From the NCBI GenBank assembly GCA_964247055.1, contig OZ176055.1, positions 8,742,001-8,806,000 on the forward strand: a stretch of DNA of 64,000 bases, written 5' to 3'. Both the position numbers and the translations under genes were made by a program. This DNA is from Paragordius varius (lineage: Eukaryota > Animalia > Nematomorpha). Below the pieces are notes generated by a model that saw only the letters and a program-made list of their open reading frames with translations, ran no database searches and had not been told where the DNA came from. Positions 1-64,000 of the stretch are shown piece by piece. The stretch's first letter is position 1. Each line of letters opens with the position of its first letter.

Positions 1-557
1 CCCAAAATGGATTAGACATTTATACTTTTTTGTTCCCTTTCAATATTTGTCCTTTTTATAATGATAAAAATAATAGTTGACATATGTCTGTCAATTTTCT
101 TAAGACTGCGTGCGTGGTGACAAAAAGTCTACCAAAGTTTGACAGTATCCAAATAGCTTATTTAAACATTTTTAGATGGGTGCTTGCGAGATATATCATG
201 CATACAAGAATAATGACATGGTCCAGACGCTAGCGATTTTTTTAAATTTCAAATCATTTATTTAAAACATATAAAAAATTTAGAATCAATTGTATATCAC
301 ATGTGTTAATGATGTTTACATATCAATAAACTAATCTATAATTGCAATATATAATAGTATTAATTAATATACATATAAATATGGGGGTGATTAGCAAAAT
401 TGCTGCTTATAAAATGCCGTTTTTAAGGTTTTAAACCCGATTCAGCTTTATACTTTTTTTGTCTCTCTTCATGCAACAATCTATAATAGAGCAAGAGGAA
501 AAGGGCATTTCTTCCAATTTTAACACGTAACTTTATTGATGAGAGCTAATTCATTTA

Positions 558-2691
558 TTATCTACAACCACATCCTACCGCAACCATGTCTTGATAATTT
601 TTAAGGACAACTTTTTCATATTCATCCAAATATAGCATAGAGATGGGACTCAACTCTGTAGCTACGCAACATACCGTAGGAGCTAAATTACGGTTAACCG
701 AATTGACGAGCGTTTGAATTATGGCATGATTAGTGGAATTGAGGTGGTCAGATAGGGGAAACGGGCAATCCCCTCCACAGAAAAAAGCATGGTACCCAGG
801 AGGGGCTACAATCCAGTCGTTCCATCCCACATCGCTGAAATCAACGTAAAGCGGGTGTCTCCTACAATTGGCTGGGCCATATTTTCGTCTGTGCTTACGC
901 ATAGTAGCAAATTCAGAACCTTCGAATGTTTTTATATTGCGTTTACTACGAGCATGTGTGTTGTGCCCTAGCTTATCATCATTATCGCTATTGGCTTGAG
1001 TATTAGGATCATGATGGAAAGTAAGTAAGAAGGGATCCTCAGACGTGTATATAACCGCGTGGCTGTTTGAAACTGTTTGATTTTGTGAAGTTAGCGAGTC
1101 ATGAGAATGATTAGATTGATAAAATTTTGAGTGATGTACATCAAAACATTTTACATGGGATGGAACAATGTCCAAAATGAAGCCTTTATTGTGATCTGGA
1201 TGCAAGGACCAATCCTCGATAGATTGAGTTACATCAAAAGATTCCCAAGCAAACGCATTGGTTAAATGCATGAGTTTAGAATCGACCAATTTGACATCTA
1301 TAAATTTTTTGGGTAGCAAGGGTTTGTTATTCAAGGTATTGTTTATGAATGTTTGAGCTTTTGGCCAATTTTCACGGCTTAACACTTGATAAAGGTCTAG
1401 GCGATAACTCATGAGCTGACTATCATTGAAACAAAACGGTGGTACAAATGTATTTTTGTGCCAAAACAAATTGTATAGATAAAATCGTATCTCAGCCGCC
1501 ACAAGGTTGGGTGGTAGCGTAGAGGTATTGTAATGTATGTAACGGCTGTAGGAGGAAAATTCGTTTTGCACTAGTTCTTTTGGATCAAACTCTACATCTA
1601 AACAGTTAAAGAAAATTTTACTATAAAATATTTTGGTTTTAGAATTCTACAATAATTTTAAAAGGTCGTTTTAAAATTAAATAATTTTAATGCCTTATAT
1701 TAAAACCAAAAAAAATATTCATAGAAGTAAACAGATATTTACCAGTTTCGTAAATGGTGTAAGCTTGGTTCGCACCATTTTCCGACAATTTATGTAATCG
1801 ATTTGGCATGGGAAGATTGTATATATTATCATATTGCTCAGATTGAATTAAATATTGAATCATGGGCGATAGGGTTGTTTGATTCTGTTCGCTGTTATCG
1901 AGTAGCAATTCTTCCATTTTCGCTGACTGAGCAATGGCTAAATTGTATTTGGCCAGCTGAATTCGATATAATCGAACAAGGTATTCGGGAATACGGATAT
2001 AATCACTTCGTATTCTAGGTTTCTTTCCTATACCCAGACGCTTTAAGAGCACGTTGGCCGCTTCAGTTATCTTTGGATCATTCTTAATTTTGGTAGATGG
2101 TATAGATAATTGTTGTTGTTGATGATGAGTAGTTATTGAAGTTTCATTCGTTTTTGGAATAATGTTCATTATGTTTATGAATTTGGATGGTAGGGGTCTC
2201 GATATTAAGGGCGGTTCTTCGTGAGCCGAAACGAGTGGCAAAAATATTGACCATATTTTTGTGGAACTCCAATGTAAGATGGAATCCAGTAGGTGATTAG
2301 AATTTTGTAATTGTTGGGCATAAGTATTTTGTGAGCTATTATTGACCTTATTAGGACTTTGGAGGGGTACCGTTACGCAAATTATAAATACCATTAGGAT
2401 GAGAAAGAAGATAATCTCTAACCCCTTATTGCGATGATTGGTAAGGTGTGGTGAATAATGTGTTTGAAAAACGGTGGTGGATAAATGATTTGAATAGTTT
2501 TCAAAAGATGAATTTGGAATTTTTTCGCGGTGGCCACGGTAAGTTTGGTGGTGGGCACTATTGTTTTTGAAAAAATGGTGGTTTATAATATTATTATTGC
2601 GTTTATTCTTATGAATGTTGTGGTTTATAGATCGGATTTGTGTAAAATATCGTTCCATAACACGCAACTGTTGATATTGATCTTCTCCCAT
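558..2691 (-). CDS. BMP2/4: Bone morphogenetic protein 2/4 (decapentaplegic) preproprotein, 2 exons, ~662 aa
   Basis: Exons 2691-1743 and 1597-558, with a 145-nt phase-1 GT-AG intron (1598-1742) joining ...[14 protein letters not shown]. Furin sites RSKR and RKHRRK precede a 7-Cys TGF-beta domain: [25 protein letters not shown]...[14 protein letters not shown]...CC...GCGCR*. Confidence 0.96.
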
Positions 2692-5600
2692 GAATAGATG
2701 TATATGTATGAAGGGGAAAATTTTTTTGTAAAATTCGTTTCAGATTTTATTATTTTATTATTAATTTACACCAATCTTATTTGCTATTTGCAATTTTTTA
2801 CATTTGGGGTTAAACATCAGAATTTGGCCAATATTGGTTTTGAAATATACTGTAACAATTATCTATCTTTAGAGAGATACTAAAAACAAAAAATGATAAA
2901 ATTAGATAAGGATTGGAATGGATTTAGTATATATATATTTATTGTGAAGCAAATCAAAAACTAAAATATGTGGCTTAAACAATGAATATTAGAGAATTAA
3001 ATTTTTTTAAAACACATTCACAAAGGTAGATATATGTAATTTAATATGTATATTGAATTACAGGTGCACTTATTTTAATATATATACCTTTTCCTAAAAC
3101 GCACACAAAAATAGGAAATGGAGACTTTATGGGGACAATAGGGGAAATAAAGTGTTGTTGATTTTTTATTTTGATTTATGAAATAAAAAATATATTTTTA
3201 TGTTAGAAATTAATAAATTTTTGATTTCACAGTACAGCATTAAAAAATTTATATTTTTTCAGGATTAGCTCATAACATTAAGGTAAATGTATAAATATAT
3301 ATATTTTAGTTAAGGTATTTACTCATTTAGTATTTACTTAAACAAATTAAAGATGGATATTATAATTGTGTTTATCTTAACATAAAAATTTATAATATAA
3401 AAAAACTTTGTTGAAAAAAATTATGCGTAGACACACTGTCGCCTACGAAACAGGTATTATAGTTTATATACTTTATTTTATATATTAAAATGTATACCTG
3501 ACAAAAAACTGATAAGTTGAATACTACAGGTAGAAATAAAAAATTTCTCTTTAGGTTTCGTAATACAATAATGATGATGTAAATCGCAGTTGAATGTAGT
3601 TTCCAATGAGGATTATAATATTAAGAATGTGAGAAGAAAATTGCAAAATCAAGGGAATATGCATTATAAATATTTTTTATTCATCATTTAGAATTTAGAA
3701 TTCAGAGATTTTTTATGGACACCAAGAATCCAGGATATATAGAGATGAAAATTTTTTCAGAATTGTAAGTAAATTTATAAAATTTCGTAATGCTATAAAC
3801 ATTGATGATACTTTTTTTCTGTAATGGGCGGGCATGCATGTGTGTTATTTGTGTATATTTAAAATCTGTGTACATAAAAAAATATTATAGATAATTTTTA
3901 TACGTATTTCTAGTATATACCACCAAACAGGGTATTTGAAAAAAAGAGGATTTATAAAATTCCACCTAATTTACATAAATATACTCTATATTACAATTTG
4001 TTTACATTGTTTAATTATCCATATACATTGTAAAATTAGCTATAGCCATATAGCCAATACTAAAAGAATCAATTTGTTTAGTATATGTATATGTATACAT
4101 TTATTGAATTTTATTTTTTTATCTCTGATAACATATGTCTTCGAAACATCAGATTGAGGAAAAAAAGAACAGTAAAAAATGAAATGTTTAATTTAGTATA
4201 TTTTTATGCAAATACATGGTTGATTTTTGATGATATATATAATATATAATCGGTACAGTGCTGTAGACTCAGTATCTACAAAAAATCATGTATAAATTTA
4301 AGCGTTGAGATTGAACAGACTTGGTGTCGCTAAATCTAAAAACTTATATTATTCATCAATTCTGTTTTACATCAAAATCTTTTTTTGGGTCGTAGGCACG
4401 TTTTAATTTTTTTTGCCTTAAAAAAATATAATATTCTCTAACGTAACATTGTTCCTTTTTCCCAAAAGACTAATCATTCTTCCCTAAATCTATTATAGTT
4501 ACAAACATATAAATAATATATAACTTTATACATTATTTGATTAAATGCTATGCAATAAATTTGTCATTTCGGACTTTTAAATGAATATTTTTTACAGAGA
4601 GGGCCATATTATATATGTCGCACATACAATATGTAACATCATGAATAAATATAAACACAAAACAAAACATCTTTTTATATTTTTACTTGAGTTTTTCTCA
4701 ACAGACTTGGTGTCTCCAGATGGGTTCTTTAACAAATACATATTAATAAGTAACCTTACATGAGAAATGTATTATATATACATGTATACAGATTTTAAAA
4801 GTTGAAACAAAAAAAACAACCAGTAATAAAAAAAACTGTTCTCAGGGGACATGAGAGAATAAGAAATTTTAATACTTTCATCGTACATATATTTTTGGTG
4901 TATTTTATGTTTTAAATCAGAAAAAAGATCAAATTTCAATTGTACATACCTGTAGATGTATTTTGTGAGTATAGATAGAGTATTCTTAGTTAACTTAGAT
5001 GCAAAAATATGATATCCATTTGAATCATAATTGCTCTGTTTTTGACATAAAAAATAAGTAAAAGATTTTAATAACAATTTGGAATATAATCCATGTGGGG
5101 TTTGGTAAGTTCTTTACCAATTTAATTATATAAAACTTCTAACCCAGAGCATAAGATGAGTCCACGCAGTTAATTTTTTTGATTAATCAAAAAAATGTCC
5201 GTTATGATTACATTAACATATGGAAACCACCAATGTAATAATTTACCTATCAACAGAATTAGCTCTTTATTACTGTTTAAATTGAGAGGCCAAAAATATA
5301 CACTATAAATTGTCGAAACGAATTTTCAGAAGACCTACGAGACCATAAACATCAAATAAGAGTTATGACTATTTAAATTAATAATGGTTTTAGAATGCAT
5401 AAAAAACAAAAAGTTTCGTTGAGCGCTTTCCTTACATTCACTGCTGGGTAGAGCCCGACTAACTGTCTATAGACCATATAAAAAAATATGGCCCAAATTT
5501 TCGATTTAGTTATGAAATCATATATTATTAATCATGGCATAAACCGTTTCTCGTTTAGAGTTTAAATTTAAGCCTAGCGCCTAATAATAGGCCGCTGTAT

Positions 5601-6019
5601 AGACCTCCAACTCCCTGTTAAATACGCCAAAATGGAAAAATAACGTGGATGTTATGAGACTGTATAAACAATAATGGTCGAATAAAACGTTTTTGTAAAT
5701 TAAACCCTAGATAGTGCCACGTCCTTTGTTCAATACGCGCCATCAAATAAAAAAGGTGTCTTAGTAGCATTTTTCAGATCAGACCATGTAATAATGATAT
5801 CTCTTATTTGCCATTTGGAAGCAAAAATTTTAGTCATGCTTTTTTACATTAGGACGTGGTTAGGGCCGCACCCTAGGTTAAATATGCCTTCAAATCGATT
5901 CGTGTTTATTGCAGAATAATATATTATCTATTTGTTGTTGATGTTTTCGTCTGCACCGTGTAAGTCACATCAAATAAAAAATAATTGGTCATTATCACAT
6001 TACATGGTAACTCGTGAGC

Positions 6020-7170
6020 ATGAAAGACAACCTGTCTCGCCATAGAACTCTATCTATGGCGTCTTATGCTCTTTTATATTCAGCTAGTTCTCTTTTTAAT
6101 GTGTCTATTCATCTCGTTTTAGGCCGGCCACGCCAGCGTTTTCCTTCACTATATGACTCTATTGTTTTTGCAATTAATTAAAATCTCTCATTTCAATGTG
6201 CCCAAACCAACGTATAGCCTATTTTTTGACATTTTTCACTATTGGTTTAACATCTCTGCTCCCACGAATAATTCTATTCTTAAAGTTGTCCTTTCTTGTT
6301 ACTCTGCATATCATTCCAATTTTCATTTCCGTGACATTAAAATTTCTTCGGATTTTTTGACGCCTCCTGTCTGTGAATTATACATCATTGTGGGTTGAAC
6401 AACTGAACTGTATATCTTTCCTTTCGCTCTAACATCGATATTTCGATCACATAACACGCCTAAAATTTTCTTTCAATTTACCCAACTGCTCTTTGTTCTT
6501 ATCGTCGGTCAACTATCCATCTGAACTTAACATTGCCCCCAAATATTTGCACCTTTCTTTACCCTTCAGAACCACACCATCATCAACCTTCATTTCATGT
6601 TGTGGACCCCAAAGGTAATAAATTCAGTGTTTGCTTTGTTTACTTTCGACTGTACTGATTCACTATAATAACCCATCTCTTTACAGTTCGCTTTAACTCA
6701 GCCAATGAATCAGACAAGATGATTATGTCATCTGCATGCACAAAGTACCAACCTAACCTTACATTAACAACCTTGGTAACCTCGTTCATACAAATTATTT
6801 ACAATAAGGGGCTGGGTGATGAGCTTTGGACGACTCCATGCTTTATTGAAAAGGGCTCTGATAATCCTGGAGGTGTGGGATTCGTACATTATTTGTAGCA
6901 ACTTAATATAACTTTCTCCCACATTTTTACGACCCGAGACTCCACCAAATACTTTCTCTAGGAATCCTGTCGAACGTCTTCTCTATGTCAATTAAAACCC
7001 CGCGTAAATCTTCCTTCTTTTCAATGTGTTTTTCAATCAACCTCCTAACCGCATCTATAGGGTCTATTGTTGACTTTCCTGGCATGAAACCAAATTGATT
7101 TCCTTCTATAGACATCATTTTCCTGATTCGTTAATTATTTTTTAAAAACAATTTCATGGTGTTTTTATCC
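6020..7170 (-). mobile_element. Degenerate RTE-type non-LTR retrotransposon fragment (RT and C-terminus)
   Basis: ORF 6927-7118 reads QFGFMPGKSTID...IDIEKTFDRIPRE. Also HADDII (FADD-like) near 6730 and a GKRWRGRPKT tail near 6120. Frameshifts and stops; ends approximate. Confidence 0.85.
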
Positions 7171-8181
7171 CTCTATAATTCCTACAATTAATCAAAGTAA
7201 AATTGTCTGTGAATTGCATGTTCCGCTATGTCAATTAGATCCTATTATTAAACATATTTTTTATTATAAGATTAGTTTCAAACTACATATCTGCCATAAC
7301 GAAAGATTATAAAGTTTCGGGATATTACCTTTGAAATCTCAAGATAGTGGGCGATTTGCCTTAACCACCCAACAACCAAGCCTTAAAATATTTCCAAACT
7401 TATAAGATTGTTTAATAAAAATTCGTATAATTTTGTGTATAAAACCCTCATTTTTATAAATGCTTTATTTGGCGCCTTTTCTGTTTTTGGCAAATTAATA
7501 TTAAATAGCTAGTTCTTTAGCTATAGATGTTTAAATTCAGATATTTTGATTTGACTATCTTTAAATGGTTTTATTATTTTACAAAATAATACTTATATTA
7601 TTTATAACAATGGTAATTTATAGGTTTTAGGTTTGACTTTAAAAAATATATTTGATTGTTAAGTGTTACATTATTTATAGTTAATATATTTTTCACGACA
7701 CTCTGATCGTTTCTGGCTTATATTAATAAATGTTTTTTGATCACCAAAGAGATAATCCGCTTATCCCCTCGAAAATAACTAAAACCGAATGTATCTACTG
7801 AGATCTTATTTATGACACATCAAAAAACAACGCGCTTAACTTGTAAAAGATATGGTCAATTAGGTATAATTTATATTACTCTCGTAAAAATAATTTATCA
7901 CTCTTAAAGTTAAATAGCAATCAGAATGAATTATATAACTATTTAAAACACTGCAAAATCGGGGCGTAAAAAAAATATCCTGATGGTAATATATACATAC
8001 TAATATGTTCATGGTTCTTTTAGTTTTAAGCTTAACAGTGATATATGAAAGATATTTGTCTTATTGTTGTAATTGCTTGATATTATAAAATCTCCAAATT
8101 ATTTGCAATTAATGAAATTTTTTTATCATTAAAATATATAATTTGTTATATTTATTTAGAGGGGAATACAATATTTTCATG

Positions 8182-8838
8182 TAATTTCTAGATGTGGGCT
8201 TCAAAGGAGTTTTTTTTGCCCTCTAAAGTGTAGTCTTAAAATAAACGAAAAAATGCCGAGACTTCGTGATGAAATTTTTACAATAATTTTGAAAAATTAC
8301 ATATTTTGTTTTAAAAACTAATAGTAAAATTTTGTTAATGTTTACTTCATACTATTTTGAGTCATGATGGAAACGGTTAAATGCTTTAAGATATTATAAA
8401 AACATTTTTCTACATAATTCGATGATGGTGAACCTCAGAATTTTAATGAATATTCGTTCATCCACAAATTTATGTTAAATATATATATTGTGTTTTATAT
8501 AAAAATACACCAAAATTTGAAAGTAAACGAACTTTTAAATTAAAATTCCGAGGCGATAGAAATTTTCAGCATTATAAAATTATATAAAAAAAACTGTTTT
8601 AATAATATCTAAAAGTATACCGCTTCCATCTTGCCTCAAAATAGTATGAAGAACGCTTCAAGAAAATTATGCTATAAATTATTAAGCAAAATATCCATTT
8701 TTTCAATAAAAACTTTTTTTTAAAATTTAGCATATGTTTAAACACGCGCGATTTCGGTTTTTTGTTCATTTTAAGATTCTTTAATTTGAGGAGGGAAAAT
8801 AAAAAAATGAAACTTTCGAAGCCTACATCTAAAAATTA
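8182..8838. mobile_element. Palindromic (foldback) MITE, family A copy 1, ~657 bp
   Basis: Terminal inverted repeats TAATTTCTAGATGTGGGCTTC / GAAGCCTACATCTAAAAATTA. An inner inverted pair CTTCATACTATTTTGAGTCATGATGG (~8345) matches CCATCTTGCCTCAAAATAGTATGAAG (~8626). Shares motifs with 24940-25497. Confidence 0.8.
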
Positions 8839-9810
8839 AGCTGAAGTGGCTTGTGTATATTTCGCAAATATGTTGTGACTATCATGCATACATTTACGAT
8901 AATATCAAGCTGTCCTGCAGAAATTACTATCTGATATATATCAAAAACTATTTAACATTTTTGAATTCTGTTACGAAGATGTAAAATTAAGTAAAGTAAA
9001 TAAATAATTTATTTATTTTAATAAATTTGGGTGGACATTTTGTCACAAATTTGTGTTTTCCAAACCCCTTTAAACACATATAATTTACAACTTTGGGGTG
9101 GTGGGAAGGGGGGGAGATTACATTTTAGAGTAGTTTTGTACCCATAAAATATCATTTTGACAGTTGATTTTATTAAATTAAAATCGGTGAATAAATTTCT
9201 TTATCAAATTATTTTACCGTGGTAAACATGATAGTGTAAGTTGGAGCCTGCGAAGCTGCTATTTCAAAAAAGGGCAAATTGTGATCTATATACGTGGATT
9301 ATTTTGAAACATTATTAAATAGTTATGATGCCATAGGATTTAAACGGTGCATAGAATTTAAACTGTGCATCCATACTAATATATTGTTTACTGGTTACGC
9401 ATGAAATCATGTGATTAAAAGCGACAAGACATTCAAATTCGATAATTATCATCAAAGGAGAGTAACATTATTTTACATTATTATATACTATATATGTTTC
9501 TTTTTTGTAATTATTATTTTTTTTTTGTTTTGTAAAGTTTTTTTATTTGTATGCTTACTATGTAATTTGAGTAATATAATTCATAATTCATTAAAAATCA
9601 TTGTTATACATATTATCTTTTTTTCTAGTTCTAGGTGCCTTTTTATTTTATTTTTACTAGCGTAGCCATAATTTCCCTAATTTTTTTTTATGATTGCTAT
9701 ATAAAGTGAAATTATTCATAATTTATCAAAATTGACATTATTTATAAAGGTTAATTTTTAAGTAGAATTTATTTTATTATCCTAGATATTTAATCTTTTT
9801 TGTGTAAAGA

Positions 9811-12800
9811 GGGTAAGTGAGAGAAAACATGGCAAACCACCCTCGTTTTATTAATGCCAAAAAATAGTTACAATATATGCAATTGACGCACCCTTTCAAA
9901 GGTGCTGGAACGTACGTTCATTAACAGAAACCAAACAGGTTATAATTGAAAGGGAAATGGAAAGATTAAAATATACTGGGTCTAACGGAAACTAAGCAAA
10001 AAGGTAGCGCGAAATCACAAAACGAAAATACATTATTAAGATCGAGGAGAGATGACCGGAAATCAGAAGGCGTTGCAGTATTAATAAAAAACAAATTAAA
10101 TAAAAGTCTCATTAGTTATATACACTCAGAATCATGAGTAATAGGATGAATGCTAAGCCACTTAAATTTACATACATAGTCTATGCTCCTACGTCAAACG
10201 CTCCCAAAGAAGACATAGAGGATTTTTATGCAAAGTTGCAAATAGTTTTGGATGAAACGAAGAAAGGAGATATGATTATCATAGGAGGTGATTGGAACAG
10301 CAAAGTTGGTAGAGGTAGAGAAGATCAAATAGTCGGCCCATATGGATTGGGAGAACGAAACGAGGCTGAGGAAGCTCTGATCAATTTTTGCCAAGAAAAT
10401 GAGATGATGATAACCAACACATGGTTTCCACAACACAATAGGAGGTTATAGAACATGGACCTCTCCATGTGGTAAATATAAGAACCAAATCGATTACATA
10501 ATATGTCCACAAAAATGGAAAAGCTCTATACTCAATACCAAAACAAGCAAAAGCAGCGATTGCTCTAGCGATCATGAGCTTGTAACCAAAATCAAACCTA
10601 ATTAAAAATAAGGTTAAACAGACATACAGATATGACACTCGGAACATTCAAAATAGTTTTAAAACAAAGACAAAAGATTGATTAGAAAGATTGGAAAACG
10701 AATGTAACTCAGAACAATTATGGGGAATTAATGAAGTGGCAAAAGAAAAAGTGCAGAGGGTAAAGAGGAAAGATAATAACTGGATATCAGAAAATAGTTT
10801 AGAGTTAGCAGAAGGAGAAAAAAATTAAGAGGTGATAATAAAATGGTTAAATTATATATCAAAGAATTTCAACGAATAACAAGGAAGGATTATGAAGATT
10901 TTCTAAATAAACAATGTCTGGAAGTGGAATTAAATAACAAAAAAAGGATTAATGCAACCAATGTTCCAGAAATTGAAGCAAATGACTCACAAAACTTATA
11001 TATCATCCAAAAAATTTAAAAAAGAGAATGGCACCATATTGTGCAAACAAACAGAAGTACGAGAAAGATGGAAGGAATACACAGTGGCGTACCGAGCATT
11101 TGCGGCGCCCGGGGCATAAAACTTTTATGGCGCCCCTCTCCACCCCCCCCCCCTTTTTTTTTACAGGCCAATAAAACAAATTAGTAAAAAAAGATACAAA
11201 CGTTGTAACCTAAACACCATAGATAAGACAACACAGTCATATAAATTTTAAATTTTTTAAATATATATTTTTATGATACTAAATTTATTCAATGGTACTA
11301 ATTAGGTGAATAATAGAGTATATATTATATTATAGGGATTATTACCTAAATTGCTGAAAAATCTCATTTGAAAGTTCTTATTATTTTTGCATAATTAAAA
11401 TTTAATTATAAAAAATCATTTAGGCGCCCCTAATTAACTGCGCGTGGGGCATGATGCACCCCCTTGCCCCCCCCTCGGTACGCCCCTGGGAATACACCCA
11501 AAAACTCTATCAGGCTCCTCAAGCAAAAGTGTTGCAATTAAAAGAGGAAAAACGTGATCCAGATATACTAAGAGAGGAAGTTTAATCCTTAAAACAAATT
11601 CCTAACAAAGCGATGGGATTAGACAATATCCCAATAGAGTTCATAAAAGCTCTTCCTGTAAAAACGTTACACAAGTTATGTCAAAAGGTGTGGGAAACAT
11701 GTGAGTGGCCAAACGACTGAATATCATCTGTATATCTCCCAATATAAAAAAAGGAAATAAACTTCAGTGCGAAAACTACCGAAATATAGCTATTATTAGC
11801 CACGCTAGTAAGGTCGTGCTAAACATAATACAAAACAGGATGCACAGTATCATACAGTCAGAAATACCAGAAAAAAGCGGGATTTAGGAAGGGAAAAGGC
11901 ACAAGAGACCATATCTCAAACATGAGAAGGATAATGGAAACATCTAGAGAGTTTCAGAAAGAATACATGTGTTTTATTGATTACAAACAAGCCTTCGATT
12001 CGATTAACAATGACTCCTTGTGGGAAATATGAGAGTTAGTAGGTATATCGTCCCACTTAATAAGATTGATTAGCTCTCTCTATGTAAAACAAAGAGCGAT
12101 TATTAGAACATCAGCGGGGGACACAGACGAAATACCTATCTTGAAAGGTATCAGACAGGGGTGTTGCTTATCCCCTTATCTGTTCAATATGTGCACAGAA
12201 ATGATAATGTTGAAGTTAGATGGTAAAAATATTGGAGTAAGAATAGGAGGGAAAACAATTAATAATTTAAGGTTTGCAGACGATACCACTCTTATACCTG
12301 AAGGTGTAAATGATTTGAAGGAATTGATCGAAGAGATTCGAAAAGAAAGTTTGAGTTATGGTCTTATGCTTAACCCTAACAAAACCAAAATATTATGTAC
12401 TGGAGAAAAATTTACAATTATTATAGAAGGAGTAGAAATAGTAATAGTTAAACAGTTAACGTTTTTGGGCGCAATAATTTCAGAGGATGGGTCCTTAACT
12501 CCTGACATCAGAAAGAGAATAGAATTGGGTAGAGAATCGATGACCAAATTAATAAAGATTTGGAACAAAAGCGGAGGAGTTGAAACCAAAAATAAGATTA
12601 CTTCACTGTTTCGTTCTCCCGGTCACCACATATGGATGTGAGAGCTGGACTCTCAGAAAAAGGGACAAAGAAAGGCTCATGGCTTTCGAAAGGAGCTGCT
12701 GGCGTAGGATGCTAGGATACACCTGGAAGGATAAAATTAAGAATGGAAATCTAACTACAGAAATAAAGCCTAAAACAAACATCCTGGAAATAATTCTAAA

Positions 12801-13043
12801 AAGAAAGTTAACATATTTTGGTAATGTCATGCGATTGAATTCTCTAGAGAAAGATACAATGTTTGGGAAGGTAGAAGACAAAGGAAACGAGGCCGACCAC
12901 CGATGAGGTGGTTGGATATGATAAAAGAGGAGGCTAAAATGACAAACGATCTCAATCTAGCGGTAAAAGATAGAAGAAAATGGAAAGAAATAGTTAAGAT
13001 TATGTCCAAAAAGTCGTTTACGACTTAGGAATAACCAACCAAC
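9811..13043 (+). mobile_element. Near-full-length but inactivated RTE-type non-LTR retrotransposon (APE endonuclease + RT)
   Basis: WNVRSL near 9907; VYAPTS...GDWNSKVG endonuclease ORF 10134-10451; RWKEY/TQKLY; CENYRNIAIISHASKV; GIRQGCCLSPYLF...LRFADDTTL; YGCESWTL; (CCAA)n-like tail at ~13035. Multiple stops and frameshifts; no TSD found. Confidence 0.93.
11082..11488. mobile_element. hAT-type MITE (407 bp) inserted in the RTE element
   Basis: TIRs CAGTGGCGTACCGAG / CTCGGTACGCCCCTG (14/15 match). Perfect 8-bp TSD GGAATACA at 11074-11081 and 11489-11496. Removing it restores R-W-K-E-Y-T-Q-K-L-Y. Confidence 0.95.
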
Positions 13044-13049
13044 GGAATA

Positions 13050-14814
13050 AACCCCTATACTAAAATTTTTACCTTTTTACGGGTATAAAGCCGGTTTCTT
13101 GAGTATTTTGAAAATTAGCTCCAAAACCACGCCATTTTGGTGTGGCTTCTCAGTTTTAAACTGGTAGACAGCTGCCTATAGACCTATCTGGAAAAAGCGC
13201 TGAGTTATATTCTTTGCCTTTATAGGGCAAATATTTGAAATCATCTTTCATACCATCGTCCATGGGTTATTTAAATAAATAATTCAACACTAAATAATCG
13301 TTATAGGGTGGTGGATTTTTAGGTATGGGCTCTAAATTAACGGCTAATCAAAAAACGCCTGACCTTATTTTTTACCTAGTTACTGGTAATATTTCAAGCT
13401 TTTTATAATGGCTTCATAAATTTAAAATTTCTGTAAATTAGCTCCAGAACAAGGCAATTTCTATATAGTGGCACAGTTTTTGGCGGGTAGCTCCTTACCC
13501 AAGGGCAGGTATAAAAAAGGCGTTAGGCGAAATTTTTGCTTTATATGGGGAATATCTGGAATTATCATGGATTCCATATGTACATAAAAGTTCTCGGAAA
13601 TATTGCTTCAAAACTAAAAAATCTATGGCCGCGCATTTTTTAGGCGTAAAACTTTACTTAGCGACTCATTAAAATAACCCCCTTTACTAAAGTATTTGTT
13701 TTTTTAAGGAAAAAAATATTTTCGGACCTTATTGAACTTACATAATCTCATAGGTTTTCTGAAATTTGGCCCCAAAATGGTGACACAGTTTTACGTGGGA
13801 TAGTTTCCTAACCAGGGACGAACAAAAAAACCCTGGATTAAATTTTTGCCTTAATTCGTGTAATACCTGGAATCATGATTGATTCCATATGCTCTCCTGG
13901 GATTTTCAATAATTACCTCAAAACCAAAAAGTCATTCTATGGTGGCACATTTTTCAGGGCAGGGGCTTAATTAAGGGGTAATTTTATAAAACCGCTCTAC
14001 TTAAATTTTCGCCTTTTACGGGTGATATTTCAAGCCCTTATTGAACTCATAGATAAATTTTCTAAAATTTGCCTCTAAATTCACGTATCGATATGGCGCA
14101 GTTGTTGGCGAGTAACCCCATACCCACAGGCCAATATAAAAAAGACGTTCGATAAAAAATTTTGCCTTTATAAGGAAATACCTGGAATCATCATTCATTC
14201 CATATGTTCTTAATTTTGGAAGAATGGCTTCAAACTAAAATTGTTCAATGATAGCGCAGTTTTTAGGGCGTAAAGAGCCTTAACGAAATTAAAAACTTGA
14301 CTTATATTTTTGCCTTTTTATGGGTAATATTTCAGGTCCTTATTAAACTTATGTGGCCCTTTTCTGAAAATTAACTCCTAAACAACGCAATTTCGACATG
14401 GTGGCGCAGTTTTAGGTGGGTAGCTCCCTACCCAGAGGCTAATACAAAAAAACGCTTGATTAAAATTTTGCCTTTTTACGAAAAATACGTGGAATGAGGC
14501 TTAAATTAAAAAAGCCAGCCGACTATGTTCGGCGCAATCGAATTAAAAAAAATCTTATTGGAAATCGAATGGTCCAAAATGTTTTTCGGACAATTGTCTC
14601 AAAGACACGATTTTTGTGGACTTCTGTTTTCAAAAAAAACCGTTTTTGACACGGGGGGGCCCGATCTGGGGGTCTTATTCATAAAGAGGGCGAAGCTATT
14701 ATCGGAGCATTCATTAATTATTATATTTTTTTGACGTTTGGATTTGAATGGGTCCACCGGCTTTCCGGAAACAGATCACAAAGCCACCATCTTCAATTAT
14801 TATAAATATATAGA
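13050..14814 (-). mobile_element. Non-autonomous Helitron-like element, copy 1 (3' end not seen), with about five internal ~310-bp subrepeats
   Basis: 5' end A|TCTATATATTTATAAT...GGTGGCTTTGTGATCTG at 14814. Colinear with 43020-44369. Repeat units start near 13113, 13435, 13761, 14065 and 14368. Confidence 0.75.
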
Positions 14815-17799
14815 TTAAAAAAGTGTTGTATATGTTTTGGCGAAAAACAAGTAAACAAAACGGTTTTATCAATTATTTTAGATGAAGCAATTATAGGGCA
14901 TTTGGGACAAATCTGATTTATCTAACTACCTCCAAAAAACATATAATTTGATTTACAAAACTGTAAACAGAGTAATATGATATTTTAACTTTTAGCCATA
15001 GGATTGGATCAAAAATATATTTCATTCATTGATTTCGATTACTGCTTGATGATGCAAAATGATAAATTCATTAGCAAAGTCATCTTAGTTGCTATCCTAG
15101 AAAAGTTTTGTCTTTTTATATTACCCTATAATTTGTCTAATGATGCTGATAAGCAGCTCGTATGGAGAGTTATTGTTTTGCTTTTTATATTAGTTTACAA
15201 AATATTTTAGTGATATATTTTGGAATAAAGCATTTAGCGTTCACCAAAATAAATTACTGCAAAATATGATTTTGATAGTTATAATATGGAGCAATTACCA
15301 TAAAAGGGTAAATAATTTTTTGAAATCACTAATAAGGACCAACACCAGCATTAATTCTGAAACATTTTCCTATCAAAAAACAATATATTTCATCAGGATA
15401 TTTTTTGTGGACCCCTATTAACAAAAAGTTTTAACATGTTTTATAACTAATTATTGTAATCAAAACGAAAGTAAATACTTGACAATTCCCTAGATTTAAA
15501 AGTCCGATCTAAGTTTTCCAATTTTCAACATTTAAGTTAATCAAAAGTAGCTATCATAGATTTAAGTTTTATAATTTAAACAAATCTTATTTATTATATC
15601 ATAAACATATATAATTTAAAATTAATACTTGATTTATAATGCTAGTTATAGATTTTGACAACCGACTTATAAGTGTAAATATTTATCCTAATGCATTAAC
15701 TTTTATTAAAGCTGGTATGAGTTATTTATTTTTTTGGTATAATTTAATCGAGCTCAAATGTTAATGGCAAAAAAATTAATGATATTATTATATTCATAAT
15801 CTAAAAATTTATGATTAATCAAATTAATATAATTTTTTGTAAAAAAAATTTTCTGTATTTGATATTATAAACAACTTTGAGAAAATGATAAATACCAATT
15901 ATTGGTCGGAGAAGGTTTTTAGAGATTTTATATTATGCATAAATTATAAATTATCCTATTTAAATATAGAATTGGTATTCCAATTGATTTTTTATTGTGT
16001 TGTATTTAAAGGGTGTAATTATTTAGTTAAAATAAATTTTATATTTTTCCATATTTAACATGGCAACGAGGAGCACAACTCCAGCCGCCAATCGGTCTAC
16101 CGATACATTAAATAAAATCAAATTTTATCTAGCCAGTTATTCCGGAGAAAGAAAAAGTTTGTAATTTTATCTGTTTTATTAATATATATCCTATGGATAA
16201 AACTTAAAATTTTATATACTCAAAACTGTTGAAAAATAATTTCTTTGGAGGATTTTATCTTCAAATAAAAGTTAGTGGCCTAGCTAGGAAGGGGATGATC
16301 CAGGCGCCTTAGTTGAAGGGGCATTGAAAATTTAATATTTTAAAGAAATAGGCAAAAAGTTATTATTTTTAGATAAATATAAAATCACCCCTATTGTGAG
16401 TGGTCATGACCTTCAATCTTGATCAAAATTCTTCTTTAGTTTTATAAATATATTAATGTAACCAACTTTTTTATATCCTTATATATCTCGCCACTTTATC
16501 TTCGAATGCCTAACTTTCTTAACCTCAGCCTCTTCCTATCATTCAAAGAACCTACCTTCAAATATATGCTTAAATCACCAAAGTTTCAGATATTAGGATA
16601 GGATCATTATTAATTTTTGGTTAATTTACTTTTAAAAATTATATACAATCCATGCCACCCCTATGTTAAGATTATTTAAATTTATAATTGATATTATAAG
16701 AAAGACCAAATTCCAAAAAAATATTGTTTATTTTTCCTTTACCAATTTAGAACATGGCATACCATCTACATACATTATGCCGTACTTTTTTTTCTTTTTC
16801 CTTTTTTTGTTTGTCCTATAACATTTTTTGCTGCTTAATCCCAGCTTTACTCTTTTCTTCTTAAATTTAAAATATTTCTTTTATCAAATTCCATTATTCA
16901 TTAGAGAGGTATCAATTATGATTATATATCTATTTTGATGCATCTATTCTAAAGTATTTGTAATATATAAAATGAGCCACACAGCCTAAAGTATTTTAAC
17001 ATATGGCCATCAGATATATTTTATAAATCAATATTGATAAGTGAGTTAGAGTTACGTTTAAACCGGTTAAACAATTATATTGTTTGTTTTCATGGTCGTA
17101 ACGTATACGTATCATATGTATATCTATTGCCTCAACAAAAGAAAATTAAGATTATTGATCAAAATATAGTGGACCCGTTTTATAATTAAATGTTCTTCAT
17201 TAAAAAAATGGAACAGGAACCGAAATCAGAAAAGACTGACTTGGAACCGGACCCTAAAACGGTTCCGTTTTGGCTTCCTGATTTTTACTATAATAAAGCT
17301 TTAATAATTTTAAGTTTTATTCCAACCGTTCGCTTCGTAATATAATCTCAAAGGGTAGAATAGGATAATAGCTCAAGAAAAATAATTTTAATTAAATTAG
17401 TATTATCAGGAACGCCCATTAGCGGTTTTCAAAATAAAACAAAAATTGAAAGAAAATTACTGATTTGCAAAATACTGATAATCATAATACCAATTCCACT
17501 TTACTGCCCAGATAATTGTAATCCGACAACAACTACCTGCCCGGGGTCGAATTTTTAGATAATAATTTAACAACACCTCTGCCCAACAACAGAGCCGCAA
17601 TATTTTTGACAACAGCCATACAATAGAGGACCTCAATAATACGATAGGGAGTCCACAAACTAAAAATGATTTAAGAAATAAAATTGCACCATCTGCCATT
17701 TATTCAAGCGATGTTACTTATTTAAAGTTTAATAATAATACTCCTATAATCACTGTTTTATCAGATAGCTTCTAACCAGCGAATTCATTTGCCGTAATT

Positions 17800-19870
17800 T
17801 TTTATCTGTTTAGATAAACCACAAGTAACGGGTTTCTAAAGAATTCTTGTCGGGTACCGTCTTTCCTGTATTTTTGTGGGGGAGCTGGTTGTCGAAGGTT
17901 CCTGGGTATTATTATTTAGACTTGCGGCTGTCGGGGCAATCGGTTTGGTTTCGTCACTTGGGATCATGCTGTTTGGCTGAGATTTGGCAATTGTAACATC
18001 ATCCCTGACAGTGGTTACGTCCTCATCAGTCGTGTTACTGGAAATGGTAGTTTGTTGTTGTGGCTAATGTACTATTTGATTGGCGTGTTTTCTCACGAGT
18101 TTCTTCCGATTTTTGTCCCACACCTCCATGATCTCTCCGGTGTGCCATCCTGAACTTAGTTCATTTTTAGTCATTACTCGCTCATTAATCGCAAAACGGC
18201 GGTCGGGGGGCCGGTGCATATAGCAATCTCGCCCTACTATTTAACCAAGTTAAGGGCGTATGGGGTGTTCGCTTAAACATTTGGGCAGGGGTTTCTATAG
18301 TTGTCAAGTGTATAGAGTTTCTATACGCCCATAGGCTAGTGTTAAACGCTTCGTGGGTGGATATCGCATTATTTTTTATTCTTTTGTATTTATTTTTTAT
18401 CGTACCCACTAACCTTTCTACCGTCCCATTACTCTTAGGATGGTAGGGGGTAACCTTAATATGTTTCACCTCTAACATACTTAAGGTGGACGAGAAGTAC
18501 TCATTGCTAAAATACGAAGCGTTATCGCTAACCATCTCTCTTGCAAAAGCAAACCTTGCAAACATTTCTTCTATTTTATGGATTATATTCGCTGCGGTTA
18601 CCTTTTTCATAATAAACCCTTCTGCCCGTTTCGAGGCACTATCAATTATCAACAACCAATAATAACCGTCTACCGGTCCGGCTATATCAATATGCAAACG
18701 CTACCACACAGCAACATTATGATCCCAATGATACGTGAATTCTGAGTTACATTCGGCCTACTACGTTGGCACGATTCGCACTGACTACTGACTTTTACCG
18801 GGTCATTTTTTTTAATTCTGGCCAATAACACGTAAATCTGGCCATCGCTTTCATGGTCTCTAAGTTGTTATGACCGCTGTGTAGGTATCTCACCACCTCT
18901 TTTTGGAGGGGCTTCGGAATTATAATCCGCTCATTTAAACTTAACAAGCCATATTGATATGCCAACTCGTCTTTACGGTTTGCAAACTTTTCTAATTCTG
19001 TAGAACTCCAGTTTCAAATTCCATCTCTGCTTAACCGCAAGTTATGACAATTTAAAAATCTCAGGTATCTGGTAACCGCACCATCTTCATCATAGGCAGC
19101 GATCTCGTCCATCGGCCATCTCGAAATCAGCACTATTTTGAGCCCCCTTTTGATGACTTATTTCAAAATCGTATTCATTTATTATATTAATCCATCTTAG
19201 TATTTTAGCATTATGTATTTAAATTTTGATCTCTATTAATTAACTTTAATAAGGGTAAATGGTCAGTTAATATTACAAATTTTCTACCATATACGAAACT
19301 ATGAAACTTTCTAAACGCAAACAATATTGCTTTTAATTTTTTCTCGATAGTGGAATAACTCCGTTCGGCGTTGCTACATTTTTGTGAGGCATACGCGATC
19401 GGTATCCTTTCATCTTAACGTCATGACTTAAAATGCACCCAAATCCTAAATCTGACGCATCAGTTTCTATTATCAGTTTCCTATTAGGATTATATGGTGT
19501 TAAAAACACTTTTTCGCTTAACAAATTCTTAGCTGCTAACCAGCTTTTCTCATTTTTTCGGTCTAAGACCAACTCGTATTTTTACTAGTTAATTCATGTA
19601 AAGGACCGACTATCATTTGTAATTATAAAGCGTTCATGAAACGTCAAAAAACCTAAAAAAACTACGTAAAGACTTTTTATCTACCGGCCTTTTTAGTTCC
19701 TTGATTGCCTTGATTTTGCTTCTACATGGGCTTATACCTTTTTCCGATATTCCAATAGTTTACTTATTCTGCACCTATCATTTGTCTTAATTTGAATCTG
19801 GCCTTATCGAGACTTAATACGTTATTTAAATTGTTCATGAGCTCATTTTCCTACTTTTTAAATTGAATAG
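17800..19870 (-). mobile_element. Decayed Gypsy/Ty3-like LTR retrotransposon pol (RT thumb, RNase H, integrase)
   Basis: KIKAIKEL.RP...LRSFLG-like stretch near 19670-19720; RNase H IETDASDLGFGCILSH (ORF 19333-19572); integrase HIDIAGP...IIDSASK...VSDNA...PYHPKSNGTVER (ORF 18185-18697). No LTR pair recognised. Confidence 0.88.
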
Positions 19871-21222
19871 ATTTTTATTTAAAGATTTTCCCTCATTTGA
19901 GGATTAGTTGAACTAAATGGCATTTTTGGAAGTTAGGAAGAGGTGAGTTCTCGTCTATTCTGAAATTATCTGTTAAATATGATAACATATATTATTACGA
20001 CATTTTTATTATTAATATTATTAAACGTATGCGTTACATAAAAAGTATGGATGACATCGTTAAAATGTTTTTTAAAAAAAACAAATATTTTGATAGCTCA
20101 ATATCCATTGTACATGGTTATTAAAGGATCCGAATTTTCACTTGTTTAATCATTTCGACACTTCAATAAAAGATCTACTTTTCATTCGTGCAAAGTCATT
20201 TTGCTACAAGAAAATGCACCGACTCACACGCTTCGATAAGAGCCGCATCCGCACTCTCCTGACCTGGCGATCTCTGGATAATACAATGTATAAATGGGTA
20301 CACCCTCGGAGAGCAACTTTAATAATTCTGACCTTAAAACTGACAAATAGTTAGTTGCCAAAAGCAATCAGTTTTTCTCGGATGATATCAAATATTGCAT
20401 GAGGGATGCCGAGACCTGCAGAACCGATATATTTAGAATATAAAAAAATATTAAATCCAAAAATACGTTTTACCAAAAACCCGGTTGAGAATTATGATTA
20501 AACATGTTGTAACCAGTTAGCCACCTTACCTCTCTTCAAAAAAATGCCACCAGTTCCACCAATTCCTTAAACGGTAGGGGGAAAATTTAATTATATACAA
20601 TATTAATTTAATAAATGTATTATTCAAAATTATTAAGTTTTAGGGTAACAGCTCTTTTTCGAAAAATCGCTATAACAGCGCCTATTATGTTAAATAATTT
20701 TTTTAGAGAATCAATCATAACCCCGCAATAAAATTATTTGCAATATATGGTTTTAATAAATGATTGCTCGCTTTTGTCCGGTATAATTAATATGTAACTG
20801 AAATAATTGTATCCGTGGGTATTAGTTTTTGATATCTATGCGATCCGTTAATCCACAAAACTTAATTTAATCTGTCATCCTCTTGGCAAGAACTAAAATT
20901 TTTTATAATGGATTGGAATTCCGCAGTCTTAAGTTTGCAATTAAAAAATTTATTGAATGCTCATATATTTGTGATGTGGCCCGCAATGCCATATGTGTTG
21001 GCCCCTGGTTTAAACAGATATCATTACAAATTTGTTTCAAAAATTAGATAAATACAATATTTTTTAGAAATTATAAAAAATCTAATTTTCTTATTTGATA
21101 GCGGCAACTAAAATATGATAAACATATAGCTCGAAACGTAATAAATTTAGTCAAAAATAAACATTTTTATAACTATCAGTTAATTTATATTATAAAATTA
21201 ATTTTTTTTTCTTATAAAATAT

Positions 21223-24200
21223 TTAAAGCGGTATTTTGCGAAAAATGGAAGTTTGCAAATCATTTATGCGGGAACTAAGCTCTTGTAGTGCTTTATATTT
21301 GGCATTTAAGGCGTTTTCATTAACACTAGTTTCATGATAATCAAGGAAATTGTTAGGTGGTTTAGGTGGTAAGTTATTAGATGCGGATTTTTTATTGGGA
21401 TTTTCAATTAATTTCCCATCTACTCTAATGTAAGGTGGTACAGATTCATCATCATTCTCAACTGTTGTATTGTTTGAATTGTTGTCTGGTATCTATAAAG
21501 AAAAAGATAAAGAAACATAATAAAGCTCATAATTTGGAGATAACTTTAGAATATGCAATGAAGTCATATTTGAATATTGACGGCCATTTAATAAAAAAGA
21601 TAATAGGAACAGTCAAATTCTAACTAATCAATAAAATACTTACAAAATAATTTGCATAAAAAAAGATACGTGTATGTACAATAAAGTAAACACCTACCAA
21701 TATTTTTTAATTGAATCTATACTACATCCCTGAGGTAAACTATCCAAAATAATAAAATAATATAAAGAAAAGGGAGATTGCAATAGAGACTTTTTAATTT
21801 ATCAATTTTATTGCATCGCATTCAGCCTATTAGCATAAACCAACGTATTCAAATGTTCACGGACATTGTGTAAAAAAGCATAAAGCAATCAGATTCAAAG
21901 CGGTAAAATAGCACAAAAAAGGTGTTACATTGAGACTAATTTTAGAAACAAAAATCGCAAAAACTAACGTTGTAAATCATGATTATAGGCATTTTTTACG
22001 CAAAACTAAAGTAAAACCAACCAAAATTAGAAGTTTTCCGATTGGGTCTATCTTACATTCCTCGGGCAGGATACCATCTAAAATAAGGGAAACCAACAGC
22101 TTTTCAATCTGTGCTATGCGATCTTGTCCATGCACATTCAATCTATCAGCAATGAATTCTAACTTTAGCCTTTTATACGGTTTAACTAACGTGCTCATAA
22201 GCACTTGAGTCCGTATATTTTTAAGCAATTCTTCAACATGTTCTCTTATGAAAGCATCTTCCATAATTGTTGTCCGAGTAATTGGTTGTTCTATACAGAA
22301 TATATTATTTAAAAATAAAGACATAGAGTAAAAATAATTTGAAAATCATCATTTTTTTATTATTGCCTGTTGTTTTGGGTTGCAAAATATGGACTGTAAA
22401 AGTTGGTAAGACATTTAATTCTATAATTCAAAGTTTCCCATTTTATAGCGAAAATATCAAAAATCAAATATTATTTTCTTTATAAAAAAACATTTGTCTT
22501 CTAGTTTTTACGTTATATAATTTATATATAATAATTGCTTGTTAAATTTGTATAATAGATATATTATTGCGATAACAAAAACAATTTTTAGTAAAATTTT
22601 AAAATATGGGTGGAAACGTAATGTATTGGCTAATCTAGGTATTAATTTTTTCGAAAAATATAAATCATAAATTTGAATATATTTTTTATTTTCTCAGTAT
22701 TTATACACAATACCCCATTTCCAGATTCATTGAAACACCTGTTAATCGAAAGTGTAATAGGATAATTGTTTTATAAAATAATAAATTTCATACATGTATT
22801 TTAATATTTACCATGCGTTTTTTATCAATATTCAATTTTTCCCGAAAAAATAAATTATAATTTCAAAAGAATAACCTTTCAAAAAATGATAAAACAAAAT
22901 ATTTTTAAATTTAACTTTACATTAAAATAATTATATTACAAAAACCTGATTGAGACGTGGAGGAAGCCAAGGTATCGTTATTTAGCACAGATTCAAACTT
23001 AACAATGTCCCCATTTTGATATGCATCGACCAGATCTGTCATAGCAATAATTTCAGGGTCATCTTTGTATGGTTTAGTTTCCTGGATAATGTACAACATT
23101 ATTTTGTATGTTATTATCAATAAGATACCTATAAAATTAAAAAAACTTATCAAAAAAGTTGGAATTTTCGTAAAAATAACTTTCGTTCATGACTTTTATT
23201 TGGTGTTATTTATGCGCATAAATGATAAAATTATTTTTTTACCTTTGCAAATATTTAAACACAATTTAAATCTAGCCATGTTATAACTAATTATTATAAA
23301 AAATTTGCACGGAATTTTTTTGCAAAAGAATTTTTTAAGACAAGTGAACGATGTAAACTTTGATTGTAAATATTAACCGTTCTTACTCCATATCATGATA
23401 ACAAAATTCACAATTAAAAAAATAAAATATTATGATCTCTAATAATTCCACTAAACACAACCAATATTTATGAATAATAAATCCCAGCAAAATAAAAGAA
23501 TATCAATAAATATTGTATATACTATCAACAATCATATTAATATTATTACATTTTCAAAATTAATAAAAGTGAAATATAATTGATATCACGTTATAAACAT
23601 AGGTGGTAAAAATGGTTATTTTTATTTTTTGGGTTTAAGCATTTGATGATTTCGCTAAAAGATGTGACAATATATATAGATCTAACTATATGCCAAATGA
23701 CAGGATTTTTAAAGTTTTAAGGGAGTGTTAAAATAAAAAAGTAAGAATGAAATATAGTTACCTGAGATTCAAAAGGGTTAATATCACTTTTGAGTAACAT
23801 GTTTGTTAGGACTAAATATTTCAGACAAGTAAGTCGTCTGATACTCCCTGCTTCGTCGTAATTTTTAAAGGCCTCAAAAAAATCGACAAACGCTTTCTCA
23901 TACTCCTGTTCACGTAAGTGCATTTTGCCTTAAAATATTGTAAAAATGTGTAATCTAACCTCCACATTCCCTTATAACACCCATAATTAATGGGTGAGGG
24001 ATGGCTGATTTGATTTGCAAACAATTTTCGTAAAGTTGTTTCAATTTTTTATTGTTCTTCTGTGCCGTGTATACTTGAATCTCCAAAGCGTATATTTCCA
24101 GGAGTTGAGTCCCTAAAAACATTTTTAAAAAAAATATACCCTTTTTCAAATCATCTTCTCCCTCATCCGTTAAACAACTTTGATGGAGTTGACGAATAAT

Positions 24201-24737
24201 TTTAAAAACTTTGGCATAATCGCCTTGATCAAAATATAATTTTCCCAATTTGGTGTTAGTTTTGAACCAAAGCCGTTCGTTTCTTGCCTCTTTTAGCGCT
24301 TTTAATGTTTCTTCATAAAATTCTTGCAATAAATTTATTTTGCTTTGTGAATCATTTTTAGAAAGATTATAAGTTGATATTAAATCCAAAATCGAGTTTA
24401 TAGATTTTTCAGAATAATTTCGCGTAACAGCGTTCTTTATATAGGTTAAAAGCTTCTTATAACATGTCATCATATTCTCGTAATCTCCTTGTTGAAAGTA
24501 TATTTTTATCATTTGTTTCAAGGTTTTGAATCCCCATTCACTTTTATCTTCGCCTTCCATAGCAATAACTTTTTTAAAGCTATCAAGGGCCTTGACGTAA
24601 CTTTCCTCTTTTAGGGCTTTGGAATTATAATATTGATTCTCTAAATCGACATCTGGCTCTTCGGCAGATTCCTCCGAATACTGTAAATCATATTCCTCAT
24701 CGTCATCTACCATAAAATCTTGTGGATCCGACGACAT
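21223..24737 (-). CDS. COPS2: COP9 signalosome complex subunit 2, 6 exons, ~530 aa
   Basis: Exons 24737-24140, 24112-23960, 23928-23762, 23081-22946, 22290-22022 and 21492-21223, all GT-AG and phase-consistent. Motifs [70 protein letters not shown], and a terminal helix [21 protein letters not shown]. Confidence 0.95.
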
Positions 24738-24939
24738 CGTGCTGTATGAACAGCTTTTTTAAAATGTGACTAAATATCCACCTGATTAACAATACACACA
24801 GTGAGAAACCTTTTTTATTTTTTTTCACATTTTAACTATGTTTAAGTAAGAAAAGATAAGGCAATTACTAAATTACAATTTTTCTTACTTTACATTCGTC
24901 CGAAATTTGGAGGTATAAAAAACTTAAAATATATATTCT

Positions 24940-25497
24940 GATTTGAAAGTCCCAAATTTTTTTGCTCTTCTATAATGAACGAGTAAAACACAAAAATGCC
25001 GAGATTGCCGATTATGCTAAATTTATCTCAAAATATTTTTAAAAAATGCATACTTTTTTAAAAAAAGCGAAATTTTGTTGAAGCGTACTTCATCCTATTC
25101 TGAGTCATGATGGAAATGGTTTACAAACGATACATAAAAACACTTTTTCTTAATAACTTAATGATGCTGAACATATCTATCACCTCAAAGTTAAGATCCA
25201 TCTCAATTTAAAGGTTCATTTGATATTCCTGATGTGTAAATATTCAGCATCATCGAATTCTATAAAAAAAGTGTTTTTATAATGTCATAAAACGTTAAAA
25301 ACCATTTCCATCATGCGATTGTATGAAGTATGTAAAAAAATTCGCTAATTAAATTTTGAAATAGAAAATTTTCAAAAAAAATAGTTGATGTCAAAATTTA
25401 ACATATATTTAAATTTTGGATCGCGCAAGCTTGTATTTTTATATTTTAAGATACTAGCCCATTTTATAAGAACAAAAAAAATGGAGACATTCGAAGC
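24940..25497. mobile_element. Palindromic (foldback) MITE, family A copy 2
   Basis: CATGATGGAAATGGT (~25106) is the exact reverse complement of ACCATTTCCATCATG (~25301). The outer arms also pair. Shares AAAATGCCGAG and TACTTCAT..GAGTCATGATGGAAA with the 8.2-kb copy. Confidence 0.8.
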
Positions 25498-26831
25498 TCC
25501 CATCAAAAAATTTATTTTTTTAGAAATATTGTTTTCCTTTTTTATGTTTATTATTTAGCGATATTTATTTGAATAAGACATTAGCTTACAAAAAAATTAT
25601 TTAATAATATGTGAGTAAATTTTGCCATTTTCTGATATGTAGCGCTTGCCAAATAACGGTAAATAACCTTTATAAATGGTTTGTAAGCCACAAAACCAAA
25701 AGAATGGGATTCCTGATACATTTTTCTATCAGAATATATTTATTATATCAAGATATTTATTTACCCCTGATTTTGTACACTGTGTAATTTAAAATAAAAA
25801 ATGTGCGCAAATGCCGTTTAGATATGGAGTTAGCAAAAAGTTTTCTAAATTACTCGTAAGGGCCAAAACAAAAATACCATAATAATCGTGATCAATAACC
25901 TATTAAAATATATGTTGTGAATGTTTTTTGTGGACTACGTGTTATATGAGCGCCTACCAAAAAATTGGAATTATATTTCTCAAATCTCTTAAGCCCATTA
26001 ACACTTGGATACAACACATCCATTTCACTTCGATTCAAATTCGGGTAGTTGGATACCCCAGGCCTGTTTAAAATTAAATAATTCAAAAAATATGAAACGG
26101 ATTAATGGCAAAAATTTGCACTTTTATAACATTGATGAATTAATATATACAAAAAATTTCATTCAAAACTACTTGATATAACTTATTTTTAGGTAAAACC
26201 TCAAGGCAATTAGTCCACATGGCATGTGTGCGCAAGCTAAATTTAAAAATAAAACAAAATAAACCACTTTTTCTGTTTCTACCAATGTTAGATGTAATTT
26301 AAATAAAAAATTAGCTTTCATTTTAGCTTTCAAATCAAAACACGATATTTTACAAAAATTAGGTAAAATAAAAATGGCGCTGAAGTAGTTTGACACAGAA
26401 CTTTTTTTTTCAAAATAAAATTTTATTGGGATAATTTGGCTTATATATATAATTATTAGGATAGAAGCATAAATTTAAATTGGGACCGTTTTTTTCAGTA
26501 GTTTTCAAAAAATAATAATATAAATATTGTCTGGTCTATTTATATACCCCAAATTGAATCGAAGTGTTTATGTCATATATTTAGTTTATCAGGATTTTAT
26601 TACCCACCACTCTGAAACTGTGTATATCAACCTTTCTAATACTATTATATAATAAGCCACAAGCACAAACTCTAATTCAAAAGCTACCAATTGTAACACT
26701 ATTCAGCATAAATAAGGTATATGGTGCCTTAATACCAATCAGATTATTTTTAGGTTGGTAACATCATTATTATGAGATTTTAATTTTAAACATCCCGTGT
26801 ATGAAACTTGTAAGGTTAGCTAGCAGAACAC

Positions 26832-27175
26832 ATGGCAAAATTTGTTAATAAGCTAACGGGTTTCGTTGTTAATAAAGGACCTGTATATGCCAAAGGTAAA
26901 AAAATAATTTATTTTTAGCATCCATAGATTATGCTACGCCTAGATTAAAAACATTTTGGCATTACGCCAAAGTTGAAATGAAACCGCCCACATCGGGAGA
27001 TATTTCGATTATACAATCAGATCTGAAGCAGCTCATGGCCAAATATAAAAATGGTCATGTAAGAAATCTGACAATACGGGAAGTTTGGTTGAATTCTTTG
27101 GTAGCTCTCGAAATTGGCTTTTGGTTTTTTTGTGGCGAAATAATTGGTCGAAGGAGTTTCTACTATAACGTTTAA
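26832..27175 (+). CDS. ATP5MG: Mitochondrial ATP synthase subunit g, 2 exons, 106 aa
   Basis: Exons 26832-26895 and 26919-27175 with a 23-nt intron. MAKFVNKL...ASIDYATPRLKTFWHYAKVEMKPP...WFFCGEIIGRR matches the subunit g pattern PRL.TFW.YAKVEL.PP and GEIIG.R. Confidence 0.93.
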
Positions 27176-27204
27176 ATTTAATTTTGCTTATTACCTGTTA
27201 CAGT

Positions 27205-27210
27205 AATAAA
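27205..27210 (+). promoter_or_regulatory. Candidate polyadenylation signal of ATP5MG
   Basis: AATAAA 30 nt after the stop codon. Confidence 0.4.
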
Positions 27211-28369
27211 ACAAATTTGCATTTTTATATTCATTAATTTTTAATACAATTAAAAAAGTTATAACGCTCTTTTGAAGGCATTTTTTAAAAAATTGTTTAA
27301 TATGGAGAAGGTTTAAAATTGGGAAAATGTTTTTGTTGCACTGTATATAATTTTCACTTGAAACAATCAATAATCATAAATTCGACTTTGTATGATTTGT
27401 AAACCTATCATCCGCGGCAAAATACTCAAAAATATTAACAGTTTTTTAACCTTTATAAATATCAGGAATCGAAACCGATTCCACGTAAATTTTTTTGGTT
27501 TATTAAAAATAAGTTTTAGGGGAAAAAGATTAGTTGCAAAATTAATTTTGTTTCAATTACCGAAAAATATACTATCGTACATCTTTTTTCGAAAAAGATT
27601 GGGGTAATGTTACTATAGTGTTATCTTAAATATGATTACATTTTTTTTCTCATATAAAATCATGTCAACCTTTAACAGTCATTTTTTAAAATTTACGTTA
27701 AAAAATTTATTTAATATTTTGAACAAAAAAATAATTTAGCTCATATATGGCAAAAGTAACCGTTTTTTGTCCCAATAATGGAGATATTGAATTACTAATA
27801 CATCAAACCTAAATATTTTATTTGAAATTAAAATTTAATAGTATTACAATTTTAAATACGGGTAGAAGCATATCTAAATGAGACTTGAATGAGATGTCTA
27901 ATAGTTTCGCAATTTTAGTAAAAATAGTTTGTCTTAGTGTATTTAAAATGTATCGCAAAAGATATTTGAAACTAATTTTGTTTTACAAATATATTAATAT
28001 TGGCTTAATAATTTATATCTCAAGTTTTTTAATTTAATAATTATTGTGAAGGAGTAGATGATTTGAAACTTTTTGACCGGTTAAATTATCAAAAAATTGG
28101 ATCGTGCTTATTTATATTTATGAGATGCACATCATAAAATATAAAAATAAGTAATATTACAAAATATCAAGATATTGGACCAAATTCATGCATTCTTAAG
28201 CGCATGATTCGAAATATTTTATAAGAAAATTAAATTGTTGAAAAATCCTCATCTCCTCTTTTTCGCCGCCATTTTTTTCTTCTTTATTTTTTTTGAATTA
28301 CTAGTACAATAGCCAATAAATGTATATTCCTCATTCATTTGTATGGGGATTCTTCATTAAATGACGGTA

Positions 28370-28560
28370 CACCCGTTTTTTTCAATCTTTTCTTGATCTG
28401 GCTAATTCTATAAAATTAAGCGATTCGAGGTATTTTATTATTGTGTTGAGCCATGTGGTATGGGGTCGGCCGGATTTTGTTAGTTCAACCGAGTACTTTT
28501 TCATAGTTTTTAGAGTGCGTGCATATTGCTTTATTATAATAAAAATGTTAATAATTAACA
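28370..28560 (-). mobile_element. Short RTE-like C-terminal remnant
   Basis: Minus frame reads KSGRPHTTWLNTIIKYLESLNFIELARSRKD*, resembling the GRP.TTW...LA.DR..W tail of RTE elements. Confidence 0.45.
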
Positions 28561-28977
28561 GAAAATTTTAAAATTACGGTTTAACAGCATATTTTAGATA
28601 ATTATTCATTTTAGAATAGATTTGAATTGGATTTGGTAGATCTCCCAATTCTGAGAAAAGTTAGAGAACCGTATAAAATATAAAGTTTTTTCATAATGCA
28701 GGGAAACAATCTTTAATAATTAAATTTCAATCAAAACAACTTTTCAAACAGTAGTTTATTTTAAAGTTTATACTGTAAGGTACAAAAACACCCCTAAATA
28801 GAAAGGTTAGTAAAGTGTGTTAATTGATTAAATATGCCATAATACCTAATAAAATCGTTGAAAAACATAAAAAATATTTATTTTGATTCATTTATAATAA
28901 ACATATTTTGTGTATAAGATGTGGTACAATCATATAAATATATAGAATATTAATTGATATAAAAATAATACATATCT

Positions 28978-31900
28978 TTAGTAATAAGTTTCTTGTTCGA
29001 CCCAACCATGAGGCCATTTTCTTATACAAGCTTTGCGTATTTCATCATACGCAAAAATGAATACTGAAAAGGGTAGGGGAGTTAACCACCATTTCCAACT
29101 AAATAATATCATGTAAATTAAACATCAGAAACGTAAAAACATATGCATTTAAAAGAATACCATAATATTTTTAAAACCTTAATATATTTCCCGTACAATT
29201 TATTTAATTACAATTGTAAAATGTATGATTAATTGTGTTACCAATATACCTTTTTATATTTCATACTTTGTAGTTAAAAACAATTAGTTACATCTAAAAA
29301 CAACATGTCCTGCAATCTTTTGAGAAAAATAGTTGTCTCTATATTTTTTTCCAAAAAAATGGTAAAAGTAATTTTATTATTTTTTCAAAACTTTAATGCA
29401 ATATAACCTGATTGGATAAAAACCAAAAGGAACAGATATTGGGGTATAAAACAAAATGCAAGCCAATCCAATTTGAAATAGGATTGAGGCATTTAATACC
29501 ATATTCCTAAAAATAATCATACATATAATGCCTCTGATGTTCAAAAAATGCACAGCTTATTATTTGAATTATCCAATCTTTATATCATTTAAGTCCCTTT
29601 TCTTTGCTTTAAAACTCAATAGAAAGATATAAGAAAATCCAATTTTACAATTCATATAATAATTTATTTTGGAAAACAATTATTAAGATATCAGTTGTTT
29701 AGTTGTTTTGAAGTTTGGCTTATTTTATTCACAACTATCAGTCGTATTTTGAAAAATGACCATATCTAAAAATTGCAAAAATGCATGATAATTAGCTGGA
29801 GCTAATTAATTTATCAGTGAAGTTTATTATAATTAAATAAAAAGGTTTATTTGAAAATTTTTATACCCTAATCCATGTTGAAATAGGGATTTACGTCGTG
29901 TTTTATGAACTAGGAGATTTGCCATTTGACAAACGACAATTGCAATGAAAAAAGCTGAATTGCTTTGACGTTCCAACATTTTTCGACCATTATAATCCTA
30001 CGCATAAATATAGAGATAAAAAATAGTGATTGAGGTAATTTAAAAGATTAATTTTTTGTAAATAACCTGCCCGAATCAATATTTCATATGTATTACATTA
30101 AATATTAAATTGGCACCCCAAAAATAATCTCAATATTGCCAAACTAAAATCATTGATTTTGCATATTTACAAAATTTTTACCCATTCCTGCCCATAGGAG
30201 TCTAATACGTCGGATGTTGCTTTGGCATCCCACAAACTTCGAATGAAAATAAGTCGGGACGGTAGAAAACCATTCAGAGCCATAACTATAAAATAGTTGA
30301 AAAACCCAGCGGCAGATTCAATTACCCCAAGTTGGGCATATGAAACACCCAATAATCTATTTGACAATTTCAAGATAATTAAATTTAAGCACAGTTCATT
30401 CAAAGTAAAAATTTACATACTTTGTTGTGACCAATTTATCCCCCTTATTCCTTGGTGGTTGATTCATAATGTCAGATTCGGCTTTTTCATATGCCAAAGA
30501 AATGGTGGGTGGCTATAAAACAATACGTTTTTATTTTTTATAAAATGGGAAAATCGCTTTGAAATAAGTAAAACTAATTTAATGAATGGTCAAAAAAAAT
30601 CAATTAAACGGAAAAAATATAAAAAAAAAGTTAAACATAATTGCTTAAATATTGTGTGTGAAAATATGCAATACATTTACTATGATTAAACCTAATCTTA
30701 AAATTGTTCATAAAAAAGGGATTATTAAACTCTGATTAAATTCTTATACCACATCGATCCCAAGATCAATGGTTAATATGAGAATGGTTGCCAGTGGCAA
30801 CGGGATATTAAAAACGACATAAATTAGGAATGGGGTTAATTCCGGAATGTTGTGGGTTATTGCATACCCAATCGCCTTTTTTAAATTATCGAATATCAGA
30901 CGACCTAAAAAGTGTAGATATCATAAATGTTTGCAGAAAAAAGTAAAATTAATTTGTTTTTCTAATTAGATATATCATATGCTATTTTTAATTAGGAATT
31001 TTATTAATTACATCAAACATAAATATTTTATTCGTGTTTATGATTTATATACGTATTTATATATATGGCAAGATTTTAAATCCTAGTGTTATAAATTCTG
31101 AAAATTATAAAACCTTCCTCGACCCCAGTAACGATAGATGCAAAGTTGTCATCCAATAAAATTATATTGGCTGCCTGTTTACTCACATCACTCCCCGTGA
31201 TCCCCATTGCAATTCCTATATATATATATATATATAGAATTCGATTTTGGAATTTAAAAATTAAAAAAAACGCAAAAAAAATTCGATTTTGAACAATGCT
31301 ATTGCATGAATCTACCAAAAAACTACTTAGAACATACTTTACAATAAAGGGACATTAATATTTAAACGATATTTTACTGATCGCTTAAATTATTATAAAG
31401 GCTTTCAATAAATCAATATTTCAAATAACGTGCCAGTTATCATATAACAGCCATATTATTTTAAGGGACAAATATTATAATATTAGATATAGTAATAAAA
31501 GTATGGATTATCCTAAATATCTGCTAGAATTTTTATATGTAACATTATTTCACAGTCAGTTATATTCTATCTTCCTCAAACCCCATTGAAAGACACAATA
31601 ATTGATCTTAATATAACATTCTTTCACAATCTCTAATAACAGTAATCCGCTCAATTTAAAATTTGATTTTATTTCCAAGAATTTGCCAAAATCTCTCACT
31701 CAATACATTTACGGTCCAAAATTTATTGGTTTCATTAAAACTTTTTTCTTTATTTTGATAAAAAGTAAAGTTTACCGATGTCAGCTACTTTGAGGGCAGG
31801 GGCATCGTTAACCCCATCCCCGGTTACGCCTACGATAGCGCCCAGGCGTTGACAACCTTCGACTATGGCTAGCTTTTGTTTGGGGGAAATGCGGGCAAAA

Positions 31901-34900
31901 ACAATCTCACTGAATCGTTTTAACATGCAATCCACTTCGTTAGGTTTTAGCGCCTGTAATTCAGTTCCATGGACAACGAGCGCTTTTGGTTGGGGATAGA
32001 CCCATCGGCCTTCACCCTCAGTCAGGGTTGGGATAGCGGCTAAAGCACTCTTATAACTATTTATATTTTGTATGAAAATGTAATTTTGAATGTGAGTTTA
32101 TGTGACAGATTGGAAGAAATATGGAATAAAGATTGATGAAATGTAATGAAAATTAAAGGTATGATTATAAAACCTTTCCTCGGTAATATTAAAGGTGATA
32201 AGTATGTTTTTTGTTACGTCCAAAATACAAAACCCGTTTTTTGTCTCTACATTAGGTTCTACTAATTTTTCTGAGAAAAATATGGGTCTTATTCCAAAGA
32301 TTATTTTACCAAAAAATGGTTCCAGCACTATTGTGTTTTTTTTCGAGAATGGTTTCAAAACCGTTAAAAATTGATTTCAAAGAAAAAATATAAGTTCCGG
32401 TTTCATAAAAACGGTTAAAAAGAAAAAAAATGGTTCAACGATTCTATAAAAAGGGTTTCGGCACCAACTTTAAATTTCAAAACTATGTGATAGTGATGGA
32501 TAATATTTAGGAACAAACCTTTGTGAAAACGTATTTTTTGACTCAAAAATTCCTTCCAGAATTGTATTTTCGCTCTTAATGATTCCAACATTTTTTGCTA
32601 TTGATTTTGCTGTTAAGGGGTGATCTCCGGTAACCATAATTATCTGTGTTTAAGATTGTATATACTCAAAATTTGGAAAATTTTAACAAAAACAACAAAT
32701 TTTGGTATAAACAATAGTTATTTTGTCAAATATCAATCCATTAATAATCATATCCAATTTTAGTTAGACCATAATATAATTTTCTAAAACTAAATATCAA
32801 ATTGACAAAGGTTATAATTAAAAATTTTGAATAATTATACATTTTTTCACAAAATATCTCCTATAATATCCAATTTTTGCACCGAATTTGATTGAAAAGA
32901 GAAAAACTTGACATGTCCAAAAAACAATAAAGGCATTGAATCAATAGGCATATATATACCTTAATACCAGCATGTCGACATTTTACTACGGCTTCCTTTA
33001 CTCCGACCCTGGGTGGATCAATCAAGGAAATAAGTCCGACAAATGTGAAATGATGATTTTCCCGTTTACCAAAGGAATCAATATCAAATTGTATCATGGT
33101 ACAAGATGTATCAGTGTATGGGTATTGTTCAACCGAACTTTCTAGTTCACAAAACCCTAAAACTCTCTCCCCGGCATCACCGAGCATTTGATAGGCCGCG
33201 TTAAAAGCATCCGTAAAATCCTGATCAATCGCCTTTTTCACGCTTTGGTTTGGATCAGTCGGGTCAGTCGTCAAATAATAATCACACATTGCTAAAACTT
33301 TTTCAGGGGCCCCCTTGAGAACCATGATGAATTTGTTGGGATCATCGTTTGATAAACGGTTGATTGATAACTGAAGTGAATGGGATTATGGTTGTTATAT
33401 ATGAAAATATTTCACATTCTTAACTTCTAACCGCTTATTGTTTGTCAAAAATAAAATTTTGTTATAGAACCGATACGATACCCCATTATACAAATGTTTA
33501 AACTGGCAATACAAACGAGTCTCATTCAAACAAAACTCAGTAATATATTTATAAAAAGTAGCTCTCAATAGAGTTTAATCCGGATAAAACTAAAAAATTA
33601 ATCGTGCATATATATAAATACATGAAATTTATCGGTTGAGTTGAATGGAATTTCCGCCAACATGGGTGAACTTTGACGAAAAGCTTCAACATTGCCCATC
33701 ACATGTTCCATGCATTTAAGGATGGCAACTTCAGAAGCATCTCCAATACATTCTTTTTCTTGAAGCGTTAACGTTTCATTTTTGGGTGTGGCTGAGAATA
33801 TGGCATGATTACAGAGGGCCGCTATGCGAGACAAGGAAGTCCACACTGGGCCAGTGAGTTTGATTTCTATATGAGCGAAAAAATAAATTTATATGTTTGT
33901 ATGCCATCTATGTTTGATACTTTTTTGTAAAACTATTAATTATTATTGATTGTGTAGTCTAATATTTTATATTATGATGAAAAAATACATCATGGGAAGT
34001 TAAGTTAGATTTTATTATATATGCATCATTTACTTGGAATTTTAATTAAACAATTCAATGTATTCTTGAATTTAATATATTCCAGAGTTATTATATGTTT
34101 GTATGCTAACTATGCAAAAATGGTTTCGCTACTTTTTTGTAAAACTATTGATTATTGATTGTGTAGTCTAATATTAATATTGAGAATTAAAATAAATACA
34201 TGAAAAGTTAAGTGTTTAAATAATAGTTTTATCATATATACCATTTGAATTGGAATTTTAATTAAACATATCAATATACCCTTATATTTATAATATTCCA
34301 GGGTTATTATATGTTTGTATGTGCTATCTATGCAAAAATGGTTTTGCTACTTTTTTTGTAAAACTATTAATTATTGATTGTGTAGTCTAATATGAAAATA
34401 AATACATCATGGAAAGTTAAGTTAGATTTTATCATATATAGCATTTACTTGGAATTTTAATTAAACATTTCAATATAACCTTTTAAAATATTCCAGGGTT
34501 ATTATATGTTTGTATGCTATCTATGCAAAAATGGTTTTGCTACTTTTTTTGTACAACTGTTAATATTGATTGTGTAGTCTAATAGTTATATTCAGGAATA
34601 TCAAAATAAATACATCATGGGAAGTTAAGTGTTTAAATAATAGTTTTATCATATATAACATTTGAATTGGAATTTTAATTAAACATTTCAATATACCCTT
34701 GAATTTATAATATTCCAGGGTTATTATATGTATGTATGCTATCTATGCAAAAATAGTTTTGCTACTTTTTTGTAAAACTATTAATTATTATTGATTGTGT
34801 AGTCTAATAGTTATATTCGATCATAAAAATAAATACATCAGGAAGTTAAGTTAAATTTTATCCTCAATACCATTTACTTGGAATTTTAATTAAACATTTC

Positions 34901-37900
34901 CATATACCCTTGAATTTAAAATATTCCAGGGTTACAAAATTATGCGTAAGTTGAAGTTTTAAGGGTCAATTTGGAAAATTTAAGGGTGAATTTAAAATGT
35001 TCAAAGGTAGATATGAAGTGTTCAAACGTAAATTTGAATTGTAGAATGGTATATGGTGAGCGACGTGTTACATTTTAAATATTAGTAAATGCTATTCTAT
35101 TTTTTCTTCGAGGTGTTTAAAACAAATAATAAAGTTGATGACTAATGAATTATGAGCCTACACAAAAACGGCTTATCAAAAATAGACACATTTAACAGTA
35201 AAAATTTGTTTTATTAAAAATTTTAAGGCTCAAATTAGTTAATATAACTCTATATTGTTTTTTTTAAAAAAAACTTATTTAAGCTCAATAAATATACCGT
35301 TTTTTGGTTGCAAATACGAAAATTCATGGCATTGCATTTCAAACCATATGTGGGAAACTGTCATTCTATTTTGGGTCAGGGTACCCGTTTTGTCCGTACA
35401 AATGGTTGAGGTTGAGCCCAACGTTTCGACAGATTCCAAATTTTTAACTAAACAATTCTTAGCCGCCATTTTTTGGGCAGTTAGCGACAGGCATACCTAT
35501 TGGGAGTTTGTAAAAATTATATTATTGCAAAAATGATAATAGGAGATTAAAATTTGCTCGATATAATATTATTTTAATTAATTAAGCGTAAAACTGTGGT
35601 GCTTAAACCCGTAAATCGCGATTCAAAACTTTTGAGATTGAAACCGTAAATAATTAATTTATATACACATTTCGCCATAAAATTCTTTTCTGGCCTTTTA
35701 AGGGATAATAAATGGAGTAAAAATTAAAATTATTAAGATAAAACGTAAAAACTTAGCCATAAAATATATAATAATAGAATCTGACAACAATTTATATTTT
35801 TATGTATTATTTTGCAACGCAACAGTAGTTTATGCCAAAAATAATCAAGAGTGAAAAAATATGTCTCAAAAAATATTTGTCGTTTAGTTTTATGTTTTTC
35901 ACTTAAAAAAAACTAAAGTACCGTGATAGTTGGAAGGAGGCCTTCAGGCACGTTAGCTACTATAATACCAATACAAAATATTAGTGCATTCAACCACGTG
36001 TAATGTATTACGATCGAGATTACGAAAAATAAGATGCCAAAACATATAGCAATCGCCGCAATAATTATGACAAATCTATGCAATTCCCTATGAATGGGTG
36101 TTTCTGTACTCTGAGTCCCTGAGGTAAGATGGGCTATTTGGCCCATATAAGTCGCATTTCCAGTGGTTAGGACTAAACCTTTTCCAGAACCTAAAAATTA
36201 TTTATAAATTTTTGAACTTTTATTTTTAAGAGCAAAAAAATGAAAGGGAAATAAGAAAATATTTTGTAAAATGGTTGGTTAGATATATATTGAAAATTTT
36301 TATTTACAAAAAATTTGTTTCACGTATTTTTTTACATTTTAAGATAAATACGGAATATAACGAAATTTTTATCTGTAACATCAACACTTTGATCGCGTTA
36401 AGATTTGACTCATTTATATATTACTAAATTAATAATATACTATTCCGATTTAACAACTGTTATATTAAAGGAGGAATTCATAAAGTGCTAAAATGGTATA
36501 GAAAAAATAAATTTATGCAATTAAAAATTAGCTAAAAACCTTTAACAGCAAAGGTTGTAAAGAAAGCCAAATTCCTTGCTTCCAGTGGATTTATGCAATT
36601 CGATTCTACTGATCTGGGTTGCGGTTCGGCTTCCCCAGTAAAACTTGAATTATCAACCTAAATTGAAATACACACGAAATCATTTTCAAAATCAATTTGT
36701 TACAACAATAAGAGTAAATGCAATAACGCTATCTATCTATATATAATTATACTTATATTATAACAGTTTTAAGTGCTTTAATAATGTATGACTATGTTAT
36801 CATCATTAATACATTTATTTGTGAATAATACAATGTTTTAAAGGTTAGAAATTGTCAAAATCGATACCGGTTCTTGGAGTTTAAAGCGGTTTCTAACTAA
36901 GTTCGTTCTTTCTAATATTAATTTATAAATGCTATTTTGTCTAAGAGAAATCTTTTAGGATATAAACTTTCATCCAACTTTTTGTATTTATATGATTCGG
37001 AGATACCAAACTTAGGACAAATTATTTATGAAGTTAGGAGCATCAAACTTAAAAATATTTTAAAAATCAAAATCTACGTGGCTCGTTTAGGTTGACATCT
37101 GTGCAAATCTGCGAAGTAGCCTGCTTAATTGTATTATTAACCATTTTTAATATACAATTAGGGTCGCGATAGTCATTGAGACTATAATTTGATGCCAAAT
37201 TATATCATTTACAATTCAAAACCCTTAAGCAATTCAAATTCACCTTCAAATAAATTATTTTGAAGATAAAAAAAGCTATATTTTTTTAAAAAAAATTTTG
37301 CTTTAAATTAAACTAATACTGAAAATATAAAAACTAAGCCACAAAGATATATTTTATATTAATAGTGAGTTATATTATTCGAATATATTTTTAGGGTTGA
37401 ATTGTTCAAGGATGAATTTTGAAAGTGAATTTGAATTGTTAAAGGGTGAATTTGAACTGTAAATGGTATAATATGGCTTATGTAATGTGTTCAAAAGTAT
37501 AAATGAAAAATTCGTTAGCCCCTGTATATTTTTGAAATATGTAACCCGTTGTTTGAAAAATTCTTATTTTTTTACCTTTAATCCGTTTGATCGGATTATT
37601 CTCAAATCTGCCGGGATTTGATCACCACCCCTAATTTCAACAATGTCTCCAGGCACCAGATTTGCCGACTTAATTTCCATTTTTCGTCCATTTCGAAAGA
37701 CCACGGCTCGCTAGATAACATATAGATAACCCCAATAACTTATGACAAAATATGAATGTATTAAACTTGCAATTATTACATAATTTTTTTATTTTAACAA
37801 GAAATTGTGGTTTTTTTCGAGCAAATTAAATTAAAATATGAGAAAACATATGTATTGTATACCGATGGTATCATTTTTTGAAAAGATTCCATAATTTTTT

Positions 37901-40054
37901 CACTTTTTGCTGTTTGCCAATAAGCAAAAGAACCATTTAACACCACCACTGAAATCAAGACTATTCCCAAGTAAAGCTATTAAACATATAAATCAATATA
38001 ACAAATTTTGCTGGATACATATTATTTCCAATATATGTGTTTTAACAGTTTTAATTTTAATCAATTACACTTTTAAAGGATGTTTACCAATTTTAAACTA
38101 TATATGATATGGAATGTTATAGCAGATTTTTGCATCGTAATATAAAAGAATTATGGTAATTATTCATTAAAACAATATTATGGTAATTATTCATTAAAAC
38201 AATAATAATCCATTTGCTTTGGATCTATCGTTAAACCAGTGTAAAAGCTGTATGGTGTATTTTTATAAAATATCCAGATTATTACACTTTTAAAACAAAC
38301 AGTTTAGTTTGATATTAAAAGGTTTTTTAAAAAACTCTATCTCATCAAAAATACAGTACAAACGAAAATATACGGACAAAACGTAAAAATACAAAAAACA
38401 AATATTTTTTTCAAAAGACAACCATATTTTTAAAACCTTAATTTTTACTAAATAGAATATTTGATTACGATCGTAAACCACATAATGGATTGTGCTACCA
38501 ATATCCATCTTTATTTTATACTTTGTTGTTTAAAACAATGAGTTATATTTAATAAAAATTAGGATTTGGAAAAAATGTTCTTTAATTTTTACTGTTTGTC
38601 CGTATAATTTCAATTTTTATTTTATATATGTTGAAATTTGTGTAAAAATTAGTTTATTATATATTATTATATTTTAATTTTCATACAAATATTGTGATAT
38701 TTTACACATTAATAATCAATTAAATAAATCAAAATTAATTCTTATATTGTTACCGCGTTACTTTTAAAAATTTTTCTATAATCAGGGATTCGAACCGAAG
38801 CATATTTTATGGAACTGAAACCACAATCTTTTTTCCAAGACCGTTTAAGAAACAAAAATTTTAAATTTTGAAATAAGCTCCGCGGTTCTCTTTTTTTAAT
38901 TTATATCATTTTAAATTTAATTTAATTCTTTTGGTAAGGTTGATGTTTTTGCGGCTAATTATTTAATTTCTATCAAAAAATCGAAAAACTATGATTTTGG
39001 AAAAAATATCACTAAAATCCGAACCATTTAACCAAAAAAACGAGAATATATCCAAAAAGTATCCGGGTAATCCCTGTTACTAAATAATACTATAAATCCG
39101 AAACATATTTGAATATCTAACCTAAAACTTTTGTGCATCAACTTTCATTCATCAAACTTTTTTTTGAAAAAATGCCACAAAAAAATAACCAATTTGAATG
39201 GGAAAAAAAAGTTAAGAATGACAAATGCAACATATAAAATATATATTTAAAATAAATATTTAAAAATGGTTACATTATCTTTGGGGGCCGTGGATATGCT
39301 CGTTAAATCTACAATACCATAAGCAACGAAACACAGGATGGATCCTATGATTAGGAGGGAAGCAAATCCCGACACTTGGTGATGCAAAAATTTTATCCAT
39401 TCAGGTGTTTTAGGGGGCGGTTTTAACACATTGAGTCCGTGATCTGATAACCGTGATTCGGCTTCTTCAACAGTTAAACCCTAAAATTATTTTTGAAATT
39501 AGAAGATAGATAAATAAATTGTAATTTAAAATTTACAGTAGGAAGGAAAAAAATGAAATTATACAGACGATAATAAACGTAAACACATAAATAAAATATT
39601 TATTTATATTTTTTTAAAAAAAGGGTTTTTGAACCTTGATTATTTCAGTAGGAAGGAAAAAAATGAAATTAAACAGACTAATATACGTTTTCCAAAAACT
39701 GCTGTACTTTTTTAAAAAAACTTGATTAATTAACTATAACTCATTTCATAGTGTTTTAGGTTGCATAATATGGAATGTAAATGTAAATTTATAACACATC
39801 ACTCAATTATGTATATCACAATTCTAATGATAAATGATTTATTTATAGAGAGTAAAAAATCACGGTTAAAAGGTATGCTTGTGTTTGGGAAAAAAATATT
39901 TCGTTATTTTTTTACATTTTGTCTGCACAATTTCAATTTTTACTATGTGTCGCCCAATCGTAAATACTAAAAGACAAATTTTTTCATTGGACTGATTTAC
40001 TCTTTTATAGATATATGAAATCGTTTTAAGTAGATATAGAGATGTACCACACTC

Positions 40055-40085
<31 letters not shown>

Positions 40086-40886
40086 CCATTTACAGTTCAA
40101 ATTAACCCTTTAACAATTCAAATTCACCCTGAAAATAAATTATGTTTTTGGGCTAATTTAACTCATCATTATAATGAAATATATCTTTATGGCATAGTTT
40201 ATTATTTTTTCAGTATTAAATTAATTTTAGACAAAATTAAAAAATATAAGTAATTTTTAATCTTAAAAAATAAATTATTTTAGGGTGAAATTGAATCATA
40301 AATGGTACATTAAAATTGTAATATGTGATTATGTAGAAAAAATCAAAATTGAAAAAAGTATGGCGGTTTTTATAGAAAAAAATAATCTTTAATATTCATA
40401 ATTTTATTTTTCATTGTAATAGTTATTTGAAAAAAAAGTAATTTAGGTTATTTATGTATAAATATTATAAAAACTTGTTCAGGGTCTGTTTGAAACCGTT
40501 CATACAAGGCATACAAAGGTTCGGTATGGAAGTTCTAGAAAAAAATTAAACTAAAAGTAGAAATTGAGAATTTTGGAGGGCGGACAAGTATAAAAGTATA
40601 TAAAAATTCTTAGGATTTTAATTAGACTGAAAAAAAAATAGTTTACATATTCCTCATTAGATAATGAGATTGATGGAGCCCGGGATTTAGTAAGTTTGTG
40701 GGAGAAAAGACTTAATATTTTATCCTTGATTTTTTCGCCCGTCTTGACATTCTGTTTGATCTTTTTGATAGAAGCCCTTTTCAATTCCTGCGTACGAATA
40801 GATATAGGCGAAGCGGCGCGTTCAATTAAGGAATTATTCCTGAGGGATTTCTTAACTTCCTCAGAATCTAAGTTAATTTGTGGCAT
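28978..40886 (-). CDS. Divergent P2C-type (Na,K/H,K family) ATPase alpha subunit, 19 exons, ~1092 aa
   Basis: Exons: 40886-40647, 40534-40475, 39480-39274, 37976-37863, 37710-37576, 36657-36540, 36190-35922, 35496-35298, 33866-33622, 33370-32960, 32643-32519, 32056-31776, 31215-31114, 30904-30750, 30512-30421, 30356-30182, 29997-29867, 29506-29408, 29098-28978. All GT-AG and phase-consistent. Motifs [43 protein letters not shown] and C-terminal ETYY. Confidence 0.94.
31217..31236. repeat. (TA)10 microsatellite abutting a splice acceptor
   Basis: On the minus strand it reads TATATATATATATATATATAG|GAATTGCAATG (exon 13 of the ATPase). Confidence 0.9.
33890..34933. repeat. Intronic tandem array of five ~195-222-bp units
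   Basis: TTATATG(T)TTGTATGC recurs at ~33890, 34091, 34307, 34502 and 34724. ATTGATTGTGTAGTCTAAT and TTGGAATTTTAATTAAAC occur in every unit. Confidence 0.92.
37201..37470. mobile_element. Foldback-like MITE family B (arms of ~20-bp AACAATTCAAATTCACCCT units), copy in ATPase intron
   Basis: Left arm CATTTACAATTC...AATTCAAATTCACC, right arm GGGTGAATTTGAACTGTAAATGGTATA. The core is the reverse complement of the core in the 40.1-kb copy. Confidence 0.75.
38151..38204. repeat. Perfect 27-bp tandem duplication
   Basis: TTATGGTAATTATTCATTAAAACAATA x2. Confidence 0.9.
40058..40085. repeat. (TA)14 microsatellite at the left end of a family B MITE
   Basis: Direct reading. Confidence 0.9.
40082..40310. 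mobile_element. Foldback-like MITE family B copy
   Basis: ATACCATTTACAGTTC...AACAATTCAAATTCACCCTG at the left; TAGGGTGAAATTGAATCATAAATGGTAC at the right. Confidence 0.75.
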
Positions 40887-42661
40887 TTGTTTAAGTTTTA
40901 TTATACAGGCATGATGATATAAATTATGTTGAAATAGCACAATGGCTTAGTTATAACTTTTTTTTACGATTAAAATTGTATATACTAATATATCAAACGT
41001 TCAGTTTTGAGTATTTAAATTTTTTGTTGTTTTGTTTATCATCATAGACAAATAGTAGATGATACTTTAAAGGTGTGAAATAATAAATAATTCATTTAGC
41101 CATATATTACATATGATAAAACCACAAAATTTTTTAAAAATGGAAAAAATTATAAAATATTTATTTTATTTATAGTATAAATTAATAGTAATTTATTTAC
41201 ATTAAAAGAAAGATATAAAAAATTATACACCCCTATGCATATTTATAGGCGCGCGCGTTATGTTACTATGTTACAAAGGGAAATCATGTATTAAAGAAAT
41301 AAAAATTATATATGCAAAATAGATAAAAACAAACAAAAGTATGCATAAATCAATAAAAATAAATAAATATAAATAAACCAATATAGAAAATTTTAAAAAA
41401 AAATTTAAAATTTTAGTAAATAAGTCTGTATTTATATTCAATTTCAATAGTTTTAAGACATTTGCCTTCAAGCTATATATCCTTGAGGTTAAAGGTGCGA
41501 TACTTTTTTTAAATATAATTTGGATTGTTGCCGATATTAGATATGCATTAAAGGTTTTTGCATAAATTATTGATAAGTCAAGGTTATATCAGTATTTTTA
41601 ATTGTATTTATGTTTTAACTTTCTATTTATTATACTATATTTCAAAGCACCACTTTTTATGTTTAAATATATCCGCTGAATTCGTTTAATTCGAATTATA
41701 TTACCTCAAACCTTTGTATCGCCAATATTTTAATGTTTTTTAAATGCCTTTTACACCGACCGTTTTCTTGAACTGTTTGATAATTTTATAGGTAGTAAAA
41801 AGTAAAAATTATAGTGAAACATTTTTATGCGGAATGAATTAAAATGTTTATCATTGGCTGTATCGAATGCGAGATACTGGTTTTCTTTTGCACAAAACGG
41901 TAATGAAATAATCGTAAATAGTTTTTAGCTATTTTTTAGAGAATGAATAAAAACTTTTTTCACAAATATGGTTTTTCTAACCCTTTTTAAAATCTTTTGA
42001 TTATATTTTTTGTATTACTGGGATTGTGAATAATTAAGTTTTGAGTATGGCTTTTCTATGTTTTAATTAGAAAGAAATTTCTTGCCGTTCATTCAATTAC
42101 TTCAATTTAATAATATGGATATTCATTTAATCAATGTGCTACAGAGCTTAACCTAATTTTCCTTTAATAAAGCTTAAATTTAACTACACCTAGGGGTAAA
42201 AACTGACAGATGAAAAATGGCGAGTTCTGAATTACAAAAGTTTAATATTTATTATAAGAATTGCATAATGTAACGAAGCCGAATTAGCCCTAGGATTAAA
42301 CAGCGACATTGGCTTTCAAAATTGTTTTATAAAATGCAGTATACGATTACACTTAGGTTTATGCACCCCTTATAAATACAATTTAAAGATTGGGTCTATA
42401 AGACAATATTCTGAAGGAGTAATAAAATTTAAGTTAGGATAAAAAATATATTTAAAGACGGCCGTAAACCGGGAAAACATAATTATGTAGAGAATTTATA
42501 AATCGGTTGATTATTATTATAGACAATTTTAACTAAGGGCGTTCAGCCTCATTATATACATAGTGTCAAAACTATTACCAGCCGTCAAAAAATTAAATTA
42601 CAAGTTAGTCAGAGATATGTAAAATAGAAAAAATAAAAAACGTTTATTATTTTATATATAA

Positions 42662-44369
42662 CTAGCTGGCCCTGTCAGGCTTCGCTGTGACCGTAGTCTC
42701 ATCGGTAATTATTCTTAATAATTTGCATAATGGAGATAAAAAAATATTGAAAAACAACTTTAATAAAAAGAATGTCTTTAATTATTCTTTTACGGGTTTT
42801 TGGTTAGGCTCAAATATTGACTACACGAAATTGACCATATTAAAACTGTCCCTTATTAAAGTTAATACTATCATTGGATATTTAAGATTTTCGTTTTACG
42901 AAATCATGGTTAAAGTTTTATTTTGAATATTCACACAGCTGGGATCAAGGGAGATAAAAAGTAAATCATTTGTGGTCCCTTTTTAAAGGTCCCAGAAATG
43001 TACTGAACTCGTATGGCTTCTAATTTTTTCTGAAAATTAGCTACATAACCACGCCATTTTTGTATGGCGTCTCAGTTTTAAACCGGTTGACCCCTGCCCA
43101 TAGACCTATATGGAAAAAGCGCTGAGTTAAATTCTTTGCCTTTCTAGGGCAAATATTTGGAATCATTTTTCATACCATCGTCTCATGGGTTATTCAAAAA
43201 AATACATTAACACTAAATAATTGTTATTGATGGCGTATTTTTAGGGCATAAAGGCCCCAAATTAACGGCTAATAAATAAAAACGCCTGACCTTAATTTTT
43301 ACCTAGTTACGGGTAATATTTCAAGCTTTTAATGAGCACATATAGCTTTATTAATTTTCTGTAAATTAGCTCCAAAACAACGAAATTTCTATATAATGGC
43401 GCAGTTTTTGGCGGGTAGCTCCTTACCCAGGGGCAGGTACAAAAAAAGCGTTGGGCAAAATTTTTGCCTTTATATGGGGAATATATGAAATTATCATGGA
43501 TTCCATATGTTTCTATTAGATTCATAGGTTTTCTGTTTGACTCTAAAAGCATGCTGTATCGATATGGTGACGCAGTTTTACGCGGGTAGCTCCCTAACCA
43601 GGGGAGAAACAAAAAAACACTCGATTAAATTTTTTGCCTTAATTGGGGTAATAATTGGAATCATTATTGATTCCATATGTTCTTGTGGGATTTTCGAAAA
43701 ATTGCCTCAAAACCAAAAAGTCATTCTATGGTGGCGCATTTTTCAGGGCAAGGGCCTAATTAACGGCTAATTTTAAAAAACCGCACGACCTAATTTTTGC
43801 CTTGTTACGAGTATTATTGTAAGCAGCTATGGAACTCATATGGCATGATAGGTTTTCTGAAATTTAGCCCCAAAGGCACGCTATTTCGACATGACGGGGC
43901 AGTTTTCAACGGGTACCTGTTTACCCAGCAGTCAATATAAAAAAACGTCTACTAAAATTTTTATCTAACAGGGAACACTTGTAATCCTCATTGAATTTTT
44001 ACGGTCTCATACCTTGGGCGAAAAATAGATTCACAAAATTATTTTTGTGGACTTGGTTTTTTAGAAAAAAATGGCATTTTACGGGGGAGGGGTAAAAAGA
44101 GGACCTAAATAAAAATAGCGAGCCGACTTGTTCGGCGTAATCAAAAAAAAGTAAATAAAAATATTTAAAATCGAATGGTCCAAACACGTTTTCTGGAAAA
44201 TTGCCTCAAAGACACGGTTTTAGAATTATTATACAATTTGAAAAAAGGTTGAAGCTATTGTTGAGGCATTATTAATGATTATATTTTTTCGACATTTGGA
44301 TTTGAATGGGTTTACCGGTTTTCAGGAAACAGACAAAGCCACCACTTTTCATTTTTATAAATATTTAGA
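42662..44369 (-). mobile_element. Complete non-autonomous Helitron-like element, copy 2 (~1.7 kb), with about four internal subrepeats
   Basis: 5' A|TCTAAATATTTATAAAAATG at 44369. 3' imperfect GC-rich hairpin followed by CAGCTAG|T at 42662. A|T insertion site, no TSD. Colinear with 13050-14814. Confidence 0.85.
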
Positions 44370-45755
44370 TTCTTATACTCATCTAAAATATGATGTAAAA
44401 TTTCCGAGGAATCTTGCCTTATTATTAATAATAATATATGTGAGATTAGATACAAGATGTTCTGAAATCAGAGACTGAGTTTGACTGCGCTAGGAGGCAT
44501 AATATACCGAAAAGCGAAAATTTAAAACATTTTTTCATCTCGTTGATGTAAAAGTTTGTGATTACTTTTGATTTACTATTAGAATGATATAAAAAAACAT
44601 CAGTTATACCATGTCGCGTTTCGCTATTAATATAGATAACTATGGTTAGGCATTTCATGGATAAAAAATTAATTTGAACGCTTATAAATGCAATAATTAA
44701 CGGTTATCAGGCAATTCATACCACAAATTCCAATACATTTGCATTGAAGAAACTTAATTAATCAATTGAATTTCTTTAATAATGTTTACAACCTTTGATT
44801 ATTAACATAAGGTAAGATTGTAAAATTTCACACATTTTATTACAGTAAATTTAAGTTTTATACCATACTCGACATATAATTTTTACGTGATAAACATAAT
44901 TATTTGACTAGGTTAAGTTTAAAACCGGTCTGTTACAACCCATCATACCCAACCCTATATATCACCTCTTATTTTTATTCTATTCTCATATTGTTTGAAA
45001 AAGATACAGTTTTTATGATTTGTTTTTTTTTCCGTTCAAATGATAAGGTATTTATATCCTGCGTAAATACCCCCCTGACCAAAAGCAAGTCTTTAATCTT
45101 AATCAAAATCCTTATTAGTGAGTGTACAATATGTATATATTTTCATGTTTTGCGGTTGTAGGTATCTTTAATAACAATTATCGTTTCTCAAGTCTATAAT
45201 TAATTTTGCCATGTTTTATGGGGACAGCTTGCAATATAATTTTTCAATCTAATTTATAATGTTGCATATTTTTTAAAATATTTTTATCCTATCTCTACGT
45301 TCAATATGTCCCAACCAACTTAGTCTTTTGGTTTGGTTGGGATAATTGAAAGATGTGCAGGAAATAACTCTTTAATTTATAGATATTTGATCTTGCTGTA
45401 AACTGCATTTATAGCCCAATTTTAAAACATAAATGTCGGAATAATCCCCCTGATGACAATAGACAGGAGGCAACTGTAAAATTTCCTTTATTATACTGAA
45501 AAAATGATATTTAATTTGCTTTGCCCAATATGGTATATTATCAATATCATAAATAATCTTTTCATAATTATTTAGTTTTTTTCCGTATGAAAAAACAAGA
45601 CAAGAAAAGAATTATATAACTCAGGAAAATTGACATTTATTGCCATATTTGACAAAAAGCAAACATACAAACACATTTATTTTAAAGCGCACCATTACAT
45701 TACATTATTTTGAGCACATATAAAAACCATATAAATATTTCGATTATTATAATTT

Positions 45756-48700
45756 TTAAATTAAAATTTTTCTGACATCAATCATAGATTCAGTAAACAA
45801 TTTAGCCAATTGAATATTGGAATTTTGACGTGATTCTCGACTCACCAATGTATTGCAAAGTGAAATGGCGTAATTTATGCATGTTTTGTCAGGGTTGTAA
45901 CAAAACCCATAACTTTTTCCATCATTGATTTGGAGTGGTCCGTAAAACATGTAGGAATCATAAGGGTTAGATATCTAATACGTGCAGTTTTTAAATTATT
46001 AATAAAAGGTTAAAAACTAATGCTTTTTCCCACAAAGAAAACGCTATTATTTACCATATAATTTTTTATGGTTACAAATGAATAAGCTTGTTTTAACTTT
46101 ATTCCTTATTTTGCAACTCAAAACAATAGGGTATAACATTCCAAAATATATTTCTTATTTAAAAAACTTATCCTTTCTTTTATATGTTTTGTCATTTTTT
46201 ATTATATGGGAAATAGAATATCAATATTTCTGATAAAATATAGATATAAATCATGCAATACACTCCAAAATAAATACAAAACCAATTTAGTTAATTTACG
46301 AACGAAAAAAACAGATCATTCTATAAAATCCGCTTTATGACTAATCAGTGTTTAAAAATTACAAACTGATTTTTCTTTTTGTTAAGCATCGCAAATATAA
46401 ATTTAAACGCCTTTAAATCCAAAAAAATGTAGAATTAACAAAAAGTATTTCGATTTAACTAACTTGACTCGTGGACAATGAAAAATAGGTGCTTTTAATC
46501 CATAAAGGATCTTTCAATAACTCAAGAAAGTCGCCATTTTGATATTTTTCTGCAATTTTTCTAAGACCCAGTATATGACGATCTATACCTTCACCGTTCA
46601 TGGCCTACATATATAATATATATATAAAGTAAAAATTGATATTATACGGACAAAACGTAAAAATATAAGGACAAATATTTTTTCTAAAAGACAACCATAC
46701 TTTTTAAATTTTGTTTGCTTGAATGTAAATCATTATTTAAAATTGCAAAATTTAAAATAGAGATGTATTATATTATCACAATTATAATATTTTACAATTG
46801 TAGTCAAATAAAATATGGATGTTTTTTTAAAAAAATATATGTCTAAGTTTTTACATATTGTCTTTGATTAAATTTATTTTATTCACAGATCAGAAACATG
46901 GGCACTGACAAACACGCTCAACACTAAATTACTTTAGACAGAACATAGACTTTTAAATATAATCATTATATTTTCACTATGCCAAACAATTTAATTAACC
47001 CACACAGTGTAGAAAATAAAATCAATAGCCAATATCATCCAAACAGTTAAGTTTTAAGATGGGCGCGTCAAATATATCGTAGAAATCCGCTCAACATACT
47101 AAAAAAACCATGTTTTACATTACAAAGTGTGGACCCCGCACTTAAAGACCTATAAAACAACATACCTCCTGCAAACAATTCATAAGAATATGCTTGCTCA
47201 ACACAAATTAGACATAGACTTTCTTAGCTTAGCTTATAATAGAACGTTATGGAGAAAACAACTACAAGAGACGTTCTTTTGGGACAAAATTTCTTAAATG
47301 AACCAAATAACAGACAAAACGTATTAGTTAGATGCTTTGAATTCCCTTTTTTTGTGTGAATATAATTTTTGTAATTTCGTTTTTGTGATGTATACAATTT
47401 ATTGTCACATGTTTATTTAATGACTGATAGATTTTGTATTTAAGATTATTACATGAGTTAAAAGGCTTATATATCATACCAATATATCCAATATCGATAT
47501 AAAATTGAAAGTGCACACATATTTAAGATAAGTTTTAGCAAAAATTTTTTTTGCATTTTTTGTCCGAAAAAATATTTTGGAATCAAATGTCGCGATAAAA
47601 TAAATAAAGTTTAACCGTATAGTAAAAAAATAAGTTTATATACTTCTTTAGTAAGGCGTGAATGTTTAGTCATAGCTTCCAAAGCAAGGTTCCTTAAATT
47701 TTCTTTACCCGTGTTATCTATTTCAAATGAGAGAGTTTAGAAATTCAATAAAATTAAAACCGCAAAAATTTCAATTTTAAACAACAATTACATTAATAGA
47801 CCAATAGTTTTTGTAAATATGGATCATGTTTTGATTTTACATATGCTGAATTTGTTACCAATTTACAACTCTACGGCTTTTCCAAAAACACGATAGATTA
47901 TATCAAGAATAAATTAGGGTTTAAAAATCATGGTTTTCTTTACACAAAAAATATCAGCATTTTATTACTTGTTATATATTGTATTTCCTTAATTTCAATT
48001 TTTAACAAAATAAAAAAAATGTTTGTCTTTACCTTTATCTATATTAGAAGCGTTTAAAATAAATTGGCGACAAAAATTAAGTGTTTCAGGCGTGCATGAA
48101 CGAATAGTTTCAGTTCGACCCTTAATAAATTTTCTAGTTGATGCGGACTCATAAGTGGCACAACACTCTTTATGTAATCTAATTTTGTAAATGAAATATT
48201 AGAAATATTAAATAATTTAAAAAATATATATTAAAATATCAATCATCTATTAGTTTGACAACTAATATAAATTATATTAAAAATCATAATCCTATATATA
48301 AAATGTAAAAATTGAAGACAATATATTTTTGAAAAGACAATTTATACCTTAAGAACATTGTTTTTACAAAAATGCAAAATAGGGAATAGAGAAGCACATT
48401 GGCAACACAATAAATTATATAATTCACTTTGTTATAATAAAGTTTAAATAAAAGAAATTAAATTATCATTTGGTTTTACGTTTTTCTGTATATTTATTTA
48501 AAAATTTAATTTTTTATATATACCACAAATTTTAAAAAGTAAAAATTAATTTTTATAAAAATCCAACCGTAAATATATTTAATATTAAGGTTCCACAAAA
48601 AGTATTTTTTTTAATGGCATTTTTATGCCCGAACAATGATAGTTGGTCATATTTTTGAGCTTTAAAATATTATTTTTTCTAAAAAAATCAAGTTTATAAG

Positions 48701-51700
48701 TTACGCAAAAAATTACCGAAAATATGCCAATTGTAAGGCTAATTGTATAAATGCATCAGGACTTACACTAAGTTGTTTGATTTGTGCAGTACCAAAATCC
48801 TCAAATTTGTATAAACAAAGTTGCAAACTATCGATATAACTATGACAATAGTAAGGACATACATTATACTTTTTATGTGATCACTCTTTATAATTTTATG
48901 TTTTAATAATTACGTATTAGTATATCAATTATTACATTCGTTTTTTCTTATTATTTTTTATCCATTGAAAATGATAGTATTATATGTATCAAAAATTTTG
49001 AATATAATATAAAATTTCTAAAAATTTCAGAGAATTCAAATTCATATCACCTGAAACAAATTGAAAGAGTTTTTTGATATATTTTAGCTTCACTAATTAT
49101 AAATGCAGCTTTCAATAAAAAAAAGTACCAAATCCAAAAATCGATTTTTATATTAAAAATAAATTAGAAAAAACTATTTGAATGACAAAAATAGCAAAAG
49201 TATACTCATCAATCCATTCACTAGTTTTTTCTATCGCGTCATAATGGTCTCTTGTAAGGTTCGAAAAAGTTAGTAATTTTGGTGGGCTATACGATGATGA
49301 ATTAATAAATTTTTTTTCATTTTCGGCTTTTGATTGACTAAAAAGCGTGTAGATTTTTAAAAAAAAATTAAAATAATCAGATAATAACTTTAAAGCCATA
49401 AATCAAACAGAACTTGTACTGTAAATTTTTCCAATTTTTATATATATTATATATTTTTTTATAACAAAATCCTAGTTTTTGGGATATAACCATTAAAAGT
49501 TGCATTTACCTATCCACAAAAGAGTATTGGTTATCATTTTCTAATTATTTTATAATTATCCGTAAAAATTAAAGAAAATATAGAAATAATTAACTGTAAA
49601 TGATTAAAATCGATTGTAATATTTCTTTCGGGATAATTTTGAATGAGATAATATATATAGTCTTACATATATTGAGTAATGTAGCTTAATAAGGAAAAAT
49701 AGGGACCGCCTTCGGCCACAGTATGTTCGTAATTTATACCAATTTTGCCTGATGTTCGATCCATTATAACCTGAAAATATTTGTGAAATTAAATTATTTT
49801 TTTAAAATAATAAACCATTTACAATTCAAATTCACCCTCGAACAATTCGAATTCACCCTAGAACAATTCATATTCACCCTAAAAATAAATTATGTGTTTT
49901 CGGGCTTATATAACTCATCATTAATATGAATATAACATAGTTTATTGTTTCAATATTATTTTAATTTTTAATAAACACATAAATTATTTTAGGGTGAATT
50001 TGAATTGTTTAAGGATGAATTAAGTGTAAATGATATATATGATTATATAAAATATTTTAATTAATTATATTTCATTAATGGTTTATTAATATTAATAAAC
50101 TTCCTCGTAAAATTTATAATGATTGCTATAAATATTTTTTACAGTAAAAATTGAAATTATACAGGCATATACATATAAAGACAAAAAATTTGTTCAAAAG
50201 ACAACCATACTTTTTTAACCCTTAATTTATCCTTCATTAAAATACAATCGTAAAATACATTAATTGTGTTACCAATTTACATCTCTATTTTATTATTTGC
50301 AGTTTAAAACAATCAGGTTTAATAATCAAGATTTAAAAGTATAGTTGTCTTTAAGAAAAAAATATTTGTCTTTATATAGTAATGTTTTGTCCGTATAATT
50401 TCAATTTTTACTGTGTATATTTCAATTTATAATTTATCGAAAAATTTGATATTAGCTGCTTCGAGAAAGAATTGTTATGTTTTCAAAAAAATTTATTCTA
50501 TATTTTTGTGTATTCTAGTTCTAACCCTAGGAACTTAACATACCCCAAATAATTTGTTTTTATTTTCATTATTATTTTTGATGGAGCATATTTTTTTACA
50601 CTACAAAAAAATATTAGTTTTATAAAACTTAAACTTTTTCAATCCATTCGATTTATCTATAAAAATACCACAATAAAAATTTTTTAAAATCTTTTAACAA
50701 GAATCTAAATTATAGTAATGTTGTATAAAATAATTCACATTCCCTTAAATAACTAAACTAAACTTTAAAAATATTTAAAAAAAATATAGAAAACGTCTAC
50801 TTTTGTGAAAAATTTTAAGTTTATAAAACTTAAACAATTTCAATTTATTCTAATACCCAAAATAAAAAAATATTAAAATCTTTAAACAAGTATCTAAATT
50901 TCTACAGTAATGTTGTATTAAACATCCATTTTGATATATAATTCACATTATTCCCTTAAATAACTAAACTAAACTTTAAACTCTAAAAAAATCTTTTGGA
51001 ATCCTAAAAAATCTTAAAAATTTCTACCTGTAATGTTTTATCAAACCATCGATTCCCTGTATTCCATTTACTTCCATTCCCATGCAATATATTATTTGCA
51101 ACAAAATTTTGATTATCATCGGTATTAGAGTTTGGTGTTTGTTGATCCAAGCATAAAATACATAAGGAATTACAAATTACGTGGCAAATTTCTTTATTTA
51201 TTACATCTGTTTAAAATTATCGTTATAATACACTATTTACACCTTAAATTCACCCTTGAACAATTCAAATACTTGAACAATTCAAATCCTCAAATAATTT
51301 AAATTCACCCTCGAACAATTCGAAATCCTTAAACAATTCAAATATACCATTTACACCTCAAATTCACCCTAGAACAATTCAAAATCACCCTAGAACAATT
51401 TAAATTCATCCTTAAACACTTCAAATATACCATTTACGTCTAAAATTCACCCTCGAACAATTCAAATTTACCCTTGAACAATTTAATTCATCCTTGAACA
51501 ATTTAAATTTACCCTAGAACAATTATTTACCCCAAAAATAAATTGGGTGAATTTTGGCTAATATAACCCATTAATATGCATTATTTTTGTATAGTTTAGT
51601 AAATTTTCAGTATTATGTTAATTTTAAACGAAATTTTATTTTTTATATATATAAAAAAAATATATATGTTATTTTTTTACTCAATTACACATAATTTATT

Positions 51701-51962
51701 TTAGTGTGAATTTGATTTGTTTAAAGGTGAATTTGAGTTTTCGAGAAAAATTATAGCATTTATTATTATATAAATATAGAGCCGCCCCAATTAAAAAATT
51801 GTATTTATACAAATTAAACCATGCAAATTAAGCCTAATTATTAGGGTTGTTTCATATTAGGTTTAGAAACCCCATATATAAACACTATAATATAAGCTCA
51901 TAAAATATAAAATATGGTTGCTATTTCCAAAAAAATGACAACTTCCCTTTGCAAATTTCGTC

Positions 51963-51999
<37 letters not shown>

Positions 52000-53889
52000 T
52001 TAAATGTCACTTTACATATTTCCCGTTAATTTTACCAGAAACTAATTGTCAATATTAGCTGTTGAATAAATAAATTATTCCTAATACTTTGCGAATTCCC
52101 CAACTAAAGTGTGAAATAAGCACTTATAAAAATGTATACTAAAAACGCTTTTATTAAATAAAAAACAACCAGTTTGCAACATTTCATAATGTTTTGCCCA
52201 AAGATTGCGATCATTCGATGCCGTTAAAATATTGATTGGAGTGGGATTCACACATTGTTGGGAATAATGTAAAATGTGTTCAAGTGATTTTTGTAATTGG
52301 TTCTCATCATATATTTCTAGACGCCACATCTAAACAAAAATTTGTCAGAAAAAAATCATTTTTTTTCTTGTTAATTAGAATAATGCAAGTAAAAAAGTAT
52401 AAAACCTTTATTACATTAATTATTTAATTGGTAAATAGAGAAAATTAATGTATATTTATATATATTAAATTATCGCCCATTTATTTAAATATACACTTTT
52501 TAACGTGCAATTAGACCAGAGAAGGGGTGTCCAACACAAATGGCTTCGTTTGAATATGGACATTAAAAAATATTTTATTAAATTTTAAACATAAGAAGAC
52601 TTTAATACCATATTTATTAAACATTTTTTTTGCTAGTTCATTGCCAAATTCTGGAAGAACTACTAAATTTATTTTAACATTTTTTGCTAGTTTTTTGCCG
52701 TTTATTGCCAAATTCTGAAGATTTATTCGGAAAATTTGTTAAAAAATAATTTTACTTGGATTTCGCAAAAAATTTTATATTTGAAATTCTAGGGGCTCAG
52801 AAATATTTTCAAATGCCGCGAGTTGTCAACCCCTGAATTAGAACAGTAAAAAAATATTTGCTTACAGAATATTTGCAATTTTTCTCGTTATACAACTATT
52901 GGAAACATTTTTTATTATTTTTCTTGATTATTAAAACTAAAAATTAGAGTAATTATATCTAATATTAGCAAAAAAGTTTTTTATTACAAAATTAAATATC
53001 ATTAATATATCATTTACAGTTTTAATTCACCCTTGAACAATTCAAATTTACCTAAATTTCATTTTTTTTAAATTAAAAATAATATTTGTAATCTTAAATA
53101 ATACTTAATTTATTTTAGGGTGAATTTGAATTTTTTAAGGGTGAAGTTGAATTGTAAATGTTATATTTGTCTAAATTCGAAAATCGACATATAACCAAGA
53201 CACATAATAAAGTCATATATTTAATATAATTTTTAATTACCTTGTTATTGCACATCACAACAATGTATTCGGAGTTATATATTGGAAGTTTAGTAATAAA
53301 CGACATTTCATCTTTCTCAAACATAGGAACGCGACAATTATTAAATATAAGATTGTATTGTGAAAAACATAAAGGATGTTTAGACGCTTTTTCCAGCATA
53401 TCATACCTTTTATTAACGACTGCCTTTTTAAAATCCTGAATAGCTTTAATAGCTAAAGCTATAGTTCTAAATAAAAATTATATAAATATATGAATACTTA
53501 ATATATTCAGCATCGTTATTATACCGAAATGTGGGAAACATGATACCAGGATTAGAATTTATTACTAAACTGTTACGACATTTTAGATATGCTTCTTCTA
53601 ACCACCAATCGTATAACTAGATTAGGCATAAATAAAAAACCCAATTGTCCTCGGTTTTTACTAATGAAACAAGTTTTGACTGAAGTTCAGAACCATACTC
53701 GACAAATCTCTTGATAAAATTTTGTGAAGGACAATCACTAAAAGGTTTTAAGCTTTCAACTAATCTTTTTTCAGTTTTTTCTAACGAAGGTATCGGCAAT
53801 CGAGGCAAAACTGCTGCCTCAGAGTGAAAAAAATTGGAGCATCTCGTTATTATTAAGCCATGTGATGTAATACGATTGCGGATAAACAT
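45756..53889 (-). CDS. CRAT: Carnitine O-acetyltransferase (choline/carnitine acyltransferase family), 12 exons, ~623 aa
   Basis: Exons 53889-53641, 53616-53498, 53466-53241, 52329-52170, 51206-51028, 49770-49667, 49337-49206, 48839-48717, 48178-48033, 47717-47644, 46604-46464 and 45974-45756. Motifs [22 protein letters not shown], catalytic YEHTVAEG (CrAT-like rather than the ChAT EHSPFDG), [44 protein letters not shown]. Confidence 0.92.
46880..47290 (+). mobile_element. RTE-like C-terminal remnant in a CRAT intron
   Basis: SETWALT near 46890, RW near 47060 and [10 protein letters not shown] near 47230, in shifting frames. Confidence 0.55.
49814..50037. mobile_element. Foldback-like MITE family B copy
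   Basis: Three ATTC.AATTCACCCT units on the left, AGGGTGAATTTGAATTG on the right, and the shared core GGGCTTATATAACTCATCATTAATATGAA. Confidence 0.75.
50142..50413. mobile_element. Tc1/mariner-like MITE family C (272 bp); related pieces at ~38355-38620, ~46625-46720, ~39535, ~39646 and ~63915-63960
   Basis: TIRs CAGTAAAAATTGAAATTATAC / GTATAATTTCAATTTTTACTG with TA on the left flank. GGACAAAAC...AAAAGACAACCATA recurs in other copies. Confidence 0.75.
50620..50980. repeat. Diverged ~200-bp tandem duplication
   Basis: TTTATAAAACTTAAAC...AGTAATGTTGTAT...TTCCCTTAAATAACTAAACTAAACTTTAAA occurs at ~50620-50770 and ~50820-50980. Confidence 0.75.
51231..51740. mobile_element. Foldback-like MITE family B copy with a greatly expanded left arm
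   Basis: More than ten degenerate AACAATTCAAATTCACCCT units over 51240-51530, then the family core, then GTGAATTTGA units at ~51705-51735. Confidence 0.8.
51966..51996. repeat. (AT)15 microsatellite
   Basis: Direct reading. Confidence 0.9.
52517..52835. mobile_element. hAT-type MITE family D (CAGGGGTGTCCAAC-type ends); related copies or fragments at 58675-58955, ~60023-60305 and 20977-21007 (reverse)
   Basis: Left CAGAGAAGGGGTGTCCAACACAAATGGCTTCG, right GTTGTCAACCCCTG. Flanks AATTAGAC / AATTAGAA are a 7/8 TSD. CCAACAC(A/T)(A/T)ATGGC..GCGGGC is shared by the other copies. Confidence 0.8.
53006..53165. mobile_element. Short foldback-like MITE family B copy
   Basis: CATTTACAG...ATTCACCCTTGAACAATTCAAAT and AGGGTGAATTTGAATT...TGTAAATG. 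Confidence 0.7.
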
Positions 53890-54277
53890 CTGTTAAAATA
53901 TGAAATTTTATTATAATAATATGAATTATTCCTTTATTAATTTTTGTGCAAAAATATCAAAATTTTAAAATTATCATTTTTAATTTTGTAAATTCTCTTA
54001 CATTTTGAATTATTATTTGTTAGCACAAACTTTAAAACGGAGATTAATTTAGAAAACAATATTTTATTAACCAGAACTAGCCATATCTAACAGAGAGTTT
54101 TGTTGCATAAACCCATCACAGTCATTAATTCACATTACAAACGCAATAATTGATTAAGAAAAACTCTTAAATCATATTTCTAGTACTGATTAATATATTA
54201 GGGTATAAACTTGATGCTCCTCACAATATTTTTATTAATATTGAATATTGTTGTTTGATTCGGCTTTATAATAATTC

Positions 54278-54507
54278 ATCGAATTATTAATCAATGCATT
54301 TATTCCGAATCAACTCAATTAAGACTGGTAAACTAGGTATTATAACTCATTGGTCCTGCGTTAGGAAGTTTTTTAACAACCGCTTAGTAATAATCGAATT
54401 ATTAATCAATGCATTTATTCCGAATCAACTCAATTAAGACTGGTAAACTAGGTATTATAACTCATTGGTCCTGCGTTAGAAAGTTTTTTAACAACCGCTT
54501 AGTAATA
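54278..54507. repeat. Near-perfect 115-bp tandem duplication upstream of CRAT
   Basis: Units 54278-54392 and 54393-54507, with one visible mismatch (GTTAGGAAG vs GTTAGAAAG). Confidence 0.93.
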
Positions 54508-57265
54508 AACCAACGTGGTAGGTAAAATTGGAAATTCTCGAATCGAGTGGAAATTTCTGATGTGATTTTAAGTTTTTAATTTTAAATATCAGAAAAATAA
54601 TGCAAATGTAAAAAATTCTTTATGAATTTAGCTAACCCTAATATGAAATTATAAACTGTTACAAAGCATATTAAATTACACACAACTGCGATTCAGCTAA
54701 ATTAAATTTTAGGATCGTGGATTTTTTATAAACATGTTTATTAAATTTAGTGTCCCGACCTTAATTTCGGTAAGACCCCCCATTCAAATTTCGATGGGAT
54801 AAATGCTAAAGTACAACTGAGTTTTAATTCTCCTATCTGTTTTGTACCACTACGCTTTAGAATGGGCGTTTTAAAAAAAAATAAACCAATATTCTGATAA
54901 ATCACGTTTCAAAAAACGTGCAACATACAGTTTTAATATTTTTGCGAAAACGCTGGATGTGGCCGAGTCGTCTATTAGTTTATAAGGTAATTTATAAAAA
55001 GATGTGTAATGATAATATTATGAGAGAATGCGACCCATAAAGGGATATGAATATCTAGTATACCCATTTATGCTGGCTTATTCACATTATAGTTGGTCGA
55101 TTGGTACCACAGTAGTGTATGGAAAAAACAAAATGTGGAAATCAAACAATTTTTTCCCTTACAAAATGAGGCGTTGAAAATCCAATAATATTTTTATTTT
55201 TTTACCAAATAATTAAATTTTAATGGCAATAAAATTTTCACAAACGTTTATTTTATTAATAGATGTATGACTGAATTTGCACATAGTTATGCACATGATA
55301 TAAAAAAAGTTTTTTATTTAATCGCATTCAATATTTACGCTATATGATGTACATAAAAATTCGCAATTATTAAATAACACTTCATTTTATTTTCTTTTGT
55401 CCTAATTTACCTTTTGGGGTATTTTTATGTCTTAAAGCTCAATCATAATTAAAATACATTTGGAGGTTATTTTAATCAAAATTTAAATTATCAAACATAG
55501 TTCTCATGTATTAGATAATAAAGCTTATAGTTTTTTTTATAGTTTTTGACTTCTAGAGGTTAATGTTGGGCAGCTCCATACGATTGAAACGAACATCTGA
55601 TATTAAAATAAAAATATATCAAGTTTTGGCTGGTAAATTTAGCAAAGTGTTTAAGGTTATTTATTTATATTTTTAACCATAAAACATATTTATTTGCCTG
55701 TTGCAATAGCGATAAAAACATCTATGGAAAAAAGTTTGAGATGATGAATTTGTTACAATTTTAAGTTTTTTGGGAAAATAATGATGTATAATAAGCTTAA
55801 TTTTTAATCACCTTGTACCTTAGATACTTTTTAAGATCAAATTTGTAATATTTCTAAAATATAAAACCAGGTAATGGAGTGTTAAATAAAGCAATATAAA
55901 AATTTATTATAATCCTGTGTGTCAGATAGATAATAATTCACCAACCACATATTGATTTTAGAATTTTCAAGTTCATATTTATTTTTATTCAGTTTATGCG
56001 GGGGGAAATGTCATTTGAGATATATTCGTAAATAATGTGTATAATAAAATAACCACACCAATACTTCCCAAAAAAGGGTGTTTTTCAAAGATTTTATAAT
56101 AATAAATAAATGGCAACACATGTTTAAAATACAGTATCGGGTGATATTGAGGCCATATCTATTTTAAATTGCTAAAACATTATTCAGTTTACATTCTGTT
56201 GCTATGTTTTATATAATTCGTTACATATTTGATCAAAACTGTATTTATTTGTGAAAATTTTTAAAACGAAACTAAAAAAACTAAAATCTCAAGCATGGCT
56301 ACTGATATTGTAAAAATATAAATTACAGACATGAGCTAATAGCGCTCATAACTGTATATATTTCATCTCCCTTCCCTAATGAACACAAATAGTTTTTGTA
56401 TTATAAGATTTAAGTTAAAAATGACACCGCTATCTAACCCATCACCCCCTTAATATTTTATTAAAAGTTTTAATAGATTATACAAGAGTCAGGATGATTG
56501 GATCACAAAACATTCAAAGAGCATTTTTAATATATATGCCTTTTTAGTGTAATTTTCAGTCATTAAGCAACATTTAGCTTTATGTTTTAACAATCAATAT
56601 TTATTATTTTAGGTGATAAATCAGTGGTTCCCGAAAGGGAGAAATAGAAAATTTTGAGGTAAAGCCTAAAATTGATGTTTATAAACACAATGTTTACTAT
56701 TATTATTTGATAAATGGTTTATTTGATATTATTTAATTTAAAATTTAAATAAAGTTCCACTATTGGGTATAATCAAATTGCATAGTTAGTTAAATTCAAA
56801 AATATTGTATCTATTTTTTATTTTATTGGGTCTTACTAAATATTATAATATAACAAATAAACTATTGAAAAGCTAAAAATACAAATGTTAATAATTCGGT
56901 TTTTATCTTACTTTTTTGGGAGAAAAAATAAGGGGAAATTTTTTTTCGATTTGGTGAAACCTAATTTAAATTATATTCTTCAAATATATCTCAAAAAATT
57001 AAAAGTCTTAGTTTGGCTAAAATCGCGTATTCAATAAATTAAAGGAAAGTAAATTTCAAAGATTTTAATTATCAATACCTTATTCCTATTTTTGTACCAT
57101 ATAAACCACAGATATACCAATACTAAAAGATTGGTTACACACTGAAATATCATTATTACAAATATTATTATAAAATTAAATTTATTTATTCGTACAAAGA
57201 ATAGTGTTTTGCCTCTGTAAAAATTTTATCTAAACTGTTTATTTAACAAAGAAATGCAGGCAAAT

Positions 57266-59620
57266 TTAAAAAATTAAATTTTCGGATGTACACATATCAC
57301 TTTTGCAACAGGTAACTTGCACATCAGACCCAACATCTGCACACAAAGCCTTTTCAAGATCTGGACTTAGGCATCTACATATATTAATTTACAAAAAATA
57401 TATTATCTTTTAATTTATTTCACTAAATATTATGCTAGCACATCACATTTGTAAAAGTCAGAGTTGTTTCGTAAAGCCAAATATGAAAATTTTCGCTTTT
57501 TTATGTTTTTTGCGAAAACGGATTTTTCTACCTGATGTCGAGTTTTTGTCAAAAAACTTATATGACCACCCTGTTTGATTTCCATTCACATAGTCTTAAA
57601 AATTATTTTAAAAGCAATTAAATATTTTATGAAGGTGTATATTATTCTTATTGACATTTAAGGTTAAGAATTGATGATTTAGCAATGTTACACCAAATGT
57701 TTACCTTAAAATGCCGTTATTTTTTTCTACTAAGCTCAACTGACAATCGAACTATTACTACTCATCGTGATATATCATCTAATCTATATATTTTTACATA
57801 TAAATTTAAATATATAATAATAATCTAAAAGGCAATATCGATTCGAAAACTACTCGTGACATATGGTTTAAACTCAACAGTTTAAGTTAATGGCATAAAA
57901 CAACAATAAACATTTCAAAAAATTGTATTAAATTTAAACAATTATTCACATACCTCCATTTTTATTCTTTTTACAGCTGACGACGGCCATCCTTATATAG
58001 TTTCCAAACCCGACACTTTTTATTCATTATTTTATACACGATTTTAAATGAATTGGCATAAACTTTTTTAACATCATATATTTTAAAAAAATTTGAAAGT
58101 ACTTTTTAGATATTGTATTATTTAATAAAAATTTCGTTTTTCAGGTTTATTTAGAAATAATTAATTATGTCGTAAAATTGATTTTTTTTCTGCGAAAGAT
58201 CAAGTGAAATTTTGGTGTATACTGAATTCTTGGATTAATTTTATATGTTTTCCTTATTCGTTAATTATATTGGTAAAGTAAAAACACTTTTTTGAGGTGC
58301 TTTTTAGATACTTTAGCTCATGGGAGGATGAAAAATACCATAAAACGTATATTCACAAATTATTTAAACACTATATACAAGTTCATTAGGATCATATATC
58401 GTCGATGATAGTTTTATTCTAAACTAAATAAAAATAACGGTATTTAACGGTAAAATTCAGGCCTTATAGACCTATTGATGCATCTATAAGAAAAAAACAT
58501 TAAATACAGTATGCATTTTAATGGTTGCTTATTTCACAATATATTTTTCGCAACACAGTAGTGTATGGAAAAATCAACAAAATGTTGAATAAACAAACTT
58601 TTCCTTTCTTTTTTCAATAAACTACTGTGTAACAATTTGCCCCACTATAGTGTGAAATAAGGAACCATTAAAATTAGGGGTGTCCAACACATATGGCTTT
58701 GCGGGCTGCATTTGAAATTTATATGGGCATACTTAATTTTTATTATATTTCCCAAATAAATTTGTAAGATGCGAATACAAATTAACATTTTTTTCTAGTT
58801 CTTGCGAGTAGGATGAATTTTATTTTAGCAAAAATGTATAGAAAAAATATTAATTTTACAAAGATTTTGTTGTGGGCATATTTAGGCAAATTGGATTGCT
58901 AATTTTTCTCTGACCTCACATGAGGTTTCAGAGGGCTACGCCTTAAACAACCCTGATTTAAAAAATTATCCAGCATTTGTGGAAAAATTCTTTAACAAAA
59001 TATTAGGAAATAGATTATAACCTATCCAAACACAATCCTCTTTAATTTTTACAAATGTATAGTGTGGAACATAGCAAGTTGTTTTTGAAGTTTTTACGAC
59101 TGGTCAAGTTTTTTTTTCAATTTGATTATAATGTTACCCTTATTTTTTCTTTTTAGAAAATTTAAATTAGTGTTATTTATCACACTATAAGATTTAGTGT
59201 TTATTTGCCTAATTTTAATCATAAAAGTAATAAGACACTAAACCCATTTTGTTTAAAACGGTTTTTTCAAAAAAATTATAAACTTACGCAACTTTAGCTA
59301 CAAAATAATTATTTTTAAATTTAAATCCCACCTAAATGCTAATTTATTTCAAGCACAATGATTAATTTTAATCATCAAAAAACTCAATTCTCTGATATGT
59401 AGCTTTAAAAAATAAATTATTTATTAGAAAACCTGTATTGAAGATTCTTTTTGAATTTGAAAAGGGCACACGATCCATCTGTAGAACAAAAGCCTAAATC
59501 TTGCGGGTGATTACTTTTACAAATTAAATCTAAGCGTTAGATAATTATAATACTATTTGTGATGGCCGATATTTGGAATGAGAAAATAAGGAATAAAATG
59601 AATGATATACAATGTTTCAT
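57266..59620 (-). CDS. Secreted 90-aa three-finger (activin-receptor-ectodomain/LU-like) protein, 3 exons
   Basis: Exons 59620-59554, 59529-59433 and 57374-57266 (GT-AG, phases 1 and 2) give MKHCISFILFLIFSFQISAITNNLICKSNHPQDLGFCSTDGSCALFKFKKNLQYRCLSPDLEKALCADVGSDVQVTCCKSDMCTSENLIF*. It has a signal peptide, 8 mature Cys, a CC-x4-C box, and AATAAA (plus-strand 57238-57243) just after the stop. Confidence 0.8.
58521..58668. mobile_element. Small MITE family E (~148 bp); related pieces at ~55075-55170 and ~52095-52122
   Basis: ATGGTTGCTTATTTCACA / TGTGAAATAAGGAACCAT (17/18) plus a perfect inner pair ACACAGTAGT / ACTACTGTGT. Confidence 0.75.
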
Positions 59621-61926
59621 CGCTAAAATTTTAAAGGAAAAAGTATAATTTAAGGATATATCCCCTTTTGATTAATTGATTATACAATTTGTCTTTATTT
59701 ATTTATTTATGTATTTATTAAAGGAGAGGCCTTGATAGAATTTGATTTGCTCAATGTTTAATGTCATTTTAAAATACAAACAAGGACAAATATCAAGAAG
59801 CAAGTGTCATACATAGTTTAACAAATATTGACCGATAGAGATATAAGCTACTCAATGTAGGCTAAAGGTCAAATTGTAGAAATCAATGTAAACTGGAGGT
59901 ATAGATTGGGCTAAAACATCGTGCTTTAAAAATAAAATCTTTACATACTATTTTATTAATGAAATTACCCGATTTCAGGGAATAGTTTCCACATTAAAAA
60001 ACTCATTAAATATTGTCTAAATCATGGGGGGATCCAACACAAATGGCTTCGCGGGCCGCATTTATGGATCAAATCCGGCGGGAATTATAAAATAATTTAT
60101 TAGATTTTAGACCTCAGACTGTAAAACTATTTATTTTAATATTTTTTGTTAGTTCCATGCCAAAATTCGGAAAAATTTATCATAAAATTTATTTAAGAAA
60201 CAAATTATATCAAAAAATTGTTCGAGAAATTAAATTTTTTTTAGATTCCGTAAATTTTTCATTTGATTCCCGCGGGCCGTAGAAACATTTTTAAGGGCCG
60301 CACGTAATTTTTTAACGTATTTTATACATGAGCGTGCAAAATGTGTAAAAGACAAATAAATTAATTTTATAAAGATGATCACAACTTTTAAACAATAAAA
60401 AATGGAACCGAAAACGTTTTGGGACCCGTTTTGAAATTCAAAAAATATTAAAAACATCTTCAATACTGTATTGTATATAATCTATTTTTTATAAATCATG
60501 ATGTGCATTTTTGTAGAAAAGTATCATACAATACTACATTTTTGTAAATACTTATGAGACAAAATAAATTAATGAAACTATCTTAAAATATTTTTTTTAA
60601 TTATTTACTACCTAAACTCACTATTAAAATAAGTAAAATAAATTCTATATCAAAATAAAACCAAAAATATTGTTTTTTATTTTTGCATTTTTTTGTCATC
60701 TGGTTTATAAGTATAAAAAAATTTATACTGTTTTATTTTGGATTCTTACATGATTAGGAATTATCAAGTATATAATTTATGCAAAATAATATTGGAATAG
60801 TGGATTAAGGATACAAAAAATAATGATGAAATTTGAATTATTATGGTTTATTATCATTTTAGGAGATATTTTCAATTTATAAATAGCCTAAAATCGTATA
60901 GTTTGGGTTTCTATAAAATTTCAGGTCAAAAGATGGCGTTTTTCTTTTAGTCTGTTTTATGACAAATTAATATTTGTATTGGGATTTGTACGGATTGTTG
61001 GTTGATAACTTTTTGCCCAATTTCGATTTTCTCTCAATATTTCAAAAACTAGGTTATCAACAAATAAAAAATTTTGCGGCAAATGAATACGCTGGTCATA
61101 AGCTATCTCGTATATATATATATATTTAATAATATTTGAACTTATGTTAAAACTGCGATCACTTAAGATAGAATTTTGTAGAAAATAATAATTTCAAAAA
61201 TCCTAATTTTAGTTTATCAATCTTTTTCGTATATTTTATATATCATTTCTTGCGTTTAATTATCTCACATTATTTCCAATTAAAGCTTTAAGATTAAAAA
61301 CAAATTTGTTAATAAAATAAATTACAAAGAAAAACGTAATCAAGTACAAAATTTAAAATTTAATTACACTAATTGACATTTTATATTTATGTAAACCACC
61401 CTTTGTAGACAAAAGTACAGTAAAAAAAGAAAACACAAAACACCACATGCATATGAGGAATAATAATATGCAAAATAAACCACACACCCCATATTGAAAA
61501 TTTGAATATCCGTACACGAATTTAACAAAAAAGTTAAAAAAAACTATGTTGAAACCACATTTCCTCCCAACTTACAAAGTTATTTTAGTATAATTTTTTA
61601 GCCGGGTGATATTGAAAGAGAATCGTTTCGAAAATACCTGGAAAAGGAGGGTGTAATGGATGTTTTAACACAAAGTTTTTTTTTTAATTTTATATCTCAC
61701 TAATGTAGTTTTGTACAAAATGTATGAACTTGAGGAAAGACCTGCAAATCCAATAAAGTATAATATATAAATTTATTTAATATTTTTCTATTATATAATT
61801 AATTTATAAAATAACAGATATATAAAAGATGAATTGAATAATTTGTTAGAAAAGGTCGGCGGTAGTTGATTATGGGACACTGAAAAATATGGAAATAATT
61901 ATATGCTCAAAATACAGAAACTTTAC

Positions 61927-63115
61927 TCAATAATTATCTAATAAATGGTAATTATTTTTTCGTAGAAACAACAATTTGGATCTTTCTTTTTCCAGTTGGC
62001 TTTCTAATTCTAACACTTTGATCTATATTACATAGAAAATATAATTATTTTTTCTATCTATTTTACCGTTAACATTTCATTAAATAAATTTTTAAGAGTA
62101 ATCTAGGGTTTAATTTGTAAAAAAGATATGATAAAATATTTTGTCTTACCATATTTATTTTATCATTTTTTCGAAAATACCATTTGTATCCAATAAGTTA
62201 ACAGCTGATTTTAACAAAAAAGTTTTATTTTAGCTAAAAACCATATAAATTTTTTATTTTCAAGCTTTATATGCAATGCGAAAACCCCCAAATAATATTT
62301 GCAAACAAAATGTTTAATGTGTTATAATTTTCATATTTTTCGATATTGTTGCAAAAAGATGCACATTTAAGCCAAATATCATATACGTTTTTTGAAATAT
62401 ATTTAAAATGGAAATCACCCCCAGAGCATTCAAATAATATACCTGTGTTTCCATTTCCAACATTTTAGCTTGGTGCATGGTTAAATTGGTTAAATTAATT
62501 TCCATATTCCGTTGATATAGGGTAATGTACAAGGATTGTAGGGATGAAAGTATGGATTGAATTTTGTCGTTTATAATTTTTGATGTGGAATACATATGAT
62601 GATAGTTTTCATCTAAAGTTTCTGTGGTTTGAAAAAATATTTTGATTTACAATCTTTTAAGTAATTAATGATTTTACAAAGAATATATATGTATTAGGAT
62701 ATTGAAATTTTTTGCTGGGATCTATGATGGCTACCTTTTGTCAATAATATCATAAATTTAAAGGCTATAAAAAACAGGAAAGTAAAACCTACGACTCATT
62801 TTTCAGAGATCGAAAGAGAACTAGTTTCCCTTTGTAACATAGTAAAAAAATTTTTTTGTAAAGGTCTGCATTCATATGAAATTTTCTTCCACTGATTTTT
62901 CAATTATACTTTAATCTATATATTTATAAAAATGGAAAATGCTGGCTTTGTGATCTGGTACCGGAAAACCGGTAGACACATTCAAATCCAAACTTCGAAA
63001 AAATATAATCATTAATGAATGCCCCGACAATAGCTTTGCACTTTTTTTGAAATAGTCCCCCCCAGAAGTCCGAAGGACTTCCTCGCGCTGCTACGCAGCA
63101 CGAGATTTACGCTAG

Positions 63116-63156
<41 letters not shown>

Positions 63157-63757
63157 GTTTGTTTTGCCTACAAATAATATTTTTGTTTCAGCTTTTTCGT
63201 TTTTATTTGTATAATTTAATCGAGAAGGCATTGTTCTTGTAATTAATTATTTCCGATAAGCAAAATATTCCAATAAAAGGTCAGAAGACAGTATTTTTTA
63301 TTTTGTTTCAATTAGTAAAATATATAAAAGTATTTAATTAAAATGGAAAAATGAAACATGCCAAGAATAGTTAATAAACAGATTAATTAATATTTCCTAA
63401 CAATTACTTAAATAAACACGTATAAAACTAAAATTTAAACGTGGGTTAGAGTTTCTTAAAACTCATGCATATACCCTATTTTTATCTCAGGATATACTCA
63501 AATGATCAAAATTATCACATTAAAATGGTTTAACCTAGATTTTTACAAAAAAATTTATATGTAATATACCTTTAATATTTGTTGTCGAGATTTTCGTTTC
63601 TAATGAATCGCATCTTTTTGCAATTTGACTATTTTTAACTTTGGCTGACCAAATAAGATGGGCCAAATTTTTGGTGACCTCTTTTGCCAACGTTATAATT
63701 TCTTCAAATTTTATGGACGTGTCCACCTTCTTATCTGTTAGTTTGTGCACATTTTCG
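61927..63757 (-). CDS. HIP1: 3' end of a Huntingtin-interacting protein 1 / Sla2-like gene (I/LWEQ, THATCH domain); last 3 exons only
   Basis: Exons 63757-63570, 62621-62443 and 62022-61927. KFEEIITLAKEVTKNLAHLIWSAKVK and TMHQAKMLEMETQ|IKVLELESQLEKERSKLLFLRKNNY match the HIP1 patterns KFEEL.V...EIAASTAQLV.AS.VK and EM..QV.VLELE..L..ER..L..LRK..Y. Confidence 0.85.
62915..63115 (+). mobile_element. Complete 201-bp mini-Helitron in a HIP1 intron
   Basis: A|TCTATATATTTATAAAAATG ... hairpin CTCGCGCTGC-TAC-GCAGCACGAG ... GCTAG|T. The first ~135 bp match the 5' ends of the two long copies. Confidence 0.9.
63118..63154. repeat. (AT)n microsatellite directly after the Helitron CTAG end
   Basis: Direct reading. 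Confidence 0.9.
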
Positions 63758-64000
63758 CTACCAAGAAAATTTTTTTAAAAAATAAAGATAAAATCCTTTT
63801 TAAGGTCTTTTAAATATTATTCTATAAAAAATATATATTAATTTGTACATTACCTTAAAATACCCCAGAGAAAAGGTGATTTTAATTAAAATATGAAGTT
63901 ATGCGGGCAAAGCGTAAAATATATGGACAAATATTTTTTGTTTTCTAAAAGAAAACAAAATTCTTCTAAATTGAAATATAATATATTTAAAAATTTTCAC

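What the first reader, a model, noticed from the sequence alone, without database searches (positions are those of the whole stretch)
30750..30904. P2C ATPase with histidine at the key M5 selectivity position (YAITHNIPE)
Seen: M5 reads YAITHNIPE (His codon CAC at 30852-30854) and M6 reads TIDLGIDV. Known: Na,K-ATPase has YTLTSNIPE (Ser775) and CIDLGTDM, while vertebrate H,K-ATPases have Lys at this position, acting as a built-in cation that makes the pump electroneutral. The residues equivalent to E327, E779, D804 and D808 are retained, and T807 is Ile. Inference: a titratable His could give a pH-dependent or independently evolved H,K-like pump, or a new stoichiometry.
Basis: partly seen in the sequence, partly recalled or inferred. 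Interest (0 to 1): 0.75.

Follow-up and report, generated by a model that had tools for sequence, protein, structure and literature searches.

The report
Sodium-pump paralogue with rebuilt ion sites
An intact, selectively maintained relative of the animal sodium-potassium pump carries a histidine, found in none of about 270 relatives checked, at a key ion-binding position, and has changed seven more near-invariant residues around the sodium-only site, so it probably moves fewer or different ions than the normal pump; this is untested.

Summary
Window 30750-30904 is exactly one exon (M5-M6) of a 19-exon P2C ATPase alpha gene (ATG 40886, stop 28978). It reads YAITHNIPE / TIDLGIDV. The His codon CAC (30852-30854) aligns without gaps to Ser775 of pig alpha1.

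His was absent at this position in every relative examined:
- 150 cluster representatives
- 16 fragments
- 108 full-length P2C pumps (Ser, or Lys in H,K-ATPases)

The His is not isolated. Seven more positions that are 96-100% invariant in the 108 pumps are changed: T772A, T807I, Q854E, W924M, D926N, C930H and E954Q. All lie at or around Na+ site III and site I. The site-II and shared ligands are kept (N324, E327, N776, E779, D804, D808). Three of the four positions that experimentally interconvert non-gastric H,K-ATPase and Na,K-ATPase (775, 924, 930) are altered, and two of them are His where H,K-ATPases carry Lys and Arg.

The gene looks functional: catalytic motifs and splice sites are intact, and 9 of 10 exonic polymorphisms are synonymous.

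Best reading: a site-III-less pump with reduced, probably electroneutral, stoichiometry that arose independently of vertebrate H,K-ATPases.

Still missing: expression evidence, an orthologue, and any transport data. A sister note on the same window (s1-373853) had flagged the M8/M9 changes.

The parts
28978..40886 (-). Whole gene: P2C (Na,K/H,K-type) ATPase alpha-subunit paralogue with 19 coding exons. Exon lengths sum to 3297 nt, i.e. 1098 codons plus stop.
   Evidence: Exon map comes from tblastn of full-length P2C proteins and reading of the splice sites. No other P2C gene is in the window.
40647..40886 (-). Exon 1: start codon and a Lys/Ser-rich N-terminal tail (80 codons).
   Evidence: ATG at 40886-40884 and donor GT at 40646-40645.
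40475..40534 (-). Exon 2: [20 protein letters not shown].
   Evidence: tblastn matches the N-terminal DxHKxxxxELxxR segment of arthropod pumps. Splice sites read.
39274..39480 (-). Exon 3: M1 and the start of the M1-M2 loop. Position 111 of the ouabain site reads Val (read by eye).
36540..36657 (-). Exon 6: A-domain dephosphorylation motif, here TGEA instead of TGES.
35922..36190 (-). Exon 7: M3-M4, with [11 protein letters not shown]324 and E327 are kept; A331 is Pro.
   Evidence: PDB alignment E 7e-25; 3wgu_A offset 247-334.
35298..35496 (-). Exon 8: phosphorylation motif [12 protein letters not shown].
31776..32039 (-). Exon 12: P-domain hinge [11 protein letters not shown].
30750..30904 (-). 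Exon 14 (the finding): M5-M6, YAITHNIPE and TIDLGIDV. Changes are T772A, S775H and T807I. Kept are Y771, T774, N776, P778, E779, D804 and D808.
30852..30854 (-). His775 codon CAC (GTG on the plus strand).
30182..30356 (-). Exon 16: M7, with Q854E ([10 protein letters not shown]), and the beta-subunit-binding SYGQ motif, which is kept.
   Evidence: Ungapped PDB alignment; 3wgu_A offset 842-899.
29867..29997 (-). Exon 17: M8, [17 protein letters not shown]923 is kept; the changes are W924M, D926N and C930H.
   Evidence: Ungapped PDB alignment; 3wgu_A offset 901-942.
29408..29506 (-). Exon 18: M9, [22 protein letters not shown], with E954Q.
   Evidence: tblastn alignment to canonical NMVLNFALVFETCLAAILSYTP. 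This exon alone gives no PDB hit.
28978..29098 (-). Exon 19: M10 and the C-terminus, ending ...GWVEQETYY and a stop.

Best explanation
This is a functional, beta-subunit-dependent P2C cation pump. It is a long-branch paralogue of the Na,K-ATPase alpha subunit in which the Na+-exclusive site III has been dismantled and site I remodelled, while site II and the catalytic machinery are untouched.

Shown:
- The two site-III carboxylates are replaced by their amides (D926N, E954Q).
- The Trp that organises the site is Met (W924M).
- The Thr807 hydroxyl that hydrogen-bonds Gln923 is gone (T807I).
- Gln854 is Glu.
- His replaces Ser775, which lies between sites I and III and is a K+ site-I ligand.
- His replaces Cys930, which is Arg in H,K-ATPases, where it neutralises Asp926.

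Inferred: the pump cannot bind a third Na+. The His775 imidazole, probably protonated next to E779, D804 and D808, fills or perturbs site I. The pump would then exchange fewer charges per ATP than 3:2. The most likely outcome is electroneutral exchange of one or two cytoplasmic Na+ or H+ for the same number of K+, with ion choice or rate sensitive to pH. This would be an H,K-ATPase-like solution reached independently, with His where vertebrates use Lys and Arg.
For: Residue identities and numbering come from ungapped PDB alignments and tblastn.

In 108 full-length P2C pumps the eight changed positions are near-invariant:
- 108/108: T772, T807, Q854
- 106/108: S775, W924, D926
- 105/108: E954
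- 104/108: C930

His at 775 was found in 0 of 150 representatives, 0 of 16 fragments and 0 of 108 full-length pumps. Changes are enriched at ion-site landmarks: 7 of 17, against 28 of 259 other columns that are at least 97% conserved (Fisher p = 0.002).

Literature:
- Q923 and D926 ligate site III. W924 is Ile in both H,K-ATPases. The D945-R949 salt bridge neutralises the Asp. C930R makes the Na,K-ATPase electroneutral. D923N in human alpha3 (the pig D926 position) lowers Na+ affinity more than 100-fold without touching K+ affinity. K794S, A797P, I943W and R949C together turn non-gastric H,K-ATPase into a Na,K-ATPase (PMC9463140).
- Ser-to-Lys at this position (Xenopus S784K) abolishes Rb+ uptake in Na,K-ATPase (PMC10756188).
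- The T807 side chain hydrogen-bonds Q923, and S775 plus a water ligate K+ at site I (PMC9171065).

Evidence that the gene is functional:
- All splice sites are GT..AG and exon lengths sum to a multiple of 3.
- DKTGT, TGDGVND, MVTGDHP, PEGLL, SYGQ and ETYY are kept.
- 9 of 10 exonic differences in other runs are synonymous and the tenth is V to I; P about 1e-5 under neutrality.
Against: - No RNA run holds the gene, so expression is unproven.
- No orthologue was found, so conservation of the His over time is unknown.
- The full-length sample is biased toward canonical pumps. Nematode catp and insect JYalpha/CG3701-type paralogues could not be retrieved, so His may exist in an unsampled clade.
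- Q854E adds a carboxylate at site III, so the site could be rebuilt rather than lost.
- A neutral His could simply ligate K+.
- No structure of the whole protein could be modelled, because the joined model was left out.
- The polymorphism table was truncated by the tool.
Confidence: 0.5

Rival explanations
1. It is an essentially ordinary Na+/K+ pump. The His is a tolerated or fine-tuning substitution, for example lowering K+ affinity, and Q854E compensates for D926N and E954Q so that a third Na+ is still bound in a rebuilt site III.
For: All site-II and shared ligands are retained, as are Y771, T774, Q923, P778 and the C-terminal YY. Every exon scores higher against Na,K-ATPase than against H,K-ATPase structures. 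Q854E places a new acid at site III.
Against: Eight near-invariant ion-site residues are changed together. D-to-N at position 926 alone lowers Na+ affinity more than 100-fold, and loss of the Trp924/Glu954 network impairs site III (PMC9463140). Substitutions of Ser775 selectively disrupt high-affinity K+ activation, according to the title of Arguello and Lingrel 1995 as listed in the references of PMC10812997.
Confidence: 0.2
2. It is a strict H+/K+ exchanger, a true functional analogue of vertebrate H,K-ATPases. Protonated His775 acts as the tethered cation at site I, or as the carried proton itself, and His930 neutralises the site-III region.
For: His replaces exactly the two positions where H,K-ATPases carry Lys and Arg, and Trp924 is lost as in H,K-ATPases (PMC9463140). 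That paper predicts that strict H+ selectivity needs simultaneous destruction of site III and site I.
Against: The gastric-type E820 and Y340 equivalents are absent (D804 and N324 are kept). By sequence the gene is not related to the vertebrate H,K-ATPase clade (52% identity to ATP4A, 54-56% to canonical pumps).
Confidence: 0.2
3. It is a decaying or non-transporting copy: a pseudogene, a regulatory 'pseudo-pump', or an assembly artefact.
For: There is no RNA evidence. Other notes report eroded Na,K-ATPase paralogues elsewhere in this genome (s1-305296, s1-261320; unchecked). The protein differs at about 35 of 283 columns that are at least 97% conserved. TGES reads TGEA and CSDKTGT reads CTDKTGT.
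Against: The reading frame is open across 19 exons with all splice sites intact. The catalytic motifs are present. Exonic polymorphism is 9 synonymous to 1 conservative. A contig agrees exactly at the His codon, and Ser to His needs two base changes.
Confidence: 0.07

Closest known systems
Canonical Na,K-ATPase alpha subunits (e.g. pig alpha1, PDB 3WGU/3B8E; arthropod alpha)
   Same: Same architecture and catalytic motifs, the beta-binding SYGQ, the C-terminal ETYY, the site-II ligands and P778. These are the best PDB matches for every exon tested except M8 and M9: for M8, Na,K-ATPase alpha4 leads (33.0 bits) but non-gastric H,K-ATPase (32.8) scores above alpha1 (31.4), and M9 gives no PDB match.
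   Different: Only 54-56% identical, whereas canonical bilaterian pumps are 75-92% identical to each other. It carries S775H, T772A, T807I, Q854E, W924M, D926N, C930H and E954Q, an N-terminus about 50 aa longer, and a loop insertion of about 23 aa.
Vertebrate H,K-ATPases (ATP4A gastric, ATP12A non-gastric)
   Same: The same three switch positions are altered (775, 924, 930). A basic or titratable residue sits at 775 and 930, Trp924 is lost, and site III is functionally neutralised.
   Different: His is used instead of Lys791/794 and Arg949. Asp926 is mutated directly to Asn rather than salt-bridged. There is no E820 or Y340 (gastric) and no A797 (non-gastric). It is not in their clade (52% identity to ATP4A; lower per-exon scores except in M8, where non-gastric H,K-ATPase scores about as high as the Na,K-ATPases).
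Artemia franciscana alpha2KK (PDB 8K1L; PMC10756188)
   Same: A natural invertebrate P2C paralogue whose ion-site substitutions reduce stoichiometry. It is a precedent that such variants are adaptive.
   Different: alpha2KK changes N324 and N776 to Lys and keeps Ser775 and site III. Here both Asn are kept, and position 775 and site III are changed.
Engineered Na,K-ATPase mutants C930R, D926N/D923N, E954A and S775A/K
   Same: Each single change has a known effect (electroneutral 2:2 transport, loss of Na+ affinity at site III, loss of K+ affinity or of transport), and the natural protein combines equivalents of them.
   Different: In this protein the changes occur together, with His rather than Arg or Lys, plus Q854E. 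The combination has never been tested.

Membership tests
P2C ATPase alpha subunit (Na,K/H,K type) | Aspartyl-phosphate motif DKTGT | tested here: met
   [12 protein letters not shown] in exon 8.
P2C ATPase alpha subunit (Na,K/H,K type) | A-domain TGE(S) motif, the P-domain motifs MVTGDHP and TGDGVND, and M4 PEGLL | tested here: met
   TGEA (Ser to Ala), [18 protein letters not shown] and ANVPEGLL.
P2C ATPase alpha subunit (Na,K/H,K type) | Beta-subunit-binding SYGQ in the M7-M8 loop and a C-terminal ...TYY | tested here: met
   DSYGQEW; WVEQETYY followed by a stop.
P2C ATPase alpha subunit (Na,K/H,K type) | The best matches among solved structures are P2C chains, well ahead of SERCA | tested here: met
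   All top hits are Na,K- or H,K-ATPases. SERCA scores only E about 3e-3, against 7e-25 for the M3-M4 exon.
Canonical 3Na+:2K+ Na,K-ATPase | Site III ligands and support network: Q923, D926, W924, E954, T807 and Q854, with C/S (not a base) at 930 | tested here: not met
   Q923 is kept, but W924M, D926N, C930H, E954Q, T807I and Q854E are changed. These positions are 96-100% invariant in 108 pumps.
Canonical 3Na+:2K+ Na,K-ATPase | Ser775 as K+ site-I ligand | tested here: not met
   His; 0 His among about 274 relatives checked.
Canonical 3Na+:2K+ Na,K-ATPase | Electrogenic 3:2 transport | not testable with these tools
   Needs electrophysiology or flux assays.
Vertebrate H,K-ATPases (ATP4A/ATP12A) | Lys at the 775 position and Arg at the 930 position | tested here: not met
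   Both are His. H,K-ATPase fragments read YTLTKNIPE/YTLTKNIAE, and ATP4A reads QIADVLIRKTR.
Vertebrate H,K-ATPases (ATP4A/ATP12A) | Non-aromatic residue in place of Trp924 | tested here: met
   Met; H,K-ATPases have Ile (PMC9463140).
Vertebrate H,K-ATPases (ATP4A/ATP12A) | Closer in sequence to H,K-ATPases than to Na,K-ATPases | tested here: not met
   52% identity to ATP4A against 54-56% to canonical pumps. Per-exon bit scores are higher for Na,K-ATPase chains in the M5-M6, M7 and M3-M4 exons. In M8, non-gastric H,K-ATPase (32.8 bits) scores about as high as the Na,K-ATPases (alpha4 33.0, alpha1 31.4).
Artemia alpha2KK-type reduced-stoichiometry pump | Asn-to-Lys at positions 324 and 776 | tested here: not met
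   Both Asn are retained.

The most novel reading that the evidence does not exclude
An invertebrate lineage independently invented an electroneutral proton/potassium-type pump from the sodium-pump scaffold, using two histidines (775 and 930) plus a relocated glutamate (854) in place of the vertebrate Lys/Arg solution. The transported or gating proton would then sit on an imidazole in the former sites I and III. This would be a naturally pH-switchable P2C pump. It would also be a ready-made test of the published prediction that H+ selectivity requires destroying sites I and III together.
Probability: 0.2. Interest if true: 0.85.

Novelty: new variant of a known kind. Interest (0 to 1): 0.62.

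Why it matters
How P2C pumps choose Na+ or H+, and set 3:2, 2:2 or 1:1 stoichiometry, has so far been worked out from two natural solutions (vertebrate H,K-ATPases and Artemia alpha2KK) and from engineered mutants.

This gene would be a third natural solution. It touches the same switch positions (775, 924, 926/930, 954) with different chemistry: His, His, Asn, Gln, Met, plus a new Glu at 854. It keeps the rest of the machinery and is under purifying selection.

Expressing it would directly test the published prediction that destroying site III and occupying site I together give H+ selectivity. It would also show whether a titratable residue can replace the fixed Lys. For the animal, it could mean an unrecognised K+-uptake or acid-secreting pump.

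Tried and rejected
1. Word search with the 53-aa exon. It returned only 16 short fragments, mostly vertebrate H,K-ATPase exons, and none had His.

2. Word search with the 137-aa N-domain exon, to find orthologous fragments and then their contigs. It was blank, so the route to sister-species M5 exons failed.

3. Alignments of a long carrier protein with many window exons as separate rows (A1-A3). MAFFT aligned the fragments to each other and the alignments were unusable. Only a 5-row version (A4) was used, and its ranking was dominated by the carrier and by canonical pumps.

4. I first read M9 by eye as E953Q/E954I. The ungapped tblastn alignment shows E954Q, and position 953 is already Phe in canonical invertebrate pumps.

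5. I suspected kinship with a nematode catp-like model (P0001, GCA_900624965.1) from the shared LNAS.LF in M9. Canonical invertebrate pumps also have NMVLNFALVF, and P0001 is only 53% identical, so the idea was dropped.

6. Literature searches for His at this position, for insect JYalpha/CG3701 and nematode catp residues, and for the motif THNIPE gave nothing relevant.

7. The M9 exon alone has no PDB match.

Full report
**What is there**

The finding lies on the minus strand. The plus strand of 30750-30904 is full of stops. The minus strand reads [53 protein letters not shown]. The stated bounds are the true exon bounds: acceptor AG at 30906-30905 and donor GT at 30749-30748.

The window is AT-rich (about 27% G+C) and the gene is split by short introns. 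Using tblastn of full-length relatives against the window and reading every junction, I get 19 coding exons. They run from ATG 40886-40884 to TAA 28980-28978. Every intron is GT..AG, and exon lengths sum to 3297 nt (1098 codons plus stop). Only the donor of exon 11 (32484, GTTTTG type) is tentative. It is the only donor in the right phase, and three other introns of this gene use GTTTT donors.

There is no second P2C gene and no alternative M5-M6 exon in the window.

**Checking the observation**

phmmer against all PDB chains aligns the exon without gaps to Na,K-ATPase alpha1 (E 1.8e-18). With the 3wgu_A offset the residues are:

| Pig alpha1 position | Canonical | Window |
|---|---|---|
| 771 | Y | Y |
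| 772 | T | A |
| 774 | T | T |
| 775 | S | H |
| 776 | N | N |
| 778 | P | P |
| 779 | E | E |
| 804 | D | D |
| 807 | T | I |
| 808 | D | D |

N324 and E327 are kept in M4.

An assembly error is unlikely for three reasons:
- No Ser codon is one change away from CAC.
- A Logan contig of run X1 spans 30843-31148 with zero differences.
- A second, clearly diverged sample (X4, with introns mostly under 95% alike) has contigs running from 30744 to 30911 with no listed difference in the exon.

Two caveats apply. X1 may be the sample the window came from, and the tool showed only the best-supported differences.

**How unusual is His here**

- In the exhaustive HMMER scan of 1.84 billion cluster representatives with this exon, all 150 best hits carry Ser at the position. 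One of them has the neighbouring N776K. A His-bearing relative with about 60% identity or more to the exon would have ranked among them.
- The 16 fragments found by word search carry Ser or, in vertebrate H,K-ATPase exons, Lys.
- Among 108 full-length P2C pumps from arthropods, molluscs, choanoflagellates and protists, 106 have Ser and 2 have Lys.
- No paper in the library contains the motif.

There are limits. Representatives stand for 50%-identity clusters. The full-length sample is biased toward canonical pumps. Nematode catp and insect JYalpha/CG3701 paralogues could not be retrieved.

**The His is part of a concerted change**

Fixing pig numbering through ungapped PDB alignments for M7, M8 and M4, and by tblastn for M9, gives the following.

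Kept: N324, E327, Y771, T774, N776, P778, E779, D804, D808, Q923.

Changed: T772A, S775H, T807I, Q854E, W924M, D926N, C930H, E954Q.

In the 108 full-length pumps these eight positions are 96-100% invariant. Across 283 columns that are at least 97% conserved, the protein differs at about 35, mostly conservatively. The ion-site landmarks are hit 7 times in 17, against 28 in 259 elsewhere (Fisher p = 0.002). I chose the landmark list from the literature after seeing the sequence, so this figure is rough.

**What the literature says about these positions**

From PMC9463140:
- Q923 and D926 supply the side chains of the Na+-exclusive site III.
- W924, which is Ile in both H,K-ATPases, and E954 hold that site through a water network.
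- In H,K-ATPases the Asp is neutralised by a salt bridge to Arg949, the residue aligned with C930.
- C930R makes the Na,K-ATPase electroneutral.
- D923N in human alpha3 lowers Na+ affinity more than 100-fold without changing K+ affinity.
- Four changes (K794S, A797P, I943W, R949C) turn the non-gastric H,K-ATPase into a Na,K-ATPase.
- Gln873 (= Q854) is called another site-III-coordinating residue.
- The residue at 775 is described as lying between sites I and III.

From PMC9171065: the T807 side chain hydrogen-bonds Q923, and S775 with a water ligates K+ at site I.

From PMC10756188: the Lys of H,K-ATPases at this position blocks site I and is required for proton selectivity, and the Ser-to-Lys mutant of the Na,K-ATPase loses Rb+ uptake.

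This protein therefore alters three of the four experimentally defined switches (775, 924, 930; P778 is kept). It also neutralises both site-III carboxylates to their amides. It puts His at exactly the two positions where H,K-ATPases carry Lys and Arg.

**Is the gene alive**

All catalytic and structural hallmarks are present:
- CTDKTGT
- TGEA
- MVTGDHP
- [11 protein letters not shown]
- PEGLL
- SYGQ
- ETYY

In other sequencing runs of the same and a related label, 10 well-supported differences fall in the exons between 28981 and 33370. Nine are synonymous and one is V to I. With 77% of random changes being non-synonymous, that has P of about 1e-5. Meanwhile the introns differ by many substitutions and indels. 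This is good evidence for purifying selection.

No run on record as RNA holds the gene, so expression is not shown.

**Relationship**

| Comparison | Identity |
|---|---|
| Window gene vs canonical bilaterian Na,K-ATPases (about 950-1000 aligned residues) | 54-56% |
| Window gene vs ATP4A | 52% |
| Window gene vs a choanoflagellate pump | 50% |
| Canonical protostome pumps vs each other | 73-92% |
| ATP4A vs canonical protostome pumps | about 59% |

Three of the four exons that match PDB (M5-M6, M7, M3-M4) score higher against Na,K-ATPase than against H,K-ATPase chains. The M8 exon is a near tie, with non-gastric H,K-ATPase at 32.8 bits against 33.0 for alpha4 and 31.4 for alpha1. The M9 exon has no PDB match.

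It is therefore a long-branch paralogue and not a member of the vertebrate H,K-ATPase clade. Any H,K-like property is convergent. I could not tell whether it is an old paralogue or a fast-evolving recent duplicate. No orthologue was found, and the other Na,K-ATPase genes that earlier notes place in this genome lie outside the window.

**Mechanism, with shown and inferred parts kept apart**

Shown: the residue pattern, its rarity, the intact frame and the polymorphism pattern.

Inferred from published mutants: site III cannot bind Na+ as in canonical pumps, and site I is perturbed or occupied by the imidazole. The pump would then carry fewer charges per cycle than 3:2. The likely form is electroneutral exchange of Na+ or H+ for K+ through the intact site II, with possible pH dependence.

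Rivals:
- A near-normal pump in which Q854E rebuilds site III.
- A strict H+/K+ exchanger.
- A non-transporting or decaying copy, which the selection evidence makes unlikely.

The full-length search, fold and tree were therefore left out. Exons were searched one by one by reference, and identities were summed from tblastn pieces. The organism names of the runs were coded. Earlier notes call the genome horsehair-worm-like, which I did not test.

Noticed in passing
window 33913-34912 (intron between exons 8 and 9): A tandem array of about five copies of a unit about 212 nt long sits inside the intron (families D1-D6). It looks like a small satellite.
   Followed up: partly
window 29202-29248; also 37220-37470 and 40082-40240: The introns carry copies of a short MITE-like element (inverted pair I1, 55 nt, 93% complementary). 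A core of about 50 nt at 29202-29248 has word depth about 200 times that of its flanks in runs X1 and X4, with hundreds of contigs ending there. It is a very high-copy repeat of this genome.
   Followed up: partly
window 30911-31106 (intron between exons 13 and 14): In runs X1 and X4 some contigs join 30911 to 31082/31083/31106, skipping or replacing about 170-195 nt of the intron. This is haplotype-level indel polymorphism right beside the M5-M6 exon, while the exon itself shows no listed change.
   Followed up: no
window 39274-39480 (exon 3, M1-M2 loop): The first extracellular loop reads [21 protein letters not shown]. By eye, the ouabain-site Gln111 is Val, Asn122 is kept, and the loop is one residue longer. 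This may mean altered cardiotonic-steroid sensitivity.
   Followed up: no
window 32484-32643 and 31776-32039 (exons 11-12): The only in-phase donor extends exon 11. This gives an insertion of about 23 aa (…[34 protein letters not shown]…) in the loop after MVTGDHP…GII. It needs RNA evidence.
   Followed up: partly
window 36540-36657 and 35298-35496: Two hallmark motifs carry small deviations: TGES reads TGEA and CSDKTGT reads CTDKTGT. A331 in M4 is Pro (LLPTITV).
   Followed up: no
proteins P0202 and P0108 (relatives found): Two other natural P2C sequences read YTLTSKIPE, i.e. the N776K change known from Artemia alpha2KK. P0202 also lacks the canonical M9 Glu context.
   Followed up: no
protein P0188 (Darwinula stevensoni record): An ostracod P2C model reads QWANLIILKTR in M8 (D926N and C930L) while keeping E954. 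It is another natural site-III variant.
   Followed up: no
locus L001 (GCA_900624965.1, UYYB01120301.1), protein P0001: A nematode P2C gene model contains the second half of M5-M6 twice in a row (IMPFMSYVIVGIPLPLSLVAILMIDLGTDL twice). This is either a tandem or alternative exon pair read through by the annotator, or an annotation artefact. It has Ala at position 954 but keeps W924, D926 and S775.
   Followed up: no

Follow-up and report, generated by a model that had tools for sequence, protein, structure and literature searches.

A small unannotated gene of the horsehair worm Paragordius varius that very probably encodes a secreted three-finger protein, most likely of receptor type

Introduction

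Within the 64-kb stretch of the Paragordius varius genome analyzed here (hereinafter, the window), the first-pass annotation drew attention to a hidden locus that was proposed to encode a secreted mini-protein resembling the ectodomain of a TGF-beta/activin type I receptor, and this product was interpreted as a soluble decoy or trap for TGF-beta-family ligands or, alternatively, as a toxin-like effector. The locus raises two questions, namely, whether it is a genuine gene and, if so, whether its product belongs with the receptors or with the generic secreted Ly6/uPAR-type proteins. The analysis described here confirms the original observation and partly supports the accompanying interpretation. 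We conclude that this is a real, unannotated gene, the product of which is very probably a secreted mini-protein of 90 residues with a three-finger domain; its expression and fold are inferred.

Gene structure and transcript boundaries

The candidate gene is located on the minus strand, is missing from the annotation and is predicted to consist of three exons, with the following features:

59620-59554, minus strand: exon 1, 67 nt (ATG, 22 codons and 1 base), encoding the predicted signal peptide
59553-59530, minus strand: intron 1, phase 1, 24 nt, GTA...CTAAC...TAG, containing an in-frame TAA
59529-59433, minus strand: exon 2, 97 nt, encoding predicted fingers 1 and 2, with Cys1-Cys3 and C-S-T-D-G-S-C
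59432-57375, minus strand: intron 2, 2,058 nt, GT..AG, donor CAG/GTTTTC, acceptor TGTAG/A, phase 2
57374-57266, minus strand: exon 3, encoding Cys4-Cys8 (predicted finger 3 and the CC-x4-C box), 7 further residues and the TAA stop codon
57243-57238, minus strand: AATAAA polyadenylation-type hexamer, 22 nt past the stop codon

The exons sum to 273 nt which, by exon-by-exon translation, corresponds to 90 amino acids and a stop codon. As originally proposed, the complete frame depends on a first intron of 24 nt that contains an in-frame TAA: the exons join in frame upon removal of exactly this string, which is bounded by GT and AG. Exon 2 contains no in-frame ATG, and a stop located 3 codons upstream closes its frame, so that an upstream exon is required. 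The peptide encoded by exon 1 starts with an MKH n-region that is followed by a 12-residue hydrophobic core and QISA/ITN, with a likely cleavage site after QISA. Intron 1 is inserted two full codons ahead of the first cysteine of the domain, and intron 2, which encompasses a high-copy repeat (about 58505-58838), splits the Arg codon (AG/A) that directly precedes Cys4.

Comparably short introns of the GTA..TAG type are present in other genes of this genome, including those for ATP synthase g (23 nt), CSN2 (31 nt) and the receptor denoted R1 below (29 nt), as well as two QVR genes (24 and 29 nt), and the CSN2 gene, which is located in the same window, has the donor CAG/GTTTTT, similar to that of intron 2 of the candidate. 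Given the tiny introns and CAG/GTTTT donors in conserved genes of the window, the gene model suits this genome. The GC content of exon 2 (0.33) and exon 3 (0.37), compared to the background of 0.254, resembles that of known exons in the window. A near-identical, low-coverage DNA run differs by a T>G change at 59617 that replaces Lys2 with Gln.

At the 3' end of the predicted gene, the last cysteine is followed by 7 residues (TSENLIF), the TAA stop codon and, shortly thereafter, the AATAAA hexamer, in agreement with the first description of the locus; by itself, such a hexamer is weak evidence in a genome with 27% GC. The assertion that no usable GT donor is available needs to be qualified: there is one GT (GTACAT) inside the codon for the last cysteine, but it is a poor donor, the use of which would destroy this cysteine. 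Could the three exons nevertheless be part of a longer transcript that starts with another first exon or continues into extra 3' exons encoding an anchor or additional domains? The weak GT, an alternative in-frame acceptor 9 nt into exon 3 and the lack of RNA fixing the transcript ends are compatible with such an arrangement, which we nonetheless consider very improbable, because the stop codon is directly followed by the hexamer, because the ATG and the signal peptide lie only 24 nt away from exon 2, and because there is no domain-like ORF of at least 35 aa between exon 3 and the ATG of the next gene, which encodes a carnitine acyltransferase and starts at 53889. Furthermore, a GS-box search produced no match in the window, the sole matches being at C6:9888303 and C1:11924518. 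The early stop, together with the lack of a GS box in the window and of a suitable downstream ORF, bears out the claim that the product has no transmembrane segment, GPI tail or kinase.

Cysteine framework of the predicted product

As read from the translations of exons 2 and 3, the product contains 8 cysteines with the spacing C-x10-C-x5-C-x12-C-x9-C-x10-CC-x4-C, including the motifs CSTDGSC (exon 2) and CCKSDMC (exon 3), and lacks a hydrophobic C-terminus. The spacing and both motifs, as well as the signal peptide, had been correctly reported in the first-pass annotation. The cysteines conform to the framework of an LU domain of about 60 to 90 residues, in that the partners for all four core disulfides and a C-terminal CC-x4-C box are present. 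The CxCxxC cysteines of finger 1 and an Asn after the last cysteine are retained by type I receptors and by the majority of LU domains. In the candidate, the C-x-C-x2-5-C of finger 1 of the receptors is replaced by a single cysteine, bringing the total to 8 rather than 10, and the last cysteine is followed by Thr in place of the LU-type C-N ending; both differences had been recognized at the outset.

The arrangement of a signal-peptide exon, a phase-1 intron and two domain exons agrees with the typical layout of LU genes, in which a signal exon is separated by a phase-1 boundary from two further exons (PMC6600238). From the cysteine pattern and the gene structure only, the product can be tentatively assigned to the three-finger/LU superfamily. 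Co-folding of the two exon-encoded halves yielded a score of 0.03, a value that speaks neither for nor against the predicted fold.

Database searches and the possibility of a non-functional locus

When each exon piece was compared alone to Pfam using hmmscan, no family was detected at E<=10, and the candidate locus was not among the matches in a six-frame scan of the genome with Activin_recp, for which the match threshold was 20.9 bits. Exon-wise comparison with this profile is insensitive: the 10-Cys receptor-type module R3a fails as well, and the R1 exons pass with 27 bits each. Six-frame scans of the genome with UPAR_LY6 and QVR produced, respectively, no match anywhere and 7 matches that are all located away from the candidate locus; the Pfam BAMBI profile (PF06211) had no match in the genome, and the toxin models had none to the exon pieces. 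The BAMBI, UPAR_LY6, QVR and Toxin_TOLIP families, to which the first-pass annotation had pointed, accordingly remain without a profile match on the exon pieces, and the paralogues for which it had suggested a search were not detected by protein searches of the genome with exons 2 and 3, in which the locus is single-copy. Searches of the ESM Atlas with each exon piece produced no usable match, and an exhaustive HMMER search with exon 3 against 1.84 billion proteins revealed no orthologue; its six formally significant matches were rejected as spurious, being long bacterial repeat proteins with dockerin or cohesin domains that owe their scores to the summation of many C..C..CxxC repeats. In sequence searches of the PDB, the best matches for exon 3 were to the third finger of snake long alpha-neurotoxins and are non-significant (E ~7), and exon 2 produced a chance match only. 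A profile built from two receptor second halves retrieved only itself from the genome.

Such results, along with the failure to detect any RNA over positions 56000-61000 in three small, presumed RNA runs (19-30 Mb contigs), would fit a non-functional locus, that is, either short frames in AT-rich DNA that happen to line up by chance or the decaying remains of a receptor gene that was duplicated in part. The loss of the conserved Asn and of two cysteines fits this possibility, and ATG, TATA-like and AATAAA signals come cheap at 27% GC. A fortuitous origin of the reading frame is, however, unlikely. The 64-kb window contains the C-terminal cysteine pattern a single time, whereas none of 100 windows simulated with a Markov model contained it; the analytic chance estimate for the exon-3 pattern is about 0.01 per window. 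C-x-[ST][DN]G-x-C has a single occurrence on the minus strand of the window. The joint probability of finding the exon-3 pattern, a frame-compatible TDG-containing exon 2 and a signal exon joined to it by a tiny intron typical of this genome is estimated at ~1e-3 for the whole genome. The raised GC content of the exons argues in the same direction. With respect to decay, the 8 cysteines and the frame have all stayed intact over three exons although the identity to the closest receptor module is only ~28%, a situation that neutral decay would not preserve. All things considered, a non-functional locus appears to be quite improbable.

Receptor-type versus Ly6/QVR affinity

The receptor likeness was gauged exclusively against receptor genes of the same genome, namely, R1, a baboon/ALK4/5/7-like receptor with a GS box, and the modules R3a and R3b. 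In each of these three modules, as in the candidate, a phase-2 intron interrupts the codon just ahead of the cysteine that closes finger 2, which is Cys6 in the three modules. None of the four QVR genes has such an intron; theirs is in phase 1 or 0 and is displaced by 9 to 16 codons in the upstream direction. The TDG turn of the candidate, which lies between predicted fingers 1 and 2, matches CATDGSC of R3a in 6 of 8 positions (E=2e-4) and CITDGQC of R1 in 5 of 7 positions (E=0.008), and the DNA pattern for C-x-T-D/N-G-x-C was detected at 7 genomic sites versus 1 in the control. Exon 3 shows 28% identity to exon b of R1 (E=0.002) and gives no BLAST alignment with exon b of R3a. Comparison with own-genome HMMs, using shuffles with fixed cysteines, yielded p=0.013 for the receptor type versus 0.35 for QVR with exon 2, and 0.022 versus 0.049, respectively, with exon 3, in a test that is partly circular given that R3a itself was found by the TDG pattern. 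Neither hhalign against the receptor and QVR exons of this genome nor a BLAST comparison of both exon pieces with a small number of its LU exon sequences separated the two types. The shared position of the phase-2 intron and the C-x-TDG-x-C motif thus favor a receptor-type origin, and the likeness to type I receptor ectodomains that was noticed initially is upheld insofar as the TDG turn matches receptor genes of this genome and the intron position and phase match its receptor-type modules, not its QVR genes.

The main competing possibility is a generic secreted Ly6/uPAR-type protein, SLURP-like or toxin-like, that has no special connection to TGF-beta receptors and would target, say, a nicotinic receptor or an ion channel, which might be one of the arthropod host. 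Short three-finger toxins have the same 8-Cys core, the neurotoxin finger mentioned above tops the non-significant PDB matches of exon 3, and the hhalign and small-set BLAST comparisons show no preference for the receptor type. Moreover, the generic LU layout (PMC6600238), which the QVR genes of this genome also display, likewise comprises a signal exon, a phase-1 boundary and two further exons, single-LU secreted proteins are common in invertebrates, and 14 three-finger genes have been counted in one hairworm genome (PMC13719153). The position and phase of the internal intron, found in 3/3 receptor modules and 0/4 QVR genes, speak against this possibility, as do the TDG turn common to the candidate, R1 and R3a, and the CC of the candidate where the QVR genes of this genome have C-x-C; besides, the QVR, UPAR_LY6 and toxin models are equally without a match on the exon pieces. 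We therefore regard a generic Ly6/uPAR-type protein as unlikely. Most likely, to judge from the intron and the motif, the gene is a minimal secreted offshoot of a receptor-type module, an offshoot that has lost the extra finger-1 disulfide.

Proposed function and implications

The best overall explanation, to which we assign a probability of about 0.55, is that the candidate is a secreted, receptor-derived three-finger module that functions as a soluble binder of a TGF-beta-family ligand or ligand complex. Removal of a signal peptide of ~19 to 22 aa would leave a single three-finger domain of ~70 aa that, by analogy, could be stabilized by four disulfides (Cys1-3, 2-4, 5-6 and 7-8). Having no GPI signal, transmembrane segment or kinase, the product would be released from the cell and might act as a soluble binding module, with a TGF-beta/activin/BMP ligand, alone or in complex with a type II receptor, as the leading candidate target. 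Within the window, the BMP2/4 gene lies 55 kb away from the candidate, from which it is separated by several unrelated genes. A role of the product as a decoy or ligand trap is hypothetical. The more specific idea that this 8-Cys protein, consisting of only the fingers of a type I receptor, together with the kinase-less modules, serves as a TGF-beta trap or dominant-negative factor in the worm or in the arthropod host during parasitism has to be considered doubtful. At present, the locus is best viewed as a plausible but ordinary gene for a secreted three-finger protein.

If expressed, the candidate would be another real gene missed by standard gene finders owing to a 24-nt intron, and a minimal, anchor-less addition to the few receptor-type three-finger genes without a kinase in this horsehair worm. 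Should the product indeed be a soluble module akin to a type I receptor, it would represent a new way of tuning TGF-beta/activin signaling, of relevance to a host-reshaping parasite.

Comparison with known systems

The snake toxin family is an offshoot of vertebrate Ly6 proteins. Like the candidate, short- and long-chain snake three-finger toxins (Toxin_TOLIP) are secreted, consist of about 60 to 75 aa and possess an 8-Cys core without the finger-1 disulfide; they are set apart, however, by another Cys4-Cys5 spacing, and the E-value of ~7 is no evidence of kinship. SLURP-1/2 and the QVR/Ly6 proteins of insects and hairworms share with the candidate the combination of a signal peptide and one LU domain, the three-exon layout and the CC-x-x-D-x-C box (PMC6600238). 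The QVR genes of this genome differ in encoding 10 cysteines, a LKCYxC start and C-x-C at the site where the candidate has CC.

BAMBI is a TGF-beta pseudoreceptor that lacks a kinase, is membrane-anchored and contains 10 cysteines. The candidate could be likened to BAMBI in the sense of a type I receptor-like ectodomain without a kinase that would be able to interfere with signaling, but has neither a transmembrane segment nor a membrane anchor.

The nearest type I receptor ectodomain, that of R1 (C6:9892795-9893075), has the same three-finger cysteine framework, C-x-TDG-x-C and CC-x4-C as the candidate and, likewise, a phase-1 intron two codons before the first cysteine and a phase-2 intron before the cysteine that closes finger 2. 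The candidate departs from the type I receptors in having 8 rather than 10 cysteines and Thr in place of Asn, and in the absence of the transmembrane segment, GS box and kinase. R3a and R3b (C3:12535546-12537650) are tandem receptor-type modules, and a search of the surrounding 10 kb revealed no kinase ORF. Around R2 (C1:12.5 Mb), no tandem partner or kinase was found in 20 kb. Whereas R3a and R3b retain 10 cysteines and the C-N ending in two tandem modules, the candidate comprises one module with 8 cysteines; all three have 9 residues between the two cysteines that follow the shared intron.

Structure of the predicted gene

The candidate gene occupies the minus strand of the window at 57266-59620 and is predicted to consist of three exons, of which the first two are separated by a tiny intron.

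59620-59554, minus strand: exon 1; ATG, MKH, a 12-residue hydrophobic core and QISA/ITN; terminates one base into a codon
59553-59530, minus strand: intron 1, 24 nt; begins with GTA, contains CTAAC and an in-frame TAA, ends with TAG
59529-59433, minus strand: exon 2; three cysteines, including C-S-T-D-G-S-C; terminates two bases into a codon at CAG/GTTTTC
57374-57266, minus strand: exon 3; follows TGTAG; first base completes an Arg codon; five cysteines, the last box being CC-K-S-D-M-C, then seven residues and TAA

Translation of these exons from the minus strand of 57200-59700 yields 273 nt of coding sequence (90 amino acids plus the stop) and reproduces the product, the signal peptide and the cysteine spacing (C-x10-C-x5-C-x12-C-x9-C-x10-CC-x4-C) of the first-pass annotation; its 24-nt intron string with the in-frame TAA matches 59553-59530 exactly. 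The stop was likewise found seven residues past the last cysteine (T-S-E-N-L-I-F, then TAA), with an AATAAA 22 nt downstream. The exon 1 product has the predicted features of a typical signal peptide. Given that exon 2 contains no in-frame ATG and that a stop three codons upstream closes its frame, this exon must be spliced to an upstream exon; the signal-peptide exon is located 24 nt away.

Plausibility of the gene model

Tiny introns are found in other genes of this genome (110.6 Mb, 44 contigs, ~27% GC). In the window, the plus-strand gene for ATP synthase subunit g requires a 23-nt GT..AG intron (26896-26918) to maintain its frame, and the minus-strand gene for COP9 signalosome subunit 2 (CSN2) contains a 31-nt intron (23959-23929, donor GTTAGA) between ...RECGG and KMHLRE...; elsewhere, an intron of 29 nt interrupts the baboon/ALK4/5/7-like type I receptor gene (R1), and two genes of the Ly6/QVR type have introns of 24 and 29 nt. 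Four of these five introns start with GTA and end with TAG, as in the candidate, the exception being CSN2 (GTT start, AAG end). The unusual donor of the long second intron, CAG/GTTTTC, has a counterpart, CAG/GTTTTT, in the long intron of CSN2 near 22945. The GC content of exons 2 and 3 (0.33 and 0.37, vs 0.254 +/- 0.055 for nearby 100-nt windows) falls inside the range of known exons in this region, and each of them has one copy in the genome, with single-copy DNA depth. Intron 2 consists in part of a high-copy repeat. In a near-identical DNA run, contig depths at the repeats of 58505-58838 and 60008-61000 sum to 100 to 2,700, vs ~5 in the flanks; the first repeat, which lies inside intron 2, shows many inverted-orientation joints, as expected of a MITE-like element.

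For the same run, the listed differences comprise the T>G change at 59617, by which Lys2 of the signal peptide becomes Gln, one at 59624 in the 5' flank, and another two in the 3' flank. Nothing on 56000-61000 was present in three small, putative RNA runs, which is not a sign of silence. An exhaustive HMMER search with a 35-aa piece of exon 3 against 1.84 billion representatives detected no annotated orthologue at the exon level. The six matches at E<=1e-3 were rejected: these are long bacterial repeat proteins whose score is summed over repeats with a different cysteine pattern.

Chance assembly of such a gene model is unlikely. The window contains a single instance of the exon 3 cysteine pattern, and 100 Markov-simulated windows contain none; assuming a Cys-codon frequency of ~0.025 and a stop frequency of ~0.085, we estimate ~0.01 chance sites per window and ~18 per genome. 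A chance origin would further call for an open frame upstream that lies within 3 kb, is compatible in frame and contains C-x(8-16)-C-x5-C, for a donor in a suitable position, and for an ATG with a signal peptide joined via a tiny intron typical of this genome; for all parts combined, the whole-genome chance expectation is ~1e-3 (our own estimate, not tool output). On the evidence of its sequence, the candidate looks like a real gene that the 24-nt intron concealed from gene finders, with its expression, fold and function being predictions.

A predicted three-finger domain without anchor or kinase

The cysteine framework and the gene layout identify the candidate product as a predicted three-finger domain of the Ly6/uPAR (LU) superfamily. 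In the archetypal LU gene, a phase-1 intron separates the signal exon from two exons for the domain, and the ectodomains of type I receptors are themselves 10-Cys LU domains (PMC6600238). The absence of the extra receptor cysteine pair, the finger-1 (2-3) disulfide, and of the Asn after the last cysteine is confirmed, so that the remaining 8-Cys core is that of short three-finger toxins. Matches to Activin_recp, BAMBI, UPAR_LY6 or QVR, proposed as checks of the initial assignment, did not materialize at the candidate, either for its exon pieces or in six-frame genome scans: Activin_recp matched only R1 (C6:9.89 Mb) and R2, another receptor-type ectodomain (C1:12.5 Mb), QVR matched seven places, all of them other loci, and UPAR_LY6 and BAMBI had zero matches. 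The Pfam profile search recognized no family in any candidate exon piece; this exon-wise test is insensitive because R3a, a clear 10-Cys receptor-type module, fails it too, the two exon pieces of R1 scoring 27 bits each. When the two exon pieces were co-folded, each as its own chain, the outcome neither supported nor contradicted a three-finger fold.

The claim that the product lacks a transmembrane (TM) segment, a GPI tail and a kinase holds. The tail after the last cysteine contains no hydrophobic stretch, which excludes a GPI signal or TM segment; GS-box matches in the whole genome are limited to C6:9888303 (R1) and C1:11924518; and the stretch from exon 3 to the ATG at 53889 of the next minus-strand gene, which encodes a carnitine acyltransferase-like N-terminus, contains no noteworthy ORF. 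The accompanying statement that no usable GT donor exists needs qualification: one GT is present (GTACAT, inside the last Cys codon), but it is a poor donor.

The R2 locus (C1:12508530-12508955, minus strand) is a single-exon Activin_recp ectodomain; ~500 nt downstream of it, an ORF contains a hydrophobic stretch resembling a TM segment. Its nearest GS-box match is 584 kb away and it has no tandem partner within 20 kb; R2 may represent a receptor that is BAMBI-like or has no kinase; alternatively, its kinase exons may be more distant.

Receptor-type or Ly6-type ancestry

Gene structure is the best discriminator we found between the receptor and Ly6 types. The R1 gene, which encodes the PFVC motif and a GS box 4.5 kb downstream, has a phase-2 intron in the codon directly before the cysteine that closes finger 2 (...A-I-Y, AT/G, then Cys). 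The DNA pattern for C-x-T-D-G-x-C occurs at 7 sites in the genome, vs 1 for the reversed control; among these are the candidate, R1 and, on contig C3, a new locus:

C3:12535546-12537650, minus strand: R3a and R3b, two tandem 10-Cys receptor-type modules ~1 kb apart

No kinase ORF is present in the 10 kb downstream of R3a and R3b, up to the next gene (citrate synthase). The open frame around a further site, C-N-T-D-G-K-C at C1:4516623, spans 36 codons and includes just two cysteines; this site either matches by chance or belongs to an exon of another Cys-poor gene.

Both R3a and R3b have a phase-2 intron in the codon directly before the same cysteine, Cys6 (GG/A and GG/C, respectively), and intron 2 of the candidate shows exactly this arrangement (AG/A, then Cys), whereas the internal intron of four Ly6/QVR genes is in phase 1, 9-10 codons upstream of that cysteine (3 of 4), or in phase 0, 16 codons upstream. 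Because both groups have a phase-1 first intron just ahead of L-x-C, that feature is not discriminating. The candidate, R3a and R3b have the same 9-residue spacing past the internal intron.

Sequence comparison agrees weakly with the receptor-type grouping. The TDG turn of the candidate is identical to that of R3a at 6 of 8 positions (E=2e-4) and to that of R1 at 5 of 7 (E=0.008), and exon 3 shares 28% identity with R1 exon b (E=0.002); exon 3 and R3a exon b gave no BLAST alignment. With HMMs made from the genome's own receptor and QVR sequences, and shuffles with cysteines held fixed as the null, exon 3 yielded p=0.022 for the receptor type vs 0.049 for QVR, and exon 2 yielded 0.013 vs 0.35, the latter test being partly circular because R3a was found via the TDG pattern. 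The two types were separated neither by hhalign nor by a BLAST comparison of the two exon pieces with a small collection of LU exon pieces from this genome. Alternatively, the candidate could be a secreted modulator of a generic Ly6- or toxin-like kind, possibly host-directed, a reading with which the 8-Cys core is compatible and which the position of intron 2 disfavors. If the gene is real, we put the probability of a receptor-type origin at roughly 0.6. The originally reported likeness to a TGF-beta/activin type I receptor is supported by the TDG turn and the phase-2 intron position shared with R1 and R3a, and the candidate has 8 cysteines instead of the 10 of such receptors.

Possible function and relation to known systems

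The predicted anatomy shows a secreted, disulfide-rich single module that would fold as a three-finger domain and bind a partner through its fingers. If derived from a baboon/ALK4/5/7-type ectodomain, its likeliest partner would be a TGF-beta/activin-family ligand or a complex of ligand and type II receptor, and the protein would then act as a soluble competitor. Because ALK4/5-type ectodomains are poor ligand binders in the absence of the type II receptor, interference with the ternary complex is more likely than simple ligand trapping. The window also contains a ligand gene:

558-2691, minus strand: BMP2/4-type ligand gene; two exons, highly conserved mature domain (...GCGCR), GTAAAT..TTTAG intron of ~110 nt

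This gene is 55 kb from the candidate, with CSN2, ATP synthase g, a Na/K-ATPase paralogue and the acyltransferase in between, and its presence carries no weight for function.

The 9-residue S-P-D-L-E-K-A-L segment of the candidate occupies the place of the ligand-contacting helix of BMP type I receptors, a resemblance only. The proposed soluble competitor would share the logic of BAMBI but lacks its anchor. Secreted single-LU proteins are widespread among invertebrates, and 14 three-finger genes have been counted in one hairworm genome (PMC13719153); the candidate would therefore be a new, minimal secreted three-finger gene of a familiar sort.
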